Origin: an uncultured Solirubrobacterales bacterium | GTDB lineage: Bacteria; Actinomycetota; Thermoleophilia; Solirubrobacterales; 70-9 | Assembly (NCBI GenBank): GCA_963774395.1 | Contig: CAVZET010000006.1 | Span: 431,148 to 495,147, forward strand | Length of the DNA: 64,000 nt | Direction of reading: 5' to 3' | Part shown: positions 1-64,000 of the stretch, one piece after another | Position numbering within the stretch: the first letter of the stretch is position 1 | Layout of the letters: each line of letters opens with the position of its first letter | Notes under the pieces: model-generated | What the model was told of the DNA's origin: nothing | Seen by the model: only the letters and a program-made list of their open reading frames with translations | Databases searched by the model: none | Position numbers and translations under genes: made by a program

Positions 1-1330
1 ATCGCCGAGCCCCAGATAGGCGAGCGTGTCGGCTCCGAGCTGGGCGGCCAGGGAAGGCTTGAACTGCGGCAGGGCCGCGAAGAAGTCCTGTTCGCCCGCG
101 GGCGCGTTCGGATCCTGGGGGCTGCGAACGGTGAGGTCGACCGTGTCGCCGTCGAAGGACAGGGCCGCGCCGGCTCCCTTGCCACCGGCGGCGTTGACGA
201 ACGTGTTGAAGCTCGCCAAGGCGCCCCTTGGCCGGAACAGGAAGTCGGTCAGCCCGGGAGAGAGCCAGGCTGTGGCGAGGCTCTCGTCCGGGAGCTCGTC
301 GGCGATCCCTCGGTAGGCGTCGTTGGACTCGAGCGAGTCGCCCTTACCGTTGGCGAGGGCCACCGAGGAGTCCACCGCCGTCGTCGTGCCGAGGATCAAG
401 AAGCCACCCGCGATCGCCGCGGCGTTGCCGCGCTGGTCGGTGCTGACCGTGACTCCGTCCTGATCGCTCGTCGTCACCTGCCCGCGCAGGTAGCTGTCGG
501 CGAATGACTTTGCCCCGTCTTCGTCGGCGACCTCGATCAAGACGACTCGGTTGATGCGTGCCAACGCCCGCCGTGAGTGCCATCGCGATCTCGCCGCCAC
601 TCCACGGCGCGATCTCGCGCCGATAGTTGATCGCGCGGCCCGCCGCCGGGTTGAGCAGATCGCCGCCGATCGCACCGACCGCGCTGAAGCCGGCGAGCCG
701 CCCGGCGATGTCCGTCGCCGCCTGCGCCTGATCGGTACCGGGATCGAGATTCGCGTGCACGTAGCCGTCGCTATCGGCGGGAACGAGTGCGATCGCGTCG
801 TCCGCGGGCGGACAGGCGCTGCCGCCTGGCGCCCAGCACGGCGCGTTCGGGATCAGCACGAGGACGAAGAACAAGACCAGGACTACGAACGCCGCGGCGG
901 CAGCGATCCGCTGCCGAGTGAGTAGAGGCAGCCCCATCCACCCGTCGCTGATGCGGCCGCCGGCCGTGCGCGCTGCGCTCGCGGCGGCCCGGCCGGCGCG
1001 GGCGACGTCCCGGCGCACGTCGGAGGCGCCGACGGCCATCCGCTCGAACAGCTCGGGTCGGCCGGACTTGCCGCCCCCGGGGTCGTCGCTCAGGTCGCCT
1101 AGCGAGGGGCGTTCGAAGCCGGGCGGCGGCTCCTCCGCGTCGTTGGCATCGGGGACGGCATCCTCGGCGGCAGCCTCGGGGCGCTCATCGCCCGGAGGCG
1201 TCCGGTCCGGATCGGCGTCCGAGCGCCCGCTCGGCTCGTCGCGCTCCGCGTCGCCGCCGCCCGCATCAGCGGAGCCGCGCCGGCGCAGCGCAGCGGCCAT
1301 CCTTTCGAACCTTCCCCGGCGCTCGGCCAC
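1..1330 (-). CDS. membrane-anchored hypothetical protein (DUF3352-like, from memory only); 3' end outside window; one apparent frameshift near 560
   Basis: ORF 344..1330 starts MAERRGRFERMAAALRR and has a TM segment AAAAFVVLVLFFVLVLIP. After about 560 a second minus frame is open to position 1 and reads as real protein (VVLIEVADEDGAKSFADSYLRGQVTTSDQDG...LAYLGLGD). Confidence 0.5.
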
Positions 1331-1338
1331 GATCGGGC

Positions 1339-2650
1339 TTATACAGATGCCGAACGGTCGCGCTGGCGGGGAACGAAGTCGATGACGAGAGGAATTCCCT
1401 GCAATCCGTAGCGATCGCGGAGCGCGTTCTCGAGGTAGTAGGCCCAGTCGCGGCTGATCAGCTTGCGGTCATTGACCTGGACCGCGAAGCGCGGCGGCGA
1501 GGAATCGACCTGGGCGATGTAGTAGGTGCGCAGGCGCCGGCCGTGCCGCGACGGGGGCGGATTGCGGGCGACAGCGTCGGAGAGGAAGCGGTTGAGCTCG
1601 GAGGTCTGCAGTCGCGTCGCGCGGCGGTCGGCGAGCTCGAGCGCCTTCGGCAGCAGCTTCTGCAGGTTGCGAGGCTTCACCGTCGAGCAGGTGATCACCG
1701 GCGGTCGCAGCCGCAGGCGCTGCTCGATCCGGGCCTTGGCGTCGTCCAGCTCGAGCTCGACGATGTCCCACTTGTTGAGCCCGACGAGCGTGGCGCAGCC
1801 GCTCTTCATCGCGAGCTCGCCGATCCGCAGGTCCTCCGAGGTGACGCCCTCCGACGCGTCGCAGAGCAGGATCGCCACGTCGGAGCGGGAGGCGGCGCGC
1901 TCGGCACGCAGCTGCGAGTAGTAGTCGACGGTGCCGGCGACCTTCGTCCGGCGGCGGATGCCGGCCGTGTCGATCAGGATCAGCGGCCGGCCGTCGACTT
2001 CGATCTCGGTGTCGATCGCATCGCGCGTCGTGCCCGCGATCTCACTGACGATCGTCCGCTCGGAGCCGAGCAGGGCGTTGAGCAGCGACGACTTGCCGAC
2101 GTTCGGACGCCCGAGGATCGCGACCCGCGGGCGCTCGTCCTCGGCTTCCTCCTCCGCGGGCTCGGGACCGAGCTCGACGATCCGGTCGAGCAGATCGCCC
2201 GGTGCCAAGCCCATGCGTGGAGCTGACCGCGATCGGCTCGCCGAGCCCGAGCCCGTGCAGCTCGGCGCTGAGGTAGTCGGCGCTGGCCGCGTCGAGCTTG
2301 TTGGCGACGACGATCACCGGGCGGTTGGCGCGGCGCAACAGGGACGCAACCTCGGCGTCGCCGGGCCCGAGCCCGGCGCGGGCGTCGACGACATGGAGGA
2401 TCACGTCGGCGTCGGCGATCGCCTCGCGCGCCTGCTGCTGGACGGCGCGGGAGATCGAGTCGCCGGCGGCGAGATCGACGCCCCCGGTGTCGATCAGCAT
2501 GAAGCTGCGCCCGTTCCACTCGCACGGAATCTCCTTGCGATCGCGGGTCGCCCCCGGTTGATCGTGCTCAACGGCCTCGCGCCTACCCGCGAGTCTGTTC
2601 ACGAGGGTGCTCTTGCCGGCGTTCGGATAGCCGACGACCGCGACCTTCAC
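1339..2650 (-). CDS. der: ribosome-associated GTPase Der/EngA (two GTPase domains plus KH-like C-terminus); one frameshift
   Basis: Two P-loops, GYPNAGKST (ORF 2042..2650) and GRPNVGKSS (ORF 1339..2214), plus DTGG and DTAG motifs. The fragments join if one C of the CCC run at 2198..2200 is removed, giving [14 protein letters not shown]. The GTG start overlaps the cmk stop (GTGA). Confidence 0.9.
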
Positions 2651-3307
2651 GAGGCCCCCTCCCCCGCGCCGACGAGGCCGCGCTCAGCGGCGAGCACGGC
2701 GATCCGCTCGACGACCTGCTCGATGGTGAGCCCGTCGGTGGCGCACCTCGACCGCGTCGTCGGCTGCCCGCAGGGCGCCATGCTCGCGCTCCCGGTCGCG
2801 GGCATCGCGATCGCGCTGCTCGGCGAGGATCTCGGCTGCCTCGCGTCCACTCTGCAGCGCGCGGCGCCCAGCGCGCTCCTGCTCCGACGCCGTCAGGAAG
2901 ACCTTGAGCGGCGACTCAGGGCAGACGACGGTGCCGATGTCGCGGCCCTCGGCGACCCAGCCGCCCTCAGCGACGAGCTCGCGCTGGCGGTCGACCATCG
3001 CCTGGCGCACGCCCGGGTGCACGGAGACGCGCGAGGCCACGGCGGTCACGTCCGGCTCGCGGATCCGGGCGCTGACGTCCTCGCCTTCGAGCTCGACGAG
3101 CCCCGGCGCCATGCGCAGCTCGAGCGCTCGCGCGAGTGGCTCGACCTCGCCCGGTGCATCCGGATCGACCCCAGCCCGCAACGTGCACAACGCCACGCAG
3201 CGGTACATCGCGCCCGAATCGAGGTAGGTGAAGTCGAGGCGCTCGGCGAGCGCCTTCGCGACTGTCGACTTGCCGGCCCCTGCGGGTCCGTCGATGGCGA
3301 TCACCAT
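2647..3307 (-). CDS. cmk: cytidylate kinase; one frameshift near 2760
   Basis: [37 protein letters not shown]-loop N-terminus (ATG at 3307). The C-terminus [23 protein letters not shown] lies in ORF 2647..2850. Confidence 0.88.
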
Positions 3308-3363
3308 GGCGGCCGTCAGGGTACGCGAGCGGCGCCCAAGCGGCCGTCGGCCCTTTGTCCTCG

Positions 3364-4707
3364 TCAGTGAACGAGCGAGGCGAGGTCCGCCTCGAAGCCG
3401 GGGTAGCTGATCGCGGCGGCCTCCATCCCGTCGACGGTGACGCCCTCCTCGCGAGGCGAGCCCGGCGACGGCCCCGAGCATCGCGATCCGGTGATCGCCG
3501 GCCGCGGCGATCGTGCCGCCGCGCAGGCCGCCGTGGCCGCTGACGACGAAGCCGTCGGGCAGCGCCTCGATGTCGGCGCCGAGCGCGCCGAGCCCCGTCG
3601 ACGACCGTCTCGATCCGATCCGACTCCTTGTGGCGCAGCTCCTCGGCCCCCGTGACGACCGTCTCGCCCTCGGCGAAGCAGGCGGCGAGCGCGAGCAGCG
3701 GCAGCTCGTCGATCGCCAGCGGCACCTCGGCGCCGCCGATCCTCGTGCCCTCGAGGGCGCCTGCGCGGGCCGTCACGCTGCCGACCGGCTCGCCTGCCTC
3801 GAAGCCCTGCTCGACGACCTCGATCCGCGCCCCCATGCGGGTCAGGATGCCGAGCAGACCGACGCGCGTCGGGTTGAGCCCGACGCCGGTCGAGCGTCAC
3901 CGCGCTGCCCGGGACGAGCAGTGCCGCGACGAGATGGAAGGCGGCGCTCGACAGATCGCCGGCGACGCGCAGGGAAGGCAGCTGCGATCCGGGCGGCGGG
4001 CTCGATCGTGATTGCGGCCGGCGAGGGCGCCGTCGGCAGCGCCGTCCGGTCGGCGATCGGTCGAGCGCGGCCCCGGCCGCCGACAGCATCCGCTCGCGTG
4101 TGGTCGCGGGTTCGCTCGAGCTCGCGCACGACCGTCGGCCCGTCGGCCGAGCAGCCCGGCGAGCAGCAGGCACGACTTGACCTGGGCGGAGGCGACCGGC
4201 AGCGGATAGTCGATCGCCCGCAATGCCGTCCCCTCGATCCGCAGGGGCGGGCGGTCGCCCTCGGCGGCGTCGACGCCGGCGCCCATCGAGCCGCAGTGGC
4301 TCGGCCACCCTGCCCATCGGCCGACGAGCGGATCGAGGCGTCCCCGTCGAGCTCGAAGGAGCGGCCCTCCTGCCCGGCGAGCCACCCGGAGATCAGCCGA
4401 ATCAGGGTGCCGGCGTTGCCCGACGTCGATCGGGGCCTCGGCGCGCGGGCCGCGCAGGCCGACGCCCGAGATCCGCACGGACAGGGCGCCGCCACCCGCT
4501 TCGTCGTCCGATCTCGACGCTCGCGCCGAGTGCGGCAACGGCGTCGAGCGTGCTGCGCGTGTCGGCCGCGTCGAGGTAGCGCTCGATCGCGGTCTCTCCG
4601 TCGCTCATCGCGGCGAGCAGCGCGGCCCGATGCGAGATCGACTTGTCGGGGGGCGCCGCCAGGGTGCCGCTCAGCGGGCCCGGGGGATCGAAGCGCCTGG
4701 CGCCCAT
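3364..4707 (-). CDS. aroA: 3-phosphoshikimate 1-carboxyvinyltransferase (EPSP synthase); several frameshifts
   Basis: Fragments in order on the minus strand: [21 protein letters not shown] (4402..4707), [30 protein letters not shown] (3897..4538), [33 protein letters not shown] (2967..3836), and [26 protein letters not shown] at the C-terminus (stop at 3364). Confidence 0.88.
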
Positions 4708-4724
4708 CGCGGCTCGCCTACCGC

Positions 4725-5821
4725 CTACGAGCCGCCGCTGACGGCCGTCGCACTGTGGCCGAGGCCGGCGATGATCTCCCGCGCCCGCTCCGCCTCATCG
4801 GCGCCGGCGATCCACAGCGAGATCGCGCCGGTGCGCATGTCGGAGGAGGGATCGAGGCTCATGTCCTCGATGTTGACGCCGGCGCGCCCGAGGGCGAGGG
4901 CGAGCTCGGCGAGCAACGCCGGGGCGGTTCGAGACGCGCAGGCGGAGCTCGATCAGCTCGGCCGCCCTCGAGCACCTCGTGCTCGAGGGCGCGGCGCGCC
5001 TCGGCGGCCCGCTGCTGGTAGTCGAGGAGCGCAGTCGAGTCACCCTCGCGCAGCAGCGCGCGAGGCCTGCCTCAGCCGCGCGATCACCGCGTCGACCTCG
5101 TCGGCGACCCGGTCGCGCGTTGGCGGCGAAGATCTCGGCCCAGATCGCGGGGTTGGCGCCGGCGACCCGCGTCGAGTCGCGGAAGCTGCGGCCGAGCTCG
5201 GGCCGGCGCTCGCCGCCCGCCAGGGTCTGCTCCGCGCGGTCGACGAGCGCGTTGGCGAGCACGTGCGGCAGGTGGCTGACGGTGGCCATCATCCGGTCGT
5301 GCTCGTCGGGATCGAGCGCCTGTGGCCGCGCGCCGAGGTCGGCGAGCAGGCTGTGCAGGCGATCGAACAGGACGCCCTCCGCGGACGCCGTCGGAGTCAG
5401 GTACCAGCGGGCGCCGTCGAACAGGTCGGCGCGCGAGTTGCGCACGCCCGCGGTCTCGGCTCCGGCCAGCGGGATGGCCGCCGATGAAGCGCGGCGCCTG
5501 CTCGAGTCCGGCCACCTCCTCGATCAGCCCGACCTTCGTCGAGCCGACGTCGGAGACGACCGCCTCGGGCCCGCTTGCCGCGAGCGCCTCGGCGACGAGC
5601 TCGGGCAGCAGTTGACCGGCGCCGCGCAGAAGACCGCGTCGGCCCCGTCGACCGCATCGGCAACCGAACCCGCGCCCTCGTCGACGGCGCCGACCTCGAG
5701 CGCCGCCTCGAGCGTCTCCGGCATGCGGGTCGAAGCCGCAGACCTCGGCCCCGAGCCGCTCGCGGGCGGCGAGACCGATCGAGCCGCCGATCAGCCCGAC
5801 GCCGAGGATCGCGATCTTCAT
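4725..5821 (-). CDS. tyrA: prephenate dehydrogenase with C-terminal ACT domain; frameshifts
   Basis: [21 protein letters not shown] Rossmann N-terminus (5821), [22 protein letters not shown] core (4795..5445), and an ACT-like tail [22 protein letters not shown] (4725..4916). The ATG overlaps the end of the upstream ORF frame. Confidence 0.85.
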
Positions 5822-5839
5822 CGACGCCGGCCGCGCGGC

Positions 5840-6886
5840 TCAAAGAGCCGCCACGGCCTCCCCGATCGCGGGAGCGGCGGCCTGCTCGGCGACGGCGCGC
5901 AGGCGCTCCGCGTAGCCGGCGAACTCGTCCGCGCGCAGGGCCTGGGGGCCGTCGCAGATCGCTTCTTCCGGCTCGGCGTGCACCTCGACGATGATGCCAT
6001 CGGCACCGGCCGCGGCGGCGGCCAGCGACATCGGCTCGACCCAATCGCGCCGGCCTGCGGCATGGCTCGGGTCGACGATCGACCGGCAGATGCGTCATCT
6101 CGCGCAGCGCCGGAATCGCCGAGCAGATCGAGCGTGAACCGGTAGGCGCTCTCGTGCGTGCGGATCCCGCGCTCGCAGAGCATGACCCGCTCGTTGCCCT
6201 CCTTGAGGACGTACTCGGAGGCCATCAGCAGCTCCTCGAGCGTCGCCGAGAGGCCGCGCTTGAGCAGGACAGCGCAGTCGGTCCGGCCGACCTCCGTGAG
6301 CAGGTTGTAGTTCTGCATGTTGCGGGCGCCGATCTGGATCACGTCGGCGACCTCGGCCACGTAGTCGACCTCGCGCGCGTCCATCAGCTCGGTGACGACC
6401 GGCAGGCCTGTGCGCTCCTTCGCCTCCTGCAGGATCCCGAGGCCCTCGAGCCCGAGCCCCTGGAACGAGTACGGAGAGGTGCGCGGCTTGTAGGCGCCAC
6501 CACGGAGCATGTCGGCGCCCGCCTCGGCGACGGCATCGGCGACCTCGAGCGTCTGCTCGCGGCCCTCGACGGTGCAGGGCCCGGCGATCAGGGCAAGCGG
6601 CTCGGAGCCGCCGATCCGGACGTCGCCGATCTCGATGCACGGATCGGACGCCGTGCCGGAACTGCGATGAGCTCAGCTTGTAGGGCTTGAGGATCGGCAC
6701 GACGCGGTCGACGCCCGGGGCGCCGTCGAGGCCCAGGCGCTGGACGCGCTCGCGCTCGCCGATCGCGCCGATCACTGTGACCAGCTCGCCGGCCGAGACG
6801 TGGGCCGAGCAGCCGCCCGCCTCGACGCGCTCGACGACGGCGGCGATCTCCGCCTCGCCTGCCTCGGGTTTCATCACGATCATCAT
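5840..6886 (-). CDS. aroF: 3-deoxy-7-phosphoheptulonate (DAHP) synthase, type I-beta, with N-terminal ferredoxin/ACT-like regulatory domain; frameshifts
   Basis: N-terminal [25 protein letters not shown]...ILKPYKLSS, core [41 protein letters not shown]...IGARNMQNY...KRG, and C-terminus [24 protein letters not shown] (5840..6031). Confidence 0.85.
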
Positions 6887-7190
6887 TGGAATTCGTTGCC
6901 TTTCTGGTGCTGCAGGTACTCACGCGGAGGGCGCACGCAGGGGCGGACGCCACGGTCGGGACCGGCGTCCGGCGGAAGGAGCCCAGAAGGCGAGGCGGTG
7001 CGCTTCAGCTTCGGGATCGGTGGGGCCGCAACGCGATGCGGGCAGCCCAGGCCGGACGCCTAGCTAAATCGCCAATACCAGGAATACGCATGCCGAACGG
7101 CGGCCTCGAGGGCCGTGCGAAGAGAGGTTCGGCGTCGATTCCATGGACTGGGGTTGTACCACGCCGGCGCGATCGCGACAAGGCGCCGCG

Positions 7191-8292
7191 TCAGATGATC
7201 GAGCGCAGCGCCTCGAGGAACTTCGCGTTCTCCTGCGGCGTCCCGTAGGTGACGCGGATGTGGCCCGGGCCGCCCAGCGGGGTGCCGCCGCGGACGATGA
7301 CGCCCGCCTTGCCGAGCGCCTCGACGACCTCGGCGTCGTCGCGATCGCCGAGTGCGATCCAGGAGAAGTTCGTCTGCGACTCGGCGGTCAGCAGCCCCAT
7401 CTCGTGCAGCTGCGCCTCGACGTCGAGGCGCTCGGCGACCGTGCGCGCGACGCGATCTGTCGACGTCGTCCTGGTGGCGGATCGCCTCGGCGCCGGCGGC
7501 CTGGGCGAGCAGGTTGATGCTGAACGGCTGGCGCACCGCGTCGACCGCCGCGCGGAAGCGTGCGGAGCCGAGCGCGTAGCCGCAGCGCAGGCCGGCGAGG
7601 CCGTAGACCTTGGAGAAGGTGCGGAGCAGGACCAGGTTCGGGAAGCGGCGCAGCAGATCGACCGTCGCGAACGGGTCGTCGACGGTCTGGATCTCGATGT
7701 AGGCCTCGTCGAGAATCACCGTGACGTGATCGGGCACGCGCTCGCAGAAGTCGGCGATCTGCGCGGCCGGCAGGTAGGTGCCGGTCGGGTTGTTGGGGTT
7801 GCAGACGAGGACGAGCTGGGTCGCGACGGTGATCTCGGCGAGCATCGCCTCGAGGTCGTGCTCGTAACGGTCGTTGAGCGGCACCCGGATCTCGGTGGCG
7901 CCGCTCAGCGGCGCCATCTGCGGGTACATCGAGAACGCCGGCCAGCCGTAGACGATCTCGGCGCCGGGCTCGCAGAGCGCCAGCGAGGCGGCGAGCAGGA
8001 TCTCGCAGGAGCCGTTGCTGACGGCGATCGCGTCCGGGTTGAAGTCGTAGCGCTCGGCGATCCGCTTGCGCAGCAGCGCCGCGTGCTGATCGGGGTAGCG
8101 GTTCGCCGAGGCCGCCGCCTCGGCGACCTTCTCGAGCACCGCCGGGTGCGGGCCCCACGGCGACTCGTTCGAGGCGAGCTTGATCACCTCGTCTGTCTCG
8201 TAGAGCTCGCGGGCGCGCTCGAGGTCCATGCCGCCCTCGTAATGGGGCAGCTGCTCGAGCTTCTTCGCGTAGTTGACCTGCGAGATCGTCAC
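7191..8292 (-). CDS. hisC: histidinol-phosphate / aromatic aminotransferase (class II PLP enzyme); one frameshift near 7400-7450
   Basis: KLASNESPWGPHP, NPNNPTG and the RTFSKVYGLAGLRCGY PLP-lysine motif. C-terminus GHIRVTYGTPQENAKFLEALRSII in ORF 7191..7400. The GTG start at 8292 overlaps the aroH stop (GTGA). Confidence 0.85.
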
Positions 8293-8687
8293 TGCGCCGA
8301 GTGTAGGTCGGAGCGGAGCTGCCGGGCGGCGCCGAGGTAGGTGTGCTGCGGCTCGTGCTCGGCCGGCGCGTAGTAGTGCACCATCGCCCGGATCACGCGC
8401 TCCATCGAGCCCGGCACGTCCATCTCCCGCGTGCACAGCAGCGGCACTGCGGTCAGGCCGGCGCCGCGCGCGGCGACGGCCGGGAACTCGGCGTCGAGGT
8501 CGTCGGTGCAGGTCAGGATGCAGGAGATCATCCGCTCGGGGACGAGCTCGTTGCGGCGCATCAGCTCGCGGATCAGCTCGTCGGCCGAGCTGAGGATCGA
8601 CTCGCGGTCGTTGCGGTCGGCCTGCACGGCGCCCCGCACCGCAAAGACGCGGTCCGCGCCTCGCTCGGGCTCGCTTGCGCCGCTCAT
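8289..8687 (-). CDS. aroH: monofunctional chorismate mutase, AroH class; intact
   Basis: 132-aa tail of ORF 8289..9401: VFAVRGAVQADRNDRESILSSADELIRELMRRNELVPERMISCILTCTDDLDAEFPA...REMDVPGSMERVIRAMVHYY. The ATG at 8687 overlaps the rluB stop (ATGA). Confidence 0.8.
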   Translation of the reverse strand: MSGASEPERGADRVFAVRGAVQADRNDRESILSSADELIRELMRRNELVPERMISCILTCTDDLDAEFPAVAARGAGLTAVPLLCTREMDVPGSMERVIRAMVHYYAPAEHEPQHTYLGAARQLRSDLHSAQ

Positions 8688-9401
8688 CTGGTGTCGTCTC
8701 CGTCCATCGCCCCCGCATCCTTCCAGAGCTGTCGCAGCTCCGAGGGCGTCAGCAGCCGCGCCTCGCCCTGCGGCAGGTCGCCGAGGCGCAGCGAGCCGAA
8801 GCCGATCCGCCGCAGCGTCGCGACCCGGTTGCCGACGGCCTCGACCATGCGCCGGACCTGGCGGTTGCGACCCTCGGTGATCGTCACCTCGATCGTGCGA
8901 TCGCCCCGCGCGGCTGACCTCGGCCGGGTTGGTCGGGCCGTCGTCGAGCTCGGGCCCTTCACGCAGCCGCCGTAGCTGTCCCTCGCCGGGCGGCCGCTGA
9001 AGCTTGACCAGGTACGTCTTCGGCACCTCGTAGCGCGGGTGCGTGAGCCGGTTGGCGAGCTCACCGTCGTTGGCGATCAGGATCAGCCCGGTCGAGTCGG
9101 CGTCGAGGCGGCCGACCGGATACAGGCGCCGGGACGAGTCGATCAGCTCGACGACGGCCCGGCGACGGCCCGGCTCCGAGGCGGTCGAGACGACGTGCAA
9201 CGGCTTGTTCAGCATCCACACCTCGCGTCCCTCCGGCGCCACGTCGCGACCGTCGACGGTGACCCGCCCGGTTCCCTCGACGTCCCGCGCCGGATCGGTC
9301 ACGGTCGCTCCGTCGACCGCCACCCGGCCGGCCGCGATCAGCTTCTCGCTCGCCCGCCGGGAGGCGACGCCGCTGTGCGCGAGGTACTTGACGAGGCGCA
9401 T
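8684..9401 (-). CDS. rluB: pseudouridine synthase, RsuA/RluB family, with S4 domain; one frameshift near 8900
   Basis: MRLVKYLAHSGVASRRASEKLIAAGRV (S4 domain), YPVGRLDADSTGLILIANDGELANRLTHPRY catalytic motif, and the C-terminus IEVTITEGRNRQVRRMVEAVG in ORF 8684..9064. Confidence 0.85.
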
Positions 9402-9802
9402 CAGGCCGCCCCACCGTCGGGCGCGACCTCATGGCCGGCGGCGTCGAGCGCCGCGAGTGCGTCGCCACGGCGCTCCGCCGGGACCAGCACGTAGTCGGTG
9501 TCGAAGGTCGATACGGCGAAGATCGGCACCCCGCCGTCCGCGAGCGGCGCCGCCAGCGCGGCGAGGATGCCGGTCAGGGTGTGATCGAGCGTCCCCGCGA
9601 CGCGCAGGGCCAGCCACGGGCCGGACGCCGGCGCCCCCTCGGGCACGAGCTCAGCCGAGCAGACGAGCGACAACTCCTCGGCGGTGCGGGCAATGGCGGT
9701 GATGGTGCCCGGCGGCGGCTCGGCCGCCGCCCACTCGGGCACTGGATCGCCGGGCCCGAGCCGGCAGACCGCAAGGTCGCCGGTGAGCAGCTCGAGCCGC
9801 AC
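9401..9802 (-). CDS. ACT domain-containing protein; intact
   Basis: 133-aa ORF. LALRVAGTLDHTLTGILAALAAPLADGGVPIFAVSTFDTDYVLV matches the small ACT-domain family pattern. Its stop overlaps the rluB start by 1 nt. Confidence 0.65.
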   Translation of the reverse strand: MRLELLTGDLAVCRLGPGDPVPEWAAAEPPPGTITAIARTAEELSLVCSAELVPEGAPASGPWLALRVAGTLDHTLTGILAALAAPLADGGVPIFAVSTFDTDYVLVPAERRGDALAALDAAGHEVAPDGGAA

Positions 9803-9809
9803 CGGCGGC

Positions 9810-10393
9810 TCAGCCTTCGCTGCGCTGCTCGCCCGCCTTGAGCAGGCGCTCGCGGAGCTCGGCGGCGTCCTCCGGCGTCGGGTCGAAGCGCGCGACGTCG
9901 GGAAGCTGGTCGAGACCCGTGAGGCCGAAGAGCCGCTCGAAGAGTTCGCTGGTCGCGTAGATCGTCGCGCCGAAGCGCGAGCGGCCCGACTCCTCGATCA
10001 GGCCGCGCTCGCGTCAGCGAGGTGACCGCCGACTCGGAGCTGACCCCGCGGATCCGCGAGATCTCGGGGCGTGAGACCGGCTGCAGGTAGGCGACGATCG
10101 CCAGCGTCTCCGCCTGTGCCTGGGTCAGCGGCGGCGTCTTCGGGCGCGAGAGCAGCCGCCGGGCCGGCGAGCTCGGCGTCGGGGTCGGTCGCGAGCGTGT
10201 AGCCACCGCCGACCTCCTTGAGGACGAGGCCGCGGCGACCGGGCGCGAGCTCCTCGGCGAGCACATCGAGCGCGTTGCGGACCTGCACCTCGCCCACCTC
10301 GCAGGCCTCGATCAGCTCCGGCACCGGGACCGGCTCGGGCGAGAGGAACAGCAGCGCCTCGATCGTCCGGGCGAGGTCGGAGGCCGAGCTCAT
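9810..10393 (-). CDS. scpB: segregation and condensation protein B; frameshifts
   Basis: ARTIEALLFLSPEPVPVPELIEA (start 10393), LTQAQAETLAIVAYLQPVSRPEISRIRGVSSE, and a reconstructed C-terminus ending ELRERLLKAGEQRSEG (stop at 9810). Confidence 0.82.
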
Positions 10394-11135
10394 GCGGCGC
10401 CCGCCTTCTGCACCTCGCCGGCCCGGATCTCGATCGGGCCGAACGTCTCGGGCTGGCGTCCACGTCGCCTCGCCCTTCTTGTGCATCTCGAGCAACGCGA
10501 AGATCGTCACGGCCTGCGTCAGGCGGTCCTCGGAGCCGAAGGCCTCGTCGAAGTCGACTCGAGCGCGGCGGCCGAGCAGGTCGCGGAGCACGCTCGAGCC
10601 GGCGCTCGAGCGAGACGGTCGGCCTGATGTGGCTCGTGTCGACGCGCGGCGGGGTGCGCAGCAGGTTGCCGAGGGCGGCGCCGAGCGTCTCGGCGTCGTA
10701 GACGGGCCGGGCGACCTCGACCGAGACGCGGCGCAGCTCCGGCGGCAGTGGCGCCGAGCGGTACAGGTACGGGCGCTCGGCCTCGAAGCGCGCCGCGAGC
10801 TCGGCGCCCGCGGACTTGTAGCGCCGGTACTCGAGCATCCGCGCGAGCAACTCCTCGGCCGCCTCCTCGGGCCCGAGGTCGAGCTCGACCTCCTCCTCGC
10901 TGGGCAGCATCAACCGCGACTTGAGCTCGAGCAGGGCTGCGATCAGGACGAGGAACTCGGTCGCGGCCTCGAGGTCGAGCTCGCCCGTCTCCTCGAGCCG
11001 CGAGACGTAGGCGGCGCAGACGGCGCCGAGCTCGACCTCGAGCAGGCTGATCTCCTCACGGAGGACGATCGCCAGCAACAGGTCGAAGGGGCCGGCGAAG
11101 ACGTCGAGGTCGAGCTCGAGGTCGGCGGAGCGCAT
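10390..11135 (-). CDS. scpA: segregation and condensation protein A; frameshifts
   Basis: MRSADLELDLDVFAGPFDLLLAIVLREEISLLEVELGAVCAAYVSRL...FLVLIAALLELKSRLMLP inside the artefactual ORF 10125..13301. The tail FALLEMHKKGEA is in ORF 9998..10591. The stop overlaps the scpB ATG (ATGA). Confidence 0.82.
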
Positions 11136-11210
11136 CGACCGGAAGCGTACGAGCCCCGGCGGTCGCACAGCACTGCCACCGCGGGCGGGACCCGAATACG
11201 ATCGCGGACG

Positions 11211-11930
11211 GTGCCTGATCGCAACCCCGCGATCGAGATTGAGCGCCTCGAAGTCATTCGGGGCTCTGTGACCGTGCTGCCCGGCATCTCCCTCAGCGTC
11301 GAGCGCGGCACCGTCACCGGCCTGCTCGGCCCGAGCGGCTCCGGCAAGAGCACCCTGATCCGGGCGATCGCGGGCGTTCAGATCGTCGCCGGCGGCGTGG
11401 TCACGGTGCTCGGCTCCGCCGCGGGGACGCCGAGCCTGCGGAGGAGCGTCGGCTACGTCACCCAGGCGCCCTCCGTCTACGGCGACCTGACGATCGCCGA
11501 GAACCTGCGCTACTTCGGTCGCATCCTCGGCGTCGACGCCGACAGGATCGAGGAGACGGCCGTGACCGTCGACCTGACCGCCGAGCTCGACCGCGTCGTC
11601 GGCACGCTCTCCGGCGGACAGCGCAACCGCGTCTCGCTCGCCGTCGCGCTGCTCGCCAAGCCCGACCTCCTGCTGCTCGACGAGCCGACCGTCGGCCTCG
11701 ATCCCGTCCTCCGCGCTTCGCTCTGGCAGACCTTCGGCGAACTTGCCGCCGCCGGGACGACGCTGCTCGTCTCCAGCCACGTGATGGACGAGGCGACGCG
11801 CTGCGAGCAGCTGCTGCTGCTCCGCGAGGGCCGCATCGCCTTCGCGGGCCGACCGGCCGAGCTGCTCGCGCGAACCGGTACGTCCGACCCCGAGGATGCC
11901 TTCCTGCGCCTGATCCGCGAGGACGGAGCG
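11211..11930 (+). CDS. ABC-2 type exporter ATP-binding protein (no stop codon before the permease ATG in this sequence)
   Basis: GPSGSGKSTL Walker A, LSGGQRNRVSLAVAL signature, LLLLDEPTVGLD Walker B, and an EDAFLRLI C-terminus. GTG at 11211 is the first plausible start after the divergent scpA start. Confidence 0.8.
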
Positions 11931-12668
11931 ATGACCGGAGCCGCGACGCTCGCGACCGCCGCCCGAGTCGTGCTGCAACTGCGTCGCGACCCGCGGACGA
12001 TCGCGCTCGTGATCGCGGTGCCGGTCGCCCTCGTCGCCCTGATGAAAGGTGTGCTCTCCGGTAGCCCGGGGAGCTTCGACCGGGTCGGCGCGCCGCTCGT
12101 CGGGATCTTCCCGCTGATCTCGATGTTCCTGGTCACGTCCATCACGATGCTGCGCGAGCGCATCGGCGGCACGCTCGAGCGGCTGATGACGATGCCGCTT
12201 GCGAAGCTCGACCTGATCGCCGGCTACGGCCTCGCCTTCGCCGGTGTCGCCGTGATCCAGGGAGCGATCGTCGCCGGCTTCGCCTTCGCCGTGCTCGGGC
12301 TCGACGTCGCCGGATCGGCCGCCGCGGTAGTCGCCCTCGCCGTCCTCAACGCCGTGCTCGGGACCGCCCTCGGGCTGCTCGCCAGCGCCTTCGCCCGGAC
12401 CGAGTTCCAGGCCGTCCAGTTCATGCCGGCGCTGATCCTGCCGCAGCTGCTCCTCTGTGGCCTCTTCGTGCCCCGGGACCAGATGGCGCCGGCGCTCGAG
12501 GCCGTTTCGTGGGCGCTGCCGATGACCTACTCGTACGACGCGATCGCCCGCGTCGCCTCCGACGGCGGGCTGGGCAGGGCCGGCTCGCTCGACGTGCTCG
12601 TCGTGATCGCCGTCACCGTCCTCTCGCTGGCGCTCGGCGCCCTGACCCTGCGCCGGCGGACGGAGTAG
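11931..12668 (+). CDS. ABC-2 type transporter permease
   Basis: MTGAATLATAARVVLQLRRDPRTIALVIAVPVALVALM followed by about six hydrophobic segments. It ends at the stop at 12668. The ATG sits in an ATGA context at 11931..11934. Confidence 0.78.
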   Translation: MTGAATLATAARVVLQLRRDPRTIALVIAVPVALVALMKGVLSGSPGSFDRVGAPLVGIFPLISMFLVTSITMLRERIGGTLERLMTMPLAKLDLIAGYGLAFAGVAVIQGAIVAGFAFAVLGLDVAGSAAAVVALAVLNAVLGTALGLLASAFARTEFQAVQFMPALILPQLLLCGLFVPRDQMAPALEAVSWALPMTYSYDAIARVASDGGLGRAGSLDVLVVIAVTVLSLALGALTLRRRTE

Positions 12669-12676
12669 CCGGGAGC

Positions 12677-14160
12677 TCAGCCGGCGCGGACCGCAGCTTC
12701 TGCGCGTCCCGGCGCGACACGGGCCACGATGCGGCCGGCGTCGCTGCGATCCCAGGGCCCGGCCCGGTCGACCCGCCGGAGCCGACGAAGGACGCCTGCA
12801 CGGTCCGGCGCGCCCGCAGCGGCTTCGTCCGCCGGCAGCGCGGCGGCGGAGCACGGAGACCGGCCGCGGCGGGCTGCGCGCAGGCAGACCTTGACCGCCG
12901 CGACGGGCTCCCGCGCGCCTGGGGCCCGGACGAGAACGACCAGGCGCCGGCGATGGTCGGCGCCGGACGGCAAGCGACGCGCGGCTTGACCTTGGCGCGC
13001 GGCGAGCCCGGCGCGACGGCTCGAGATCCGCGGGCACTGGCGCCGCCGGTAGCCGGCGCGCGACGCGCAGCGCGCAGTAGGCGGGCTTCGGCTTGAAGGA
13101 GCTGCTCGGCTCGCCCGGGCCGGCGCGGACGACGCCGAAGCCGCGCTCGGGGTCCTCGGCGGGAGCTCGTCGCGGTCGGCGAGCGTGTAGACGAGCACGC
13201 CGAGCGTGTCGCGCATCGGAGGATCCGCCGCTCGCGCGGAGCAGCAGTCGCGCCTGCTGCGGCCGGTCGAGGCGGGAGGGCCCGCTCGTCGTCCGCCCCA
13301 TCTCGCTGACCAGCAGCGGCGTGAGCCGTCGCCGGCGGCGTCGCGGACGGCGCGGATCGTGGCGAAGAACTGGCCGAAGACCGAGCCGGCCCGAGACCCT
13401 TGGCCGGGAAGACGTGGAAGTTGACGGCGTCGGTGTGGCCCTTCAGCGAGGGCGCGCCGCATAGGCGTGGCGCAGGAAGTCGGCGCGGTCAGCGAGCGAT
13501 CCTTGACGGCGCTGCCGAGACCGCCGGCGTAGACGGGGATCGGGGGTTGACCGCAGCGGCGGCCGCGTCGGCGGCGGCAAGCAGTCGCGCGTAGCGGGCC
13601 GGGTCGACGCCCGACTGCCACTGACCGACGTAGTTGGGCTCGTTCCAGACCTCGATCGCGGCCTTCGGGTAACGGCGGGCGATCTAGGCGACGAACTCGC
13701 GCCACTCACCGAGCATCGACGGCCGGCGGGTAGTGGCAGGAGTCGGAGGCGCCGCAGTCCTGCGGGGCGCCCGGGTCCCGGGCCCAGGCGGGCGCGTACT
13801 GGAGCACGAAGATCGGCGTGATACCGGCGCGCGCGGAGGGCCGCGTAGAGCGCGTCGTAGGGAACGAAGCGCGGCCTAGTCGTAGCGGTCCCGCTGCGGC
13901 TCCAGCGCCTGCCAGTGGATCGTCGTGCGGGTCGCGTTGCCGCCGACCGCCGTGATCAGCGGCGCGCGCGGCGCGGGTCGGGGCCCCCGATCTGGCGGAT
14001 CCCCGCAAAGCCGTAGAGCTGCCCGCGGAGCGGGGCAGTGATCGGGCTCGGGAGCTCTCATCGCCACCGGGTCGGCGAAGCCAGGGCCGTGCCGGCGGTC
14101 GCGAGCAGCAGCGCCAGCAGGTCCCCAGGCGACGCACAGGCCCCACCGCCGGCCGGTGGG
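12677..14160 (-). pseudogene. clan GH-A glycoside hydrolase paralog A (cellulase/GH5-GH39-like, secreted); in-frame TAG plus frameshifts; ends approximate
   Basis: GGNATRTTIHWQALEPQRDRYD, MLGEWREFVA-stop-IARRYPKAAIEVWNEPNYVGQWQSGVDPARYARLL (stop is plus-strand cta at 13684..13686), KGHTDAVNFHVFP, DTLGVLVYTLADRDELP. Homologous to copies B and C in the same order. Confidence 0.6.
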
Positions 14161-14292
14161 CGGAAGAGGCGACAACGAACTGGTCCCCCTATCGGCAGCC
14201 CCGCGGGGCTCGTGGAGTCGGTCCCCGCGGCGCTTGAGGGCGGACACCACGCGAAGGCCGTAGCTTTCGCCCCCGACTTCGCCTTCGCAGCG

Positions 14293-15773
14293 TCAGCGCC
14301 GCTCGAGATGGCGCGGTGATCGCCGGCCGGGCGCGGACACCGCGGCCACTCGCCACGAAGCGCAGCCGACTCGGCCGGCGCCGCGCTTGCGCAGCCGCAC
14401 CTTGAAGGACGGGTGCGACATGCCTGCCCGCGCGCAGTTCGGACCCCGACCCGCTTGCATCGCCGCGCCATGACGCTGGACCCGGCGCCTGGTGGCCTCG
14501 GGCGCAGATCCGGATCCTTGCCGCCTCGACGAGCTCGCCCGGCGCGTCGACGCTGATCATCACCCGACGCGCACGGCCGCCGGGGCGCAGCCGCGATGCT
14601 TCGCGGCTTGCGACCTCACGCACGAGCAGCCGCCTGACGGCGTCGCCCGCCCGCGGGGCCTTGGGGCAACCGCGAGTATCCGGCCGCATGTCGCGAAGAG
14701 CGCAGTAGGCGGGCTTCGGGTGGTAGTCGCTGCTGTTGCCGCCGGGGCCGGCGCGGCCGATGCCGTATCCGCGCTCGGGGTCGGTCGACGGGAAGCTCGT
14801 TGCGATCGGCGAGCGTGTAGACGAGGACGCCGAGCGTGTCCGGCATCGAGAGGATCTCCTCCGCGTCGCGCGCAGAGCAGTCGGCCTGCTGCGCCTCGGT
14901 GAGCCGCTCGGGCCGCTCGTGGTGCGGCCCATCTCGCTGACGAGGATCGGCGTCGTCGTGGTCGCCGGTCGTATCGAACCGCGCGCAGCCTGGGTGAAAA
15001 GCGCTGCGAAGTCGAGTGCGGGCCCGAGTTCGACCGGCGGGAAGACGTGGAGGTTGATCGCGTCCGTGTGTCCCTTCGATCGACGGGTTCGCGGCGTAGG
15101 CCTTGCTGCAGGAAGCGGTGGCGGCGTCAGCGAGTCGTCCTTGGCGGCGGTGCCGAGGCCGCCGGCGTAGACCGGGATCGCAGGGTTGACGGCGGCGCGC
15201 GGCACTGTCGGCGACTGGGCGAGCAGCTGCGCGTAGCGAGCGGGATCGACGCCGGACTGCCACTGTCCGCCGTAGTTCGGCTCGTTCCAGATCTCGATCG
15301 CCGCCGCCGGGAAACGCCGGGCGACCTCGGCGACGAACTCGCGCCACTCGCCGAGCATCCGCCGGCGGGCGGGTAGTGGCAGGCGTCGGAGGTCTCCGCA
15401 GTCCTGCGGCCCGCCCGGGTCGCGCGCCCAGGCGGGCGCGTACTGGAGGACGAAGATCGGCTTGATCCCGGCGGCGACGAGCGCCGCGTAGAGCGCTCGT
15501 AGCGCTCGAACTCGGCTCTGCGTGAAGGCCCGCGCTTCGGCTCAGCGCCTGCCAGTGCAACGCCGTGCGCCTCGTATTGCCGCCGATACCTTCGTCAGCA
15601 GCCGCCGTCAGCTGCGGGGTCAGGTCCTCGACCGGGCGGATCGCCGCTGAAGCCGAAGATGTCCTTCGGCGCCCGCTGCTGCGTGACATGTCGCCGCGCG
15701 GCGCTGAGGCCCGTAGTCGAGCAGCGCAAGCAAGAGCACGCAGGCACCACGCCTGCACGACAGCGAGCGGGCA
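14293..15773 (-). CDS. clan GH-A glycoside hydrolase paralog B; several frameshifts; ends approximate
   Basis: ORF 14189..15358: MLGEWREFVAEVARRFPAAAIEIWNEPNYGGQWQSGVDPARYAQLL, PVYAGGLGTAAKDDSLT, KGHTDAINLHVFP, TPILVSEMG, DPERGYG, KPAYCALR. The N-terminus GGNTRRTALHWQAL is in ORF 14616..15758. A signal-like ATG lies near 15773. Confidence 0.6.
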
Positions 15774-15842
15774 TCCTTGGCGCCCAGTTCATCGTCAACC
15801 TGCGATGGTCCCAGCGCCGAGCAGCCGCCACGCCGGCTCCCT

Positions 15843-17500
15843 TCAGCGTGCGGTGTCGCCACAGATCGGCGCGCGGCGGCCGCGCGATGCGCTCAACGAC
15901 CTGCAATCCGCCGTGTGGTCGAGCCGGCGCGGGCATCGTCCAGCCTGCGACGAAACGGATCGTCGCTGCGGCCGTGGCCCCGCCTCGGCGAACTTGAGCC
16001 TGGGCAGCCGCTGTGCGCGCGCCGCGCCCGGCGCCCACGCAGACCGCCACCCTTGACACCCTGGCTTGCGGCCGACGTTGACGCGGCCGCGCGCTCCGTG
16101 CGCGCCAGGCTTGATCTTCGTCCGGCGACCCGCCGAGCTCGCGGACGCCGGGATCGACGTGAACGACGCAGCCCGGCGGTACGGATCGTGCCGGCCCGAA
16201 CGTCGCACGCGCAGACCGCGAACTGTGCGCCGCGAGCCGTGCTGAGTCGCCCGGGCTCGTGCAGCGTGACCGCGGGCCGTCGGGAGCACGGAGCCGCTGA
16301 TCCCCGGCGAGCAGGCGAAGCGGACTCCCCGTCCGCGATCGCCGCGGCGGATCTGCGGAGTAGGTGTCGGGCGGGCATCGACGTTGCGGTAGCCGGCCGC
16401 GCGCGCAGTCGCAGTAGGCGGGCTTCGGCGACTACCGTCGGTCCAGCAGCCCTGCTGCGCGGACGACGCCGAAGCCGCGCTCGCGGGTCCTGGCAGCTCG
16501 TCGCGGTCGGCGAGGGTGTAGATGAGGACGCCGAGCGTCCGGCATCGCAGACCTCGGCGGCGCGCCCGCAGGCGCAGCGGCCTGCTCCTTCTCGAGCGCC
16601 CCGGGCCCGCTGGTCGTCACGGCCCGATCTCGCTGACCAGGATCGGCGTCGAGTGAGTCGCCGGCCGCGTCGCGGACCCGGCGGACCTTCGTCGAAGTAG
16701 CGATGCGAACGCCGAGCCGGGTCCGACGTGGAGGGCCGGGAAGAGGTGCAGGTTGATCGCGTCCGTGTGCCCCTTCAGCGAAGGACGGGCGGCGTACGCC
16801 GCCGCAGGAACTGCGGCGGCGTCAGCGAGCGGTCCTTGGTCGCCGTACCGAGCCCGCCGGCGTAAACAGGAGTCCTGCGGGTTGACCGAGTGGACGGCTG
16901 ATCGGCGGCGGCGAGCAGCCGCGCGTAGCGCGCCGGGTCGACCCCCGACTGCCACTGGCCGATGTAGTTGGGCTCGTTCCAGACCTCGATCGACGCCTTC
17001 GGGTATCGGCGCGCGATCGTTGCGACGAACTCCTGCCATTCGCCGAGCATCGAGCGGGCCGGCGGGTAATGGCACGCAGTCGGAGCTGCCGCAGCGCTTC
17101 GCGGCGCCGCCGTCCCGCGCCCAGGCCGGCGCGTACTGAAGGACGAAGATCGGCGTGATGTTCTCGGCCGACGAGGCCCCGGTAGAGGCGCGTCGTAGCG
17201 CAGGAACTCGTCCTCGTCGTAGTGGTCGCGCTGCGGCTCGAGTGCCTGCCAGTGGATCGCCGTACGCGTCGTGTTGCCGGCGATTCCGCGCGTAAGCAGC
17301 GCCGTCGTCCGCGGCGTCAGGTCGCCGCTGGGGCGGATGCCGCTGAAGCCGAACAGCTGCTTCGGCCTGCCCTTTGCGGCGGCGTTGCCGAGGGCTGCCC
17401 ACCGCACGCGAGGGCAAGCAGGAACGTCCCAGACGGCGATCGCCGCCACGATCGCCAGCCGTCCCGCCGACGGCCCCAGAGGTGGGCGCCCGTCCGTCAC
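15843..17500 (-). CDS. clan GH-A glycoside hydrolase paralog C; several frameshifts; ends approximate
   Basis: ORF 16775..17728: GIAGNTTRTAIHWQALEPQRDHYDEDEF, MLGEWQEFVATIARRYPKASIEVWNEPNYIGQWQSGVDPARYARLL. ORF 16617..17417: ITPIFVLQYAPAWARD, KGHTDAINLHLFP, TPILVSEIG. Confidence 0.58.
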
Positions 17501-17543
17501 CAAGGGGAATGTAGAGGGCCGCGCCTCCGGCGGCCCCCGAGGA

Positions 17544-18575
17544 TCAGCCGCGCGGCGCGCCGACGCCCATCGCCTCGCGCACGTCAGCGAGCACCGGGGC
17601 GGCGATCGAGCGGGCCTGCTCGGCGCCGGCGGCGAGCGCGCGCTCGAGCCCCGCCTCATCGGCCCGCAGCTCGGCGTAGCGCTCGCGGACCGGCGCCAGG
17701 TACTCGACGACGGCCTCGGCGACGGCACCCTTGAAGTCGCCGTAGCCCTTGCCGTCGAACTCGGCCTCGATCACTTCGGCATCGGTGCCGCGGACCACGG
17801 CAAGGATGTCGATCAGGTTCGCGATACCCTCCTTGCCGGGACCCCGCTTGACCTCGCGGCCGGAGTCGGTAACGGCGCTCTTGAGCTTCTTGGTCACGAC
17901 CGCCGGATCGTCGAGAACGAGCACCGTGCCCTGCTCGGAGCCACCCGTCGTCGACATCTTCGCGGTCGGGTCCTGCAGGTCCATGATCCGGGCACCGACC
18001 TCCGGGATCCGGTGCTCGGGCACGACCAGCGTCTCGCCGAAGCGCTCGTTGAAGCGACGGGCGATCTCGCGCATGAGCTCGACGTGCTGGCGCTGGTCGT
18101 CGCCGACGGGGACGTCGGTCGGCCCGGTAGGCGAGCACGTCGGCGGCCATCAGCACCGGGTAGTTGAAGATCCCCGCGGAGACGAAGCCCACCCTGGCCG
18201 GCTCTCGATCTGCTCGCGCTTGACCTTCCACTGGTGCATCCGGTTGAGGTCGCCCCAGGCGGTGACGCCGCAGAGCAGCCAGGTGAGCTCGGTGTGCTCG
18301 CTGACGTCGCTCTGGCGAAAGAGGATGCAGCGCTCGGGGTCGAGGCCGGCGGCGAGCAGGATCGCGGTCGTGTCGTAGGTCCGCTCCCGGAGCTCGACCG
18401 GGTCGTAGTCGACGGTCGTCGCGTGCAGATCGACGATGCAATAGAGCGCGGCGTCCGGCGTTGCGGCCCGCTCCTGCCCCTCGACGTACTGGCGGATCGC
18501 CCCGATGTAGTTGCCGAGGTGCTTGCGGCCGGTCGGCTGGATGCCGCTGAAGATGCGATGCGCGGGGCTGCTCAC
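17544..18575 (-). CDS. trpS: tryptophan--tRNA ligase; frameshift(s) near 18080-18200
   Basis: N-terminus RIFSGIQPTGRKHLGNYIGAIRQYV (HIGH-type region) in ORF 18150..19301. The C-terminal part has the KMSTTGG (KMSKS-type) loop in ORF 17544..18074. GTG start at 18575. Confidence 0.88.
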
Positions 18576-18653
18576 GGCAGCGCAGCGTAATGCGTCGGCG
18601 CGCCGCGGCCGGGCGCGGCCAGATGCGCACGCCGGGAATAGACTCGCGCCGCA

Positions 18654-20248
18654 GTGACTCGACCGACGAGCCGCCCGCTGACGCTGACCGCTGTCGTCGC
18701 CGCTGCTGGCATCGTCCAGCTCCCAACGGCGGCGGTCGTCGTCGCGCTGCCCGCGATCCACGGCGAGTTCGGGACCTCGATCGCGGAGCTGCAGTGGACC
18801 GTGACCGCGTTCATGATCCCCTTCTCGGCCTTCCTGATCGCCGCCGGCCGGCTCGCCGACGTCTTCGGCCGCAAGCGCTTCCTGCTGCTCGGCACCGCGC
18901 TGTTCGCCGCCGGCTCGATCCTCGCCGCCGCCGCGCCCGGGATCGAGGTCCTGATCGCGGGCATCGCCCTCGCCGGCAGCGGCGGCGCGCTGATCATGCC
19001 CTCCTCGATGTCGGTGCTGACGAACGTCTTCACCGGCGAGCGGCGCGGCACCGCGATCGGCATGTGGGGCGCGGCGACCGAGCTCGTCTCCGGCATCGGC
19101 GTGCTGATCGGCGGCGTGCTCACCGGCGAGCTCGACTGGCGCTGGATCTTCATCGTCTGCGCCGCGATCGCCGGTCGGCGTCGCACTGTGCGCCTGGCGC
19201 GGTGCGCCGGAGTCGCGCGACCCGAAGGCGTCGCGCCAGGTCGACCTGCTCGGCGTCGGGCTCTCCGTTACCGCGCTGACCTCGCTCACCCTCGCTCTCA
19301 TTCAGGGCGCGACCTGGGGCTGGGGCTCGCCGGCCATCATCACGCTGCTCGTCCTCGCCGTCGTCCTCGCCACCGGCCTTCGTCATCGTCGAGCGCCGCG
19401 CACCCCAGCCGATCATCGACTTCGACTTCTTCCGGCGCCGCAACTTCGCCGGCGCGACGATCGTCATCTTCGCCCTGGACTTCTCCTTCGGCGCGCTGCT
19501 CTTCTTCCTGCCGCTGTACTTCCAGGAGATCCTCGGCTACAGCCCGACCGAGGTCGGCGTGCTGCTGCTGCCGCTGACCGGGCTGATGGTCGTCGGCTCG
19601 CCGCTCGGCGGTCGTGCCGCCGCCTCGCTGGGACCGAGGCCGCCGATCGCCGTCGGCCTCGCGCTGATGTGCATCGCGGTCGTGCTGATCTCGCGCCTGT
19701 CGCTTTCGACCGACTACGCGGACCTGTGGCTGCCGACGGCGCTGATGGGCTTCGGCGTCGGCTTCTCGCTGACGCCGATGAACCTCGCGGCGATGAACGC
19801 CGTCTCCCGCGATCACACCGGCGCCGCCTCCGGCGTGCTCGTCACGCTCAGCGGTCTCGGCGCGACCCTCGGCGTCGCCGTAACCGGCGCGATCTTCAAC
19901 GAGCTCGACGCGCAGCGCACCGTCACCGACGTCGGCAAGCTCGGGATCACGGTCAGCCGCGACCAGGCCCAGGAGCTCGACGGGGTCCTCTCCGGCGCCA
20001 GCGGTGCCACGCAGACGCTCGACAAGATCGCCGGCCATGACACGGCAGCCGTCAAGGAGGCGGTCCGGCAGGCGTTCGTCGACTCGCTCGGCACGAGCCT
20101 GAAGATCTCCGCGGCGCTGATCCTGCTCGCGCTGATCCTCTCGCGTGATCCTCCTGCGCCGCACCTCACCGGTCGATGCCGCTCCGATCCCGCCCGTGGG
20201 CGGCGCGCCGACGCCGCGCCCGGCGCCGCGGCGCATCGACCTCGGTGA
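18654..20248 (+). CDS. MFS transporter, DHA2 (EmrB/QacA-like, 14-TM) family; frameshifts; 3' end uncertain
   Basis: LPAIHGEFGTSIAELQWTVTAFMIPFSAFLIAAGRLADVFGRKR (MFS motif A region) in ORF 18654..19577. Later TM helices are in ORF 19559..20248 (LTPMNLAAMNAVSRDHTGAASGVLVTLSGLGATLG). Confidence 0.8.
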
Positions 20249-20304
20249 CCTCGAGGCCCTTGACCCGGCCGAGGTCCCCTGACGGCGGCCCCCCGGCGCC
20301 CGGC

Positions 20305-20980
20305 TCAGGCGCCGAGCGGGATCCCGAGCCGCTCGGCGACGGCCGCGTCCTGCTGCTCCATCACGGCGCGGACGGCGGCAACGACCTCTGCCGGCGCCTT
20401 CTCGAGCGAGCCGGCATCGTGTGGCGGATCGGGGTCGTACTCGATCCCGAGCTGCACGGCCTGCGCCGCGGTCTCGCCGAACATGCGGTCGACGAGGCGC
20501 AGCGCCATGTCGATCCCCGAGGAGACGCCGGCGGCGGTGACGATCTTGCCGCGCTCGACGACCCGCTCGGCAACCGGGTTCGCGCCGAGCTCGGCGAGCG
20601 TGTCACGGGCCGCCCAGTGGGTGGCCGCGTCGACGCCGTCGAGCAGCCCGGCGGCGGCGAGCATCAGGCTGCCGGTGCAGACCGAGGTGGTCCAGGTCGT
20701 CGTCTCGTGGACGGCCGCGAGCCACTCGGTGTAGGGGTTCGACGCCCTGCAGCCAACGCCGGTTGCCGAGCCCGCCCGGGACGACGACGATGTCCGGGGA
20801 TCGGACCTCGGCGAAGGAGCGATCGGCGATGACGCCGAGCTGGCCGTTCTCGGTCCGGTGCGTACCGGCCTCGGGCGCGCAGAAGACCACCTCGGTTCCC
20901 GGCACGCTCTGCAACACGTCGTAGGGTCCGATCGCGTCGAGCGCCGTGAACCCCTCGTAGATCGGGATCGCTACCTGCAT
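20305..20980 (-). CDS. DJ-1/PfpI family protein; one frameshift near 20690
   Basis: MQVAIPIYEGFTALDAIGPYDVLQ...DIVVVPGG (N-terminus in ORF 20603..22006; AGGAGG precedes the ATG at 20980), then AAGLLDGVDAATHWAARDTLAELGA...VTAAGVSSGIDMALRLV in ORF 20305..20664. Confidence 0.8.
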
Positions 20981-22002
20981 GGTGGTTCCTCCTGGGTCGG
21001 TGTTGTCGGCTTGCGGAAGTTCAGGCCGGCGCGGCCGCGCGCGAAGCGCTCGCGGTAGCCGCTCGGGCTCGTGCCGAGCCGGCGCTGGAAGGCCCGGCGC
21101 ATGACCTCGGCGCTGGCGAAGCCGCAGCGCGTCGGCGACCAGCTCGAGCCCCTCGTCGCCGGCCTCGAGCCGCGCCCGGGCCGCCTCGACGCGGGCCTGC
21201 TCGACGTAGTCGGCGGGGCTGGCGCCGAGCTCGGCGCGGAAGCGCCGCGCGAGCTGACGCTCGGAGAGGTGGAGCCGGCCGGCCAGCGCGGCCGACCGAG
21301 AGGTCTTCGTCGAGGTGCTCGGCGATCCACCCCTGCAGGTCGCGCAGCGGATCCGAGGAGGCGGCCCGGTGGGCGAGCTGGACCGAGAACTGCGACTGGC
21401 CGCCGGGGCGCTGCGCGTAGACGACGAGCCAGCGAGCGATCTCGAGCGCGAGCGCCGGCGCCATGGTCCTCCTCGACGAGCGCCAGGGCGAGGTCGATTC
21501 CGGCCGTAACACCGGCCGAGGTGACGAACTCGCCGTCGCGGACGAAGATCGGGTCGGCGTCGACCTCGACCTCGGGGAAGGCCGCGGCGAGCGCATCGCA
21601 GTACGCCCAGTGGGTGACGGCGCGCCGGCCGTCGAGCAGTCCGGCGGCGGCGAGCACGAAGGACCCGGAGCAGACGCCGGCGGTGCGACGGGCGGCGCCC
21701 GAAAGCCGGCGGACCTCGGCGAGCAGCGGCCTCGTCGGCGACCGCGGCCCGCGTGCCGCTGCCGCCGGGAACGAGCAGCGTGTCGAGCTCAGTCGATCTC
21801 GTCCAGGCGAGCGTCGACGGCCGAGCGTCAGGCCGCTGGAGGTGCGGACCGGGTCGCCAGAGAGCGAGGCCGTCGTCAGCGAGTAGCACTGAGGGAGACG
21901 CGCCGCGGCGGTGTTGAAGACCTCCCAGGGCCCGGTCAGGTCGAGGCTCTGGATGTCCTCGTAGACGGCGAAGACGATGCGGCGAGGCTGGGCATGTGGC
22001 AA
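20971..22002 (-). CDS. GlxA-family transcriptional regulator (DJ-1/PfpI-like N-domain plus AraC-type HTH); frameshifts
   Basis: RRIVFAVYEDIQSLDLTGPWEVF...VCSGSFVLAAAGLLDGRRAVTHWAY...VTSAGVTAGIDLALALVEEDHG (20971..22002). The HTH part (LSERQLARRFRAELGASPADYVEQARVEAARARLE) is in another frame. Confidence 0.78.
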   Translation of the reverse strand: MPHAQPRRIVFAVYEDIQSLDLTGPWEVFNTAAARLPQCYSLTTASLSGDPVRTSSGLTLGRRRSPGRDRLSSTRCSFPAAAARGPRSPTRPLLAEVRRLSGAARRTAGVCSGSFVLAAAGLLDGRRAVTHWAYCDALAAAFPEVEVDADPIFVRDGEFVTSAGVTAGIDLALALVEEDHGAGARARDRSLARRLRAAPRRPVAVLGPARPPGRLLGSAARPAGVDRRAPRRRPLGRPRWPAGSTSPSVSSRGASAPSSAPAPPTTSSRPASRRPGRGSRPATRGSSWSPTRCGFASAEVMRRAFQRRLGTSPSGYRERFARGRAGLNFRKPTTPTQEEPPCR

Positions 22003-22081
22003 TCATGGCCCGATCGAGCGATGTCGTGCAAGTCGCCTATCCCACGCTTTCAGACATCAGGAAAGGCTCTCGCCGCGCGAC

Positions 22082-22175
22082 TGGTCACATTGCCTCTCAA
22101 GTTAGGAGGGAACGTGACCAGCCGACCCAGAAGGATCCTTCCGCCGGCCTCCCCTCGCTGCAATCGCCGGCCGGG
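22082..22175 (+). repeat. intergenic repeat element: 39-nt hairpin (22082..22120) plus a conserved flank box (22148..22175)
   Basis: tggtcacattgcctctcaagttaggagggaacgtgacca has the same length and TGGTCAC...GTGACCA ends as the gcvT-leader hairpins. The box cctcccctcgctgcaatcgccggccggg lies 27 nt after it, the same spacing as in the gcvT-leader unit read on the opposite strand. Confidence 0.7.
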
Positions 22176-22191
22176 CACCGGCGCGCCGCCC

Positions 22192-23016
22192 CTACCCCGC
22201 CGCCGCGGGGACGACCGCTCCGGTCGACTCCTCGTCTCGCGTCAATCGGTAGGCCAGGTAGACGGGGATGATCGAGATCAAGATGACGAGCACGGCGACG
22301 ACGTTGACGATCGGCAGCTGGTTCGGGCGCGAGAAGTTGGTGTAGATCCAAAGCGGCAGGGTCTGCTCCCCCGCTCCCGCCGTGAACGTGGTGACGATGA
22401 TCTCGTCGAAGGAGAGGCCGAAGGCGAGCAGTGCGCCGGCGACGAGCGCGCCGCGCATGTTCGGCAAGGTGACCATCCGGAACGTCTGCCAAGGCGTCGC
22501 GCCAAGGTCCGCCGACGCCTCCTCGAAGGACGTCGAGAGCCGGCGCAGCCGAGCGACGACGTTGTTGTAGATGACGACGATGCAGAAGGTGGCGTGACCG
22601 ACGACGATCGTCCACAGGCTCAGGTCGACGCCGAGCAGCTGGGTGAAGGTCGTATTCAGAGCGACGCCGGTGAGGATGCCCGGCAGCGCGATCGGCAAGA
22701 GCAGTACGAACGAGACCGTTTCGCGGCCGAAGAAGCGATAACGCGAGACGGCAAGGGAGGCGAGCGTGCCGAGGATCAGCGCGAAGATCGTCGCCACGAA
22801 CCCGACCTTGATCGAGTTGAAGAAGGCGTCGCGGGCGCCGCTGTTCTGGAAGGCGTCGCTGAACCAGTGCAGGGTGAAGCCGGGCGGCGGCCAGGTCAGC
22901 ACCGAGTCGGCGTTGAAGGCGTAGACGACGATGATCGCCAGCGGGATGTACATGAACGCAAGCGTCACTCCGGAGGCGAGCCGGAGCAGGGCGAGCGATC
23001 GCGGCGAGAGCCTCAT
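22192..23016 (-). CDS. potC: polyamine-type ABC importer permease (PotC-like); intact
   Basis: 274-aa ORF with six hydrophobic segments and the binding-protein-dependent transport EAA loop EEASADLGATPWQTFRMVTLP. Confidence 0.8.
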   Translation of the reverse strand: MRLSPRSLALLRLASGVTLAFMYIPLAIIVVYAFNADSVLTWPPPGFTLHWFSDAFQNSGARDAFFNSIKVGFVATIFALILGTLASLAVSRYRFFGRETVSFVLLLPIALPGILTGVALNTTFTQLLGVDLSLWTIVVGHATFCIVVIYNNVVARLRRLSTSFEEASADLGATPWQTFRMVTLPNMRGALVAGALLAFGLSFDEIIVTTFTAGAGEQTLPLWIYTNFSRPNQLPIVNVVAVLVILISIIPVYLAYRLTRDEESTGAVVPAAAG

Positions 23017-23034
23017 CTGCGGACCACCCGGGGC

Positions 23035-23934
23035 TCAGACATGCTCGAACGCTCCCAAGCGTCTTGCGATCAGCATGTAGACGACCATGATCAGGATCGG
23101 CACCGTCGCGAAGGCCGCCGCCAGCGGCAGGTTGTTGGTGATCGACTGCGGAGATCACGTTGCCGATGAACTGGTTGCCGGAGCCGACCAGCTGCGTCGC
23201 GATGTAATCGCCGAGCGTCAGCGAGAAGGTGAAGATCGAACCGGCGACGATCGCCGGGAAGATGAGCGGCATGACGACCCGTCTGAAGGTGTGCCCCGGG
23301 CGCGCTCCGAGGTCCTCGGAGGCGCTCAGCAGCGAGTCGGGCATGCGCTCGAGCGCCGCGTAGATCGGGATGATCATGTAGGGCAGCCAGATGTAGCTCA
23401 TGACCAGCCAGACGGCGCTGTTGCCGTACCCGATCCCGTGCAGCCCGAGCGGGTTCAGCGCCCAGTTCAGCGCGCCGTCCTCGCTGAGGATCGTCCGCCA
23501 CGCGTAGACCTTGACCAGGTACGAGGACCACAGCGGCATCAGCACCGCGACGACGAGGAGGCCCCGCGCCCGGCCCCCGCGACCTTGGCCATGTAGAAGG
23601 CGAGGGGCAGCGCCAAAAGCGCGTCGGTGACCGTGACGAGCGCTGCGATCGCGACCGTCCGCAGCGCGATCGTGCGGTAGACGGGCTCCGTCAGGATCGT
23701 GTTGAAGTTGTCGAGCGTGAAGGTGTGCTCGACCTGACCGCTGAGCTCGCCCAGCGTCCAGAAGCTGGCGATCAGCAGGACCGCAAGCGAGCCCAGGTAG
23801 CCGATCACCAGCCAGCCGATCGGGCCGGCCAGCAGGCTGCTCACCTGCAGGCGCGGGCGCCCGTGGAAGAGGCCGGCGAGCCTCCGGCCCGCCGACCTCT
23901 TCGGCTGCTGCGCGAGCGCGTCAGCCGCCTCCAC
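23035..23934 (-). CDS. potB: polyamine-type ABC importer permease (PotB-like); two frameshifts (about 23545 and 23150)
   Basis: N-terminus in ORF 23539..23934. The core SASEDLGARPGHTFRRVVMPLIFPAIVAGSIFTFSLTLGDYIATQLVG is in ORF 22097..23545. The reconstructed tail ends ARRLGAFEHV (stop at 23035). Confidence 0.75.
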
Positions 23935-23974
23935 GGATCACCCTTGCCTTGCGTTGGCGTTCAGAGGGACCGCG

Positions 23975-25174
23975 TCACCCCTTCACGTCGGTCCACGCCT
24001 GCACCCAATCGTCATAGGTGGTGCAGTCGTTGTTGCCGTCGCCACAGTCGGAGACGGGCGTGGTCCAGTAGTAGAGGTTGTCCAGGTACTTCTTGCCGTC
24101 CGCGTCGTACTTCTGGCAGAAGTTCGGATCGGTCGTGAAGTCACACGCCTTCGAGTTGGCGGGCGCCTCACCGAACCACTCGGCGACCTGGGCCTGAACC
24201 TTCGGGTCGGTGATGTGGTTCATCCACATGTACATGCAGTTCGGGTGCTTGGCCTGCGAACTGATCATCCACGTGTCCGACCACCCGGTCGAGCCCTCTT
24301 CCTTCGGATAGACGGCGTTGACCGGCTTGTTGTCGGCCTTCAGCGTCAGGTACTGGTAGGGCCAGGTCGTGCCGACGGTCGTGTCGCCGTTGGCGAAGGC
24401 CTGGATCTCCTTCGTGTAGTCCGACCAGTACTCGCCGATGTTCTGACGCTGCTCCTTGAGCAGCTGGACCGCGGCGTCGAGCTGATCCTGGTTCAGCTCG
24501 TAGGGGTTCGTGATCCCCAGGTCGGGCTGATGCTTCATCAGATACAGCGCCGCGTCGGCGATGTAGATCGGGTTGTCGTAGGCGGTGACGTGGCCCTTCT
24601 GCTCCGCCGCCTTCTTCGGATCGAAGACGACATCCCACGAATTCGGCGTGGTCTTGTAGTCGTCCGTGTTGTACATCAGCAGGTTGGCCCCGCGACCATG
24701 CGGAATGCCGTACATCTGGCCGTCGACCGAGTTGTATGGCTGGTCCTTGAGGCCGGGGAAGATGTCCTTGTAGTTCGGCACCAGGTCGGTGTTGACCGGG
24801 GCGACGTCGCCGCCGTCGATCAGCCGGAGCGTCGCGTCGCCGGACGCCGAGACTCCGTCGTACTGGCCCGAGCGCATCAGCTGCACCATCTCGTCCGAGG
24901 TGTTGCCGACCTTGACGTTGACCTTGCAGCCCGTCTGCTTCTCGAAGTCGCTCACCCAGTTGACCTTCGGGTCAGTCGAGCCGTCCTCGACGTAGCCGGC
25001 CCAGGCAACGAGGTCGACCTCGCCTTCGCCCTTGCCGAGTTGCTGCGGCATGCTGTCCGCGCTGGTGCTGTCGCTGCTGCTGCTTCCGCAGCCGGCGGCA
25101 ACGGCCGCCATCAGCAACGTCAGCCCGGCGACGATGAGCCAGGCCCATCGCACGGAGCCCTGTTCGCTTCTCAT
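23975..25174 (-). CDS. potD: extracellular solute-binding lipoprotein (PotD/PotF-like); intact
   Basis: 399-aa ORF with a lipobox LLMAAVAAGC followed by a Ser-rich linker. W/Y-rich family-1 SBP composition. Sits between the permeases and the ATPase of the same operon. Confidence 0.75.
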   Translation of the reverse strand: MRSEQGSVRWAWLIVAGLTLLMAAVAAGCGSSSSDSTSADSMPQQLGKGEGEVDLVAWAGYVEDGSTDPKVNWVSDFEKQTGCKVNVKVGNTSDEMVQLMRSGQYDGVSASGDATLRLIDGGDVAPVNTDLVPNYKDIFPGLKDQPYNSVDGQMYGIPHGRGANLLMYNTDDYKTTPNSWDVVFDPKKAAEQKGHVTAYDNPIYIADAALYLMKHQPDLGITNPYELNQDQLDAAVQLLKEQRQNIGEYWSDYTKEIQAFANGDTTVGTTWPYQYLTLKADNKPVNAVYPKEEGSTGWSDTWMISSQAKHPNCMYMWMNHITDPKVQAQVAEWFGEAPANSKACDFTTDPNFCQKYDADGKKYLDNLYYWTTPVSDCGDGNNDCTTYDDWVQAWTDVKG

Positions 25175-26286
25175 ACGTTCTCCTCTCTCTGGGCAACGGG
25201 CACGGTGTGCTCGCGTCGCCAGCCAACTACAACGGATCGCCCCTTCTGCTCGTGGGCCTCCGCGGAGGTCTCCTCGAGGTTCTGACGGACGACCTGTATC
25301 TCTCCTCCATCTGCAAGCTCAACGGAATAACGCGTCAGCATTCCCGCGTAGGCCACGTCGAGGACCGTGCCCCGCTCGGTGACCAGCCCGTCCCCCGCCT
25401 CGCCCTCGGCGAGCAGCCTGATCTTCTCCGGCCTGACGGTGAAGCTCTCACCGTCCCGCTCGAGCACGTTCGACGTCCCGACGAAGCCGGCGACGAACGT
25501 GTTCTCCGGGTGCTCGTACACCTGCTCGGGGGCGCCGATCTGCTCGATCCGTCCCTCGTTGAAAACCGCGAGACGGTCCGACATGGTCAGCGCCTCGTCC
25601 TGGTCATGGGTCACGTAGACGAAGGTGATTCCGACCTCCCCCTGGATCTGCTTGAGCTCGATCTGCAGGCGCTCGCGTAGCTTCAGATCGAGCGCGCCGA
25701 GTGGCTCATCGAGGAGCAGCACGCGTGGGCGGTTCACGATCGCCCGGGCCAGCGCGACCCGCTGCGCCTGACCGCCGGAGAGCTCCGCGGGCTTGCGGGC
25801 GTCGTAGCCCGAGAGGCCGACCATCTCGAGCGCCGCGCCGCGCCGCCGCTCGCGCTCGGCCTTGTCGACCTTCGCGACCCGCATCCCGTACTCGACGTTG
25901 CCGGCGACGGTCATATGCGGGAAAAGCGCGTAGTCCTGGAAGACGGTGTTGACTTGCCGGTCGTAGGCGGGGAGCGTCGTCATGTCGCGGCCTGCCAGCT
26001 CGACCGTGCCCGAGTCGGGCAGCTCGAAGCCGGCGATCATCCTCAGCGTCGTCGTCTTGCCTGAGCCCGACGGCCCAAGCAGGGTGAAGAACTCGCCCGC
26101 GGCAATCTCGAGGTCGACCGAATCGACGGCGACGACGTCGCCAAAGGACTTCGAGACCGCGGTCAGGCGCACGTCGGGGTCAGTGGCAGCGACGGTCGCT
26201 GTCGCGCCGGCCGGTGCCTGATCTTCGGGCTCTGCTTGCAGTGCCTGCTCCCAATCGTCGCGAGACAAGCTCCCCTCGGCGCTCAC
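25171..26286 (-). CDS. potA: polyamine-type ABC importer ATPase with C-terminal TOBE-like domain (PotA-like); intact
   Basis: GPSGSGKTT, FQDYALFPHMTVAGNVEYG, LSGGQAQRVALARAI, LLLDEPLGALD. The ORF is open to 26469, but that extension overlaps fetB; the GTG at 26286 (VSAEGSL...) is the first start clear of it. Confidence 0.82.
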   Translation of the reverse strand: MSAEGSLSRDDWEQALQAEPEDQAPAGATATVAATDPDVRLTAVSKSFGDVVAVDSVDLEIAAGEFFTLLGPSGSGKTTTLRMIAGFELPDSGTVELAGRDMTTLPAYDRQVNTVFQDYALFPHMTVAGNVEYGMRVAKVDKAERERRRGAALEMVGLSGYDARKPAELSGGQAQRVALARAIVNRPRVLLLDEPLGALDLKLRERLQIELKQIQGEVGITFVYVTHDQDEALTMSDRLAVFNEGRIEQIGAPEQVYEHPENTFVAGFVGTSNVLERDGESFTVRPEKIRLLAEGEAGDGLVTERGTVLDVAYAGMLTRYSVELADGGEIQVVRQNLEETSAEAHEQKGRSVVVGWRREHTVPVAQREENV

Positions 26287-26380
26287 GCTATCCGTTCCGG
26301 CCAACGGCGGCAGGCCGACCCCGGCCAATCTTGGTGGTGGCGTTTCGCCACTCTGGAGTACGGCCGTTCGGGACGGGCGC

Positions 26381-27151
26381 TCAGCGGGGAAGCTCGACGA
26401 GCTGGTCCGCCTCGCTGAAGAAGTGCCGATAGGCGAGCGCCGTGGAGACGAGCGCCGAGATCGTGACACTCCCGAGCAGGACCCAGAGCAGGATCAGCTG
26501 CAGCCGCACCGCGTCGGTCGGCTCCGCCCCCGCGAGCAGCATCCCGACCATCGTCCCGGGGAAGAAGATGAGGCCCGTCGTCTTCGTCGAGTCGACGAGC
26601 GTGATCGTTCCCGAGCGCAGCGCCCTGCGCACGCTCGGCAGGGCGGCATCGCGGGCGCTCGCCCCAAGTGCGAGCGTGGCCTCGATCCGCTCGCGGCCGT
26701 CGGCGAACTCGTCGCCAAGTCTGTTCAGCGCTACCGCGGAGGCCGTCATCGAGTTGCCGATCACCATGCCGCCGACGGGCACCATGTAGCGCGGCTGCGG
26801 ATCGAAGATGCCGAGGCCGACCACGAGCCCGAGGGTCGCGAGCGCGGCGATCGAGAGCCCGATCAGGAGCGGTACGAAGGCCCTCGGGACGCGCTTCGCG
26901 CGCGAGCGCGCGGTAAGCGCCCCGAAGCAGACCATGACGGCGAGCAGCAGCGCGACCAGGGCGAGGCTGTCGACATCGAAGATCAGCTGGATCACGTAGC
27001 CGATCGCCGTCAGCTGCACAAAGCTGCGGACGACCGCGATCGCGATGTCGCCCTCGAGCTCGGTCCGGCGCCAGCGGGCAACGGCGATCGCGAGGAGGAC
27101 GAGGGCCAGGGCCGCGACGAGCTGGCCGACGGTGATGTGGACGCTGCTCAC
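26381..27151 (-). CDS. fetB: UPF0014/FetB (YbbM) family ABC-type iron-export permease; intact
   Basis: 256-aa polytopic ORF: VRSFVQLTAIGYVIQLIF...MVIGNSMTA...TLVDSTKTTGLIFFPGTMVGMLLAG. Its start overlaps the stop of the partner ATPase. Confidence 0.75.
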   Translation of the reverse strand: MSSVHITVGQLVAALALVLLAIAVARWRRTELEGDIAIAVVRSFVQLTAIGYVIQLIFDVDSLALVALLLAVMVCFGALTARSRAKRVPRAFVPLLIGLSIAALATLGLVVGLGIFDPQPRYMVPVGGMVIGNSMTASAVALNRLGDEFADGRERIEATLALGASARDAALPSVRRALRSGTITLVDSTKTTGLIFFPGTMVGMLLAGAEPTDAVRLQLILLWVLLGSVTISALVSTALAYRHFFSEADQLVELPR

Positions 27152-27828
27152 TCCGTCCGGCCCCCATCCGCACGGTCGCCGTCCGCGGCCGGCGTCTCGC
27201 CGCCCCGAGGCTCGATCTGCAGGGTCGAGTCGCCGAGGCGCTCCGCCTGCGCCGGATCGTGGGTGACGACGACGAGCGAGAGGCCGCCCTCCTCGCGTAG
27301 CTCCGCGAGCGTCCGCTCGATCGCCTCGGTTGCGCCGGCATCGAGGGCCGATGTGGGTTCGTCCAGGAGCAAGACGCCCGGCTCGTTGACGAGCGCGCGG
27401 GCGAGCATCGCACGCTGGCGCTCGCCGACGGAGAGCTCGCCGCCCGGCCGGTCGGCGAAGGAGCCGTCGAGACCGGCGCGTTCGAGTAGCCGCGCGACCT
27501 CCCCATCCCCGAGCTCGCGTCCGGCGAGCCCCGCTGCGAAGCGCAGATTGTCGGCCACCGTCCCGTCGAGCAGCGCCGGCAGCTGCGGAACGAGCGCCAC
27601 CTCGCGGCGCAGCTCATGCACCTCGCGGCCGGCGAGCGGCTCGCCTCGGTAGAGGATGCGTCCCGCCACCGGGTCGGCAAGCCGGTTGAGCAGTCGCAGG
27701 AGACTCGACTTGCCGACTCCCGACGGGCCGACCACCGCCGTCGCGCCTTCGGCGATATCGGCGTTCAGTCCCTCGATGACAATGGTGCCGCCGCGGGCGA
27801 CCGAGATGCTCTCGAGCTCGAACAGCAC
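27148..27828 (-). CDS. fetA: FetA (YbbL)-like ABC ATPase; intact
   Basis: VVGPSGVGKSSLLRLLNRL Walker A, LSVGERQRAMLARAL, LLLDEPTSALD, VVVTHD. GTG at 27828 within the artefactually long ORF 27148..28914. Confidence 0.78.
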   Translation of the reverse strand: MLFELESISVARGGTIVIEGLNADIAEGATAVVGPSGVGKSSLLRLLNRLADPVAGRILYRGEPLAGREVHELRREVALVPQLPALLDGTVADNLRFAAGLAGRELGDGEVARLLERAGLDGSFADRPGGELSVGERQRAMLARALVNEPGVLLLDEPTSALDAGATEAIERTLAELREEGGLSLVVVTHDPAQAERLGDSTLQIEPRGGETPAADGDRADGGRTE

Positions 27829-27873
27829 GAGGCGATTATGTCCGGCCGCGGACGCGGCCACTAGCCTCGCGGC

Positions 27874-28857
27874 GTGCGCACGATCGAGCCGATGCTCGCG
27901 ACCGACTCCAAGAGCCTTCCCGAGGGCGAGGAGTGGGCGTTCGAGATCAAGTGGGACGGCGTACGCGCTCTCGCCGACCTCACCGACGGATGCACGCGGT
28001 TGTTCAGCCGCCGGGGCGAGGCGATCACGGAGCGTTATCCGGAGCTCGAGCCGCTCGCGGCGGCGCTCGACGGTCGCGACGCGCTCCTCGACGGCGAGAT
28101 CGTCGCCTTCGGGCCTGACGGCAAGCCGAGCTTCCAGCTGCTGCAGCGGCGCATGGGCGTCACCTCGCCGCTGACGATCGCCCGGCGGGCCCCCGAGACG
28201 CCGGTCACCTTCGTCGCCTTCGACCTGCTGTCGCTCGATGGCGACGATCTCACCGGGGAGCCCTATGAGCGCCGCCGTGAGCTGCTCGCCGACCTCGGGC
28301 TCGCGGGTGCGCGCTGGCAGACGCCGCGCCACCACCTCGCCGACGGACCGGCGCTGCTCGAGGCTGCGAAGCGGCAGCACCTCGAGGGGGTGGTGGCCAA
28401 GCGACTCGGCAGCCGCTACCGGCCCGGTACGCGCAGCCGCGACTGGGTCAAGGTGCGGATCAAGCTGCGCGGCGACTTCCTGATCGGCGGCTCCTACGGC
28501 GGCGACGGGGGTCGCAGCGGCCGGCTCGGCTCGCTGATCCTCGGCGTCTGGGACGCGACCCCCGAGCAGGCAACCGACCGGGGCGTGCCGCAGCGGCTCG
28601 TCTACGCGGGCGGCGTGGGCAGCGGCCTCAGCGAGCGGGCGATCGATCAGCTCGAGGAGTTGCTGGCGCCGCTGCAGCGTCCCGACAACCCGTTCGAGCT
28701 TGGCGTCGGCCCCAAGCGCGCAGGCCCGCGCTTCGTCGAGCCCCGCCTCGTGTGCGCCGTCGAGTTCAGCGAGTGGACGCGCGAGGCAACGCTGCGCCAG
28801 CCCGCCTTCAAGGGCCTGCGCGACGACGTCGACCCGGCGACCGTGGTTCGAGACTGA
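27874..28857 (+). CDS. ATP-dependent DNA ligase, stand-alone LigD/LigC-type ligase domain; intact
   Basis: 327-aa ORF with the adenylation motif I EIKWDGVR, LDGEIVAF, FVAFDLL, EGVVAKR and DWVKVK-type (DWVKVRIK) motifs. Confidence 0.88.
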   Translation: MRTIEPMLATDSKSLPEGEEWAFEIKWDGVRALADLTDGCTRLFSRRGEAITERYPELEPLAAALDGRDALLDGEIVAFGPDGKPSFQLLQRRMGVTSPLTIARRAPETPVTFVAFDLLSLDGDDLTGEPYERRRELLADLGLAGARWQTPRHHLADGPALLEAAKRQHLEGVVAKRLGSRYRPGTRSRDWVKVRIKLRGDFLIGGSYGGDGGRSGRLGSLILGVWDATPEQATDRGVPQRLVYAGGVGSGLSERAIDQLEELLAPLQRPDNPFELGVGPKRAGPRFVEPRLVCAVEFSEWTREATLRQPAFKGLRDDVDPATVVRD

Positions 28858-28970
28858 CCGATTAGTTCCGCAGTGCCCGCCGGTCACAGAACCCAGATGG
28901 ATACGCAAGATCACATTCCCGCGCTTTCGACTGCGGAGGAACGGGTACTAAGCTCGGGAAACTGACGTCG

Positions 28971-29916
28971 ATGGCACGTGCAATCTGGACAGGATCAATC
29001 AGCTTCGGGCTCCTGAACGTGCCCGTGAAGCTCTATTCGGCGGTCTCGAGCCGCTCGATCAGCTTCCGTGAGCTTCGCGACGGCGATCACTCGCGCATCC
29101 GCCACAAGCGGGTCGCCGAGGAGGACGGCGAAGAGGTCCCCTACGAGAAGATCGTCAAGGGCTACGAGATCGCGCCCGAGCAGTACGTGATCCTCAGCCG
29201 CGATGAGCTCGAGGACCTGGCGCCGAAGAAGACGAAGGCGATCCAGATCGAGGACTTCGTCGACCTCGACGAGATCGATCCGATCTACTTCGACCGCCCG
29301 TACTACCTCGGCCCGCAGCCCGGCGCCGAGCGCGCCTACGCCCTGCTCGTCAAGGCGATGGCGCGAACAGCGCAAGGTCGCGGTCGCGCGCTTCGTCATG
29401 CGCAACAAGGAGAGCCTCGCTGCGATCCGCGCGACCGGGGACGTGCTGACGCTGGCGACGATGCGATTTGCCGACGAGGTCGTCCCACCGGAGCAGCTCG
29501 ACGGGCTGCTCGGCGAGGAGGAGGACGTCGCGCCCAACAAGAAGGAGGTCGACATGGCGAAGGCCCTGATCGACTCCCTCGCCTCGGACTTCGAGCCGTC
29601 CGGCTACAAGGACGAGTACCGCGACGAGCTGCTCGATCTGATCGAGCGCAAGGCGCGCGGCGAGGATCTCGTCTCGGTCGACTCGGAGGCACCCAAGCCG
29701 ACGAAGGCGCCGGACCTGATGGCGGCGCTCGAGGAGAGCCTGGCCGCGGTCAAGGGCGAGGAGCTCGGCGGCGGCGGCGAACAGGCCAAGCCAAAGGCCA
29801 AGAGCTCCGGCAAGGGCGCTTCCTCCTCGAAGAAGTCCTCGTCCGGATCCTCCGGCTCGAGCCGCTCGAAGTCCTCGAAGGGGAGCTCGAAGTCGCGGGC
29901 AAAGGCCGCGAAGTAG
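28971..29916 (+). CDS. ku: NHEJ protein Ku with a Ser/Lys-rich C-terminal tail; one frameshift near 29368
   Basis: MARAIWTGSISFGLLNVPVKLYSA...PIYFDRPYYLGP (28971 frame), then REQRKVAVARFVMRNKESLAAIR...MRFADEV and the tail KPKAKSSGKGASSSKKSSSGSSGSSRSKSSKGSSKSRAKAAK (ORF 29203..29916). Confidence 0.88.
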
Positions 29917-30809
29917 AGGTCGACGGCCGGCGCCTGTCGGTCACCAACCTCGACAAGGTCCTCTACCCCGAGGCCGGATTCACCAAGGGGGAGGTGATCG
30001 ACTACTACGCGCGGATCGCGCCGGCGATCGTGCCTCACCTGAGCGACCGGGCGCTGACCGTTACGCGCTGGCCCGACGGCGTCGAGGGCAAGCACTTCTT
30101 CGAGAAGCGCAGCCCCAAGCACCGGCCGGAGTGGGTGCGGACCGAGTCGATCTGGGCCGGGCGCCGAGCCGGGGAGATCGAGTTCGCCGTCTGCGACGAC
30201 CGCCCGACGCTGATCTGGCTGGCGCAACTCGCGGCGCTCGAGCTGCATCCCTCGCTGTCGCTCGTGGCCGATGTCGAGCGGCCGACCGTGCTTGCCTTCG
30301 ACCTCGACCCCGGCCCTCCGGCGACGATCGTCGAATGCTGCGCGGTGGCGCTGACGATCCGCAAGCTCTTCGCCCGCTTCGACGTCGAGTGCTTCCCGAA
30401 GAGCTCGGGCTCGAAGGGAATGCAGGTCTACGTGCCGCTCAACACCGAGGTGAGCTACGAGGAGACGAAGCCCTTCGCCCGCGCCGTTGCGCAGGCGCTC
30501 GAGCGCTCGGAGCCCGACCTCGTCGTCTCGAAGATGAAGAAGGAGCTGCGCGGGGGCAAGGTCTTCGTCGACTGGAGCCAGAACGACGTCTCGAAGACGA
30601 CGATTGCCGTCTACTCGCTGCGCGCCCGCCCGCGGCCGACGGTCTCGACGCCGCTGCGCTGGGACGAGGTCGAGCGGTGCCTCGCCGACGGCGATCCCGG
30701 ACTGCTCGCCTTCGAGGCGGCCGCGGTGCTCGAGCGGGTCGACGAGCACGGCGACCTGTTCGCGCCGGTGCTCGAGCTCGAGCAGGGGCTGCCGGCCGAG
30801 ATCGTGTAG
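29913..30809 (+). CDS. LigD-type primase-polymerase domain protein (NHEJ polymerase); 5' boundary unresolved (no start codon)
   Basis: VEVDGRRLSVTNLDKVLYPEAGFTKGEVIDYY...RWPDG...FFEKR...LAFDLDPG...SGSKGMQVYVPL...VFVDWSQN in the frame of ORF 28971..30809, with its stop at 30809. Confidence 0.8.
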   Translation, partial: VEVDGRRLSVTNLDKVLYPEAGFTKGEVIDYYARIAPAIVPHLSDRALTVTRWPDGVEGKHFFEKRSPKHRPEWVRTESIWAGRRAGEIEFAVCDDRPTLIWLAQLAALELHPSLSLVADVERPTVLAFDLDPGPPATIVECCAVALTIRKLFARFDVECFPKSSGSKGMQVYVPLNTEVSYEETKPFARAVAQALERSEPDLVVSKMKKELRGGKVFVDWSQNDVSKTTIAVYSLRARPRPTVSTPLRWDEVERCLADGDPGLLAFEAAAVLERVDEHGDLFAPVLELEQGLPAEIV

Positions 30810-30818
30810 GACCCCGGC

Positions 30819-32205
30819 GTGAGCAGACCACCGGCGACGATCGGGGCCGACGAGCGCGAGGGCGAGGAGCCGACCGAGCTGCGGCGCGCGATCGGCCCCG
30901 GCCTGCTGCTGATGTTCATCGTCGGCGACATGCTCGGCGGCGGCATCTACGCGCTCGTCGGGGAGGTCGGCGCCGAGGTCGGCGGCGCGATCTGGACCGC
31001 GTTCCTGGCGGCGTTCGTGCTCGCGGCGCTGACCGCGTTCGCCTACGCCGAGCTCGTCACCAAGTACCCGCGGGCGGCGGGCGCGGCGCTGTACACGAAC
31101 CGGGCGTTCGGCCTGCAGTTCTTCACCTTCATGGTCGCCTTCGCGGTGATGGCCTCCGGGATCACCTCCGCTTCGACGCTGGCCCGCGGCTTCTCCGGCG
31201 GCTCGCTTGCGCACCTGCTCGGGACCGACATCCCGGTGATCCCGGTCTCGATCGCCTTCCTGGTGGCTGTCGCGGCGCTCAACATGCGCGGCGTCGCCGA
31301 ATCGCTGAAGACGAACGTCGTCTTCACCTTGATCGAGATCTTCGGCTTGCTGCTGATCGTGCTCGTCGGGCATCGTCGCCTTCGGGGACGGCAGCGCCGA
31401 CGTCTCTCGCAACTTCGACTTCAAGGACGGCGACAGCGTCTTTCTCGCGATTGTCGGCGGTACGACGCTCGCGTTCTACGCCCTGATCGGCTTCGAGGAC
31501 TCCGTCAACCTCGCCGAGGAGACGCGGCGCCCCAGCACCACGTACCCGAAGGCGCTCTTCGGCGGGCTCGCGATCGTCGGCGTGCTCTACATGGGCGTCA
31601 CCTTCATCGCCTCGGCCGTCGTCCCGACGAACGAGCTCGCCGGCTCCACGGCCCCGCTCCTGCAGGTCGTCGAGATCGGGCCCCTGGGCCTGCCGACGAA
31701 GCTGTTCGCAGCGATCACGCTGTTCGCGCTCGCCAACGGCGCCTTGATCAACATGATCATGGCCTCGCGGCTCGTCTATGGCATGTCGAACGAGGGCGTC
31801 GTCGCCCGCGCCTTCGGCCGGGTGCTGCCGGGGCGCAAGACGCCGTGGGTCGCGATCCTGTTCACGACCGGCGCTCGCCCTGGTCCTGGTCTCGACCGGC
31901 GACCTCTCGGCGCTCGCCGACACGACCGTGTTCCTGCTGCTCTGCGTGTTCACGATCGTCAACGTCGCGGTGCTCGTCCTCCGGCGGGACGAGGTCGAGC
32001 ACAAGCACTTCCGTGCCCCGAGCGCCGTGCCGGTTCTCGGCGCGGCTCGTCTGCGTCTTCCTGATCACGCAGACCCAGGCTCAGGTGATCCTGCGCGGCG
32101 GCGTCATCCTGCTGGTCGGCGCCGCGCTGTACCTGGTCAGCGAGTTCGTTCGCCGCCGCGAGGGCGAAGGCAGCGGAGCTCGACGCCGCGAAGCTCGATG
32201 GCTGA
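30819..32205 (+). CDS. APC-superfamily amino acid permease; several frameshifts
   Basis: LLMFIVGDMLGGGIYALVGEVG (30819 frame). Later helices are in ORFs 31582..32064 and 31778..32212. The reconstructed end is AKAAELDAAKLDG, with a TGA at 32203..32205. Confidence 0.78.
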
Positions 32206-32211
32206 GCGCTA

Positions 32212-32275
32212 AGAGGCTGTCTCAGACCCACGTGTGCCGGCGCTCTCCGGGCGTGGGCGTCTCGAGACGGCCTCT
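32212..32275. terminator. long hairpin between the convergent permease and gcvPB genes (putative bidirectional terminator)
   Basis: agaggctgtctc...gagacggcctct outer stem (11 of 12 positions pair) with an inner cccacg/cgtggg stem. There is no clear U-tract. Confidence 0.5.
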
Positions 32276-33841
32276 AAAGCTCCTGGCGGATGCGCGGGTT
32301 GCGCGTCGCGGCAACCTCGTCGAGGCGGCGGACCGGGGTCGTGTACGGGGCGCCGGCGAGGATCTCCGGATCGCGCTCGGCCTCCTCGAGGATCGACTCG
32401 ACCGCATCGGCGAAGGCGTCGAGCGACTCCTTCGTCTCGGTCTCGGTCGGCTCGACCATGATCGCCTCGTCGACGAGCAGCGGGAAGTAGATCGTCGGCG
32501 GGTGCATGCCGTGATCGAGGATGCGCTTGGCGATGTCGAGGGTCTTCGCGCCGAGCTCCTTCTTCGCCGGCTTGCCCGAGAGGACGAACTCGTGCATCGG
32601 GGTCCGCTCGAAGGCGAGCGGCAGATGCTTGCCGGCGCGGCCGGAGCGCATCCGCGCGAGCAGGTAGTTGGCGTTCAGCACGGCCGTCTCGGAGGCCTCG
32701 GTGAGGCCGTCGCCGCCGAGGCTGAGCATGTACGCGTAGGAGCGCACGAAGACGCCGAAGTTGCCCTGGAAGCCGCGCAGGCGGCCGATCGTCTCGGGGT
32801 GGGCGTCGGCGCCCTGCAGCGCGAAGCCGGGGGCCGCTGCCGTTGTCGCTCTCGAGCCGCTCGATCCGCGGCACCGGCAGGAACGGCTCGATCCGCTCGG
32901 AGACGGCGATCGGGCCGGCGCCGGGGCCGCCGCCGCCGTGCGGCTGGCTGAACGACTTGTGCAGGTTGACGTGGACGATGTCGAAGCCCATGTCGCCGGG
33001 CCGAACCTTGCCCATGATCGCGTTCAGGTTGGCGCCGTCGTAGTAGAGGGTGCCGCCGGCCTCGCGCACGATCCGCGTGATCTCGGCGATGTTCGAGTCG
33101 AAGAGGCCGAGCGTGTTCGGGTTGGTCAGCATCAGGCAGGCGGTCCGCTCCCCCGCCTTCGCCCGCAGGTCGTCGAGGTCGACGCCACCGTCGGGCGCGG
33201 TCGCGACCTTGACCACGTCGTAGCCGGCCATCGTCACCGAGGCCGGGTTGGTGCCGTGCGCGGTGTCCGGGGTCAGCACCTCGTGGCGCTGCTCCTCCTC
33301 GCCGTTGGCGGCGTGGAAGGCGCGGGTCAGCAGGAGGCCCGCGAGCTCGCCGTGCGAGCCGGCCGAGGGCTGCAGCGAGACGTGTGGCAGTCCGCAGATC
33401 TCCGAGAGCGCCCGCTCCAGGTTCCACATCAGCTCGAGCGCGCCCTGGGCCCGCTCGGGCTGCTGCGCGGGATGCAGGCGGGCGTGGCCGGGCAAGCGCG
33501 GCGACGCGCTCGTTGATCCGCGGGTTGTGCTTCATCGTGCACGAGCCGAGCGGGTAGAAGCCCGAGTCGAGGTCGAAGTTGCGGCGCGAGACGCGGTTGT
33601 AGTGGCGCACGATCTCCGGCTCGGCGACCTCGGGCAGCTCGCGCGGGCTCGCAGCGCAGCAGCTTCGCCGGGATCAGCTCCGCGAGCGGCGTCTCGGCCT
33701 CGGGCACGCCGGCGTCGGCGAAGACGGCGGCGCGGCGTCCGGGGACCGAGCGCTCGTAGATCGTCGTCGCGTGGTCGCGCTGCATCGGCGTCTCGGTGCA
33801 GGCTCGCCGGAGGGCGGCGTCGGTGGCTCTGGGCAGTCCGC

Positions 33842-33845
<4 letters not shown>
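32274..33845 (-). CDS. gcvPB: glycine dehydrogenase (decarboxylating) subunit 2; several frameshifts
   Basis: [38 protein letters not shown], and [18 protein letters not shown] (PLP lysine region). C-terminus [24 protein letters not shown] in ORF 32274..32747. The ATG at 33845 overlaps the gcvPA stop. Confidence 0.88.
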
Positions 33846-35247
<1,402 letters not shown>

Positions 35248-35297
35248 CGAAGGTCGCCTAGGTTAGAGATGCGGGTGGCGGGCGCCGGCGGGCACCG

Positions 35298-35693
35298 CTA
35301 CTCGTCAGCGAGCATCGCCTTGTAGGCGGCGACGTCCATCAGCTCATCGACCTCGGCGGGCTCGGTGAGCTTGACCTTGACCATCCAGCCCTCGCCGTAG
35401 GGATCCTCGTTGATCGCCTCCGGGCTCTCGGCAGCGGCCTCGTTGACGGCCGTGATCTCGCCGCTGAGTGGCGCGAAGACGTCGGAGACGGCCTTCACCG
35501 ACTCGACCTCGGCGTAGGCCTCGTTCTTCTTGACCTCGGTGCCGACCTCCGGCGGCTCGAAGAAGACGACTTCACCGAGCGCGTCCTGGGCGAACCAGGT
35601 GACGCCGAAGGTCGCCTCCTCGCCCTCGATCCGAGCCCAGTCGTGCTCGGGGTGGTAACGCAGGTCCTCGGGATAGCTCTCCTCGGCGGCCAA
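35298..35693 (-). CDS. gcvH: glycine cleavage system H protein; intact
   Basis: 131-aa ORF with the lipoyl-lysine motif EVESVKAVSDVFAPLSGEI. Confidence 0.92.
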   Translation of the reverse strand: MAAEESYPEDLRYHPEHDWARIEGEEATFGVTWFAQDALGEVVFFEPPEVGTEVKKNEAYAEVESVKAVSDVFAPLSGEITAVNEAAAESPEAINEDPYGEGWMVKVKLTEPAEVDELMDVAAYKAMLADE

Positions 35694-35724
35694 AGTAAGT
35701 CTCCAGTCTCCCCGTGGGGATCGG

Positions 35725-36816
35725 TCAGCTCTTCTTCTTCTCGTAAAGCGGCATCGGCCGGATCTCGGCGGCGCGCCGGCGCCCGCGGATGTCGACCTCG
35801 AGCTCCGTACCGGGCTCGGCCAGATCGGCGCGAACGTATCCCATTCCGGCGCCGAGCTGAAGCGAAGGGGCCCAGGTGCCGCTGGTCAGCGCACCGACCG
35901 GCTCGCCGTCGTACAGCAGCACGTTGCCGCCACGCGGGATGCCGCGCTCGGTGAGCACGAGCGCGACGAGCCTCTCCGGCGTCCCCTCGGCCCGGGCGCT
36001 TGCAATCGCCTCGGAACCGACGAAGCCCGTCTCCTCCTTGCAGCACCAGCCGAGCCCCGCCTCGATCGGGTTGCGCTCCGGGCTGATCTCGTTGCCGTGC
36101 AGGTGGAAGCAGACCTCGAGCCGCAGGGTGTCGCGAGCGCCCAGGCCGGCCGGGACGGCGCCCGCCTCGAGCAGCGCCCGCCACAGGCCGGCCGCCTGAT
36201 CCGGCGGAGCCAGCAGCTCGACCCCGGACTCGCCCGTGTAGCCGGTGCCGCAGACGAGGCACGGCACGCCGGCGACCTCGACCGAGGCCGTGTGCATCCG
36301 TGCCGGCAGCTCGCCCGCGGCGAGGCCGGCGACGATGCCGCGCGCCTCCGGGCCCTGGACGGCGAGCATCGCGTACTCAGCGGCCGCGTCGGTGATCGTC
36401 ACGTCGAAGCCCTCGGCGAGCTCGCGGAAGCGGGCCAGATCAGCCTCGTGGTTGGCGGCGTTGGTGACGGTCAGGTAGCTGCCGTCGTCGAGCAGGTAGG
36501 TGAAGAGGTCGTCCAGGATGCCCCCGTCGGCTGCGCACAGGCACGAGTACTGGGCGCCCCCGGCGGCGAGCTTGGCAACGTCGTTGGAAAGCAACCGCTG
36601 CAGGAAGGCGAGCGCGTCAGGCCCCTCGGTGCGGATCTCGCCCATGTGCGAGACGTCGAAGACGCCACAGGACGAGCGCACCGCAAGATGCTCCTCCTTG
36701 ACCCCCTCGTACTGAACGGGCATCTCCCAGCCCGCGAACGGCACCAGCCGCGCCCCAGCCGCCACGTGCTCGTCGTAGAGGGGCGTGCGGCGAAGATCGG
36801 TCCCTGCGTCACTCAC
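35725..36816 (-). CDS. gcvT: aminomethyltransferase (glycine cleavage T protein); intact
   Basis: RRTPLYDEHVAAGARLVPFAGWEMPVQYEGVKEEHLAVRSSCGVFDVSHMGE...CGTGYTGESGVEL...ARDTLRLE. GTG at 36816 is chosen over the longer ORF start at 37059. Confidence 0.88.
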   Translation of the reverse strand: MSDAGTDLRRTPLYDEHVAAGARLVPFAGWEMPVQYEGVKEEHLAVRSSCGVFDVSHMGEIRTEGPDALAFLQRLLSNDVAKLAAGGAQYSCLCAADGGILDDLFTYLLDDGSYLTVTNAANHEADLARFRELAEGFDVTITDAAAEYAMLAVQGPEARGIVAGLAAGELPARMHTASVEVAGVPCLVCGTGYTGESGVELLAPPDQAAGLWRALLEAGAVPAGLGARDTLRLEVCFHLHGNEISPERNPIEAGLGWCCKEETGFVGSEAIASARAEGTPERLVALVLTERGIPRGGNVLLYDGEPVGALTSGTWAPSLQLGAGMGYVRADLAEPGTELEVDIRGRRRAAEIRPMPLYEKKKS

Positions 36817-36870
36817 GCCGCCGAGGATATGGAAGGCGCCGGAGGTCTGGGCCTGGCGCTCAGAGCCCAC

Positions 36871-37091
36871 CGGTGACGTTGGACCACCCGGCGGAACCAA
36901 GGTGACCTCCCGCCGGCGAGAGCAGCGAGGGAGCGGTGAACGACAGCCCACCGGAGACGACTGGTCACGAAACCTCTCAACTTGAGAGGTTTCGTGACCA
37001 CCGGCAGGCGAGAGCACCGAGGAAGAGCTCAACGCAGCCCACGACGGACGGCTGGTCACGTTCCATCCTTATCAAGGACGTTTCGTGACCA
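36871..37091 (-). repeat. three tandem 91-bp repeat units in the gcvT leader, each starting with a 39-nt hairpin (37053..37091, 36962..37000, degenerate 36871..36909)
   Basis: 36962..37000 is a perfect 19+1+19 palindrome tggtcacgaaacctctcaa-c-ttgagaggtttcgtgacca. 37053..37091 keeps the 8-bp outer and 5-bp inner stems. The inter-hairpin segments align with each other (gtgggctg...tgctctcgcc). Confidence 0.8.
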
Positions 37092-37340
37092 CTCACTCCA
37101 GCCAAAGCCCCTCGCAGGCCACCCCCCTCACTGCCAAAGGGTGTCAACCGCCCACCCCTCGTCCCAGCTCACCCCAGCCCAGCCCCTCCCGCCGGCAATC
37201 GGCCACGTGAGGCTCTCTCCCGCGGGTGGCCCACAGATCGCAGGCCCCCGAGAAATGCCGGTGGCGCAGCGGGGCCTGCGCAGCTCCCGGACAGGACCCG
37301 CGGGCCGGGGACCCTCGCCGGCGACGCGCCGGCGACGCGA

Positions 37341-38426
37341 CTACCTGTCGCGCAGGAAGGGCGGGATGTCGATGTCGTCGTCGGAGACCTCGAGGCTGCG
37401 CATCTCGCGGTCGGACCGCTTGATCCCCGCACGCTCGCGACTGCGGCGGCGGACCTCGGCGGGCCTGCGGGCCAGGAGCTCGAAGCCCTCGAAGCCGGTG
37501 GCGATGACGGTCACCCGGAGCTCGTCGCCCATCGTGTTGTCGACGACCGAGCCGAAGATGATGTTGGCGCCCTTGTCCGCGGTCTCGACGACCACGTCGG
37601 CCGCCTCGTTGACCTCGAACAGGCCCATGTCCTCGCCGCCGGTGATGTTGAGCAGCATGCCCGTCGCACCGTCGATCGCGGACTCGAGCAGCGGCGAGGA
37701 GATCGCCTCCTTGGCGGCGTCCGCCGCGCGGCTCTCGCCCGAGGACGAACCGACGCCCATCAGCGCCGAGCCGGCGTCGGCCATGATCGCCCGCACGTCG
37801 GCGAAGTCGAGGTTGATCAGGCCGGGAACGGTGATCAGGTCGGTGATGCCCTGGACGCCCTGCCGGAGGATGTCGTCGGCCTTGCGGAAGGCCTCCGAGA
37901 TCGGCTCGCGGCGCTCGACGATGTTGAGCAGCTTCTCGTTCGGGACGATGATCAGCGTGTCGACCTCGTTGCGAAGGCGCTCGATCCCGTCGAGGGCCTG
38001 CTGCATGCGGCGCGAGCCCTCGAACTCGAAGGGCTTGGTGACGACGCCGACGGTCAGCGCGCCGATCTCCTGCTTGGCGATCTCAGCGATGACGGGCGCG
38101 GCGCCGGTGCCGGTGCCGCCGCCCTCGCCGGCGGTGACGAAGACCATGTCGGCGCCCTTGAGCGCCTCCTTGATGTCGTCGCGACTCTCCGAGGCGGCGC
38201 CGGCGCCGACCTCCGGGTTGCCGCCTGCACCGAGGCCGCGAGTCAGCTCCTGGCCGATCGCCAGCTTGACGTCGGCCTCGGAAGCGCGAAGAGCCTGAGC
38301 ATCGGTGTTCACGGCAAGGAACTCGACGCCCTTGAGGCCGGCATCGACCATCCGCGAGACAGCGTTGGTGCCGCCGCCCCCTGCGCCGACGACCTTGATC
38401 ACCGCGAGATAACTGGAAGCCTCCAT
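37341..38426 (-). CDS. ftsZ: cell division GTPase FtsZ; intact
   Basis: [27 protein letters not shown], the [17 protein letters not shown] tubulin signature, and a C-terminal DIDIPPFLR peptide. The ATG at 38426 lies within ORF 37341..38576. Confidence 0.95.
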
Positions 38427-38511
38427 GTGAGCTTCACTTGCCTTTCTGGGTTCCGTCCGATGCTGAACGCATAGTTGAGGGTTTGCGATTCCTCCCCCGC
38501 AAACAGCGTGA

Positions 38512-38540
38512 AAACTAGGGCAGACCCTAGAGGTTGTCAA
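38512..38540 (-). promoter_or_regulatory. candidate sigma-70-type promoter upstream of ftsZ
   Basis: The minus strand reads TTGACA (38540..38535), a 17-nt spacer, then TAGTTT (38517..38512), about 85 nt upstream of the ftsZ ATG in a lower-GC 230-nt gap. Confidence 0.45.
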
Positions 38541-38655
38541 CGCAAGCGGAGGGTGCTTGCAAGATCGCTGTCTCAAGCACTACCTGAGGGTTTCTCAACT
38601 CTCAACCTTAGCTTGAGACTCTACGGCATCCCCCAAATGCAAGCGCAGACTGCGT

Positions 38656-39594
38656 TCACGGGACCGTCGTGGCGGTTGGATCGACCGGCGTCGTCGTGGC
38701 GGGCACCGTCGTCGTCGGGGTTGTCGCCGGCACCGTGCTCGTCGCCGGTGGCACCGTCGTCGTCGGGTCGATCGTGCCCGCAGCCGTGCTGTCCGTCGAC
38801 GTCGGCACACCGCCGGCTACGGGGCGGTTCGGAACGCTCAGGTCGAGGTACGAGGCTCCCTTGAACTTCGGATCGGCCAACACCGCGGCGAGCGCCTTCC
38901 ACTTCAGGGCCGCTCCCGAGGCATCGCCGAAGCGCAGCTCGATGCCCGGGCCGAAGTCGACGGTGACGCCATAGTCCTTGTCGGCCGCCGCGCCGTTGAT
39001 CTCGCCGGCGAGCTGTTTCGGCGCGGCGCCAAGGACCTTGGCGACGGTCAGCGCGTCACCGCCGACGCTCGACCCGGCCGCGCCGTCGCCGGCGCCGTCT
39101 GCATCGATCGCCGGAATCCCGTCGGGAGCGTGGCCGCTGTGGTCGAGCACGACGCCGTCGGCCGCAACGATGGCCCCGCTCGACTTGACGTATCCGACGG
39201 GCTCGCGGACGTCGACGTCGATGAGCAGCGTGTGCGGGAAGTCGGTGGCGATCGCGATGTGCGAGACCTGCGGGTTGTCGGCGACCGCGGCGCGGAGCTG
39301 GTCTCCGTTGAGGTGCAGCGTGCTCTGGCCATCGGCCGCGGCGCGCAGGGCGGAGTCGACCTCCGGCGCCTGGTCGGCTCCCGTGATCTTCACCGTGCGA
39401 ACCTCGACGAACGAGGAGGTGCGGAACCAGAACATGTAGGCGGCGGCAAGCGCGACGAGGACCAACGCGAGCACGATCAGCCGGCGCCGGACGGTGCGCC
39501 ACGGCGGCAGACTGAAGCCGGCCCCCCGGCTGCGGAGCCCGGGCAGACGGGGGCGCGAGATGCGCGGCAAGCGGGGCCGGGGAAGCGCGCCCAT
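38656..39594 (-). CDS. ftsQ: cell division protein FtsQ (POTRA) with a Thr/Pro-rich C-terminal tail; intact
   Basis: TM segment LIVLALVLVALAAAYMFWF, then VEVRTVKITGADQ (POTRA start). Position between murB and ftsZ. The ATG at 39594 overlaps the murB stop (TGATG). Confidence 0.8.
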   Translation of the reverse strand: MGALPRPRLPRISRPRLPGLRSRGAGFSLPPWRTVRRRLIVLALVLVALAAAYMFWFRTSSFVEVRTVKITGADQAPEVDSALRAAADGQSTLHLNGDQLRAAVADNPQVSHIAIATDFPHTLLIDVDVREPVGYVKSSGAIVAADGVVLDHSGHAPDGIPAIDADGAGDGAAGSSVGGDALTVAKVLGAAPKQLAGEINGAAADKDYGVTVDFGPGIELRFGDASGAALKWKALAAVLADPKFKGASYLDLSVPNRPVAGGVPTSTDSTAAGTIDPTTTVPPATSTVPATTPTTTVPATTTPVDPTATTVP

Positions 39595-40514
39595 CAGCGG
39601 AGCTCCCAGTCGGGTGGCCACTCGACCTCGCCGAGCAGTTGAACCTCGGGCTCGAGTACGACGCCGAAGCGCTCGTGGACACGGCGGCGGCCGGCTGCCA
39701 TCAGCGCGAGGATGTCGGCCGTCGTCGCGCTCCCGGCGTTCTCGACGAAGTTTGCGTGCTTGGGTGAGAAGCGGGCACCGCCGACCTGCAGGCCACGGCA
39801 ATCGGCGGCGTCGAGCAGCTGTCCGGCGGAGCGACCCTCAGCGCGGGGGTCGTCCGGATTCTTGAAGGTCGAGCCGAACGTCTTGATCCCAGAAGGCTGC
39901 GCCTCCCGGCGGCGACCGCGCATCGAAGCGAGCGTGGCCTTGATCTCCTCCGGATCGCCCGGCGTGAGTGCGAAGGAGGCTCGCGTCACGATCTCGCCGT
40001 CGCGCAGGTCGGAGTTGCGGTAGCGAAAACCAAGCGTCGCGGGATCGCGGCGGTCGCTGCCGTCCGCGGTGCAGACCTCGACCCACTCCAGGGTCTTGGC
40101 GAGCTCGCCGCCATAGGCGTTTGCGTTCATCCGTACGGCGCCGCCAACCGAACCGGGGATGTTGACGCCGAACTCGAGCCCCGACAGGCCCCAGCGGGCG
40201 GACTTGGCGGCCGCCGAGGGAAGCCGGGCGCCACCGCCGCAGAGCACGCGGTCGCCATCTCGTTCGATCGTCGCTAGATCACCTTCGAGCTTCACTGCCA
40301 AACCTCGGAAACCGGCATCCGATACCAACAAGTTCGACCCCGAGCCCACCACTCCTACCTTCACGCCCCGATCGCGGGCAAAGCCGAGCAGCTCGATCAG
40401 CGGTGCGATCTCGCCGATCCGGGCGAAGTAGTCGGCTCGGCCGCCGGCGCGGACCGTGGTCAGGCGCTCCATCGCGTAGTCGCGCTCGACCCCGGCCGGA
40501 AGTTCGGCGCTCAC
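39594..40514 (-). CDS. murB: UDP-N-acetylenolpyruvoylglucosamine reductase; intact
   Basis: TTVRAGGRADYFA, VGSGSNLLVSDAGFRG, GSTFKNP, GGARFSPKHANFVEN. The GTG at 40514 overlaps the murC stop (GTGA). Confidence 0.9.
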   Translation of the reverse strand: MSAELPAGVERDYAMERLTTVRAGGRADYFARIGEIAPLIELLGFARDRGVKVGVVGSGSNLLVSDAGFRGLAVKLEGDLATIERDGDRVLCGGGARLPSAAAKSARWGLSGLEFGVNIPGSVGGAVRMNANAYGGELAKTLEWVEVCTADGSDRRDPATLGFRYRNSDLRDGEIVTRASFALTPGDPEEIKATLASMRGRRREAQPSGIKTFGSTFKNPDDPRAEGRSAGQLLDAADCRGLQVGGARFSPKHANFVENAGSATTADILALMAAGRRRVHERFGVVLEPEVQLLGEVEWPPDWELR

Positions 40515-41969
40515 GAGCCCGCTCCCCCGGTCAGCGCATCGCCGACCTTGAAGACATCGCCGGCGCCGACGGTGACGAGCAGATCGCCCTCCTGCGGCCG
40601 AACTTGCTCGCGGATCACCTCGGCCGCCCCGTCGAGCTCGTCGATCCACAGCACGGGGCGCCCGGAGGCTGCCGAGGCGGCGGCGCGGACGACGTCAAGG
40701 CCGCTGACGCCGGCGAGGGGCCCGACCGGCTGCTCACGAGCCGCGTAGACGTCAAGGACGCCGATCACGTCCGCGGTGGCCAGCGCTCGGCCGAAGCGAG
40801 GCGCCAGCGCCTTCGTCCGCGAGTACAGGTGCGGCTGGAAGATCGCGATCAGGCGCCGGTGAGGCAGCTCGCGGAGGGCCGCGAGGCTCGCCGCGACCTC
40901 GGTCGGGTGGTGCGCGTAGTCGTCGTAGATACGCGCGCCGTCGCAGGTTCCCTTGAGTTGGAGCCTCCGCGCCATCCCAGGGAAGCTCGCGAGCGCAGCC
41001 GCAAGCTCGCCGAGCGGCGGCAGCGAGGTCCCAGCGCCTGCTGCGTGCAAGGCGGCCAGCGCCGCCGTCGCGTTGGCGACGTTGTGAGCTCCGGGCACCG
41101 AGAGCTCGACTGCGAGCTCGCCTTCGGGCGTCCGCAGGGTGAAGGCGCTGCCGCCCTCGCGCGGGCGCGCAGGGCCAGCCCGGAAGGCGGCAGCGGCGGC
41201 CATGGAGTCCTGCGGCCGTTCCTCGCGCTCGACCGCGAAACCGACGCCGCCTCCGAGCCGGGCGAGCGTCTCCCCTGCCGGTGCGACCGTGACGCGCCCG
41301 CGCGCGCAGAAGTCCCCGAAGGCCTTCCACAGTTCGGCCTCGCCCGCCCAGTGCGAGTGGTGATCGAGCTCGACGTTGTTGACGAGCGCCACGTCCGGGT
41401 CCAGCTTCAGGAAGCTCCCGTCGCTCTCATCGGCCTCGGCGACCACGACTCCGCCCTCGCCCCAGCCGGCGTTTGCCGGACCTCCACCGGGCCCCGAACC
41501 GGGCAGCTCGCCGCCGAGAACGAAGGCCGGATCGGCGCCCGCCTCGCGCAGCATGTGGGCGATCATCCCCGAAGTAGTGGTCTTGCCGTGCGCACCGGCA
41601 ACGGCGATCAGCCGACCGGCCGCGGCGGTCAGCTCAGCGAGCAGCTCGCCCCGGTGGATCACGCGCTGGCCGCGCTCGCGTGCGCGAAGGAGCTCGGGGT
41701 TGTCCTCGCCGATCGCGGTCGAAACGACGATGTCGGCGTCGGCTGGGACCAGCTCGGCATCGTGGCCGACGCGTGGCTCGAGCCCGGCGGCGCGCAGCCG
41801 CGCCATGTAGGTCGAGTCGGAGCGATCGCTTCCGGTGACCGTCGGCCCCGAGCCGGTCGGCGAGCAGCGCCAGACCGCTCATCCCGGCGCCGCCGATCGC
41901 GATGAAGTGCAGGCGGCGGCCGACGAAGTCGCCGGGCCCACCCTCCTGGGTTGCGTCGTGCGCGGTCAT
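40511..41969 (-). CDS. murC: UDP-N-acetylmuramate--L-alanine ligase; one frameshift near 41835
   Basis: N-terminus RRLHFIAIGGAGMSGLALLA (ORF 41634..41969), then AVAGAHGKTTTSGM, EADESDGSF and DDYAHHPTE in ORF 40511..41806. Confidence 0.9.
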
Positions 41970-43042
41970 GCGAAGCTCAGGATCTCAGTCGCGATCCGCT
42001 CCGCGGCATCGGGCTTGGCGATCTTGCGCGACGCCTCCCCCATGGCGGCGAGCCGCTCCCGGTCGGCGAGCAGCGGCGCGACGCGCTCGTGCGAGCAGGT
42101 CAGCGGTCAGATCGGCGTCCTCGACGACGATCGCGGCTCCCGCGTCCGCCATCCAGTTCGCGTTCGTGTGCTGATGGGCGCCGGTCGCATGCGGGTACGG
42201 CACGAGCACAGCACCGCGGCCGGCGGCGGTGAGCTCGAAGACCGAGCCGCCGGAGCGTGCCAGGGCGAGATCGCAGGCAGCGAGCGCGTCGCCGAGGTCG
42301 GGCAGGTACTCGAGCAACGTGTAGCCGGGGCGCGTCGCCGACGCTCGTTCGGATCTCCTCGTAGTCGCGGGTGCCGCTGACATGCAGGACGTGGAACGGC
42401 GCGCTCGCCGGCGTCCGGCCCCGCGAAGGCCTCGGCCGCAGCCTGGTTGATCGTTCGCGCGCCAAGGCTGCCGCCGAAGATCAGCAAGCAGGGGATCTCG
42501 GCCTCGATCACGAAGCGGCGGCGGGCCGCGGCCCGGTCCGCCTCGAGGATCGCCCGCGGCACCGGCCGGCCGGTGTGCAGGTAGAGGGCACCGTCGCGGC
42601 CGGGGATCCGAAAGGCGAGGCAGACGCGCTTTGCGCGCCGCGCCAACAGCCGGTTTGTGATCCCGAGGTGGCTGTCAGCCTCGGTCAGGACCAGGGGAAG
42701 CCGCATTCCGGCTGCCGCCATGCCCGCCGGCCAGGCGACGTAGCCGCCGCCGCCCATGACGGCATCGGCGTCGCGCTCACGCAGCAGGCGCCGCGCCGCG
42801 CGTACGGCGATCCCCGCCCGGCCCGCGGCGGCGGCGGCCTTGAGCGGGTTGCGGCGGTCGAGCCCGCGCACCGCAAGGAAGTCGATCTCATAGCCCGCCT
42901 TCGGGACCAGCTCGGCCTCGGCCCGCTCGCGCGTGCCGATGAAGCTGACCGAAGCGCCGCGCTCAGCGAGCGCGTCGGCGACGGCTAGTGCCGGCACCAC
43001 GTGACCGGCTGTCCCGCCGGCCGCGATCACCACGTGTGGCAC
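41966..43042 (-). CDS. murG: undecaprenyldiphospho-muramoylpentapeptide beta-N-acetylglucosaminyltransferase; two frameshifts
   Basis: HVVIAAGGTAGHVVPALAVADAL (42107..43042), ARSGGSVFELTAAGRGAVLVPYPHATGAHQHTNA (41985..42383), and a reconstructed end IATEILSFA whose TGA overlaps the murC ATG. Confidence 0.88.
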
Positions 43043-43168
43043 TGCTTCCTCCGCTGCTGGAAGTGCGACGCGTTCTCGAGGCCGCCCGCGTGCTGCGGGA
43101 CGTCGAGCTCCGGGATGTCCGCGTCTTGGTCCGTGGCTTCGGCTTCGGTCGCGAGCGCTCGCCGTCGA

Positions 43169-44395
43169 TCACCCAGAGGCCGCCGAGCGCCGGCCGCGCC
43201 CGCGTGCCCGCGTCCGTCGAGCGGCGCTCGCCGCCGTGCCGCCGTTGGCCACGTTGAGAAGTAACCCGACGGCTGCGAGGGTCACGATCAGGCTGCTGTT
43301 TCCATAGGAGACGAATGGCAGGGTCACCCCGGTCAGCGGCGCCATCCCCATCGCTGCGTAGAGGTTGATGGTCGCCTGGATCAGGATCATTGCGGTCAGC
43401 GACGCGGCGAGGAGCCTGCCGTATCGGTCCTTGGCGCGCTGGGCGGTGCGGAAGCCGCCGTAGCCGAAGAGCATGTAGAGGCCGACGAGCACGGTGATCC
43501 CGGCGAAGCCGATCTCCTCGCCGATCACGGCGGAGATCATGTCCGTGTGCGCCTCCGGCAGGTAGAAGGCCTTCTCGACGCTCTGCCCGAGCCCGACGCC
43601 GAAGATGCCACCGGAGCCCATCGCGATCGAGGCCTGGCCGGTCTGAAAGCCGGCGCCGGATGGGTCCGAGCCCGGGTGCAGGAAGGTCGTCAGGCGCGCC
43701 ATCCGGTAGGGCTCGATCAGCACGGCAATCAGCGCGACGAAGCCGACGACGCCGGCGATGATCGCCAGGTGGCGGATGCGGGCACCGCCGGCGATCAGCA
43801 GGGCGCTGATGCCGAGCGCCGTGACCATCGTCGTGCCGAAGTCCGGCTGTAGGAGGATCAGCCCGAAGGCCATGGCGACGACGACCAGATAGGGCCGCAT
43901 CGAGCGCAGGTCGTCGGTGAGCTGTGGCCGGGCAGCGATCAGGTGAGCGCCGTACAGCAGCAGCGCCACCTTCATGATCTCCGAAGGCTGCACCTGAAGC
44001 GGTCCGAAGACGATCCAGCTCTTGGCGCCGTTGACCGACGTGCCGATGCCGAGCACGACGACGAGCAGGCCGAAGCAGACGGCGAGCAGCATCGGCGTCA
44101 GGCTGCGGATCGTCGCGAGGCGCACCCGCGCGAGCACGTGCAGGGCGAGCAGGCCGAAGGCGCCGAACATGAGCGTGCGCTTCAGGTAGAAGGCGCCGTC
44201 GCCGTTCGAGCCGAGCAGCGAGGAGGTCGAGCTCGCGCTGAAGACCATGACGGCGCCGAACGCGACCAGGCACATGGTCGCCGTGATCACGAGCTGGTAC
44301 TCGATCGGCTGCGAGCTGCGCCGCTTCGCCTTCTTCGCCGCTCCCTTGCGCCGCGAGCCGAAGCCGCTGCGCAGCCCCGCGATCGCGCCGCTCAC
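43169..44395 (-). CDS. ftsW: SEDS-family peptidoglycan glycosyltransferase FtsW; ORF intact (C-terminal tail uncertain)
   Basis: 408-aa polytopic ORF: QPSEIMKVALLLY, LLQPDFGTTMV, LPEAHTDMISAVIGEEIGF, APLTGVTLPFVSYGNSS. Confidence 0.88.
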   Translation of the reverse strand: MSGAIAGLRSGFGSRRKGAAKKAKRRSSQPIEYQLVITATMCLVAFGAVMVFSASSTSSLLGSNGDGAFYLKRTLMFGAFGLLALHVLARVRLATIRSLTPMLLAVCFGLLVVVLGIGTSVNGAKSWIVFGPLQVQPSEIMKVALLLYGAHLIAARPQLTDDLRSMRPYLVVVAMAFGLILLQPDFGTTMVTALGISALLIAGGARIRHLAIIAGVVGFVALIAVLIEPYRMARLTTFLHPGSDPSGAGFQTGQASIAMGSGGIFGVGLGQSVEKAFYLPEAHTDMISAVIGEEIGFAGITVLVGLYMLFGYGGFRTAQRAKDRYGRLLAASLTAMILIQATINLYAAMGMAPLTGVTLPFVSYGNSSLIVTLAAVGLLLNVANGGTAASAARRTRARGRGRRSAASG

Positions 44396-44413
44396 AGCCG
44401 CTCCCGCACGAGG

Positions 44414-45745
44414 CTAGCGGAAGCGCTCGCCGCGCTCCTCGTAGTCGCGGAAAGCGTCGAAGCTGGCGCAGGCCGGGGCGAGCAGGACGACGTCGCCGGG
44501 CTCGGCGCCGCGTGCGGCGGCCTCGGCGACGGCGATCTCGAGCGTGCCGGAGCGGCGCATCGGCACGCCGGCGGGCGCCAGCGACTCCTCGAGCGCGTCG
44601 GCGGCCTCGCCGATCAGATAGACGGCGGCGCAGCGCTCGGCGACCGCGGGTCGCAGGTCGTCGAAACCGCCACCCTTGAGGCTGCCGCCGAGGATCGCGT
44701 GCACGGGGCGCCCGCCGAAGGAGCGGAGGGCCGCCTCCGCCGCGGCGACGTTGGTCGCCTTCGAGTCGTTGACGAAGAGCACGTCGTCGTGTTCGCCGAC
44801 CCGCTCGAGCCGGTGTGCGACACCGGCGAAGTTGCGCAGACCGCGGCCGATCGCCTCACGGGGGACGCCGCCGCAGAGCGCCGCCGCGGCGACCGCCATC
44901 GCGTTGCGGACGTTGTGCTCGCCGGCGAGGGCGAGCTCTTCGACCGGGACGAGCGCCGCGCCGTCGACCTCGATCGTGCCGTTGCGCAGCCGCACGAGGC
45001 AGCCCCCCTCAGCGCAGGCGGAGACACCGTAGGCGATGGTCGCGCCGTGCCCGGGGCGCTCGGAGGCGGCGAACGGCGCGAGGTCGGCGTCGAAGATTGC
45101 GAAGTCGGTCTGCGCCTGACCCGCGAAGATCCGCAGCTTCGCGTCGCGGTAAGCCTCGAAGCTGCCGTGGCGGTCGAGGTGATCGGGCGTGACGTTGAGC
45201 AGCACCGCGACCTCGGGCGCAAAGGCGGCGCTGTCCTCGAGCTGGAAGGACGAGCACTCGCACACGACCGTTGCGTACTCGTCGACCTGCGCCGGCAGAT
45301 CCGAGAGCGGCCGGCCGACGTTGCCGGCGACGACGACGGGCATGCCCGCCTCACGCCACACGTGTCCAAGCCATTCGACGACGGTCGTCTTGCCGTTCGT
45401 GCCGGTGACGGCGACGAATGGGTTCGGGAGCGAGCGCCAGGCGAGCTCGAGCTCACCGATCACGGGCACGCCGCGCTCGCGCGCGATCTCGATGACCGGC
45501 GCACTCGGCGGCACCCCTGGGCTCTTGATCACGAGACCGATCCCTTCGAGGTGCTGCGTGCCGTCGTCATCCAGGTGAATTTCGACGCCCGCGTCCCGCA
45601 ATCCTGCATCCACGGAAGGAGATCCCGAATCGACGGCGACGACGCGCGCGCCCGAGTCCGCGAGCAGCCGCGCAGCGGCCTGGCCCGAGCGGGCCATGCC
45701 GACGATCAGATACGGCCCCTCGGGAATCGGCGGCCTGGTTTCCAT
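44414..45745 (-). CDS. murD: UDP-N-acetylmuramoylalanine--D-glutamate ligase; intact
   Basis: 443-aa ORF: VAVTGTNGKTTV, LNVTPDHLDRHG, NDSKATN. Confidence 0.92.
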   Translation of the reverse strand: METRPPIPEGPYLIVGMARSGQAAARLLADSGARVVAVDSGSPSVDAGLRDAGVEIHLDDDGTQHLEGIGLVIKSPGVPPSAPVIEIARERGVPVIGELELAWRSLPNPFVAVTGTNGKTTVVEWLGHVWREAGMPVVVAGNVGRPLSDLPAQVDEYATVVCECSSFQLEDSAAFAPEVAVLLNVTPDHLDRHGSFEAYRDAKLRIFAGQAQTDFAIFDADLAPFAASERPGHGATIAYGVSACAEGGCLVRLRNGTIEVDGAALVPVEELALAGEHNVRNAMAVAAAALCGGVPREAIGRGLRNFAGVAHRLERVGEHDDVLFVNDSKATNVAAAEAALRSFGGRPVHAILGGSLKGGGFDDLRPAVAERCAAVYLIGEAADALEESLAPAGVPMRRSGTLEIAVAEAAARGAEPGDVVLLAPACASFDAFRDYEERGERFR

Positions 45746-46395
45746 AACGCGGATGTTCGCCGTATGGAGGCGCGACCCTGCGCGGCCGGCCGCTGCTCTC
45801 CCGGTACGCCCAGGGGCGACCGCACGAGGGCTTGGGCAACAACTCCCGACAGCGCTCCCCTCGGGCGGGGCGGTCCCAGACAGCGCCCGGCGAAGGGTCG
45901 CCGCGCGGAGCCGCGCCGCCCGCGAAGGGTGTGGCGGCGCGAGGGCAGTGAGGGAGGTCAGCCGGCGGCAGTCGCTGGCCCGGAGGCGACGGCAGACGCT
46001 AGATCTGGACCAATAGGAGCAGACACGTCCAAGGCGCCCAGATGTGTCTGCCGAGGCTGGTCCCTACGACCAGCAACTGCAGAGACGTCGGCTCGCTGCA
46101 GACGTGGCTGCTGGCATCGCGGCCGCAGGCTGCATGGGGCGCAAGGACGTCCACCTGGAGCAGACGTGGCTGCGCATATGGACGCTTCGCCCGCTCCCGC
46201 CGATGCCCAAAGGCGATAAACCGCTGACCGGAGCCGGTCCAGCGCCGTAGTCACCCGCCCCCGCGCAACGAGCGTCAGCCGTCAACCCCCCACGGCGAGG
46301 CTGGGAGCGTCGAGGGCGGTCGTTAGGGGAGCGATAGTCCGCACGGACGTGAGCGACCCCAACGGCCGCCATCGGCGCTCCCAGTCCGCCGCCGA

Positions 46396-47424
46396 CTAAA
46401 CCCCGATGGAGTTCTGGAAGAGCGTGTAGCCGATGCCGGCGCAGACGGCGGCGATGATCCAGAAGCGGAGCATGATCTTCGTCTCCGACCAGGCCATCAT
46501 CTCGAAGTGGTGGTGGATCGGGGCCATCAGGAAGACGCGGCGGCGGAAGGCCTTGAACGTGAAGACCTGGATCGCGACCGAGAGCGCCTCCATGACGAAG
46601 ATGCCGCCGAGGATGATCAGCAGGACCTCGGTCTGGGTCATGATCGCGAGGGCGCCGATCGCGCCGCCGAGCCCCAGCGATCCCGTGTCCCCCATGAAGA
46701 TCGTCGCCGGGTGTGCGTTGAACCAGAGGAAGCCGACGCAGGCGCCGACGAGGCAGGCGGAGAGCAGCGCCAGCCCCTGCTGGCCCGTCGTCACCGTGAT
46801 CGCCATGTAGGCGAGAAACACGATCGCGCAGCATCCCGCGGCGAGCCCGTCGAGCCCGTCCGTGAGGTTGACTCCGTTACTTGCGCCCGCGAGGACGAAG
46901 AAGGTGAGGACCACGTAGGCCGCCGGCCCGAGGTACAGGTGCGCGCCCCAGACGCGCAGCTGCAGGTTCGGGTCGAGGCCGACGGACTTGAACGCGAACC
47001 ACCAGAGCACCACGGCGAGGGCAATCTGGCCGAGCAGCTTCCAGCGCGCGGAGAGGCCGAGTGACCGTCGCTTGACGATCTTGACCCAGTCGTCGGCGAA
47101 CCCGAGCCCGGCGCTGCCAAGGGCGACGAGGAAGACGGCGAGGCTCTCGGTGTCTCGATCGCTGAGCACCAGGTAGGGGATCGAGATCGCCGCGAAGATG
47201 ATCAGCCCGCCCATCGTCGGGGTGCCGGCCTTTTCGTGGTGGCCCTGCGGGCCCTCCTCGCGAATTTGCTGGCCGAACTCGCGGTTGCGGAGGATCTCGA
47301 TGAACTTCGGGCCGAGGAAGATCGTGATCAGCATCGCCGCCATGCCCCCGATCAGGATCTGACCGCGGTCGATCACCGTCGAGGCGACGTCGCCGCCGAT
47401 CGCCGCCAGCAGCAGGCCCGTCAC
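46396..47424 (-). CDS. mraY: phospho-N-acetylmuramoyl-pentapeptide transferase; intact
   Basis: HHEKAGTPTMGGL, GFADDWVKI, NLTDGLDGLA, MGDTGSLGLGG, APIHHHFE. The GTG at 47424 overlaps the murF stop (GTGA). Confidence 0.92.
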   Translation of the reverse strand: MTGLLLAAIGGDVASTVIDRGQILIGGMAAMLITIFLGPKFIEILRNREFGQQIREEGPQGHHEKAGTPTMGGLIIFAAISIPYLVLSDRDTESLAVFLVALGSAGLGFADDWVKIVKRRSLGLSARWKLLGQIALAVVLWWFAFKSVGLDPNLQLRVWGAHLYLGPAAYVVLTFFVLAGASNGVNLTDGLDGLAAGCCAIVFLAYMAITVTTGQQGLALLSACLVGACVGFLWFNAHPATIFMGDTGSLGLGGAIGALAIMTQTEVLLIILGGIFVMEALSVAIQVFTFKAFRRRVFLMAPIHHHFEMMAWSETKIMLRFWIIAAVCAGIGYTLFQNSIGV

Positions 47425-48836
47425 GCGCTCGCCTCCGGCCGCTGCTCGCCGAGCTCGACGCGGAGCGTGTCGGCAACGAGCTCGAGACCGACCGAGCGCG
47501 AGCCCTTGATCAGCGCCACGTCGCCCTCGCCGAGAAGCTCGGCGGCGAGCTTCGCGGCCTCGCCCGGCGTCGCCACCCACTCGTCCGGCGAGTAGTCCGT
47601 CGCCAGGTCCCCGACGCCGATCAGCGGCGCGATCCCGAGCCCACGGGCGAGCTCCGCGATCTGCTCGTGGTAGCCGGGCCCACCCTCGCCGAGCTCGGCC
47701 ATGCCGCCGAGGACCGCGACGTGGCGGCCGCCTCCGGGGGTGGGTTCAGAAGCTAGGTGCTCGAGGGCGGAGCGCATCGAGATCGGGTTCGCGTTGTAAC
47801 AGTCGTTGAGCAGCAGGATCCCCCCGCGCAGCTGGATCCGTTCGCCGCGAAGGCGCGAGAACTGTATCCGCGACGCGTTCGCGGCCATCGCCCCGGGATC
47901 GAGGTCGAGGGCGACCCCGATCGCGATCGCGCAGAGCGCGTTGCGCAGGTTGTGCTCCTCGGTGAAGCCGAACTCGAAGTCGGCCTCGCCATGCGGCGTG
48001 CCGATCCGCGCCTTCATGCCGCAGGCCGCTGCGCGCCGCGACTCAGCGCGAAGACGTCGCCGCCGGGGCCGAAGGTGAAGGTGACGAGCGCATCGTGCAG
48101 ATGCGGGCTCGAGCGCCTCTGCGTCGGCGGGCACGACGGCCCGGCCTTCACCCGAGCCGAGCGCCAGGCCGGCGAGGATCTCCGCCTTCGCCTCGGCGAT
48201 CGCCTCGAGCGTGCCGAGCAGCTCGAGGTGGACCGGGCCGACGTTGGTGATCGCCGCAACGTTCGGCTCGGCGATCTCGCAGAGCTGGCGGATCTGGCCC
48301 ATGCCCCGCATCGCCATCTCCATGACGAGGATCTCGGTATCGCGCGGCGCCGCGAGCAGCGCCAGCGGCATGCCGATCTCGGTGTTGAAGTTCTCGGGGC
48401 TGGCGTGGACGCGGGCGGGCAGCAGGGCGCGGGTGATGTCCTTGACCGAGGTCTTGCCGGTCGAGCCCGTGATGCCGACCAGCGGGCAGCCGATCGTCCG
48501 CCGCCAGGCCCGCGCCATCTCCTGCAGGCAACGCTCCGGGTCCGGCGTCGAGAGCACCCAGGCGGGCCCCTCGCCGACCCGGCCCCGATCACCTCCGTCG
48601 GGCTCGAGATCAGCCGCGTGGCGGGGATCGACGACGACCCCCCAGGCCCCGGCCGAGATCGCGTCGGCGGCGAAGCGGCCGCCGTCGACCTGCTCGCCCG
48701 GGATGCCGAAGAACAGATCGCCTGGCCCGACCTCGCGTGAGTCCACGACGGCGCGCTCGGCGAACTCGCCGGCGCCGCGCACGGCGACCTCGGCACCGCC
48801 CTCGGCGGCGAGCCGCTCGGCCGGAATGTCGATCAC
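47421..48836 (-). CDS. murF: UDP-N-acetylmuramoyl-tripeptide--D-alanyl-D-alanine ligase; short out-of-frame patch (about 48010..48120) restored by a second indel
   Basis: GITGSTGKTSVKD, EMAMRGMGQI, NVGPVHLE, NDCYNANPISM. Across the patch the expected text HLHDALVTFTFGPGGDVFALS is in ORF 48014..48796, not in the long ORF. Confidence 0.88.
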   Translation of the reverse strand: MIDIPAERLAAEGGAEVAVRGAGEFAERAVVDSREVGPGDLFFGIPGEQVDGGRFAADAISAGAWGVVVDPRHAADLEPDGGDRGRVGEGPAWVLSTPDPERCLQEMARAWRRTIGCPLVGITGSTGKTSVKDITRALLPARVHASPENFNTEIGMPLALLAAPRDTEILVMEMAMRGMGQIRQLCEIAEPNVAAITNVGPVHLELLGTLEAIAEAKAEILAGLALGSGEGRAVVPADAEALEPASARCARHLHLRPRRRRLRAESRRAAACGMKARIGTPHGEADFEFGFTEEHNLRNALCAIAIGVALDLDPGAMAANASRIQFSRLRGERIQLRGGILLLNDCYNANPISMRSALEHLASEPTPGGGRHVAVLGGMAELGEGGPGYHEQIAELARGLGIAPLIGVGDLATDYSPDEWVATPGEAAKLAAELLGEGDVALIKGSRSVGLELVADTLRVELGEQRPEASA

Positions 48837-50326
48837 GCCGCTCCGACCCCCAGCTCGCGGAGCGCCTCGCGGGCGACCTCGCGGTCATCGAAGGGCTCCT
48901 TGCGCCCGCCCTCGAACTCCTGCCCCTGCTCGTGCCCCTTACCGGCGATGACGACGAGATCGCCCGAGCGGGCCTGCCCGAGCGCCCCTGCGATCGCCTT
49001 GCGGCGGTCGACTTCGACGACGACGTTCGAGCGATCACCGATCCCGGTGAGGACCTCGGCGATGATCGCGTCCGGATCCTCCGAGCGGGGGTTGTCGGAG
49101 GTGACGAAGCAGACGTCGGAGGCCTCGGCGGCGGCGGCGCCCATCAGGGGCCGCTTCGCCCGGTCGCGATCGCCGCCGCAGCCGACGACGCTGAGCAGGC
49201 GGCCGGCGGCCAGCCCCCGGGCGGCCTCGAGCACGTTGACGAGCGAGTCGGGCGTGTGCGCGTAATCGACCAGCACGGCGAAGTCCTGGCCCTCGCGGAT
49301 CGGCTCCATCCGGCCCGGCACGGGCTCAGCATCGCGAAGCGCCGCAACGGCGTCGGCAAGCGGCACGCCGAGGCCGCCGGCTGAGCGCGAGCGCGGCGAG
49401 CGCGTTCTCGACGTTGAAGCGGCCGGGCAGGCCGAGCGCAACGTCGTGGCTCCCGCCCTCGGCGCGCAGCGTGAACGTGGCGCCCGAGGCGTCGAACTCG
49501 AGGCCCGTGGCGCTCAGGTCGGCCTCCGCGCCCGCGGCGGAGAAGGTGACGATCCGGGTCTCGGTGCCGGCCTCCGCAAGGTCGGCGAGCAGCCTGCGCC
49601 CGTACTCGTCGTCGACGTTGACGGCGGAGAGGCGGGGCGGCTCACGCCTGCCTTCCTGCCCGGTGAAGAGCAGGCGCTTGGCCTCGTAGTAGTCGTCCAT
49701 GTCGGCGTGGAAGTCGAGGTGGTCCTGGGTCAGGTTGGTGAACGCTGCGGCGGCGACGTGCACGCAGTCGGCCCGGCCGAGAACGAGGGCGTGCGAGGAG
49801 ATCTCGACCGAGGCGGCGCCGTCCCCGGCGGCGAGCATCGCGGCGAAGGTGCGCTGCAGGTCGATCGCCTCGGGCGTCGTCCGCACCGCCTCGACGGTCT
49901 CGCCGCCGACGACCTGGCGAATGGTCCCGAGCAGCCCGCACTGGACGCCTGCTGCCTCGAGGATCGAGCGGGTCAGGAACGCCGTCGTCGTCTTGCCGTT
50001 CGTGCCGGTCACCGCGGCGAGCGCCAGGGTCGCGGTCGGATCGCCGAAGAAGCGCTGCGCGAGCGGCGCCATCGCCGCCCGGGCGTCATCGACGAGGAGC
50101 TCCGGCACGCCCAGCCCGAGCGGCCGCTCGACGACGAGCGCCGCCGCTCCCGCCTCCACGGCGGCCGGCGCGAACTCGTGTCCGTCGGAGCTCATCCCGA
50201 CCACGCAGAAGAACAGGCATCCGGTCGCGGCCTTGCGGCTGTCGAAGACCAGGTCCGTGATCTCGGGGTCGCCGCTGCCGCGTCAGTGAGCGCACCGATC
50301 CCGTCGCAGAGCTCGCCGAGCTTCAT
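48833..50326 (-). CDS. murE: UDP-N-acetylmuramoyl-L-alanyl-D-glutamate--2,6-diaminopimelate (or L-lysine) ligase; two frameshifts
   Basis: MKLGELCDG (ATG at 50326), AVTGTNGKTTTAFL, NLTQDHLDFH (49326..50204), and DYAHTPDSL, CGGDRDRAKRP, DNPRSEDP (48833..49441). Confidence 0.88.
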
Positions 50327-50490
50327 CGGAGGCGATTCTAGGAGCGTCCGGGCGGAGCTACAACCGCTAACATCCGCCCGCGGAAACACAGCGATGACCG
50401 GCTGCTCTGCCGGCCGGAGACGTTGGCGGGAGCGGCGGGCGCGGCGAGGTGCTGCTGTCGCCGGAGCCGCGCCCGCGCCGCTCCCGACGA

Positions 50491-52166
50491 TCAGTTCGGC
50501 GGGATCCCCAGGTACGGCAACGCGAACGACGCGATCTTGCCGAAGGCGGGGGCGGCGACCGTGCCGCCGTAGTAGTTGCCGCCCTTCGGGTCGTCGACGA
50601 CGACGGCGGCGAGCAGCTGCGGGTGCTCGGCGGGCGCGAAGCCGACGAAGGAGGCGATGTACTGGGAGTCCGAGTAGGTGCCGTCGACGACCTTCTGCGC
50701 CGTACCGGTCTTGCCGGCGAGCACGTAGCCGGGGACCGAGACCGAGGCGGTGCCGCCGGGCTCGACAACGCCCTCGAGCATCGTCCGCAGATCGCGCGAG
50801 GTCTTACGGCTGATCACCCGGTGCCCGGTGTCGCGCGGCTCGCCGTGGCCGTCGACCGACTCGATCAGCCGCGGAGTGCGCAGCACCCCGCCGTCGGCGA
50901 TCGCTGCATAGGCGGAGATCATCTGCAGCGGGGTCACCGCCAAGCCCTGACCGATCGGCAGGTTGCCCATCGTCGAGCCGGAGTAGTCCTTCGGCCGGGG
51001 CACGATGCCCTGCTCCTCGCCCGGATAGTCGATCCCGGTCGGCTGGCCGAAGCCGAACTTGCGCACCCAGTGGTCGAAGCGGGAGCCGAACTGGCCGTGG
51101 TTGAGCTTCAGGCCGATCGTGTCCGCGCCGATGTTCGAGGAGACCTTGAGGATGTCGGCGACGCTCATCGTCTCGGGCCCGCGCGCCTCGGCATCGGTGA
51201 TCTGCCGATCGGCCACCTGTAGAACGGGCGGCAGGTCGAACGTCGTCGTCGGCTTGACGAGGCCGTCCTCCTCGGCGCCGGCGACCGTGAAGGCCTTGAA
51301 GGTCGAGCCGGGCTCGTAGGTGAACGAGGTCGCCATGTTCGAGAGCAGGTCGGGGTTGGCGTCTGGCGAGGTGCGTCGGATCGACCGCCGGCCAGCTCGC
51401 CATCGAGAGGATGTCGCCCGTCTGCGGGTCCATGACGATCGCCGTCGCGCCCTGCGGGATCGTAGGTCTCGCCGACCTCGTTGAGCACGCTCTCGGTCTC
51501 CGCCTGGATCTTGCCGTCGATCGTGAGCTGCACGTTGCCGCCGGTCTGCGCCTGCGTGACCACGTTGCGGCGGATCTCGTCGCCGAGCGCGTCGCGCGTC
51601 ACCGCGACCTGCCCGTCGGTCCCGTGCAGGACGCTGTCCTGGGAGGCCTCGACACCGAACAGGCCCTGACCGTCGGTGCCGACCGCGCCAATCAGGCGAC
51701 CGCCGATGTCGCCCTGCGGGTAGACGCGGCGCGAGTCGGGCAGCGTGCCGATCCCGTCGAGACCGAGCTTCTCGATCTTGTTCGGCGTCGATCAAGCGGC
51801 ACCTGGCGGGCGACGTACTCGAAGCCGGTGTTGGCGGTGAGCGCCTTGAGGATGTCCGCTTGCTTGCTGCCCTTGATCGAGCTTCGCGAGCTTCGCAGCG
51901 GTCTTGTCCGGGTTCGTCACCTGATACGGCGTCGCGAAGACGTCGGACGCGTCCTCGGAGACCGCGAGCCCCTCCCCGCGCCGGTCGAGGATGCTGCCCC
52001 GGGCGCCGGGCACGGTCACGGTCGCGGTCTGCTGGCTGAGTGAGCGTCGGCGCTGTACTCGCCACCCTTGACGGTCTGCAGCCACGCGGCGCGGCCGAGG
52101 ACGCCGCATGAAGGCGAGCGCGAAGAGCGCGAAGAGCAGCCCGACGCGGCGTTCGATCAGCTTCAC
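50491..52166 (-). CDS. ftsI: class B penicillin-binding protein (FtsI-type transpeptidase); several frameshifts
   Basis: TM N-terminus MKLIERRVGLLFALFALAF (GTG at 52166). Transpeptidase motifs YEPGSTFKAF, SSN (KVSSNIG) and KTGTA in ORF 50491..52065. Confidence 0.85.
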
Positions 52167-52763
52167 GCGCGCCTCCCCGTCATCGGCTCAGGGGGCGACG
52201 CCGCCCGGCGTCGTCGTCGCAGCCGAGGTCGCCAGTGGAGGTCGGATCGGTCGCGGACGGGGTCGGCGTCGCCGTTGACGTGGTGGTCGCCGCGGTCGGA
52301 TCGGTCGTCGCGGTCGGATGCGGTCGGCGCGGTCGCGGTTGCCGTGGGATCGGTCGTCGCGGGGTCCGTCGCCGTCGGCGTCACGGTCGTCGCCGGCGGC
52401 GTGACCGTCGGCCGCGGCGATCGAGGATGTGGTCGCGGCAGCTGCGGACAGGGTCGAGATCTCGCCGTTGGCGAGCCGCTTGGCCGCCTCGGCCGCGTCC
52501 GAGCCCTTCGACCCGAGGTAGTCGGATCCCCTTGGGGGTCGCGGTGTCGAGGCCCTGCCTTGCTCGCGATCTTGGCGAACGCGGTCGCTGGAGCTGAGCT
52601 TGGCGATGTTGGCGCCGAGGATGCTGTTCTGCTGCTGCAGCCGCTCGATCTTCTGCGCGGTCGTGCTGCTCGAGGCGCTCAGGCTCAGGCCCCAGACGTT
52701 GACGGCGACGATCCCGCCGAGCAGCACGCCGAGCAAGCCGATCCAGGCGCGGCTGCGGGTCAT
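52163..52763 (-). CDS. ftsL: FtsL-like septation protein (TM, coiled coil, Thr/Pro/Asp-rich tail); frameshifts; may extend 5' to 53050
   Basis: WIGLLGVLLGGIVAVNVWGL, then QKIERLQQQNSILGANIAKLSS (ORF 52188..52763). The tail TPTATDPATTDPTATATAPTASD is in ORF 52163..52384, whose stop overlaps the ftsI GTG (GTGA). Canonical position between rsmH and ftsI. Confidence 0.65.
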
Positions 52764-53049
52764 GCGAGACGATCAGCGAGGAGTCGGCGATGACCGCTGA
52801 CGGCGCCGGCGGTACCGGCGACGGCGTGCACGGGCAGCCGCACGACGCCGCCCGCGGGCGGTGTCGCGCGACGACGGCGGGCGGGAGCCGCGGCTGCGGC
52901 GCGCGTCCGGCGGGTCGTCGCCGCCTTGCGCCTTCGGCGGCGGCGACGCGCTTCGACGGCGTCTGCACGCGGCGCGCGGGGCGCGCTGCGCGACGGACGT
53001 CGCGCCGGCCGGCTCGGCCTCGTGCGGACGCTCGTTGCGGTGGCTGCCA

Positions 53050-54015
53050 TCAGGAATCCCCTCCTCGGTCGAGCTTGACTGCGGCGCGCAGGCGCGCCGA
53101 GGAAGCCCTTGGGTTGTCGGATACTTCGCCGTCGGAGGGGGTAACGCCTCCCCGGGCCAGCGGCTCGGCCTCCGGCTCATGGCCGCACCGGCAGACCGGG
53201 CAGCTCGGGCGGGCAGATGCAGCCGCGCGCGAGATCGGCGAGGAAGCGCTTGACGCGGCGGTCCTCGTGCGAGTGGAAGCTGATCGCGGCGAGCCGGCCG
53301 CCGGGCACGAGCAGCTCCCAGGCCTCGGGCAGCGCCGCGTCGAGCGCGTCGAGCTCGCCGTTGACGGCGATCCGCAGGGCCTGGAAGGTGCGCTTGGCCG
53401 GGTTGCCGCGGCCGAAGCGCTCGGCCGGGGGCAGCGCCGGCCTTGACCGCCTCGGCGAGCTCGGAGGTGCGCTCGATCGGCCGGCGGGCGACGATCTGGC
53501 GGGCGACGGAGCGGGCGCGGCGCTCGTCGCCGTAGTTGCGGATGATCTCGGCGAGCCGGGCCTCGGGCCACTCGTTGACGATCTCGGCCGCGCTCGAGCT
53601 CCTGGCGCGGGATCCATGCGCATGTCGAGGGGGGCGTCGAAGGAGTAGGAGAAGCCGCGCTCCCAGGCGTCGATCTGCATCGAGGAGACGCCGAGGTCGA
53701 AGTAGACGAGGTCGGCGCGGACGCCTTCGGCGGCGAGCTCGGCGCAGCGCCTCGTCGAAGCGGGTCGAGATCAAGCGGGTCTCGCACGGCGCCTCGGCGG
53801 CGAACTCCTCGAAGCGCTCGATCGCGGCGGGGTCGCGGTCGACGGCAGATCAGCGTGCCCTCCGCCCCGATCCGCTCGGCGATCAGGCGCGCATGGCCGC
53901 CGGCGCCGAAGGTGCAGTCGACGACGACGTCGCCGGGGCCGGGTCGGTGAGCGCGGATCAGCTCGGCGGCGAGGACTGGGACGTGCTCGGCGGGCATGTA
54001 GGTCAGTGTGGCCAT
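53050..54015 (-). CDS. rsmH: 16S rRNA (cytosine1402-N4)-methyltransferase; several frameshifts
   Basis: HVPVLAAELI...VVDCTFGAGGHA (ATG at 54015), DAPLDMRMD, TFQALRIAVNGELDAL, GGRLAAISFHSHEDRRVK (53177..53680). Confidence 0.88.
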   Translation of the reverse strand: MATLTYMPAEHVPVLAAELIRAHRPGPGDVVVDCTFGAGGHARLIAERIGAEGTLICRRPRPRRDRALRGVRRRGAVRDPLDLDPLRRGAAPSSPPKASAPTSSTSTSASPRCRSTPGSAASPTPSTPPSTCAWIPRQELERGRDRQRVARGPARRDHPQLRRRAPRPLRRPPDRRPPADRAHLRARRGGQGRRCPRPSASAAATRPSAPSRPCGSPSTASSTRSTRRCPRPGSCSCPAAGSPRSASTRTRTAASSASSPISRAAASARPSCPVCRCGHEPEAEPLARGGVTPSDGEVSDNPRASSARLRAAVKLDRGGDS

Positions 54016-54496
54016 TCGCTCAGCTCGGCCCGGCTCCAGCCCAGGCGGACCGGACGGGCGGCTTGCGCCGCGAGCCGCTCGGTCAGCTCGTCGGCCTGCG
54101 CCTCGATCTCGCTCGGCTCTCGTCGCCCCAGGCGTCGGCGTTCCAGATCTCGAGGTGGTCGCCGACGCCGACGATCAGCGAGGGGCCGTCGAGAGCCCGG
54201 CGTGCTCGATCAGGTTCTTGTTGATGCGGATGCGGCCGGCCGAGTCGAGCTCGACCTCGTCCGAGGAGCCGAAGAACCGAGCGGCGGATCCGGCGCGCGT
54301 CGGCGCCCATCGGGTTGAGCGGCGCGATCCAGGCCGCCTCCATCGCCTCGGCGGCGGCCTTCGGCCAGACCTCGACGCACTTCTCGACGCCCTCCATCAC
54401 GACGACCCCGTCGGCGAGGGCGGCGCGCTGGTCGGCCGGGACCGTGATCCGGTCCTTTGCGTCGAGGCTGTGCTCGTGCTGTCCGCGGAATGCCAT
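54003..54496 (-). CDS. mraZ: division/cell wall cluster transcriptional regulator MraZ; frameshifts; 3' end uncertain (alternative stop at 54083)
   Basis: MAFRGQHEHSLDAKDRITVPA (first SpoVT/AbrB-like half, ATG at 54496) and LIVGVGDHLEIWNADAW (second half). First gene of the dcw cluster. Confidence 0.8.
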
Positions 54497-54628
54497 CTTG
54501 CGTGAGGAGGTTTGTGGTGCTGGTGTGGCGAAATCGGTCGGGTGAGAAAAGAGAGAGGGCCGAGGTGAGGAGATGGGAGGAATCTCCACACCCCGGCCCT
54601 GGTGATCACAACTGGTGCGACACAGTAC

Positions 54629-54653
54629 CCCACTTCTCGCCACAACGCCACAC
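54629..54653 (-). promoter_or_regulatory. candidate MraZ operator: three GTGG-containing direct repeats upstream of mraZ
   Basis: The minus strand reads tgtgtggcg-ttgtggcgag-aagtggggta, with GTGG cores 8-9 nt apart, about 135-160 nt upstream of the mraZ ATG. Confidence 0.35.
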
Positions 54654-55019
54654 AATCTGCACCCGGCACTACACAGGCTCCGTCGGACGGAACTGCTACC
54701 GGGGCCCACGGCGACCGAAAACGGCTTGACAAGTGGCAATCGGGCTCGGTGGGAGACGCTGCCCACCGCCCCCGCCGCCCCGACTCCTTCCTGCAACGCC
54801 CCTTGCACCGCGCGGTGCCGCGGGCCGGGCCGGTAGATTGCGCGGCGATGGCAGCCGGAAGGCCCGACAGACGCCGACTGAGCCCCCGCCGGGCGCGCAG
54901 CCGGAGGAGATCGAGAGCGCGCGGTCCCTCGCCGAGCCTCCCTGCCGTGCCCCAGGACACCGACGACACCCGCGGCCGGCACTTGCGCTCGCTCTCGGCG
55001 AATCCGTGGGTGCTCGAGC

Positions 55020-55783
55020 ATCGACGCACTTCTTCTGATCGTCGCCTTCATCGCCGGCACCGCCGGCGCCGGCGCCGCGATCGGCGGCGGCGGCCGCCGG
55101 GGCGATGCTGCTGCTGGCGATCCTGATCGTCTTCGTGATCGCCTCGAACCGGGCCAAGGAGGACTTCTTCAACGCCTACGCGACCGCCCGCGGCCTCAAC
55201 CGCCAGACGGCAGGGCTCCCTGCCGCCGACCACGCCGCTGCTGCGCAAGGGCGATCGCCGCTACGGCGAGCAGATCATGAACGGCACCCTGCCCAGCGGC
55301 CTGCCCGGCGCCCTCGCCCTCTACACCTACGAGGAGCGCAGCCGCGACAGCGACGGCAACGAGGACGTCGACTACTACCGCTTCACCGTCGTCATGCACG
55401 ACATGCCCGCGGTCGCCCAGCAGGTCAGCGACATCTACTGCCAGCGCCGCTCCGGCTTCCGCTGGATGGACTCCGCCGAGGACGTCTTCCGGCGGATGAA
55501 GCGGCTCGAGCTCGAGAGCACCGAGCTCGACAAGCGCTACGAGATCTTCTACGGCCCCAACGACGACGAGGTCTGGCTCAAGCGCCTGTTCTGCCCCAAG
55601 TTCATCGTCTGGCTCAGCGAGGCGGCGCCCGACGGGATCGCCTTCGAGTGCTCCGCCGGCAGCCTCTGCGTGAACCGCAAGGGCCACCTCGACAGCGCCG
55701 CCGAGCTCGACGGCATCTGCAACGCCGCCGGCGCGATCGCCCGCCGGCTGGCCGGCGAGGCCGAGCAGTCGACGCTGCGATAG
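55020..55783 (+). CDS. hypothetical membrane-anchored protein; frameshift(s) near 55095 and 55240; start not resolved
   Basis: Hydrophobic N-terminus (LLLIVAFIAGTAGAGAAIGGG.. / MLLLAILIVFVIASNRAKEDFFNAYATARGL) joins ORF 55277..55783 (GEQIMNGTLPSGLPGALALYTYEERSRDSDGNEDVDYYRFTVVMHD...). Confidence 0.5.
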
Positions 55784-55793
55784 GCGCCCGGCT

Positions 55794-56145
55794 CAGCTGT
55801 CGCCGTCGGTCGATGGCGCGCTCGTAGTTGAGCCGCATCAGCGCGATCGCCTCGGCGACGTCCGCGTCGGACTCGAGCCGCCGGGCGCCAAGGCCGTGGC
55901 GATCGATCGGGTGCGTCGTGATCCGGCCCGCGTCGATGAGCTCGCGCCATTGGGCTCTTGGGAAGGCGAAGTGCGCGACGCGGTCCCCGTGCACGTGGCC
56001 GATCTGCCGGCGGCCGACGCTGAAGCCGTACTCCCCGCGCTTGCCCCAGGCCCGCCGTCACGCCCGGCCATGAGGTCACCTCGGTCTCGATCAGCTCAGC
56101 CGGGCCGCCCGCGATACCGGGCCGGTCCTCCATCGTCGTGCTCAT
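55794..56145 (-). CDS. small hypothetical protein (luciferase-domain/PF17648-like, from memory only); one frameshift
   Basis: MSTTMEDRPGIAGGPAELIETEVTSWPGVTAG (55549..56145) joins HGDRVAHFAFPRAQWRELIDAGRITTHPIDRHGLGARRLESDADVAEAIALMRLNYERAI (55614..55994). Confidence 0.45.
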
Positions 56146-56246
56146 CGCCGTCTCCTCTCGAGGTTGATCAGGTTCCGGCTCGAGCGTACGACCTCAAGTG
56201 CCCTTGAAGTCAAGGCCTGCCGCGAGAAACGGGGTGAGTGGCGGGA

Positions 56247-56558
56247 TCAGGGCCGCGTGAAGATCGCGTGGGATCCAACTCGGCGCCAGCGGACCGCCGG
56301 CTCGCCTTCAATCGTGATCCACTCCCACGTGGCGCGACCGTCGGGGTCGGTGAAGCTCCAGGTCAGCTCCCAGATCCCCGGCGCTCCCTGGACTCCCTTG
56401 ATCCCCAGGCGTGCCGGCCAGGGCCTGCCGGGATCCTCGAGGTGCTCGTCCAGCGCGGGGTTGAACTCCTCGAGCACGACCCGTCGGAACTCCTCCTTGT
56501 GCGCTGCCGAGAGCTTCCGGTAGTCGCGCGCGAAGCTCTCGGTCCGTTCGTATCTCAC
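56247..56558 (-). CDS. putative type II toxin, RelE/ParE superfamily-like; intact
   Basis: 103-aa ORF (FARDYRKLSAAHKEEF...GIKGVQGAPGIWELTWSF...VRWRRVGSHAIF) whose start overlaps the stop of an AbrB-type antitoxin gene (ATGA). Confidence 0.55.
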   Translation of the reverse strand: MRYERTESFARDYRKLSAAHKEEFRRVVLEEFNPALDEHLEDPGRPWPARLGIKGVQGAPGIWELTWSFTDPDGRATWEWITIEGEPAVRWRRVGSHAIFTRP

Positions 56559-56851
56559 TCGTCCTTGTCGAGCTCGGCGAGGAAGTCGGCGGCACTCTCC
56601 GAGCGCCGCACGCGGCCGGCCGCGACGTCGGCGTCGGCCTGACGCTCCATCTCCTGCCAGCGCTCACTCCAGAACCACTTCTGATCCGCGGGGACGGGCA
56701 CATGCGGCCGCAGCTCGATCACGCCGTCATCGCGCTCGGCGACCTCGACTTGCGCGCCGGGCTCGTCCAGATGATGCTTCTTGCGGAACTCCGCAGGCAG
56801 GGCGAGGAGGCCGCGCTGCTGGATGGTGACGAAGGTGGTCCTGTTCGCCAT
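56555..56851 (-). CDS. putative type II antitoxin, AbrB/MazE/SpoVT fold; intact
   Basis: MANRTTFVTIQQRGLLALPAEFRKKHHLDEPGAQVEVAERDDGVIELRP (swapped-hairpin motif pattern) plus an acidic tail. The ATG at 56851 is preferred to the longer ORF start at 56905. Confidence 0.6.
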   Translation of the reverse strand: MANRTTFVTIQQRGLLALPAEFRKKHHLDEPGAQVEVAERDDGVIELRPHVPVPADQKWFWSERWQEMERQADADVAAGRVRRSESAADFLAELDKDE

Positions 56852-56861
56852 GCGGCGGAGC

Positions 56862-57735
56862 CTAGCAGTGATACTGCAATGCAGCATTACCGTGGATTGC
56901 TTCAACCAGCCCGCTGAGCAGCGCGTCGGCGTTGGCGGCGATCGCGGCGCCGACCAGCAGCAGGACCGACGGGACGAGCAGCAGGGCGACGACGAGCTGG
57001 ATCTTCGGCGCGGCGCGGGCGGCGTCCTCGGCGATCGCGCGGCCCTGCTCGACGCGCAGCGCGGCCGCCTGCGCCTGAAGGCCGGCGGCGAGCGGCGAGC
57101 CGAGTCGCCGGGAGCGGTCGATCAGGACCGAGAGGCGGGCGAGATCGGGCCCGCCCTCTGCCCCGAGGCGGGCGAGGAGTGCGCCTGCGGGACCCCGCAC
57201 TCGATCTCCGCCCAGGCCCCGGCGAGCTCGGTGTGCAGGGGCCCGGCGCCGAGCGCCGTGCGCGCGTCGGCGAGCAGCCGCGGCGGGCCGGCCCCGGTCT
57301 CCGCCCGCGCCGCCATCAGCTCGAGCGCGCCGGGCAGGGCGCGGGCGATCGCCCGGCGGCGGCGGCTGCCGAGCCGCTCGAGGACGAGGTCGGGCCCGGC
57401 CGCGGCGCCGCGGGCACGGCGAGCAGACCAGCAGCCCCGTCCGCCCTGGCGCCGCGGGCGCAAGCGAGACCGCCAGCGGCATCGCCGAGCAGGCCGACGC
57501 CGCCCGGGCCGCGAGCACGACTTGACGGTGAGCCGGCCGCCGAGCCCGGCGTCCCTGATCCGCCGCTCGACGCCCGGCGTCGCCGGGGAGGAGATCAGCC
57601 GCCCGGTCGGGCTGCGCTGCGCGCGCGCCGCCGCCCGCCGACGGCGTCGCCGACCGCGTCCCCGTGCGACCCCCAGAGCTCGCGGATCGCGGCCGCGGCA
57701 AGCAGCACCGCGCCGATCGCCGTCAGCGCGCTCAC
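56862..57735 (-). CDS. tadC: type II secretion system F-family protein, TadC-like; frameshifts
   Basis: ALPGALELMAARAETGAGP...AWAEIECGVP (57122..57463) and SRRLGSPLAAGLQAQAAALRVEQGRAIAEDAARAAPKIQLVVALLLVPSVLLLVGAAI (56862..57701). The GTG at 57735 overlaps the tadB stop. Confidence 0.65.
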
Positions 57736-58580
57736 GCCCGGACCCGGCCGAGTCGCTGGATCACGATCCAGGCGAGCAGCTGCAGGCCGACCGCGATGGC
57801 GACCAGCACGGCGGCCAGCGGCTCGCTGAGCAGGCTGCCGAGGAAGCCCGGCGCGACGAGCTCGACCAGCAGGCCGACGGCGACGGGCATCGCGACGACC
57901 ATGCCGCCGGTGAGGCGAGCCTGCGCGGTCGCCGAGCGCGCCTCGGCCCGCGCCCGCTGGCGCGCCTCGGCGGCGTCGCCGTGGCGGGCGAGCAGGCCGA
58001 CGAGATCGCCGCCCGAGCGCTCCTGCGAGCAGATCGCGGCGATCAGCTCGCCGATCTCCGCCGACCCCGAGCGCTGCGCCATCGCCTCCAGCGCCGCCCG
58101 CGGCGGCACGCCGAGCTCGAGGTCGGCGCAGACCCGGCCGAGCTCCGTCGCCGGCGGGCCTTCGAGCGTCGGGGCGAGATCGACGAGCCCGCGGCGGATC
58201 GAGCCGCTCGAGCCGATCCCGTCGGCGAGCCCACGGGCGATCTCCGGCACCGCCTGCTTCCAGGGCAAGCCGGTAGCGGCGCTCGCCGCGGGAGATCAGG
58301 CGGCCCGCGACCCACGGGCCGAGGGCGGCGAGCGCGACGGCGGGCCCGGGGCCGGCACGGTCAGCGTCAGCAGAGCCAGCCCGGCGCCGCTCAGGATCCC
58401 GAGCCGGCGGCGCTCGATCACGGTCGGCAGCCGACCCTCGCGGCCGGTCCGCAGCAGCGCCTCGGCCGCCGAGCCGACCCAGCGGCGGACGACGGGGAGG
58501 CTCGAGAGCAGCTCGGCGACCGCGAGCGCCAGCGCGGCCCCGCCGGCGCCGGCGATCAGGATCGGCAGCGCGACCCCCAC
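57732..58580 (-). CDS. tadB: type II secretion system F-family protein, TadB-like; one frameshift near 58300
   Basis: TM N-terminus MGVALPILIAGAGGAALALAVAELL (58296..58580) and ADLELGVPPRAALEAMAQRSGSAEIGELIAAICSQERSGGDLVGLL...ARLTGGMVVAMPVAVG (57732..58268). Confidence 0.68.
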
Positions 58581-58581
58581 C

Positions 58582-59763
58582 TCAGCCCCTCCACCGCCTC
58601 CCGCCGCCAGAGCTCGCGCAGCTCCGGGGCGTCGGCGTCACCCTCGATCGCCAGAGTAGGACACGGCCGCCCGGCCGCCGCCCGGCAGGCGACTGACGTG
58701 GACGACCCGGTCGAGCGCGCCCGCAAGCTGCTCTCGCACGACCTCGGCACCGACCCGCAGGTCGGACATCAGCGCGAGCATCTCGACCCGGCGCAGGGCC
58801 TCGGCCGGCCCGTTCGCGTGCACCGTCGAAAGCGCGCCCGGCATGACCCGTGTTGAGCGCGACGATCAGGTCCATCGCCTCGGCGCCGCGGACCTCGCCG
58901 ATGATCAGCCTGTCGGGCCGCATGCGCAGGGCATTGCGGACCAGATCGCGGATCGTCACCGCACCGGCGCCGCCGAGCCCCGCAGGCCGGCTCTCGAGGC
59001 GGACGACGTGCGGCTGGCAGAGCCGCAGCTCGGCCGCGTCCTCGATCGTGATCACGCGCTCGCCCGCGGCGATGAAGGCCGAGAGCGCGTTGAGCAGCGT
59101 CGTCTTGCCCGACCCCGTGCCGCCGCTGATCAGGATGCTGCGCCGCGCCTCGACGTCCGCGCGGAGCAGGTCCATGAGTTCGGCCGGAACCGAGCCGCGC
59201 TCGATCAGCTCCTCAGGCCCCGGACGCAGCGCCGCGAAGCGCCTGATCGAAATCGTCACGCCGTCGATCGCCAGCGGCGGGATGATCACATTGACGCGCG
59301 AGCCGTCATCGAGGCGGCCGTCGGCGATCGGGCTGAGCTCGTCGACACGGCGGCCGAGGGGGCCGAGGATGCGTTCAACGACGTCGTGCAGCTGCGCCTC
59401 GCTCTCGAAGGCCGAGTCGCGCCGCTCGAGGCGGCCGGCGCGCTCGATCCAGACCTCGTCGTGCCCGTTGACGAGCACCTCCTCGACCTCGGGGTCGCCG
59501 AGCAGCTCCTCGAGCGGTCCAAGGCCGACGGTCTCGCGCAGCAGGCGCGCCCGCAAGAGCTCCCTGCTGGCGGCCGAGAGCAGCGCCGCCTCCTCGCCGA
59601 GGAGCGCCTCGAGCTGCTCGGCAACCGCCGGGGCAGATCCACCCCGGCGGCGATCGCCGCCGCCCGATGTCGATCGATCAGGCGGCCGCGCAGCTCCTCG
59701 GCCAGCGCGCCCGACCCGCTCCTCGAGCAGCTCCTCGGGATCGCGTGCCCGGGCCGCGCTCAT
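58582..59763 (-). CDS. cpaF: CpaF/TadA-family secretion ATPase; frameshifts
   Basis: EEVLVNGHDEVWIERAG...RVNVIIPPLAIDGVTISIRRF...ILISGGTGSGKTTLLNAL...ITIEDAAEL...RMRPDRLIIGEVRGAEA (58582..60099) and STVHANGPAEAL (58638..58844). Confidence 0.82.
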   Translation of the reverse strand: MSAARARDPEELLEERVGRAGRGAARPPDRSTSGGGDRRRGGSAPAVAEQLEALLGEEAALLSAASRELLRARLLRETVGLGPLEELLGDPEVEEVLVNGHDEVWIERAGRLERRDSAFESEAQLHDVVERILGPLGRRVDELSPIADGRLDDGSRVNVIIPPLAIDGVTISIRRFAALRPGPEELIERGSVPAELMDLLRADVEARRSILISGGTGSGKTTLLNALSAFIAAGERVITIEDAAELRLCQPHVVRLESRPAGLGGAGAVTIRDLVRNALRMRPDRLIIGEVRGAEAMDLIVALNTGHAGRAFDGARERAGRGPAPGRDARADVRPAGRCRGRARAACGRARPGRPRQSPAGRRPGGRVLLWRSRVTPTPRSCASSGGGRRWRG

Positions 59764-60469
59764 CGCCCCAGCAACCTGACCTCGCGCGCGTAGTTGTCGG
59801 CCTCGATCACGGCCAGCGCCCGGCGACCGGTCGAGGGCCAGCGTTGCCAGCCAGCCTCCCGTCGCGGGGTCGGCACCGCTGCCGTCGTCGGCGGACCGGG
59901 GTGAGCGCGAGCAGGCGGACGTCGCGCGCGAGGACGTGGACGCGAGGGTCGGTCGTCGACCCGGGCTCGTCCGCGGCGAGCACGTCGACCCTCGAGCCGG
60001 GCCGCGGCAAGCCACTGCTCGAGCTCGCGGGGCCGCCGCTGACCTCGACCTCGACTGGTCGCAGGCCGGCGGGCAGCGAGCTCGGGCCGTGCTCGTCATG
60101 GGAAGAGCGACGCGCCAGCAACGCGGCCGGTCAGATACGACCCGGCGGGAACCGGCACCGCGGTTCGTGATCCGGCCGCGGACGCCGGGTCAGCGAGCGC
60201 GTCGGGCGGCGCGAAGCGGGCTGGGATCTCGCGGCTGCCGAGGCGCTTGGCGACGGCCGGCGCATCGAGCCGGCTACCCCGCTCGAGCGGGCGCTCGGCG
60301 ACGACGACCGTCCGCAACGGGCCAAGCGCCGGCATCGGAGCCCGCCCCGGAGTGTGCTGCGGCGCCGGCCGAGAGGGCGGCGCAGAGCAGCGCCAGCACG
60401 CCGAGGACGAGGGCGCGGCGTCGGCCGCGGCCGACGGGCGGGCCGGGATCGGCGGCGCGCGGCCGCCAT
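59760..60469 (-). CDS. cpaB: Flp pilus assembly protein CpaB/RcpC-like; frameshifts
   Basis: Reconstructed N-terminal TM RRALVLGVLALLCAALSAGAAA, then LRTVVVAERPLERGSRLDAPAVAKRLGSREIPARFAPPDAL...VPAGSYLT (60096..60653) and GLRPVEVEVSGGPA...GSRVDVL (59807..60121). The ATG overlaps the kinase stop. Confidence 0.6.
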
Positions 60470-61167
60470 CAGCGCGCGCCGCTCGGACGGTCCGCGCGGG
60501 GCAGCTCGAGCGCCGCGACGACGGTCCCCTCCGCGTCCAGAGCGGGGTGGAATCAGCGCCCCGGCCGCGGAGGCGGCCTCCCTGCCGGCGATCCGCAGGC
60601 CGTGGCCGCGGCGCGGGTCCGCGACGCCGGTCGGCCTGCGGGATCGCCTCCATCGAGCGGCGCCGCTCCGGGGCGTCGCCGGTTGCGGACCTCGAGCCGC
60701 AGCGAGCGCTCGCTGATCTCGGCGTCGAGCTCGACGGGGCCGCGGCCGTGCTCGACCCCGTTGGCGATCAGGTTGTCGAGTGCCATGCCGAGCCGCGAGC
60801 GATCGGCCATCGAGCGCGCGCGGGCCGGGCCGTGGCGCGGACGCGGACGCGCGGCCCGGCGCCGCCCCAGCGGGCCGCCGCATCGCCGAGCAGGTCCGCG
60901 AGCGTGAAGCTCTGCCGCCGCGGCGCCGCTCGCCCACCGTCGACCGCGGCCTCGAGATCGGCGAGCGCCGTCCGCAGCTGTGCGGCGAGCGGATCGGTGC
61001 CCTCCGGATCGAGGGCGAGCGTCATCGCCTGCAGCGGCCGGCGCAGCTCATGCAGGGCCTCGCGCAGCGCGCGCCGTCGGCGGCGCTCACGCCGGCAGGC
61101 GCCAGGTCGCGATCGCGCCGGTCGCGAGCAGCGCGGCGAGCGTCACTGCCACGAGCACCGTCCTCAC
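60469..61167 (-). CDS. small membrane-anchored sensor histidine kinase (one TM, HisKA, HATPase_c; no obvious sensor domain); frameshifts
   Basis: VRTVLVAVTLAALLATGAIATW (GTG at 61167), reconstructed H-box LREALHELRRPLQAM, N-box LGMALDNLIANGVEHG (60553..60810), and G-box region GHGLRIA. End FHPALDAEGTVVAALELP, with a TGA at 60469..60471. Confidence 0.65.
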
Positions 61168-61881
61168 CCGCCCTCGACCAGCCGGTAGCCGACGCCCCAG
61201 CAGTTGATCACGAAGCGGCCGCGCTCGGGGTCGAGCTTGCGCCGCAGGCGGCTGGCGTGGGAGTCGAGCGTTCGCGTGCGGCCAGCCGCGCGGAAGCCCC
61301 AGACGTCGCGCAGCAGCTCCTGCTTGGTGAAGACCCGCGTCGGCTCGGCCGCCAGCGCGCGCAGCAGCTCGAACTCCTTGTTGGCGAGCTGCACCTCGCG
61401 CTCGCCGACGCGGACCTCGCGGCTCGCCGAATCGACCCTCAGGGGCCCGATCCGAAGCGGCCCGCCCCGGGCCCCGTCCCGGGCCTCGAGCAGCCGCCGC
61501 AGGCGGGCCAGCAGCTCCGGGTAATGAAACGGCTTGCATAGGTAATCGTCGGCGCCCTCGCCGAAGCCGCGAACCCGGTCCTCGGCCGAGCCAGCGGCCG
61601 GTGATGACGAGCACCGGCAGCCCGGCGTCGAACTCCGCCGCAGGTCCGTCGGAGGCGCGGATCCGGCGCAGGACGTCGAGGCCGGCGGCGTCGGGCAGGG
61701 CGAGGTCGAGCAGCAGCGCGTCGGGATGGCTGTAGCGGCAGAAGCGCAGCGCGTCGGCCGCGGTCGGCGCGGCGAGCGCGTGGTAGCGGTCCGCCTCGAG
61801 GTTGTCGACGAGCAGCTCCCGCGTCACCTCGTCGTCCTCGCAGACGACGATCGTCCCCAGGTCATCGATCTCCGGCAGCAT
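61164..61881 (-). CDS. OmpR/PhoB-family response regulator; frameshift near 61590
   Basis: Receiver TIVVCEDDEVTRELLVDNLE...DALLLDLALPDAAGLDVLRRIR...LPVLVITG (ATG at 61881, preceded by AAGGAG). Winged helix LANKEFELLRALAAEPTRVFTKQELLRDVWG...LDSHASRLRRKL...GVGYRLV (61164..61394). Confidence 0.8.
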
Positions 61882-61987
61882 CTCTGTCTCCTTCGGTAGG
61901 CCGGCGTGTGCATCCCGGCAAACCCCGGGCCACCTCCGCGCGCCCCCAGAGGGGCTCGCCCGGGCGTTTCGTCGGGAATCGCCCCCC

Positions 61988-62335
61988 TCACAGGGGGTCA
62001 GATCCAGACGAAACCGGCGGATGTGTCGGCGCCGGCAGCTCGAGCACCGCGCTCGCACCCCGCTCGACCAGCATCCGCCGCGGCCCCACCCCCAGCTCGC
62101 TGCGTATGCACGTGCCCTCGGCGTTGAGGAAGTGGACGTCGAGCGCGAACCGCATCCCGAAGGTATGGATCGAGCGGCAGCGCTCGAGCAGCAATCCCCT
62201 CGGCGCCGACTCTCGCCGGAGCAGAGCCAGCCCGAGCAGGCGGCTCAGCGGCGTCGCGGCGACCGGCACACGCAGGCCCAGGACCTCCGCCTGCGGCAGG
62301 TCGCGGAAGCGTCGGGCGGGCGGGCCGGGTCGCAC
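61988..62335 (-). CDS. DUF192 (COG1430) domain-containing protein; intact
   Basis: 115-aa ORF: ATPLSRLLGLALLRRESAPRGLLLERCRSIHTFGMRFALDVHFLN matches the DUF192 pattern (GL...R, IHTFGMRFP.D) from memory. Confidence 0.6.
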   Translation of the reverse strand: MRPGPPARRFRDLPQAEVLGLRVPVAATPLSRLLGLALLRRESAPRGLLLERCRSIHTFGMRFALDVHFLNAEGTCIRSELGVGPRRMLVERGASAVLELPAPTHPPVSSGSDPL

Positions 62336-62475
62336 GCCCCCTCAAGCCCGTTCGCCCTCGGCGCGCCCCACACAGCCGGGGGCAATCCGCCGGACCTGGA
62401 CGAGGGCAGGCGTCGAGGCCACCTACCCCGGGGGGCGGCAGCCTCGCGCTATCCGGCTCTATCGGTGTCTGCGTA

Positions 62476-62712
62476 TCAGCGCTTGCCGCCCTTACCCCCC
62501 TTGCCGTCGTGCTTGTGGCCCTTGCTGCCGTGCTTATGGCCCTTGCTGTCGTGCTTGTGGCCCTTGCCCTTGCTGTCGTGCTTCTGCCCGTGGTGGTCGT
62601 GCTTGCTGGCACTCTGGGCGGGCGAGGCGACGGCCTGGGCAGCGCCAACTCCGCCGAGCGCGAGGGCTGCGGTGGCTCCGAGGGCTGCAATTCTGGTCCG
62701 GTTGATGATCAT
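62476..62712 (-). CDS. small secreted His/Lys-rich repeat protein (78 aa); intact
   Basis: ATG at 62712 preceded by GGAGAAAAGGAGAAAAGC. Sec-type signal MIINRTRIAALGATAALALGGVGAAQA, then KHDHHGQKHDSKGKGHKHDSKGHKHGSKGHKHDGKGGKGGKR. Confidence 0.65.
   Translation of the reverse strand: MIINRTRIAALGATAALALGGVGAAQAVASPAQSASKHDHHGQKHDSKGKGHKHDSKGHKHGSKGHKHDGKGGKGGKR
62506..62606 (-). repeat. imperfect 18-27 nt tandem DNA repeats encoding the HKHDSKG units
   Basis: The plus strand shows gtcgtgcttgtggcccttgct repeated with small variations four to five times. Confidence 0.7.
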
Positions 62713-63004
62713 GCTTTTCTCCTTTTCTCCTTTCGAGCCGCAGGAGGCGGCTTCCGATGGACTCCGAGTCTGCTCCCCGGCCGGCAAGCGGCAGGGAACG
62801 GTCGGGTTAGGAGCAGGCAAAGCTCGTCCGCGGCCCTGGCGCCGCCCGCGGCGCTACCCGTCGACGGCCCGCCGCGCATTCCTCCCGGGCGGCGATGGGT
62901 GCAAGCCTGCGTTCAGGCGCCGGCGGGCCTCGACCGCGATCGTGAGCGTTCGAAAACATCCGCATCCCGCGGCGGGGGAGGCCCGCGTCGGGAGGTCACA
63001 ACTG

Positions 63005-63469
63005 GTGGAAAAGGCAACGCGAAGAGGCAACTACGAGTCGGGCTCCGACTACGTTCTCGAGTACGGGGAGCTCCGCTTCGCGTTCAACGAGCAGGACTTC
63101 TCACAGCGAGTCGAGCAGGCCGCCGTGAAGCTCAACTTCCTTCAGCCCGGGCTGGCGGACGAGGAAATGCACGACCTCGTCGAGCTCGCCGTCAACGGCG
63201 AGATCCGCGAGGCAGCTTCGGCGCTCGGCGAGCATGTCAACGAGAACTGGGGCGAGCTGGTCGACGGCTCCAACCGCAGCCTCGTGCACTGGATCCGGCG
63301 CCTCGTGTTCCGCGGCGCCTGGCTCGATCAGCGGGTCAAGGAGGGCGAGCTCGACATCGCCTTCGATCCCGACACGAGCACCTTCGGCTACATCCAGCCC
63401 GATCGCGACTCCGAGCCGATCGAGCTCAGCCGCGAGCCTTCCTGGGCCGCGCTGGCGTACCAGTCGTAG
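63005..63469 (+). CDS. acidic hypothetical protein (about 154 aa)
   Basis: Protein-like tail of ORF 61802..63469 (NYESGSDYVLEYGELRFAFNEQDFSQRVEQAAVKLNFLQPGLADEEMHDLVELAVNGE...). In-frame GTG at 63005, 10 nt after GGGAGG. I recognise no family. Confidence 0.5.
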   Translation: MEKATRRGNYESGSDYVLEYGELRFAFNEQDFSQRVEQAAVKLNFLQPGLADEEMHDLVELAVNGEIREAASALGEHVNENWGELVDGSNRSLVHWIRRLVFRGAWLDQRVKEGELDIAFDPDTSTFGYIQPDRDSEPIELSREPSWAALAYQS

Positions 63470-63475
63470 CCGGAG

Positions 63476-64000
63476 CTACTTCGACTCGGCGGCGAGCTTC
63501 TCGGCGGCCTCGCGAGCGTCGAGCCGCGCCAGCTGGGCGCGCAGCTCGCGGGCCGCGGCGAGCTCCTTCTCCTCGAGCAGCTGCTCCTCGCCGGTGACCC
63601 GCGCCGTTCCCACGTCGAGCGCCGGGTAGACGCCGGCAGCGGCGAGCTCCCGGCTCAGCTTCAGGCTCACGTTCTCGGTCGTCCGCAGCGCCGCGGCGAC
63701 GCCGTCGTCGGTGTCGGTGAGCACGGTCGCGATCACGGTCAGCGAGCCGGCGTCCTCGGAGACGGTCTCACGCCCGGCGGCGAAGATGGGCTTGGCGGCT
63801 CCGGGATCGTCGGCGGCGACAGCAAGACGCGAGAGCGAGTCGATCAGGACGACGACGTCCTCCCCGCCCTCGACACGGCGCTTGGCCTGCGAGAGGGCGA
63901 GCTCGACGAGCCGCAGCTGCTCCTTCGGGCGCATGTCGGCGGTAGCGATCGCCAGCTCGGCGTCCGGAAGCGCCTCGCGCCACGCCGGCGCCTCCTCGGG
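63476..64000 (-). CDS. rho: Rho-family transcription termination factor homolog, C-terminal part (5' end outside window)
   Basis: PEEAPAW...QLRLVELALSQAKRRVEGGEDVVVLIDSLSRLA...GSLTVIATVLTDTDD...SLKLSRELAAAGVYPALDVGTARVTGEEQLL is colinear with Rho (ERPEEV...VIILLDSITRLA...GSLTIIATALIDTGS...ELHLSR...FPAIDYNRSGTRKEELL). Confidence 0.7.
   Translation of the reverse strand, partial: PEEAPAWREALPDAELAIATADMRPKEQLRLVELALSQAKRRVEGGEDVVVLIDSLSRLAVAADDPGAAKPIFAAGRETVSEDAGSLTVIATVLTDTDDGVAAALRTTENVSLKLSRELAAAGVYPALDVGTARVTGEEQLLEEKELAAARELRAQLARLDAREAAEKLAAESK

Follow-up and report, generated by a model that had tools for sequence, protein, structure and literature searches.

A solo hairpin-box element downstream of a potC-like gene in a Solirubrobacterales genome, probably a truncated unit of a lineage-specific mosaic family of intergenic repeats

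Introduction

Several described families of short repeats lie between bacterial genes. BOX elements of Streptococcus pneumoniae are composites with the layout boxA - n x boxB - boxC, in which tandem internal units, variable in number, stand between a head and a tail; they are rich in stable stem-loops, number tens of copies, occur also in partial or solo versions and have no known transposase of their own. In proteobacteria, REP sequences are extragenic palindromes, short and imperfect, whose base is conserved while the top varies; they combine into mosaics (BIMEs) with motifs conserved between the palindromes, lie preferentially at gene 3' ends and in convergent spacers, and have G-T wobbles biased to one strand. 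They go with a gene for a REP-associated tyrosine transposase (RAYT, of the Y1 type), which REPs typically flank. MITEs, such as Correia elements of Neisseria, ERIC and RUP, are small, non-coding, intergenic and often co-transcribed with their surroundings. Mycobacterial MIRUs, finally, are intergenic tandem units of 40-100 bp from an actinobacterial group, whose number varies between relatives.

The element studied here lies in 64,000 nt of DNA from an uncultured Solirubrobacterales bacterium (GCA_963774395.1), a stretch that we call the window; the assembly comprises 3.5 Mb in 11 contigs with 71% GC and is rated 61% complete. A preliminary description had pointed out a hairpin with a downstream box between a potC-like gene and a gene for a GlxA-type regulator, had matched it to hairpins in the gcvT leader on the other strand, and had argued for a dispersed, REP/MITE-like repeat of at least 94 nt rather than a gene-specific riboswitch. 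We find that positions 22060-22175 are probably a solo truncated unit (hairpin, linker and one box-bearing arm) of a lineage-specific mosaic superfamily of intergenic repeats, whose closest analogues appear to be the pneumococcal BOX elements and the REP/BIME mosaics. The mosaic family is previously undescribed, and a literature search on the motif and on repeats in this order returned nothing relevant; the element itself is of an ordinary kind in a little-studied lineage.

Results and Discussion

A hairpin and a box in the spacer downstream of potC

The potC-like ABC permease gene (22192..23016, minus strand; Pfam BPD_transp_1, E = 4.8e-15) and the gene for the GlxA-type regulator (20971..22002, minus strand; DJ-1/PfpI plus AraC-type HTH, with a frame that is broken in the assembly) are separated by 189 nt, mostly taken up by the repeat element. 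Read on the plus strand, the hairpin module occupies 39 nt at 22082..22120 (TGGTCACATTGCCTCTCAAGTTAGGAGGGAACGTGACCA). Its TGGTCAC/GTGACCA base of 7-8 bp is followed by a middle section, TT.C/G.AA, that is paired in this copy, by the upper stem CCTCT/GGAGG and by a loop of 7 nt. Folded as DNA, the hairpin reaches -10.1 kcal/mol (z = -5.1); as RNA, it reaches -19.0 on the plus strand and -20.3 on the minus strand. A 27-nt linker (22121..22147, plus strand), little conserved even among orthologous copies, leads to the box CCTCCCCTCGCTGCAATCGCCGGCCGGG at 22148..22175 (plus strand), which the potC stop codon faces at a distance of 16 nt. On the other side, 22060..22081 (ggaaaggctctcgccgcgcgac, plus strand) is a candidate remnant of a left arm: its by-eye match to the left arm gaaaaggctcgcccagtgcgag at C6:86914 is weak, and in two sister species, G005 and G002, only the hairpin-adjacent GGCGAC is conserved. 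The inverted box expected further left in a complete unit is absent; of its two arms, the copy retains the right one and no more than ~20 nt of the other. Its closest relative, the hairpin and arm at C6:86963-87051 (81% over 67 nt, E = 9e-11), is part of a short unit that has a box arm on either side, in inverted arrangement.

Neither the hairpin nor its association with the box is a product of base composition. The window contains TGGTCAC-N20-30-GTGACCA three times (at 22082, 36962 and 37053), whereas 100 dinucleotide-preserving shuffles did not produce it once. The box GCTCCCTCGCTGCTCTCGCCGGCGGG of the gcvT spacer stands 27 nt from the hairpin 36962-37000 on the minus strand, the very distance reported at first and found again here for the 22082 copy. 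The 10-mer core of the box, CCCTCGCTGC, is exact at offset 32 from the 22082 hairpin and recurs with at most two mismatches at offsets 30-36 in ~28 other hairpin flanks, with only 59 occurrences genome-wide in 7.0 million strand positions (both strands). We then aligned the 58-nt flank of the 22082 hairpin semi-globally with all other hairpin flanks and compared the scores with those of 500 dinucleotide shuffles, all of which it exceeded: the best score was 49 (the C6:86963 flank) against a shuffle maximum of 36, and the mean of the ten best was 27.2 against 16.8 +/- 1.5. With the two C6:869xx copies removed, this mean was still 23.2, compared with 16.6 +/- 1.6 and a shuffle maximum of 22.4. 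The flank similarity is no high-GC artefact.

Both the covariance model of the family (R1, see below) and the side on which the box lies support an orientation opposite to the gcvT array, as had been proposed, and the copy points against local transcription: the 22082 hairpin scores 50.6 bits on the plus strand and 44.3 on the minus strand, and the 37053 hairpin 52.4 bits on the minus strand and 41.2 on the plus strand. The orientation of a solo unit is nonetheless weakly defined, because the arms flanking a founding unit are inverted copies of each other. Reading the arm at 22082 as the head of an array would give it the same orientation as the gcvT copy; however, array spacers outscore heads as matches to this arm and the asymmetry of the hairpin disagrees as well, and the opposite orientation is therefore kept.

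Copies of the hairpin are dispersed and organised in mosaics

R1, built from 25 distinct hairpin copies, gave 64 strand-hits in the genome, which correspond to 38 hairpin sites; hairpins with exact ends number 19. All 38 sites lie in non-coding DNA, as judged from GC3 frame plots made here rather than from curated annotation; in these plots, all 23 loci are free of coding signal. The copies adjoin unrelated genes in both orientations, mostly at gene 3' ends, with 11 loci in convergent settings, about ten in co-directional ones and one in a divergent one. Dispersal and presence in both orientations are thus borne out.

Most of these hairpins sit inside elements larger than the 94 nt initially described. 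At ~13 loci, one to four hairpin units are embedded in what we call a Type I mosaic. This begins 10-40 nt past a stop codon with a head of ~270 nt, made of a conserved stem-loop of ~100 nt and a G-rich stretch with an inverted box; hairpins follow, with spacers of 52-54 nt between them in which the box stands at +27 (period 91-93 nt), and a distinct tail hairpin ends the mosaic. The ftsZ-gcvT spacer holds a full example (36871..37335, minus strand), with the head directly after the ftsZ stop, then the G-rich box region, array hairpins at 37053-37091 and 36962-37000 and a degenerate tail hairpin at 36871-36907, all on the minus strand. In Type II, a single hairpin forms the middle of a ~300-nt palindrome, and the box is ~82 nt away. 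Inverted box arms are found at C6:86871/87030 and inverted head ends at C6:798233/798817; most copies, that at 22082 included, are one-armed. The box of the 22082 copy recurs as an arm motif in the spacers of arrays, inverted in their heads, and in other mosaic families. Hairpin and box do belong together as first described, in an element that is larger and more modular than 94 nt and is part of a mosaic superfamily.

Other modules accompany or replace the TGGTCAC hairpin. The head stem-loop, at 37240-37335 and 15 other sites, also occurs alone; it has an outer stem CCCGCGGGT/ACCCGCGGG and an inner stem CGCAGGCCCC/GGGGCCTGCG. At 13 of the 16 sites, it follows a stop codon directly, in sense orientation, and it looks like a 3'-end RNA element or a module that targets terminators. 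An additional hairpin module, GACTTTGCC...GGCAAAGTC, takes the place of TGGTCAC hairpins or stands beside them in some mosaics (G008:C9, the gcvT spacer of G002, and C7:649750-649830 in G000). In the window itself, the mraY-murD spacer (45899-46397) contains a 650-bp non-coding insert with at least two other multi-copy modules (up to 96% identity; ~15 and ~14 copies genome-wide) and with the box again (GGGCAGTGAGGGAGG, 45943-45957), which is therefore common to several mosaic families that lack the TGGTCAC hairpin. A CRISPR array was considered for the tandem units and rejected: here the spacers are conserved between arrays and the hairpin interiors variable, the reverse of CRISPR.

The hairpin covaries and appears constrained on one strand

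Two parts of the hairpin evolve differently. In the 8-bp foot, no pair is changed on both sides in any copy. Above it, about half of the copies have a 3x3 purine loop (AAA/GAA) at positions 9-11/29-31, and in the upper stem all seven pairs show two-sided changes. The covariation score is 0.275, against 0.136 +/- 0.017 in shuffled alignments (none of 500 as high), and the paired fraction is 88.8%, against 24-44% in slid controls. When array hairpins are read from head to tail, the mismatched cells of the stem comprise 23 G-T and 3 A-C. Since the family copies are related, there are fewer independent events than the covariation and wobble counts would imply, and the distinct mismatch variants number ~7 for G-T and 2-3 for A-C. 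The excess of G-T over A-C indicates a hairpin that is kept foldable on one strand only. Taken with the heads that follow stop codons in sense orientation, the strand-biased wobbles suggest selection on one single strand, probably RNA, and not just a repeat at the DNA level; this sequence pattern also suggests that the mosaics are read as 3' untranslated RNA.

The family is confined to a small clade

Of the genus, 14 species genomes were searched, and four contain the hairpin pattern: 19 times in the genome under study (G000), 39 times in G002, 22 times in G005 and 4 times in G008. The exact box is confined to the same four genomes. The pattern has no match in the other genomes of the genus, several of them near-complete and highly contiguous. 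Copy number consequently ranges from 0 to 39 among species of a single genus. The period of the arrays differs as well, being 83 nt in G002 but 71 nt in both G005 and G008. Further afield, R1 found nothing in 150 other genomes of the phylum, the hairpin pattern had no match in viral contigs, and a stricter version of it (GGAAC on the 3' side) had none in JGI metagenomes.

A scan of 185,579 species genomes recovered the 12-bp base TGGTCACGAAAC...CGTGACCA in 37-nt palindromes of two unrelated actinobacterial MAGs, MFD04212.bin.2.162 and Microthrixaceae SSF14; the base is found in Thermoleophilia-like, Microthrixaceae and other MAGs. In the palindromes of these distant look-alikes, the base reads TGGTCACGA.AC...GT.TCGTGACCA and is extended by TTCTG/CAGAA; one MAG holds 13 copies with a conserved GGCGATATACGCC core. 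They lie in short spacers, which come in all gene arrangements, and have no Rfam match; one is 20 nt ahead of folD. A link to one-carbon metabolism, raised by gcvT and, through the look-alike, by folD, was discarded, as the 13 distant and the 38 local copies adjoin unrelated genes.

Orthologous spacers and the possibility of local co-option

Orthologous sites show how occupancy varies. At the potC 3' flank, G005 (in two versions) and G002 carry hairpin and box at the same position as G000; G010 and G007 (spacers of 463 and 456 nt) carry a different palindromic element that ends in the same box; and the element is absent from G009, G006 and G013, where the conserved block described below is followed by the potC stop after ~46 nt (G009) or ~90 nt (G006 and G013). 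Four other loci were compared. The ftsZ-gcvT spacer holds a Type I mosaic in hairpin-bearing species, a 430-nt element of another family in G010 and ~90 nt in G007. The Type I locus C6:798, occupied in hairpin-bearing species, is empty in G010 and G007 (73 nt each); likewise, C5:177 is empty in G010 (117 nt) and G007 (108 nt). Locus C6:86870 measures 216-669 nt in hairpin-bearing species, 2863 nt in G010 and 1230 nt in G007. The presence of filled and empty sites among relatives means that occupancy changes on the scale of species; at the same time, all five compared loci are shared among hairpin-bearing species, so that the copies look old, not recently mobile. The repeat in the potC spacers of G010 and G007 and in the ftsZ-gcvT spacer of G010 is ~380-430 nt long and palindromic, with a variable central hairpin and arms of ~45 nt (GCAGG.T.CAGGCCGGG..TTGCAG.GAGGG).

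Between G000 and the two sister species that share the potC-site copy, outer stem and box are conserved. The changes are in the interior, at 12 of the 39 positions, and two compensatory exchanges of base pairs are among them (13-27, C-G to A-T; 14-26, T-A to C-G). As the flanking genes differ by only ~12%, the copies at this site may be separate arrivals or conversions and not the outcome of simple descent. In the reading that we favour, a box-bearing element was settled in the post-potC spacer before the split of the five occupied species; in the clade of G000, G002 and G005 it bears a TGGTCAC-type hairpin today, its interior having since been remodelled, probably through exchange with other copies of the family.

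The same observations could also speak for local co-option, in which the hairpin would end or insulate the pot transcript upstream of the regulator promoter, as a terminator or stabiliser without U-tract, kept by selection. It stands 71 nt past the potC stop and directly upstream of the conserved block 22020-22058; it has been retained at one place in three species with its compensatory changes; as RNA, the minus-strand (probably transcribed) form equals or exceeds the plus-strand form in stability in all three orthologues; and the family as a whole prefers gene 3' ends. Several points weigh against co-option. The hairpin lacks the marks of an intrinsic terminator: a promoter and terminator scan of 21900-22300 found no site, and no U-tract follows the hairpin on either strand (GUCGCG on the minus strand, GCCGAC on the plus strand). 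Moreover, three species that keep the genes do without any element and two have a different one, and the orientation to transcription is opposite to that of the array copies. All considered, we regard co-option as unlikely.

As a solo unit of the mosaic superfamily, the 22082 element plays no gene-specific sensing role; we infer that it is probably transcribed with potC from the minus strand and would then form a stem-loop of about -20 kcal/mol, whose local effect, if any, would be generic: a block to 3'-to-5' exonucleases, pausing or partial termination of transcription.

Searches for a spreading mechanism

Of the two kinds of element to which the repeat had been likened, REP and MITE, it has the general character only, and no mechanism by which it spreads came to light. 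No Y1/RAYT gene (PF01797, Y1_Tnp) was found in G000, in the 13 other genomes of the genus or in the two distant MAGs, in searches whose positive controls matched and that covered four hairpin-bearing genomes 52-75% complete. The GTAG-type tetranucleotide is absent beside the hairpins, which are preceded by GAG, GAC or CAG and followed by GTCG, CTCG or GCCG. No target-site duplication was seen at the junctions of filled and empty sites, where the spacers are too diverged for a strict test. As for a parent insertion sequence, 17 matches to head ends were obtained in this 61% complete genome, none of them paired around a segment of 0.7-3 kb. Two C5 copies 7.5 kb apart had been candidates for the borders of a transposon or an rRNA operon, and were rejected: what lies between them is sulfotransferase, purQ-like and MMPL genes, without any RNA family.

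These searches bear on a further explanation, in which the hairpin is the recognition structure of a trans-acting protein (a non-RAYT nuclease or transposase, or a protein that binds RNA or single-stranded DNA), and the family is mobilised or bound by it. An invariant 8-bp base, a 3x3 purine loop and a free upper stem are the usual pattern of a protein-recognised hairpin, the recurrence of the 12-bp base in two unrelated actinobacterial MAGs, with 13 copies in one of them, is consistent with it, and so are the differences in site occupancy between species. The missing Y1_Tnp genes, the lack of inverted end pairs around a transposase-sized segment and of visible target duplications, the apparent age of the shared loci and the absence from viral contigs all speak against this explanation, which we judge to be improbable. 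A related idea, somewhat less improbable and still quite unlikely, is that base and purine loop together are the docking site of a new hairpin-binding protein shared by distant actinobacterial lineages, amounting to a REP-like system without RAYT; given the strand-biased wobbles and the placement after stop codons, such a system may act on RNA 3' ends.

Gene-specific control of the GlxA-type regulator or the pot operon, through a cis-regulatory RNA or an operator, would fit the position in the spacer upstream of the regulator gene, conserved in three species, and is nevertheless extremely improbable, given the 38 copies beside unrelated genes, the 11 convergent loci, the occurrence in both orientations, the missing element in the corresponding spacer of three species with the genes retained, the lack of an Rfam match and a self-complementary, co-varying interior that is unexpected for the spacer of a double-stranded operator. 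The Rfam searches covered the window at the gathering threshold and both loci at E values up to 10; they gave no family match, only chance matches (mir-1307, Sr006 and CRISPR-DR29), and did not find the glycine riboswitch. Unrelated neighbours, both orientations, 0-39 copies per species and the absence of an Rfam match lead to a dispersed repeat, not a gene-specific riboswitch, as originally argued.

Comparison with described repeats and implications

With BOX elements, the family has in common its intergenic location, the head, variable tandem units and tail, the wealth of stable stem-loops, the tens of copies, the lack of a known transposase of its own and the partial or solo versions. BOX belongs to another phylum and is probably unrelated to it in sequence; the likeness is architectural only. 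Here each internal unit joins a 39-nt hairpin to a spacer of 52-54 nt and measures 91-93 nt, compared with 45 nt for boxB, the head is ~270 nt long and lies right after stop codons, and the 22082 copy is reduced to one unit and one arm. The REP/BIME traits listed above, from the conserved base and variable top to the wobbles, are shared too. The differences are the absence of Y1/RAYT in the 16 genomes searched and of a GTAG-type tetranucleotide, units in direct tandem whereas palindromes alternate in REP mosaics, and a copy number in the tens, not hundreds. Like MITEs, the elements are small and non-coding, and some units have inverted arms; unlike them, most copies are one-armed, no target-site duplication or parent insertion sequence was found, and tandem arrays are atypical of MITEs. 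MIRUs, which resemble the arrays in size and variable number, lie inside operons and contain short reading frames coupled to flanking genes, whereas the units here are hairpins, with periods (91-93 nt, and 83 or 71 nt in sister species) that are not kept to multiples of three.

The mosaic family fills many gene-3'-end spacers in one small clade. Its recognition removes a candidate riboswitch or operator from the pot-GlxA region and, by extension, from the gcvT leader; more generally, such repeats mislead the annotation of leaders and small RNAs. They also mark a rapid turnover of spacers, the same spacers being empty, short or hundreds of nucleotides long in sister species, and could serve as markers for strain typing. 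The strand bias of the wobbles and the sense-oriented heads offer a way to test whether the family acts as RNA, protecting 3' ends or terminating transcription.

Further observations on the potC-regulator region

Next to the repeat, on the regulator side, alignments show a block conserved in six species (TCCCACGCTTTCAGACATC, 22020..22058, minus strand). Because it is conserved with or without the hairpin, it lies outside the repeat; it is a candidate promoter or operator region upstream of the regulator gene, whose start is near 21995-22002, probably at the ATG at 21995 by comparison with G005. The block resembles ATTCCCGCGCTTTCGACTGCGG upstream of ku (28915-28945).

An exact look-up of the potC protein in public assemblies returned no record. 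The frames of the GlxA-type regulator and of potB (20603-22006 and 23091-23934) break and resume in another frame, and near the start of the regulator G000 and G005 differ by a 1-nt indel in a C-run. These breaks are probably assembly indel errors, real pseudogenes being the alternative; such errors would also account for the low completeness score. In G005, contigs C4 and C7 contain the potC-regulator and gcvT-ftsZ regions twice, in the same order and with 84-94% identity, and this bin may be a mix of two strains or include a large duplication.

Follow-up and report, generated by a model that had tools for sequence, protein, structure and literature searches.

RESULTS

Composite element between ftsZ and gcvT

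The window, that is, the whole stretch of 64,000 nt analyzed here, carries on its minus strand ftsZ (37341 to 38426; 361 amino acids, Tubulin and FtsZ_C domains, conserved synteny) and, downstream of it, gcvT (35725 to 36816). The latter encodes an aminomethyltransferase of 363 amino acids that starts with GTG, contains PF01571 and PF08669, and is 94% identical to its best match. The spacer between both genes is occupied by a composite repeat of approximately 470 nt (36864 to 37330, minus strand), which is co-oriented with the upstream gene ftsZ and is composed of a left module, two tandem units, a terminal hairpin, and GGTGGGCT. The homology that it shares with paralogous copies (loci L005, L007/L013, L018, L021, and L024) and orthologous copies (L022 and L023) extends from the vicinity of cgccggcgagggtcc to ggtgggct, with an uncertainty of plus or minus 8 nt at the left boundary.

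Read in the sense of gcvT (minus strand), the array comprises two 91-nt units, in each of which a 39-nt hairpin is joined to a 52-nt linker, and, after these, a third hairpin of variant type. The alpha-type hairpin of unit 1 (37053 to 37091, TGGTCACGAAACGTCCTTGATAAGGATGGAACGTGACCA) scored 60.4 bits with the R1 covariance model (E = 8e-18). It combines an 8-bp outer stem, an AAA/GAA internal loop, a 7-bp inner stem, and a 3-nt loop, with a folding energy of -21.6 kcal/mol. The C/T-rich linker 1 (37001 to 37052, 52 nt), recognized by direct-repeat comparison, contains GTGGGCTGC and, further on, GGTGCTCTCGCC. Unit 2 begins with a beta-type hairpin (36962 to 37000; 59.8 bits, -31.9 kcal/mol), spaced 91 nt from the first, and continues into linker 2 (36909 to 36961, containing GGTGGGCTG and ending with CGCTCCCTCGCTGCTCTCGCCGGCGG), whose sequence complements a stretch of the left module. 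The terminal module (36864 to 36908) holds the variant hairpin AGGTCACCTTGG...CCAACGTCACC (36872 to 36908) and then GGTGGGCT (36864 to 36871). Covariance-model E values for hairpins 1 and 2 were about 1e-17, and the pattern GGTCACG-N(10-35)-CGTGACC occurred twice in the window versus 0.02 times expected from shuffles. The two linkers are 80% identical over 41 nt and 75% across their whole length; the identity of unit 1 and unit 2 is 74%. TRF reported no period-91 array in the window, because there are just two good copies that are 74% identical. Since frameshift-type indels are present in the gcvPA and gcvPB genes of the window, single-base spacing in the array could be off by one; a unit spacing of 91 to 93 nt was seen again in L018, L021, and L022.

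An earlier note on this sequence had described three tandem 91-bp hairpin units. Two of them stand, starting at 37053 and 36962, whereas the third is the imperfect variant hairpin at 36872 to 36908. What had been called degenerate has not simply decayed at random but is a separate terminal module conserved in paralogous copies, which closes the 3' end of the array in L018, L021, L022, and L024 and is also present, more diverged, in L007 and L023. Other parts of that description hold, namely, the perfect 19+1+19 palindrome of the middle hairpin, the 8-bp outer stem and the inner stem of the first one (the latter of 7 bp), the homology of the 52-nt segments (75 to 80% identity), and the end of the array about 55 nt ahead of the gcvT start (55 nt to the GTG at 36816). 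The same is true for its view of the array as duplicated units rather than a repeat-spacer array, as the linkers are homologous and recur at other loci. A CRISPR array with unique spacers was rejected on the same grounds, its would-be spacers being 75 to 80% identical to each other and found again elsewhere. A protein-coding repeat was also discarded, since 91 is not divisible by 3; the open frame that runs through the array is ordinary for DNA of about 70% G+C.

The left module (37092 to 37330, minus strand) is G-rich and spans about 240 nt. It was defined by an alignment of nine copies, and an nhmmer profile finds one in the window. On the minus strand, it contains a TIR-like motif (37290 to 37309, from a TIR motif search), a variable hairpin (37239 to 37280, an inverted repeat), a G-run tract (37151 to 37190), and a TTGACA that is conserved in the nine-copy alignment (37142 to 37147). 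Part of linker 2 can pair with this module (arms 36912 to 36939 and 37169 to 37196, 71% complementary). Equivalent pairing between left module and last linker was found in L018, L021, and L024, with 71 to 73% over 26 to 28 nt in the four copies, which are few and little diverged.

The general architecture, seen at eight or more loci, is a left module of about 240 nt, zero to three tandem units of about 91 nt, a terminal variant hairpin, and GGTGGGCT. The ends of the element bear CTCGGCCCGCGGGTCCTGTC, its size ranges from 300 to 610 nt, and its G+C content is about 70%. The number and content of modules vary, not only in the zero to three units but also in the 303-nt variants in L016. In some composites (L005, L013, and L024), the left end is present a second time in inverted form, resulting in TIRs of 22 to 30 nt that are 80 to 86% complementary. 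A right-hand TIR was searched for in the window copy and is absent, as it is from L018 and L021. No direct repeat that could represent a target-site duplication was evident at the ends of L024, and empty sites in relatives are too diverged for exact boundaries.

Dispersal across loci and genomes

Among 185,579 species genomes scanned, the exact hairpin pattern turned up at 13 loci in three Solirubrobacterales metagenome-assembled genomes (MAGs), MFD01721.bin.2.10, MFD01721.bin.2.157, and MFD05442.bin.2.280. Between 2 and 9 strict-pattern hairpins were present per MAG, which is a lower bound on the copy number. Other exact matches were single ones in unrelated phyla, mostly lacking a comparable inner stem, and were taken as chance. 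The covariance model confirmed at least 30 hairpins in the fetched loci. Left module, units, and terminal hairpin all align across L005, L007/L013, L018, L021, L024, L022, L023, and the window. The genes flanking these copies are unrelated and include those for sigma-70 and a PilT-type ATPase, enolase and DivIC (eno/divIC), a TPR protein, an MBL-fold hydrolase, an FAD oxidoreductase, and ftsZ/gcvT; one copy sits after a tRNA-Sec gene. These data show that the array belongs to one copy of a multicopy, modular intergenic repeat confined to a narrow clade of uncultured Solirubrobacterales.

The 39-nt hairpin also occurs alone, at 22082 in the window and in L008, L010, L015, and L020. In the window, it forms a solo unit of hairpin and linker (22082 to 22172, plus strand), which scored 53.6 bits with R1 on the plus strand versus 37.0 bits on the minus strand and was detected by the nhmmer unit profile with an E value of 1.4e-9. 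This unit lies between the stop of an ABC permease gene (22192) and the start of a DJ-1/AraC-type gene (approximately 22002), antisense to both; in an 83% relative, the same junction is a 10-nt spacer. Blastn of the composite matched neither plasmids nor phages, and the hairpin was not found in a scan of viral contigs. No transposase, RAYT, or other mobilizing gene was identified among the immediately flanking open reading frames scanned against Pfam.

Hairpin structure and orientation

Across loci, the outer arms TGGTCACG...CGTGACCA of the hairpin are invariant, the purine internal loop AAA/GAA is conserved, and the center is variable. In the hairpin alignment, 96% of cells are paired, and double changes affect 5 of the 7 inner-stem pairs. 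The covariation score was 0.334; shuffles gave 0.141, and slid controls did not exceed 0.109. Covariation, which the earlier note had proposed to test, is thus seen in the inner stems, with the outer arms being invariant. It should be noted that this apparent covariation derives from a handful of swapped cassettes and could be due to quasi-palindrome correction or gene conversion in place of selection on the fold. Metagenome Ga0081538 contains a related hairpin in which the arms are unchanged and the inner stem and flanks differ; arms and purine internal loop are common to at least two lineages. No fixed bases precede the hairpins on the 5' side (gag, cgg, cag, cac, and others occur there), and GTAG is not among them.

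Invariant arms around a variable center are also what would be expected if the arms were half-sites of a double-stranded DNA operator, with the dispersed copies representing the regulon or binding landscape of a DNA-binding regulator or nucleoid protein. The intergenic position of the sites agrees with this, and BIMEs, which bind IHF and gyrase, provide a precedent (PMC3184786). However, a dimer site on double-stranded DNA does not need a self-complementary, covarying center in a half-site gap of 23 bp. Moreover, copies follow the tRNA-Sec gene, separate convergent genes, or sit in antisense within an operon junction, and the hairpin moves together with about 400 nt of other conserved modules. 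To our knowledge, none of parS, LexA, GlnR, and the MtrA box fits the arms in spacing or sequence. We consider an operator array quite unlikely.

The two strands are not equivalent. The whole element is predicted to fold with -307 kcal/mol in the sense direction (z = -5.4) versus -251 kcal/mol in antisense (z = -3.8). Hairpin cells comprise 15 G.U versus 8 A.C combinations, and 18 of 22 hairpins are more stable when folded from the sense strand. Each of the eight independent loci with a composite or left module has the orientation of its upstream gene, a count that comprises few loci, chosen through the hairpin pattern; in two of them, the downstream gene is convergent. This bias could reflect replication-strand bias instead. 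Strand asymmetry, the much stronger sense fold, constrained orientation, and the conserved purine loop would suit an independently expressed family of structured noncoding RNAs (multicopy small or scaffold RNAs) in which each AAA/GAA-loop hairpin binds a protein. Such a family is nevertheless improbable: the left end has neither a conserved TAnnnT nor a sigma-70 promoter, the right end has no terminator, modules vary freely in number and content, solo hairpins were found in both orientations, and no Rfam family matched.

Unit subtypes and the ftsZ-gcvT spacer in relatives

The head-to-tail arrangement with a period of 91 nt and a unit number that differs between orthologous loci could be explained by slippage, i.e., a purely local, otherwise neutral tandem duplication that arose upstream of gcvT. 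However, the two units share only 74% identity, whereas each is 81 to 95% identical to the unit in the same position at other loci and in other genomes. Over its whole length, unit 2 shares 93 to 95% identity with its beta counterparts in L022, L018, and L021. Being closer to these than to unit 1, it argues for old subtypes in a fixed order, not for local duplication. The order alpha-beta-terminal recurs at four or more loci; together with the likeness of same-position units, this indicates that the array is older than its insertion at ftsZ-gcvT. An origin by local duplication is therefore very unlikely, even if slippage is a plausible source of later changes in unit number.

The element is present in the orthologous ftsZ-gcvT spacer of three genomes (the window, L022, and L023). 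The window and L022 contain two units plus the terminal hairpin, L023 one unit plus the terminal hairpin and extra material. Five relatives with 78 to 84% identical GcvT lack the element in this spacer, which is 70 to 134 nt long in three of them and contains a cupin gene instead in L002 and L031. This comparison shows that the element was inserted into an ancestrally short spacer of about 70 to 130 nt and, after insertion, was inherited and remodeled by exchange of hairpin cassettes and change of unit number. The earlier idea of a VNTR/MIRU-like locus with variable copy number is borne out, as units occur at many loci and their number differs both between loci and at the orthologous ftsZ-gcvT site; the count in related genomes that had been called for yielded the 13 hairpin loci in three MAGs described above.

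Start of gcvT

GcvT homologues are 360 to 363 amino acids long, which supports the GTG at 36816 as the start codon. Seven nucleotides upstream of it lies TATCCT (36824 to 36829, minus strand), a -10-like hexamer (TAnnnT) and candidate promoter judging by its sequence. The same hexamer precedes gcvT in L001 and L023, and TAGCCT is found 8 nt upstream of the start in the element-free L003 and L004. There is no purine-rich Shine-Dalgarno sequence ahead of gcvT. From the spacing of the hexamer and the missing Shine-Dalgarno sequence, we infer that the gcvT mRNA looks leaderless, starting downstream of the array, and that the array probably lies upstream of the gcvT promoter. Scans of the ftsZ-gcvT spacer for sigma-70 promoters and intrinsic terminators found none, and the hairpins lack U-tracts. 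An ECF-type GGAAC...CGTC promoter inside the unit was rejected for its wrong spacing.

The glycine riboswitch (RF00504) is the usual gcvT leader and occupies this position in many bacteria. It was not matched in the window at the gathering threshold, where no Rfam family was found at all, nor at E ≤ 10 between 36000 and 38000, where the only hit was a chance match of an sRNA model inside ftsZ (E = 4.3). The earlier note had placed the array in the transcribed gcv leader as a structured regulatory RNA or, alternatively, as a protein-binding array. The former is contradicted by the presence of the same composite beside unrelated genes, including two copies between convergent genes that cannot be a 5' leader there, as well as by the element-free relatives, the Rfam result, and the apparently leaderless type of the gcvT start. 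A protein-binding array dedicated to gcvT is unlikely, as the composite adjoins unrelated genes. A gcvT-specific cis-regulatory leader, riboswitch-like or attenuating, that controls the gcvTHP operon from a promoter upstream of the array can thus hardly be credited, despite the immediately adjacent, sense-oriented array, its stable RNA fold, and its maintenance in three genomes, given that the spacer has no sigma-70-like promoter, that gcvT relatives at 78 to 84% identity manage without the element, and that identical composites occur in convergent spacers. Because the element is kept at ftsZ-gcvT in three genomes, it may have a local effect on expression of gcvT or ftsZ. A type III toxin-antitoxin RNA array was dismissed since no toxin gene lies downstream and copies are dispersed.

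DISCUSSION

Proposed model for spread and maintenance

Our preferred reading, to which we assign a probability of roughly 0.7, is that the array is a copy of a dispersed modular repeat that does not serve gcv-specific regulation. The core module would be the 39-nt hairpin, with its invariant outer arms, AAA/GAA loop, and freely covarying inner stem, which may be recognized by a factor or maintain itself. The composite would spread or homogenize as a block by transposition and/or gene conversion; it is dispersal and the pattern of presence and absence that suggest mobility. Insertions might be tolerated only when they point the same way as the upstream gene, because the element is, as we propose, transcribed as the 3' region of that gene. 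The most that the very stable foldback and the hairpins would then do is serve as a barrier at the 3' end, an attenuator, or an insulator that separates ftsZ from a separately promoted, probably leaderless gcvT. According to this model, the element would neither sense glycine nor regulate gcv specifically.

A bolder version, which we regard as unlikely, holds that the intercistronic composite is transcribed as an RNA module of constrained orientation whose hairpin binds a conserved RNA- or single-stranded-DNA-binding protein. Arrays would then be portable operon insulators or cassettes for 3'-end processing or stability, copied between junctions by the cell or by a domesticated Y1-type enzyme.

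Comparison to known repeat families

By analogy, the closest counterparts of this dispersed repeat appear to be pneumococcal BOX elements, BIMEs, and MIRUs. In BOX elements, internal modules repeated in tandem, in variable number, are enclosed by a 5' and a 3' module; the elements are intergenic, present in multiple copies, and predicted to form a large stem-loop if transcribed (PMC3049150). The element described here resembles the boxA-(n × boxB)-boxC composite of Streptococcus pneumoniae in its modular 5'/tandem internal/3' design, seen at eight or more loci, in its dispersed intergenic copies beside unrelated genes, and in the large foldback predicted if it is transcribed, with internal modules that fold alone and vary in number between genomes. 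This likeness is one of architecture only, in another phylum and at about 70% G+C, and we do not assign the element to the BOX family. Modules of the boxB type are about 45 nt long, whereas the units here span 91 nt with a 39-nt hairpin. The left module is also much longer (about 240 nt), the copy number is so far low, and, while BOX is tied to the insertion sequence ISSpn2 through its TIRs, this element has no known insertion sequence.

REP sequences and BIMEs occur in enterobacteria and pseudomonads together with RAYT transposases, with imperfect palindromes of about 20 to 65 nt, typically about 35 nt. They influence mRNA 3' ends and attenuation (PMC3184786). They share with the 39-nt hairpins the form of G+C-rich imperfect palindromes (about 35 to 40 nt in REP), solo or in mosaic clusters, in intergenic positions. 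The hairpins found here differ in lacking a preceding GTAG tetranucleotide, in their direct rather than alternating orientation within the array, in the lack of a RAYT gene among the flanking frames scanned, and in copy number, with tens (a lower bound) versus hundreds. MIRUs are dispersed intergenic tandem units of 40 to 100 bp that lie between co-directional genes, in the orientation of these genes and in variable number (PMC3184786). The Actinomycetota host, direct tandem units of 91 to 93 nt, several intergenic loci, and a variable number at one locus are points in common with MIRU/VNTR loci. However, MIRUs carry small open reading frames that overlap flanking genes, whereas the units here are hairpin based, have a length not divisible by 3, and sit in a larger composite with specific left and terminal modules.

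Size (300 to 610 nt), a strongly paired fold, TIRs of 22 to 30 nt in L005, L013, and L024, and presence/absence polymorphism are reminiscent of MITEs. Unlike MITEs, the element is not AT-rich, its internal tandem array is atypical, no parent insertion sequence is known, the window copy has no right TIR, and no target-site duplication was recognized. The resemblance to the glycine riboswitch, in position upstream of gcvT and tandem architecture, is superficial, since the element is not specific to gcv genes and no covariance model matched.

For annotation, these findings remove a tempting false positive, the "structured gcvT leader," from a lineage that seems to use a leaderless gcvT without a glycine riboswitch. 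We found no paper describing a modular repeat family of this kind in Solirubrobacterales, and the element thus represents a previously undescribed family in an abundant, almost uncultured soil order. With its BOX-like architecture, exchange of hairpin cassettes, and an orientation strictly tied to that of the upstream gene, it lends itself to studies of the spread and maintenance of such repeats in high-G+C Actinomycetota. The array could further serve as a VNTR-type marker to tell strains apart in these MAG populations.

A hairpin array between ftsZ and gcvT

The array lies in high-G+C DNA whose top GcvT matches are "MAG: Solirubrobacterales" proteins, and the genes around it are all on the minus strand, in the order ftsZ, spacer, gcvT, gcvH, gcvPA, and gcvPB. 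A 524-nt spacer separates ftsZ (38426-37341, minus strand; Tubulin and FtsZ_C domains) from gcvT (36816-35725, minus strand), which starts with GTG and encodes 363 amino acids, equal in length to its homologues. Read on the minus strand, hairpin 1 (37091-37053) and hairpin 2 (37000-36962) are each followed by a 52-nt linker, the second homologous to the first (80% over 41 nt). An imperfect third hairpin (36908-36872) and GGTGGGCT complete the array, leaving 55 nt to the gcvT start. In the window, GGTCACG-N(10-35)-CGTGACC occurs twice, compared with 0.02 occurrences expected by chance. From this count and the layout of hairpins and linkers, we conclude that the earlier note was correct in placing a hairpin array upstream of gcvT, with a perfect 19+1+19 palindrome in the middle, homologous 52-nt segments between the hairpins, and an end 55 nt from the start codon. 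A TRF run on the window did not call the array because it holds just two good copies, which are 74% identical.

The array as one copy of a modular composite element

The array belongs to one copy of a modular, multicopy family of intergenic repeats that is restricted to a narrow Solirubrobacterales clade; the element entered the ftsZ-gcvT spacer by insertion and was remodelled later. When arrays were aligned with 260 nt on each side, nearly the whole window spacer was found to be repeated at other loci. The modules follow the order left module (~240 nt), n hairpin-plus-linker units, and terminal hairpin. The left module begins with cgccggcgagggtccYcggcccgcgggtcctgtcc and continues with a hairpin whose sequence varies, ggccacccgcgggagggag, a row of G-tracts, TTGAC(A/G), which is conserved, and ...gaggtgggct..ggcttggctgg. 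The terminal hairpin, AGGTCAsCTTGG...CCArCGTGACC, is followed by GGTGGGCT.

Besides the ftsZ/gcvT junction (window and the compared loci L022 and L023), composite copies occupy the junctions of a sigma-70 gene and a pilT-type ATPase (L005), enolase and divIC (L007 and its orthologue L013), a coaBC-like gene and a TPR-protein gene (L018), a small Cys-rich ORF and an MBL-fold hydrolase (L021), and an FAD oxidoreductase and a small ORF (L024). A second copy in L005 consists of a left module with zero units. In the L016 variant (2775-3970), three 303-nt tandem repeats with one hairpin each precede the inverted left-end motif, which is present as four tandem 27-nt copies (GACAGGACCCGCGCGCCGAGGACCCGG) that abut the stop codon of a convergent gene.

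The units belong to subtypes whose order is fixed: L018, L021, and L024 read gamma-alpha-beta-terminal, and the window and L022 read alpha-beta-terminal. Unit 2 of the window shares 93 to 95% identity with its beta counterparts in L022, L018, and L021, against only 74% with its neighbour, window unit 1. The pair therefore consists of old modules that were already distinct when they came in together, and a fresh local duplication is ruled out as its origin. The description of the array as a duplicated unit thus holds for the repetition of homologous units, not for a recent duplication on site. The third hairpin, previously called degenerate, is imperfect but recurs as the terminal module of composite copies elsewhere.

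In L005, L013, and L024, the left end recurs in inverted form at the right, yielding terminal inverted repeats of 22 to 30 nt; the window copy carries the left motif only (37290-37309). The last linker is 71 to 73% complementary to part of the left module over 26 to 28 nt (window, L018, L021, and L024), so that the element would form a foldback with the hairpins in its middle. The predicted RNA fold of the window spacer reached -307 kcal/mol (z = -5.4) for the sense strand versus -251 kcal/mol (z = -3.8) for the antisense strand. The G-tract run of the left module (GGGAGGGGCTGGGCTGGGGTGAGCTGGGACGAGGGGTGGG; window 37151-37190, minus strand, sense/non-template) is kept in paralogous copies and fits the canonical G-quadruplex pattern; these tracts may play a part in pausing or termination once the upstream gene has been transcribed.

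A lineage-specific insertion in the ftsZ-gcvT spacer

Synteny of ftsZ-gcvTHP is conserved among relatives. The closest compared locus (L001, the same locus as L022; MAG MFD05442.bin.2.280; GcvT 94% identical) carries these three modules too, in a spacer of 523 nt, and L023 (MFD01721.bin.2.157) has a longer, rearranged spacer that holds a single canonical unit, a hairpin of the terminal type, and additional material. No hairpin was found in the ftsZ-gcvT spacers of three relatives at 78 to 84% GcvT identity (L003, L004, and L030), which measure only 70, 77, and 134 nt. These short, element-free spacers indicate that the ~470-nt block is a lineage-specific insertion into a spacer that was ancestrally short. 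In L002 and L031 (GcvT 79 to 80%), the junction is occupied instead by a cupin-domain gene (2492-3004 and 918-1412, respectively) that shares 4 nt with the gcvT start; the junction was therefore hit by different insertions in different lineages. As to remodelling, the inner stem of hairpin 1 differs wholly between the window and L022 (CGTCCTTgatAAGGATG versus CACCGCAagtTGCGGTG) within flanks that are ~80 to 90% identical; a stem cassette has been swapped as a whole.

Structure and dispersal of the hairpin

An exact-pattern scan for TGGTYACRAAAC-N(15-23)-CGTGACCAG in the genomes of 185,579 species, each represented once, returned 21 stretches, 13 of them in three Solirubrobacterales MAGs (MFD01721.bin.2.10, MFD01721.bin.2.157, and MFD05442.bin.2.280), with per-genome copy numbers being lower bounds. 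The remaining matches were single and in unrelated phyla, and we read them as chance because most had no comparable inner stem. In an alignment of 16 hairpins, 96% of cells were paired under a structure in which a 3x3 internal loop (AAA/GAA) separates an 8-bp outer stem from a 7-bp inner stem capped by a 3-nt loop. The outer arms were essentially invariant, and two-sided changes affected five of the seven inner-stem pairs. The covariation score was 0.334, compared with 0.141 for shuffled alignments and at most 0.109 with slid partners, which shows that complementarity is maintained. Intrastrand correction of quasi-palindromes could yield such covariation without functional selection, since few exchanged cassettes supply it. 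Strand asymmetry is modest: 22 distinct hairpins contained 15 G.U and 8 A.C cells, and the sense strand was stabler in 18.

The covariance model of the hairpin recovered at least 30 hairpins across the fetched loci and exactly three in the window, namely two array hairpins and one at 22082-22121 (plus strand). A unit profile widened the latter to a full hairpin and linker (22082-22172, plus strand; E = 1.4e-9), a solo unit between the stop of an ABC permease gene and the start of a DJ-1/AraC-type gene, antisense to both; in an 83% relative, the spacer at this junction is just 10 nt. Elsewhere, a solo hairpin lies on the 5' end of an AbiEi_4/REase_MTES_1575 (DUF559-like) gene in two MAGs (L008, 571-610; L020, 4420-4459), with a candidate GTG start inside the 3' arm in L020. 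In L010 (4051-4231), 48 nt separate another solo hairpin from the 3' end of a tRNA-Sec gene (4139-4231, minus strand), to which it is antisense.

A metagenome scan added four hairpins from a single sample, Ga0081538, with identical arms, a different covarying inner stem and conserved flank, and a stem extended by GGGGGT/ACCCCC. In L026 to L028 the hairpin precedes a different conserved module of ~100 to 250 nt (...gcacgcgtgggttacgtgcgttacggaccggccgcaacaccgtggtgct...), of which L029 shares just the first ~35 nt. These hairpins point to a wider superfamily of hairpin-based repeats. Neither hairpin nor element matched viral contigs, plasmids, or phages. We propose that the hairpin would be the core module of the element and that copies may spread and homogenise by transposition and/or gene conversion.

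Relation of the element to the flanking transcripts

The earlier note placed the array in the transcribed gcv leader, which was not borne out. A glycine riboswitch was rejected, as Rfam scans returned nothing relevant at 36000-38000 (both strands, E ≤ 10) and no match at the gathering threshold across the window. Neither a sigma-70-type promoter nor a U-tailed terminator was detectable in the ftsZ-gcvT spacer, and a purine-rich Shine-Dalgarno sequence was absent directly 5' of the gcvT GTG. The hexamer TATCCT (36829-36824, minus strand) lies 7 nt 5' of this GTG, an arrangement also found in orthologues L001 and L023; L003 and L004, both without the repeat, have TAGCCT 8 nt 5' of the start. A TAnnnT hexamer close to a start without a Shine-Dalgarno sequence is the leaderless-mRNA signature of actinobacterial promoters. 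The gcvT mRNA is thus probably leaderless; if this is right, the array would lie at -55 to -275 from the gcvT transcription start, outside the leader. In L030 (218-276), the conserved TATCCT is ~50 nt 5' of the gcvT GTG; 9 nt past it, an ATG opens a 14-codon ORF whose TGA overlaps that GTG (GTGA). This upstream ORF may be leaderless and coupled to gcvT.

Orientation also speaks against a gcv leader. At 8 of 8 independent loci, the composite or left module has the orientation of the upstream gene and begins within a few tens of nucleotides of its stop codon; at two of these, the second L005 copy and L016, a convergent gene lies downstream. Random orientation would give this result with a probability of ~0.004, in a small sample drawn through the hairpin pattern. 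Both orientations are found among the solo hairpins, whose sequence is almost palindromic (window 22082, L010, L015, and L008/L020). The bias of the composite loci favours an element that is tolerated, or has its effect, within the transcript of the upstream gene over one that serves as a 5' leader. Alternatively, it could reflect replication-strand bias, as ssDNA transposons show. On the transcript reading, the element would at this locus amount to no more than a structured 3' part of the ftsZ transcript, serving as a barrier, attenuator, or insulator, and gcvT would have an independent, leaderless promoter downstream of it.

Comparison with known repeat elements

The best architectural match is the pneumococcal BOX element, which consists of boxA, a variable number of boxB, and boxC, with internal modules that fold independently (PMC3049150). 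The element also resembles BIMEs, in which REP palindromes are mosaicked with other motifs and which affect mRNA ends (PMC3184786). MIRUs are tandem units of variable number between co-directional genes (PMC3184786); our element is alike in these respects and in unit size but lacks their coupling ORFs. Inverted ends like those of MITEs are present in some copies only, and target duplication was not recognisable; the GTAG signature of RAYT-associated REPs is absent. A literature search found no published description of such repeats in Solirubrobacterales, and the element is therefore a new representative of an already known type. Worth noting are how strictly it is oriented, a purine internal loop that is conserved, and a hairpin core kept in a second lineage with other flanking modules.

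Other features of the window

Single-base details of the window are uncertain, given several frameshifts in gcvPA and gcvPB relative to the 95%-identical orthologue that are typical of long-read MAG assemblies. Both genes (32700-35250, minus strand) are split over two to four frames relative to the L001 orthologue (92 to 97% identical), with changes near 34057, 33645, 33495, and ~32840; these breaks are either assembly indels or signs of a decaying gcv operon. A Ku/LigD-like ORF (28971-30809), among other window ORFs, turns into Arg-rich out-of-frame sequence from midway. The top TRF tandem repeat (62498-62610; periods 21 and 48, scores 114 to 135, unit CCCTTGCCGTCGTGCTTGTGG) is unrelated to the array.

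Follow-up and report, generated by a model that had tools for sequence, protein, structure and literature searches.

The mraY-murD gap of an uncultured Solirubrobacterales bacterium is a non-coding patchwork of two interspersed-repeat families, one of them a hairpin at the mraY stop codon

The window analyzed here, a 64,000-nucleotide stretch of DNA (G000:C6:431148-495147), comes from the assembly of an uncultured Solirubrobacterales bacterium (G000; 3.5 Mb, 71% GC, 61% completeness, 11 contigs). The relatives with which it was compared are soil Solirubrobacterales metagenome-assembled genomes, many of them long-read. An initial annotation of the sequence drew attention to a non-coding spacer between mraY and murD in a dcw cluster whose other genes mostly overlap, and the spacer is confirmed. 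The gap measures exactly 650 nt (45746..46395), and murF and mraY overlap by 4 nt, the mraY start and the murF TGA sharing the GTGA at 47421-47424. The GTG at 47424 is the likely mraY start (the mechanical ORF extends to 47580), and among the 80 loci listed the MraY proteins of relatives reach residue 392-394 of the 394-residue query. The gap is indeed non-coding: the spread of GC among codon phases is 0.04-0.24, versus 0.40-0.68 in mraY and murD, so that codon periodicity is absent, and none of the ORFs within it matches a Pfam or NCBIfam family. The coordinates of the genes and of the features described below are collected in Table 1.

Table 1. Features at the mraY-murD junction (positions counted from the first nucleotide of the window)
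Feature	Coordinates	Strand	Details
murD	44414..45745	minus	TIGR01087 E=2e-118, residues 13-443
murD leader	45746..45791	minus	common to G005; GGCGAA(C/G)AT..GCGGTT precedes ATG
Single-copy GC-rich stretch	45792..45890	no strand	coverage 1; unmatched elsewhere in G000; absent from G005
Repeat B, extent of homology	45891..46124	no strand	about 16 other G000 copies, 72-75% identity
Left box of repeat B	45941..45957	no strand	GAGGGCAGTGAGGGAGG; inverted partner of the right box; exact match at G000:C6:477088-477104
Hairpin unit 1	46019..46051	no strand	GCAGACACGTC-N11-GATGTGTCTGC; z=-3.2
Small hairpin CTGGTC-CCTAC-GACCAG	46057..46073	no strand	-13 kcal/mol, z=-3.65
Hairpin unit 2	46079..46111	no strand	GCAGAGACGTC-N11-GACGTGGCTGC; contains first 14-mer; -15.1 kcal/mol, z=-1.6
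Hairpin unit 3, degenerate	46141..46173	no strand	contains second 14-mer; -19.3 kcal/mol, z=-3.1
Right box of repeat B, decayed	46193..46222	no strand	GCTCCCGCCGATGCCCAAAGGCGATAAACC here; family form CTCCCCTCACTGCCCAAAGGCGGTCAAC
Tail past hairpin A	46266..46290	minus	GGGGGTTGACGGCTGACGCTCGTTG; 100% identical in G005
Hairpin A	46291..46393	minus	103 nt; begins 2 nt past the mraY TAG, on the mRNA-sense strand
mraY	46396..47424	minus	TIGR00445 E=5e-95; TAG stop at 46396-46398

Searches for known signals were negative. A consensus scan of positions 45600-46500 gave no sigma-70-type promoter and no terminator-like site. Rfam 15 was run against the gap, a full composite repeat copy (see below) and six diverged hairpin loci; a known RNA family was dropped as an explanation when no family matched any of these. 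The only Rfam hits, well below threshold, were those of microRNA-precursor models on the long hairpin, at 35 bits versus a gathering score of 82. The murD leader has no Shine-Dalgarno sequence; its motif is kept in G002, G007 and G010 as well as in G000 and its closest relative, G005, that is, in five species. A -10-like GAACAT/GAAGAT lies 8 nt upstream of the murD ATG, with no further support.

What, then, fills the gap? Compared with its own genome it gave 81 matches, and about 500 of the 650 nt recur elsewhere in G000. A BLAST coverage profile divides it into four zones: 45746-45885 is single copy, 45896-46115 is found at 10-18 other places, 46116-46265 has few matches, and 46286-46395 is found at 14-22 places. 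About 145 nt are thus unique, terminating in the conserved murD leader. With nhmmer the repeated part resolves into two families, here called A (46270-46400) and B (45890-46125). A and B occur together in the same order and orientation at eight further G000 loci, 460-625 nt from end to end, and a multiple alignment of the nine composite copies shows a mosaic of well-conserved modules. Copies of the composite repeat differ by 1-nt indels, although differences of this size are of limited reliability in this assembly; for this reason, and for want of codon periodicity and of Pfam or NCBIfam matches, a small ORF in the gap was discarded. The mraY-murD gap is therefore a non-coding patchwork of two unrelated interspersed-repeat families and not a unique insert.

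The junction itself is an open hot spot across Solirubrobacterales, often with accessory genes. At 77 loci of the order the mraY-murD distance ranges from -7 to 2287 nt (median 559), and it is below 20 nt in three only. Five genomes of the same genus have a gene for a DUF2510 membrane protein of 120-160 aa there; in other genera the junction holds a gene for a GNAT acetyltransferase or for an alpha/beta-hydrolase, sometimes one of each. In the subclade of G000 the gap is 212 nt in G005, 155 in G007, 165 in G010 and 1158 in G002. The hairpin of family A stands alone in G007 and G010, and three tandem B-type units of about 230 nt are present in G002. The most informative comparison is with G005, whose mraY and murD are about 96-98% identical to those of G000. 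The first 130 nt of the gap are 100% identical in the two genomes and the last 46 nt about 92%, and between these ends about 36 nt in G005 stand against about 474 in G000. The modular part has therefore been gained or lost recently and is dispensable. Content differs between relatives at four loci, the alternative sites holding other filler sequence; comparison of G005, G002, G007, G008 and G010 revealed no clean insertion boundary, empty site or target duplication. The one gene gained with a composite copy is, judged by eye, a duplicated VOC/glyoxalase-like gene, not a mobility gene, and the idea that composite copies are tied to a specific neighbor gene was abandoned.

The gap could also be the wreck of the DUF2510 gene that lies exactly there, at 120-160 aa, in the five sister genomes; alternatively it could be an artefact of an error-rich long-read assembly, and the G000 assembly is after all only 61% complete, in 11 contigs. 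We give almost no credence to either. A tblastn search (word size 2) with three DUF2510 proteins against the gaps of G000, G005, G002, G007 and G010 had a best E value of 6, the gap lacks codon periodicity, and no similarity to DUF2510, GNAT or hydrolase genes was found in it, so a remnant of any of these was rejected. As for an artefact, the 100% identity of the first 130 nt was obtained with G005, an independent assembly, and the modules recur at many loci.

Repeat B makes up the middle of the gap (approximately 45891-46222): three hairpin units of 60 nt stand between a left box and a right box that has decayed. The nhmmer search gave a hit at C6:477038-477271 and 28 others in G000. The left and right boxes are inverted copies of one another. 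Allowing up to 2 mismatches, the left box has 27 matches in G000 whereas its reversed control has 1, and there are many pairs of plus and minus boxes 113-416 nt apart; at the same threshold the right box was not recovered at the mraY-murD locus. The hairpin units follow the form GCAGNCACGTC-N11-GACGTGNCTGC, which occurs about 25 times in G000, mostly in pairs 60 nt apart, and whose fifth base changes in concert with the base it pairs with (T.A, A.T, C.G). Three such units, each of 33 nt and with a period of 60-62 nt (46019, 46079, 46141), are present at mraY-murD; other composite copies have one to two. Units 1 and 3 and the small hairpin are clearly more stable than shuffled sequence; unit 2 is the weakest fold of the three, with no clear gain over shuffles. 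Unit 3 belongs to repeat family D1 (76% identity to the reference copy). The small hairpin between units 1 and 2 keeps its position in other copies.

The motifs listed in the initial annotation are all real, each with a shift of 1 nt. The exact 14-mer GCAGACGTGGCTGC is at 46098 and 46160, the sole two copies in the window, and is part of the 33-nt units just described. GCAGAC is at 45992 and 46019, the hairpin GCAGACAC-N17-GTGTCTGC spans 46019-46051, the hairpin CTGGTC-N5-GACCAG spans 46057-46073, CTGCAG occurs at 46077 and 46096, and GACAGCGC is repeated at 45848 and 45879. The list omits the largest and most conserved feature of the gap, the hairpin at the mraY stop. The annotation had further proposed that the spacer is built from degenerate copies of the gcvT/22-kb repeat element. 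The strings cited for this link are near chance: CTCGCTGCA matches over 9 nt at E=0.34, and ATCGCGGCCGCAGG has a single occurrence in the window. That said, the element in the gcvT leader (36817-37340) has the same two boxes (GAGGGCAGTGAGGGAGG and CTCCC..TGCCCAAAGGCG.T.AAC) around different inner hairpins, the boxes genuinely common to both lying at 45941-45957 and 46193-46222 in the gap. The middle of the gap therefore belongs to that superfamily, and the one-family idea was right in substance, the cited strings notwithstanding; it fails for the gap as a whole, which combines two unrelated families. Two findings had been named that would tell against the annotation. One, a small ORF across the spacer, was sought by codon periodicity, Pfam and NCBIfam and was not found; the other, absence of the spacer from close relatives, applies to most of it, G005 being without about 474 nt.

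The distribution of repeat B is narrow. B-type units were seen solely in the closest relatives of G000 (G005, G002 and G008). A sample of 120 other genomes from the family had the left box at control level, the three other genus-g1 genomes in it (G007, G003 and G011) included; the exception was G120, which is from another genus and has a variant box. Within G000, the B modules recur at about 16 other sites, flanked by unrelated genes that converge in about half of the cases. A promoter role for B was set aside, there being no consistent relation to the downstream neighbor (co-directional at about 3 loci, convergent at about 4-5). A search for an autonomous parent between box pairs also came to nothing: the DNA inside two candidate pairs, whose boxes are 0.8-1.9 kb apart, holds ordinary or shadow ORFs but no transposase. 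With two end boxes, variable internal units and intergenic dispersal, B is a BOX-like element. The BOX elements of Streptococcus pneumoniae, boxA-(boxB)n-boxC, are likewise dispersed and have variable hairpin units between boxes. They differ from B in that sequence and host are unrelated, and in that one box of B is an inverted copy of the other; the units inside B vary by subfamily (33-nt ACGT-centred hairpins here, 39-nt ones at gcvT).

Could the gap or its middle part instead encode an RNA that regulates this cluster, such as a murD leader or attenuator or a small RNA gene? The middle 386 nt fold somewhat better than shuffles (z=-2.3), and five species conserve the final 46 nt ahead of murD. 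This reading is nonetheless very improbable. The middle part is absent from G005, G007 and G010 and different in G002, the same modules are present at the roughly 16 unrelated places mentioned above, about half of them between convergent genes, and neither an Rfam family nor a promoter or terminator consensus was found. At mraY-murD the modular repeat is probably passenger DNA.

The hairpin of family A is a different matter. It has inverted arms of 41 nt (46301-46341 and 46344-46384), and the computed fold of its RNA is a single long stem-loop (-73.7 kcal/mol, z=-3.76). Tails related to the one in Table 1 (GGAGCGTTGACGCC, GGACCGTCACGCC) are found behind other copies. There is no U-tract: the sequence following the hairpin is GGGGGUUGACGG, and none was seen behind the other copies inspected. 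Hairpin A is thus not a canonical intrinsic (Rho-independent) terminator, which requires a U-tract after its GC stem-loop. The copy at the mraY stop reads TAG-TC-GGCGGCGG...GCCGTG-GGGGG and, in common with other G000 copies, has no TA on its 3' side. An A-family hairpin is found at the mraY stop in G000, G005, G002, G007 and G010. Between species groups these hairpins are 76-80% alike, even where mraY is 95-98% identical, whereas they are 97% (G000) and 89% (G007) alike to paralogs in their own genome. That they are closer to own-genome paralogs than to each other indicates gene conversion or repeated insertion.

Two covariance models were used to map the family, R1 from 16 copies and a broader one, R2, from 58. 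G000 has the family at 35 places, and the top match of R1, at 119 bits, is the mraY copy. R1 detected it in 13 of 14 genomes from the same genus, in 16 of 121 from the family and in 15 of 151 from the order; R2 did so in 40 of 151 sampled Thermoleophilia genomes, covering 31 of 73 genera. These samples were drawn from larger groups, so that absence means not found among the genomes searched. Five further genomes outside Thermoleophilia, elsewhere in the phylum, carry A-family matches under R2, and even there the core ..CGGCGUCCUCGGUCGCUCACGUGC-NNNN-GCACGCUUCGCUCCCUGCGUCCUUGC.. is recognizable. Full-text literature searches turned up no published description of the family, and it has no Rfam match.

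The architecture of hairpin A is distinctive: an outer stem of about 25 bp is variable and covarying, and an apical core of about 50 nt is nearly invariant. When 58 distinct copies were aligned with MAFFT, 85.7% of cells proved to be paired, as against 42-49% when the partners are slid; 26 of 31 pairs show double-sided changes, and none of 500 shuffles reached the observed values, it being understood that the aligned rows are related repeat copies, which overstates their independence and possibly inflates the signal. The base pairs of the hairpin are held by compensatory change, above controls, among these related copies. There are 165 G.U pairs to 80 A.C mismatches, with G.U predominating at three positions, in keeping with a fold formed by the sense strand of the upstream gene.

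Copies of A are also narrowly placed. In 40 of 60 the hairpin begins no more than about 7 nt from the stop codon of a long, high-GC3 ORF in the same orientation (two outliers are at +13), and the stop codon is often a TGA or TAG within the first five bases of the stem. By the side on which the stop lies, 35 copies have it only 5', 5 on both sides and 5 only on the convergent 3' side. Six copies adjoin or overlap the 3' ends of co-oriented tRNA genes called by Rfam or ARAGORN (Lys-CTT, Arg-CCT twice, Ser-CGA, Ser-GCT and Gln-CTG), and a seventh lies behind a tRNA-like 3' end that neither program called. Integron attC was considered, as a structured site right after ORFs, and ruled out: the copies of A are dispersed rather than arrayed, and their GTT/AAC triplets are in mid-stem and not terminal.

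The known element that A most recalls is TRIT of Mycobacterium, a hairpin with a conserved sequence and a tightly limited position at stop codons (PMC3152330). The current view of TRIT, as of the Correia elements, is that it is not a true terminator but a substrate of RNase III by which 3' ends are shaped (PMC13714241). Actinobacterial 3' ends characteristically have long stem-loops with no U-tract (PMC13613805). Compared by description, TRIT and A are both actinobacterial, present in many copies, largely palindromic and confined to a narrow window at the stop codon. A shares with TRIT a conserved sequence and a narrow position, being located at stop codons in the 40 of 60 copies noted above and keeping its core across genera. 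The differences are that TRIT is about 50 nt long and has been reported only from Mycobacterium, whereas A is about 103 nt long, about 50 nt of it being the asymmetric core, occurs across Thermoleophilia and in a few further lineages of actinobacteria, and is also found behind tRNA genes. The Correia/NEMIS elements of Neisseria and ERIC/IRU of enterobacteria, which are hairpin-forming MITEs, also recall A: they are imperfect palindromes of 100-170 nt in transcribed stretches between genes, frequently where a gene ends, and RNase III cuts those of the Correia type (PMC13714241). A further point in common is that the longer relatives of A in other genomes are bounded by TA or CTAG. Unlike Correia and ERIC, A in G000 has neither TA-bounded terminal repeats nor a target duplication, its conserved interior and variable arms are the reverse of a typical MITE, and no transposase is linked to it.

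The main alternative is that both repeat families are MITEs or their decayed remains, purely selfish and with no role in the cell. Placement at stop codons would then reflect a transposase target, TA or (C)TAG, which at 71% GC is mostly supplied by stop codons, and the conserved core and paired arms would serve transposition instead of RNA. A good deal is in keeping with this. Longer versions of A bounded by CTAG/TA and equipped with outer inverted arms exist in G034, G025, G475 and G393; several G000 copies begin directly after a TA; the copies form tandem arrays with a 122-124-nt period; and content varies between close relatives at several loci. Moreover, likeness within a genome exceeds likeness between genomes at the same site, and the resemblance of the mraY-stop copies to others in their own genome points to an active selfish repeat and not to a vertically kept functional site. 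Covariation is also what one would expect if transposition required the hairpin in the form of single-stranded DNA.

We nevertheless consider a purely selfish origin unlikely for several reasons. A palindromic TA/CTAG target predicts no orientation preference, yet the copies follow the upstream gene by 35 to 5. Some abut or overlap tRNA 3' ends, where there is no TAG, and the excess of G.U pairs over A.C mismatches runs against it too. The G000 copies, the mraY one included, have no CTAG-bounded outer arms and no 3'-side TA, and so lack the TA-bounded terminal inverted repeats by which an IS630/Tc1-mariner MITE is recognized. No DDE_3 match (PF13358, IS630-type) was found in the G000 assembly, which is incomplete, and box pairs 0.8-1.9 kb apart enclose no transposase. 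Finally, it is the 50-nt core that is kept across classes, and the arms, which are the normal binding sites of a transposase, that vary freely. The missing U-tract, and the fact that no terminator or promoter was called in the gap, were counted against an RNA role. It should be added that a selfish origin and an RNA role are compatible: a mobile element may be tolerated or favored at gene ends through its RNA.

The reading that we prefer, and hold to be probable though by a good way short of certain, is that the gap is a repeat patchwork at a naturally open junction in which the hairpin has a role at the RNA level, there being no regulator specific to the dcw cluster. By analogy with proposals made for TRIT and for Correia or REP elements, hairpin A would most likely shape or protect the 3' end of the mraY mRNA. 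It would fold in the 3' untranslated RNA of mraY, and RNase III-type cleavage of its long stem could define or protect the mraY 3' end; hairpin-dependent termination or the blocking of exonucleases at the same end would be an alternative route. The effect would be to uncouple mraY from murD, genes that overlap or abut in other families of the order. Repeat B would be tolerated passenger DNA, and murD might be expressed by read-through and processing or from an unrecognized promoter in the last 50-150 nt of the gap. A processing role would fit an element that lies upstream of essential genes with no recognizable promoter. A bolder and rather doubtful proposal is that hairpin A is a domesticated, class-wide RNA 3'-end module, in which a dedicated factor would act on the 50-nt core and an RNase III-like enzyme would cut the stem. 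Such a module would define 3' ends, of mRNAs as well as of tRNA precursors, in genomes where U-tract terminators are lacking, and at mraY would split the dcw cluster into two expression units.

If A does shape transcript ends, it would help to explain how 3' ends are defined in high-GC actinobacteria that lack U-tract terminators, and would allow better annotation of operons and terminators in metagenome-assembled genomes such as these. Hairpin A is widespread and structurally constrained enough to merit experiment. Its copy at mraY is a well-documented case within a large family of gene-end hairpins of uncultured soil Actinomycetota. A false lead is also removed, since the mraY-murD gap is a repeat dump at an order-wide open junction and not a cell-division regulator.

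The gap itself is ordinary, consisting of interspersed hairpin repeats at a permissive junction, from families of which no published description was found. Mosaics of several short motifs are also known from Escherichia coli, where BIMEs and REPs occupy intergenic DNA within operons as well as between them; the hairpins of REPs shield upstream mRNA from 3' exonucleases. REPs are 35-40 nt long, with a GTAG-type head and RAYT transposases, and such traits were not seen in the gap repeats. The MIRUs of Mycobacterium are direct repeats in operons that reportedly bear short ORFs overlapping neighboring stop and start codons. Although the gap repeats differ from these in having no reading frame, with 1-nt indels between copies, A is like the MIRUs in being actinobacterial, in lying between genes of an operon, and in sometimes being tandem, as in its arrays of 122-124-nt period.

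Throughout the order Solirubrobacterales, the mraY-murD junction is a hot spot for insertion. The accessory genes found there differ from genus to genus, lie in the orientation of the dcw cluster, and include genes for DUF2510, GNAT and alpha/beta hydrolase proteins (see the table). On the murD side of the gap, the sequence GGCGAA(C/G)AT..GCGGTT immediately precedes the murD ATG in the window and at the same site in four close relatives (G005, G002, G007 and G010); in none of these five leaders is there a Shine-Dalgarno sequence. The GAACAT or GAAGAT element within it is positioned 8 nt upstream of the ATG and, speculatively, could be a candidate -10 box for a leaderless murD transcript.

In composite copies the gene-end hairpin accompanies the modular repeat (left box, hairpin units and right box), as in the mraY-murD gap. 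Seven composite copies have in common an almost invariant block of about 75 nt (GGGCGTTCCGTATCGACTTTGCCGGCTATGTGCTGGGAAAGTCGGTGAGGTTCGG...), whereas adjacent modules are just 72-90% alike; the block is missing from the mraY-murD gap and had no match in Rfam. One full composite repeat lies in a 1.1-kb segment of the genome carrying the window (G000), together with a second copy of a gene labeled by eye as VOC/glyoxalase-like. G007 and G010 do not have this segment, and the flanking convergent genes are 5-26 nt apart there.

Features and their locations
Feature	Location	Remark
DUF2510 gene at mraY-murD junction	L013, L017, L019, L022, L024	
GNAT gene at mraY-murD junction	L042, L063, L070, L082, L097	
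Alpha/beta hydrolase gene at mraY-murD junction	L080, L083, L084, L096, L099, L101 and others	
Motif before murD ATG	window 45746-45765	
~75-nt block	L004:1400-1500 = G000:C6, about 415740-415836	one of the composite copies
~75-nt block, other composite copies	C6:638/756 kb; C7:525/591/807/887 kb	
1.1-kb segment	G000:C7:524700-525840 (L005:470-1610)	
Hairpin array	G008:C3:15006-15598	five copies
Hairpin array	G002:C6:440293-440649	three copies
Hairpin array	G000:C5:93530-93759	two copies
Hairpin overlapping tRNA-Arg(CCT)	L167:1436-1603, L169:1436-1603	G191 and G143, different family of same order
Box-pattern match	G120:C5:609277-609354	example

Marker-gene completeness is lowest (52-75%) in the few-contig genomes with the most repeat copies (G000, G002, G005, G008 and G010), a combination that fits indel errors in long-read assemblies. 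Short-read assemblies of the genus have fewer copies, probably because the repeats collapse or break there.

The left-box pattern of the modular repeat has twelve matches in G120, from another genus of the family, ten of them the exact variant CAGGGCAGTGAGGGACG; a related modular repeat may have expanded independently in that genome.

The gene-end hairpin also occurs in head-to-tail arrays with a period of 122-124 nt. These resemble VNTRs and possibly vary between strains. At tRNA-Arg(CCT), the hairpin opens with the 9 nt that make up the tRNA's 3' acceptor strand, and its distal end is complementary to these 9 nt. Acceptor stem and hairpin are therefore predicted to be alternatives that would compete in the tRNA precursor.

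What the first reader, a model, noticed from the sequence alone, without database searches (positions are those of the whole stretch)
56247..62335. Two-component system, Tad-like secretion genes and a toxin-antitoxin pair fused into one tightly coupled minus-strand string
The order on the minus strand is DUF192, response regulator, histidine kinase, CpaB, CpaF ATPase, TadB, TadC, antitoxin, toxin. The junctions are overlaps or near-abutments. RR/HK is GTGA at 61164..61167. HK/CpaB is TGATG at 60467..60471. CpaB/CpaF is ATGA at 59760..59763. CpaF/TadB has a 1-nt gap. TadB/TadC is GTGA at 57732..57735. TadC to antitoxin has a 10-nt gap, and antitoxin/toxin is ATGA. A minimal kinase (one TM, no sensor domain) translationally coupled to pilus-assembly genes is unusual. 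In addition, no Flp-type pilin, TadE/F pseudopilin, prepilin peptidase or TadZ/CpaE ATPase is visible anywhere in the string. The machine may therefore secrete or assemble something other than a classical Flp pilus, or may depend on genes elsewhere.
Basis: partly seen in the sequence, partly recalled or inferred. Interest (0 to 1): 0.6.

Follow-up and report, generated by a model that had tools for sequence, protein, structure and literature searches.

The report
TadZ-less Tad pilus cluster, error-ridden assembly
This is a pilus-assembly (Tad-type) gene cluster with its own two-component regulator that is conserved across soil Solirubrobacterales; it looks broken here only because this assembly has single-base errors throughout, its pilin gene lies elsewhere in the genome, and the toxin-antitoxin pair is a recent add-on.

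Summary
The gene order (DUF192, OmpR-type regulator, short kinase, CpaB, CpaF, TadB, TadC, antitoxin, toxin) is correct. The junction strings are correct apart from one letter. The six genes from regulator to TadC are not open frames here. They carry 21 private 1-2-nt indels in 5.1 kb. Such frame breaks occur genome-wide, about 70 per 100 kb against 2-5.5 in better relatives, and they also split essential cell-wall genes. They are therefore most likely assembly errors, not pseudogenes.

In better assemblies the same genes are intact and overlap by 4 nt. The regulator-kinase-CpaB triad with CpaF-TadB-TadC is conserved across Solirubrobacterales. The toxin-antitoxin pair (AbrB/MazE-type antitoxin, RelE/ParE-fold toxin) occurs only in this genome and one close relative.

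No TadZ, TadE or dedicated TadV was found. A highly conserved Flp-type prepilin (ERG|QGTVEY...) sits upstream of rph on another contig and occurs in 39 of 41 relatives. The only prepilin peptidase in relatives is PilD-like. The machine therefore most likely depends on genes elsewhere.

DUF192 recurs beside CpaF homologues in several phyla. The scan's first readers noted the same arrangement in two other genomes. Verdict: a lineage-specific, TadZ-less variant of a known system. Interest is modest.

The parts
61988..62335 (-). DUF192 (PF02643) protein, 115 aa, intact ORF; no signal peptide or TM helix seen
   Evidence: Pfam DUF192 scores 32.7 bits against a cut-off of 27. An orthologue lies directly upstream of the RR in about 12 of 30 related loci.
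61164..61881 (-). OmpR-family response regulator (receiver plus winged-helix domain), split by one private 1-nt insertion near 61593
   Evidence: Response_reg 71 bits and Trans_reg_C 76 bits on the joined pieces. tblastn gives two frames here against one frame in G008, G002 and G007. The indel is shown. The start ATG at 61881 is preceded by GAAGGAG.
60469..61167 (-). Short histidine kinase (about 225-233 aa): one N-terminal TM helix, then the H-box (HELRRPLQ) at once, then N and G boxes. No extracellular, HAMP or PAS domain. Broken by 5 private indels.
   Evidence: Pieces lie in frames 0, 2, 0 and 1. The intact G007 orthologue is 225 aa; its HATPase_c score is 19.6 bits, below the cut-off. Indels lie at 61102, 60816, 60809, 60644 and 60539.
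59760..60469 (-). CpaB/RcpC-like protein (N-terminal TM helix, SAF and RcpC domains), broken by at least 4 private indels
   Evidence: The G007 orthologue scores SAF 35 bits, RcpC 27.7 bits and TIGR03177 pilus_cpaB 66.5 bits. Indels lie at 60456, 60128, 59892 and 59826.
58582..59763 (-). CpaF/TadA-type secretion ATPase, broken by 4 private indels; the only Tad-type ATPase found in the genome
   Evidence: T2SSE 193 bits and TIGR03819 TadA-family 319 bits. The genome has 4 T2SSE matches; I read the other three as PilB- or PilT-like. Indels lie at 59712, 59646, 58836 and 58655.
57732..58580 (-). TadB-type platform protein (T2SSF), 2 private indels
   Evidence: T2SSF 60.5 bits on the G007 orthologue. 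Indels lie at 58356 and 58256.
56862..57735 (-). TadC-type platform protein (T2SSF), 5 private 1-nt deletions; its 3' end differs from relatives where the TA cassette begins
   Evidence: T2SSF 40.6 bits. Indels lie at 57641, 57523, 57426, 57411 and 57177, and the end diverges at about 56905.
56555..56851 (-). AbrB/MazE-type antitoxin, 98 aa, intact; part of a cassette found only in G000 and G008
   Evidence: MazE_antitoxin 22.3 bits (cut-off 24.7) and AbrB-family TIGR01439 21.2 bits. tblastn finds it only in L002 among L002-L008.
56247..56558 (-). RelE/ParE-fold toxin candidate, 103 aa, intact; belongs to an unannotated family
   Evidence: No Pfam, NCBIfam, PADLOC or PDB sequence match. There are 174 homologues, all named hypothetical. 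The AlphaFold model has pLDDT 93. Its best Foldseek matches are YoeB/ParE 6n90, RelE 2khe and RelE1 9g12, with probability 1.0 and TM 0.54-0.63.

Best explanation
The locus is the Solirubrobacterales version of a Tad (type IVc) pilus assembly core. CpaF is the motor ATPase. TadB and TadC form the membrane platform. CpaB is a single-pass SAF/RcpC envelope protein.

These genes are transcribed together with a dedicated OmpR-type regulator and a sensor-less single-TM kinase. A cytoplasmic DUF192 protein usually sits in front.

The likely substrate is a Flp-type prepilin encoded elsewhere, upstream of rph. It is probably cleaved by the genome's only A24 prepilin peptidase, the PilD-type enzyme of the type IVa pilus cluster. 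No TadZ positioning ATPase exists in these genomes.

In this assembly the six central genes look frameshifted because the assembly carries uncorrected single-base indels genome-wide. The organism most likely has intact genes.

The AbrB/MazE-RelE/ParE toxin-antitoxin pair is a mobile cassette. It landed at the 3' end of tadC in the recent ancestor of two genomes and is not part of the machine.

Shown here: gene identities, conservation, the indel pattern, the existence of the prepilin, and the TA fold. Inferred: co-transcription, that the Flp-like protein is the substrate, that PilD processes it, and that the two-component system controls pilus genes.
For: Identities.

Intact orthologues with 4-nt overlaps at every junction from RR to TadC occur in G007 and in short-read MAGs.

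Conservation: all 41 relatives match the region. The full order holds in 12 Solirubrobacterales loci. The kinase orthologue occurs in 43 of 301 genomes of the class, almost all in this order. The RR-HK-CpaB triad holds in 28 of 30 loci.

Assembly errors:
- The window has 21 private indels, and G005 has its own different ones.
- The genome has 2,446 frame-switch events in 3.5 Mb, about 70 per 100 kb. The rate is 5.5 in G007 and 2.0 in G003.
- rsmH, the penicillin-binding protein gene, murE, murG and murC are split into 2-4 frames.
- Completeness is 60.8% although there are only 11 contigs.

Prepilin: the motif scan gave two hits genome-wide. The small one is conserved in 39 of 41 relatives. It has a variable leader and an invariant mature part. 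JGI names two clusters of homologues 'Flp pilus assembly pilin'.

Peptidase: one A24 gene per good relative, lying beside genes that I read as type IVa pilus genes.

TA pair.
Against: That the indels are errors therefore rests on comparison and on the genome-wide rate.

The Flp-like protein matches no Pfam or NCBIfam pilin model. Its structure model has low confidence, pLDDT 67.

Nothing links the prepilin physically to this cluster. PilD-type peptidases do not always cleave Flp prepilins. TadZ and TadE/F, normally needed for Tad pili, were not found. Some lineages have CpaB without this kinase, so the kinase is not obligatory. No expression data are available.
Confidence: 0.7

Rival explanations
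1. The frameshifts are real. In this strain the Tad cluster and its two-component system are decaying pseudogenes, perhaps after the TA cassette inserted.
For: The sequence as given has 21 frame-breaking indels in six genes. No reads were available to check them.
Against: The same density of frame breaks is found over the whole genome, and it hits essential genes. After each shift the amino-acid similarity and the GC3 periodicity continue undiminished in the new frame. G008 carries the same TA cassette and has all six genes in single frames. The low completeness with few contigs fits an error-rich long-read MAG.
Confidence: 0.05
2. The cluster is not a Flp-pilus machine. It is a TadZ-less Tad-like secretion or display system for another substrate. 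One candidate is the conserved 300-350-aa protein that carries the same Flp-like N-terminus. Another is an unrecognised cargo.
For: No TadZ, TadE/F or dedicated TadV was found, and no pilin lies in or next to the cluster in any relative examined. A second protein with the motif RGQATPEYVGLVLLV and a large C-terminal domain is conserved in many relatives.
Against: A small, typical Flp-like prepilin with an all-helical prediction exists and is as widely conserved as the cluster. Pilins and peptidases are known to be encoded away from, or shared between, type IV filament systems (PMC6668835). CpaB, CpaF, TadB and TadC are the ordinary pilus-assembly set.
Confidence: 0.15
3. The Flp-like prepilin is assembled by the type IVa pilus machine (PilB/PilT), and this cluster lacks a substrate of its own in these genomes.
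For: The only prepilin peptidase lies beside genes that I read as type IVa pilus genes. The prepilin is unlinked to either machine.
Against: The G/XXXXEY motif and the short, globular-domain-free mature protein are the Flp class, not type IVa. Relatives carry separate PilA-like type IVa pilins. A substrate-less cluster would not be expected to stay conserved and intact across an order.
Confidence: 0.08

Closest known systems
Tad/Flp (type IVc) pilus loci: tad of Aggregatibacter actinomycetemcomitans, cpa of Caulobacter crescentus
   Same: It has a CpaF/TadA ATPase, a split TadB plus TadC platform and a CpaB/RcpC protein. An Flp-type prepilin with the G/XXXXEY motif is present in the genome.
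   Different: TadZ/CpaE, recognisable TadE/F pseudopilins and a dedicated TadV/CpaA are missing. There is no secretin, as expected for a monoderm. The pilin gene is unlinked. A two-component system and DUF192 are built into the operon.
Monoderm actinobacterial Tad loci (Bifidobacterium breve tad2003, Micrococcus luteus tad clusters, M. tuberculosis Rv3654c-Rv3660c)
   Same: Like these, it is a secretin-less Tad core in a high-GC Gram-positive lineage. M. luteus also has a CpaB-like SAF protein encoded together with a histidine kinase (PMC8467076).
   Different: The known loci carry TadZ/Ssd and have Flp (DUF4244) and TadE-like genes next to tadC; none is present here. The CpaF here scores below the cut-off of the actinobacterial TIGR03819 model (319 against 373 bits). 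The M. luteus kinase has a PAS domain and is paired with CpaE.
PprAB two-component system beside the Pseudomonas aeruginosa flp-tad-rcp locus
   Same: In both cases a dedicated two-component system is encoded next to Tad genes and presumably controls them.
   Different: PprA/PprB belong to a different family and have different domain architectures. PprA has sensor domains. They are not translationally coupled to cpaB.
Intramembrane-sensing histidine kinases (BceS, LiaS type)
   Same: The kinase lacks an extracellular sensor domain and is encoded next to a membrane machine that could supply the signal.
   Different: The kinase here has one TM helix, not two. No interaction with CpaB has been shown. 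This is an analogy only.
Type II toxin-antitoxin pairs with an AbrB/MazE-fold antitoxin and a RelE/ParE-fold toxin
   Same: The genes are of the right size, the antitoxin comes first, and they overlap by 4 nt. The antitoxin has an AbrB-type N-terminus and the toxin a RelE/ParE fold.
   Different: The toxin family has no Pfam or NCBIfam model and no named member. Its activity and target are untested.

Membership tests
Tad (type IVc) pilus system | TadA/CpaF-type hexameric secretion ATPase | tested here: met
   T2SSE scores 193 bits. The best NCBIfam model is TadA-family TIGR03819 at 319 bits, below its cut-off of 373.
Tad (type IVc) pilus system | Platform split into two adjacent T2SSF proteins, TadB and TadC | tested here: met
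   Two consecutive T2SSF proteins of 282 and 279 aa score 60.5 and 40.6 bits.
Tad (type IVc) pilus system | TadZ/CpaE (ParA/MinD-like ATPase with an atypical receiver domain) | tested here: not met
   TIGR03815 gives only generic ParA-like matches of 33 bits or less against a cut-off of 154, in 5 genomes. TadZ_N gives nothing, but that model also rang in no control genome. No such gene lies in any related locus.
Tad (type IVc) pilus system | Flp-family prepilin with a G/XXXXEY cleavage motif and a hydrophobic helix | tested here: met
   The motif and hydrophobic stretch occur at G000 C7:441999-442260, outside the window, and are invariant in 28 aligned homologues. Two JGI clusters are named Flp pilin. 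There is no Pfam Flp_Fap or DUF4244 match. The link to this machine is inferred.
Tad (type IVc) pilus system | Dedicated short prepilin peptidase TadV/CpaA | tested here: not met
   Each good relative has one A24 gene, 247-258 aa with a Cys-rich N-terminal part, beside genes that I read as type IVa pilus genes. G000 has none; the region is missing from the assembly.
Tad (type IVc) pilus system | TadE/TadF pseudopilins | tested here: inconclusive
   Pfam TadE gives 20.5 bits in G000 (below the cut-off) and one hit over the cut-off in G015. A 300-350-aa protein with a Flp-like N-terminus is conserved, but it is not a recognised TadE/F.
Tad (type IVc) pilus system | CpaB/RcpC (SAF plus beta-clip) protein | tested here: met
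   SAF scores 35 bits (cut-off 21). RcpC scores 27.7 (cut-off 28.8). TIGR03177 scores 66.5 (cut-off 71).
OmpR/histidine-kinase two-component system | Receiver domain plus winged-helix output in the regulator | tested here: met
   Response_reg scores 71 bits and Trans_reg_C 76 bits.
OmpR/histidine-kinase two-component system | DHp H-box and HATPase_c catalytic domain in the kinase | tested here: inconclusive
   The H-box HELRRPLQ, the N-box DNLIANG.EHG and the G-box GHGLRI are visible. HATPase_c scores only 19.6 bits (cut-off 26.4) and there is no HisKA hit.
RelE/ParE type II toxin | RelE/ParE fold, with an upstream overlapping antitoxin | tested here: met
   The model has pLDDT 93. Foldseek probability is 1.0 to YoeB/ParE, RelE and RelE1. 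The antitoxin is AbrB/MazE-like and overlaps by GTGA. Catalytic residues and toxicity were not tested.
DUF192 (PF02643) | Match to the family model over its cut-off | tested here: met
   32.7 bits against a cut-off of 27; the G007 orthologue scores 29.4 bits.

The most novel reading that the evidence does not exclude
The sensor-less single-TM kinase is translationally coupled to the single-TM CpaB. It reads the state of the Tad machine itself through membrane contact with CpaB, as BceS reads its transporter. The OmpR-type regulator then adjusts expression of the unlinked flp gene. This gives the TadZ-less pilus a built-in assembly or surface-contact feedback loop. DUF192, found beside CpaF homologues in at least seven other lineages, would be a general cytoplasmic accessory factor of Tad machines that has so far been overlooked.
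Probability: 0.15. Interest if true: 0.6.

Novelty: new variant of a known kind. Interest (0 to 1): 0.3.

Why it matters
Tad pili drive adhesion, biofilm formation and surface sensing, but they are barely studied in Thermoleophilia, which are abundant in soil. A core that is conserved across an order works without TadZ, keeps its pilin and peptidase elsewhere, and carries its own minimal kinase. It could show which Tad parts are truly required in monoderms and how assembly is sensed.

The practical lesson matters as much. This assembly has a frame-breaking error roughly every 1.4 kb. Any claim about ORFs or pseudogenes from this genome, and from several sister MAGs with low completeness and few contigs, must be checked against better relatives.

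Tried and rejected
The indels therefore could not be checked on reads and no RNA-seq operon test was possible.
- Pfam Flp_Fap, DUF4244 and TadE six-frame searches found no credible pilin. A motif scan was needed instead.
- I first took the ATPase match at G000 C7:648664 for a second Tad locus. Its G007 orthologue is a 347-aa protein that I read as PilT-like, with no Tad neighbours. Rejected.
- Gaps between DUF192 and RR, or between CpaB and CpaF, in some relatives looked as if they might hold TadZ or pilins. They hold an opposite-strand MFS transporter, TetR, glyoxalase, AraC and macro-domain genes. Rejected.
- Sequence searches for the toxin in Pfam, NCBIfam, PADLOC and the PDB gave nothing. 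Only the fold comparison worked.
- The structure model of the Flp-like prepilin was of low confidence (pLDDT 67), so no fold search was run on it.
- The promoter and terminator scan of the locus was uninformative.
- Partner prediction for CpaB and DUF192 was not possible, because no multimer prediction is on hand.


Full report
**What is in the sequence**

The window has about 70-80% G+C at the locus. Stop-to-stop ORFs and three-frame translations of 56000-62800 show recognisable pieces of an OmpR-type regulator, a histidine kinase, CpaB, CpaF, TadB and TadC. These pieces lie in different reading frames of the minus strand. A GC3 frame plot shows the coding frame jumping repeatedly inside each gene. 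Only three genes are continuous ORFs: DUF192 (61988-62335), the antitoxin (56555-56851) and the toxin (56247-56558).

- GTGA at RR/HK.
- TGATG at HK/CpaB.
- ATGA at CpaB/CpaF.
- TGA-G-GTG at CpaF/TadB.
- GTGA at TadB/TadC.
- TAG plus 10 nt plus ATG at TadC/antitoxin.

The antitoxin/toxin overlap is GTGA, not ATGA. DUF192 is separated from the regulator's ATG (61881, behind GAAGGAG) by 106 nt.

**Why the genes look broken**

The genome holding the window has 3.5 Mb in 11 contigs at 71% G+C. Its marker-gene completeness is only 60.8%. Several sister genomes show the same pairing of few contigs with low completeness.

I aligned the locus with its three closest relatives (G008 at 90%, G005 at 92% and G002 at 79% identity). 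The window has 14 private insertions and 7 private deletions of 1-2 nt in 5.1 kb. G005 has six or seven different private insertions.

With intact G007 proteins as queries, G008, G002, G007, G015 and G001 give one frame per gene. The window, G005 and G010 give several frames per gene.

A codon-position Viterbi decoder counts same-strand frame switches that are not explained by a stop codon. It finds 2,446 in the genome, about 70 per 100 kb, and 52 in the 64-kb window. The same decoder finds 5.5 per 100 kb in 200 kb of G007 and 2.0 in 100 kb of G003. G008 gives 53 per 100 kb.

Essential genes elsewhere in the window are split into 2-4 frames relative to intact G007 genes. These are rsmH, the division penicillin-binding protein gene, murE, murG and murC.

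Relatives returned by name are Solirubrobacterales MAGs. From their record names I take many of them to be long-read MAGs; this was not checked. The breaks are therefore most likely assembly errors.

**What the genes are**

| Gene | Evidence |
|---|---|
| Regulator | Response_reg 71 bits, Trans_reg_C 76 bits |
| Kinase (G007, 225 aa) | TM helix at about residues 4-19; H-box histidine at 36; N and G boxes visible; HATPase_c 19.6 bits (below cut-off); no sensor, HAMP or PAS domain |
| CpaB | TM helix, SAF, RcpC; near the CpaB equivalog cut-off |
| CpaF | T2SSE; best NCBIfam model is TadA-family TIGR03819 |
| TadB, TadC | one T2SSF domain each |
| DUF192 | over its Pfam cut-off |

In G007 and in two short-read MAGs the genes from the regulator to TadC overlap by 4 nt or nearly abut.

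**Conservation**

All 41 sampled relatives match parts of the locus. Twelve Solirubrobacterales loci found through CpaF keep the order RR-HK-CpaB-CpaF-TadB-TadC. The cluster lies between rho and mraZ in the loci I read in full.

The kinase orthologue occurs in 43 of 301 genomes of the class. Nearly all of these are in the window's own order: 25 of 26 in its family. In 28 of 30 loci the kinase is flanked by the regulator and CpaB. CpaB orthologues are slightly more widespread, and some lineages have CpaB without this kinase.

Where the cluster is interrupted in relatives, the inserts are unrelated opposite-strand genes, not pilus genes. The arrangement is an order-level conserved feature, not a strain oddity. 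First readers of this scan noted the same layout in two other genomes.

**Missing parts**

The genomes have four T2SSE-family ATPases each. One is PilB-type, two I read as PilT-like, and the fourth is this CpaF. This is therefore the only Tad-type motor.

Six-frame searches in G000 and four relatives gave the following:
- No Flp_Fap match.
- No credible DUF4244 match.
- For TadE, one hit over the cut-off in G015 and none over it in the window's genus.
- No TadZ; only generic ParA-like matches appeared, and the TadZ_N model also rang in no control genome.

Each good relative has one A24 peptidase of 247-258 aa. It lies beside genes that I read as pilM/N/O and minor type IVa pilins. That region is absent from the G000 assembly. 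The type IVa pilus ATPase genes lie within 9 kb of the start of contig C7.

**A pilin elsewhere**

A motif scan of all six frames of the genome looked for G-x4-E-Y followed by a hydrophobic stretch. It gave two hits.

The first hit lies at C7:441999-442260, directly upstream of rph and rdgB. It encodes ...LASERG|QGTVEYVGLVLLVAVLMGGMVAAVGG..., with a mature part of 53 aa. In this assembly its leader is itself hit by an indel. Intact relatives give an 85-aa prepilin.

This prepilin is found in 39 of 41 relatives. In 28 aligned homologues the leader varies while GQGTVEYVGL and most of the mature part are invariant. Two homologue clusters are named Flp pilin by JGI, and none has a Pfam domain. The structure model is all-helical but of low confidence.

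The second hit is a conserved 300-350-aa protein with the same kind of N-terminus.

The literature notes that prepilin peptidases are sometimes shared between type IV filament systems and that the location of pilin genes varies (PMC6668835).

**The toxin-antitoxin pair**

The antitoxin has an AbrB/MazE-type N-terminus. The toxin matches no sequence family. It has 174 unannotated homologues. It models confidently, with pLDDT 93. The model matches YoeB/ParE, RelE and RelE1 structures.

The pair is present only in G000 and G008. It is absent from G005 (92% identical), G002, G010, G007, G015 and G001. In G007, G005 and G010 the same luciferase-domain gene follows tadC directly. The pair is a recent insertion at the end of tadC, not part of the conserved unit.

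**DUF192**

An iterated profile built from the locus's DUF192 finds DUF192-like ORFs within 7 kb of CpaF homologues in 20 of 80 loci. Twelve of these lie outside Solirubrobacterales: Shewanella, Pseudoalteromonas, Alcaligenaceae, Chromatiales, Acidobacteriaceae, Omnitrophota and Anaerolineae. In the proteobacterial loci they lie just after tadB-tadC on the same strand.

A 2025 paper notes the same association in Erysipelotrichales and Helcococcus (PMC12786226). Other notes of this scan mention it too. Its role is unknown.

**Verdict**

The order, the junctions and the absences hold. The genes are not intact ORFs here, and the TA pair is an add-on.

The thing itself is a lineage-specific variant of a Tad pilus core. 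It lacks TadZ and is coupled to a two-component system, and its pilin and peptidase are encoded elsewhere. It fails a strict Tad membership test on TadZ, on a dedicated TadV and, so far, on TadE/F. I therefore class it as a variant that most likely works like a Tad pilus, not as a canonical member.

The most novel reading that remains open is that the sensor-less kinase senses the machine through CpaB. Interest is modest.

Noticed in passing
whole window and genome (for example 53056-54012 rsmH, 50494-52166 PBP, 48839-50279 murE, 41975-42997 murG): Frame-breaking single-base indels are everywhere: 52 frame-switch events in the 64-kb window and 2,446 in the genome. Essential dcw genes are split into 2-4 frames. 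Any ORF-level finding from this genome needs checking against G007, G003 or short-read MAGs.
   Followed up: yes
G000 contig C7:441999-442260 (outside the window); L123, L120: A conserved 85-aa Flp-type prepilin gene lies directly upstream of rph-rdgB. Its leader is variable and its mature part invariant. It is found in 39 of 41 relatives. No Pfam model recognises it. In this assembly its leader carries a frameshift.
   Followed up: yes
G000 contig C7:664144-665202 (outside the window); L124:3164-4045: A conserved 300-350-aa protein with a Flp-like N-terminus (RGQATPEYVGLVLLV) and a C-terminal domain with YWLYYPDS...DDWES motifs. It lies next to genes that I read as ergothioneine-synthesis genes. 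It may be a pseudopilin-like or pilus-displayed protein.
   Followed up: partly
L048, L053, L086, L087, L090, L093, L097, L099, L100, L103, L105, L107, L110: DUF192-like ORFs lie within 7 kb of CpaF homologues in 12 of 68 loci from other phyla. In the proteobacterial loci they sit right after tadB-tadC on the same strand. This is a recurrent, unexplained Tad accessory gene.
   Followed up: partly
63029-63469 (+): A divergently oriented 146-154-aa gene (VEKATRRGNYESGSDYVLEYGELRF...) is very highly conserved at the same place in G007 and in two other Solirubrobacterales loci. It matches no Pfam or NCBIfam family.
   Followed up: partly
56247-56558 (-): The toxin belongs to an unannotated family of about 103 aa. 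It has 174 homologues, all named hypothetical, and invariant residues including a W-R-R-x-G-x-H stretch. The model has a confident RelE/ParE fold, so this is a candidate for a new family model.
   Followed up: partly
55549-56193 (-): The gene after the TA cassette is a 117-aa luciferase-domain (PF17648) protein, frameshifted here and intact in G007. It follows tadC directly in G007, G005 and G010, which lack the cassette.
   Followed up: partly
62476-62712 (-): A 78-aa secreted His/Lys-rich repeat peptide is encoded upstream of DUF192 on the same strand. It has no family match.
   Followed up: no
G000 contig C7:2299-8698: PilT- and PilB-type genes lie near the start of contig C7. tblastn finds no trace in this assembly of the G007 peptidase or of the gene next to it, which I read as pilM. 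The assembly is incomplete as well as error-rich.
   Followed up: partly
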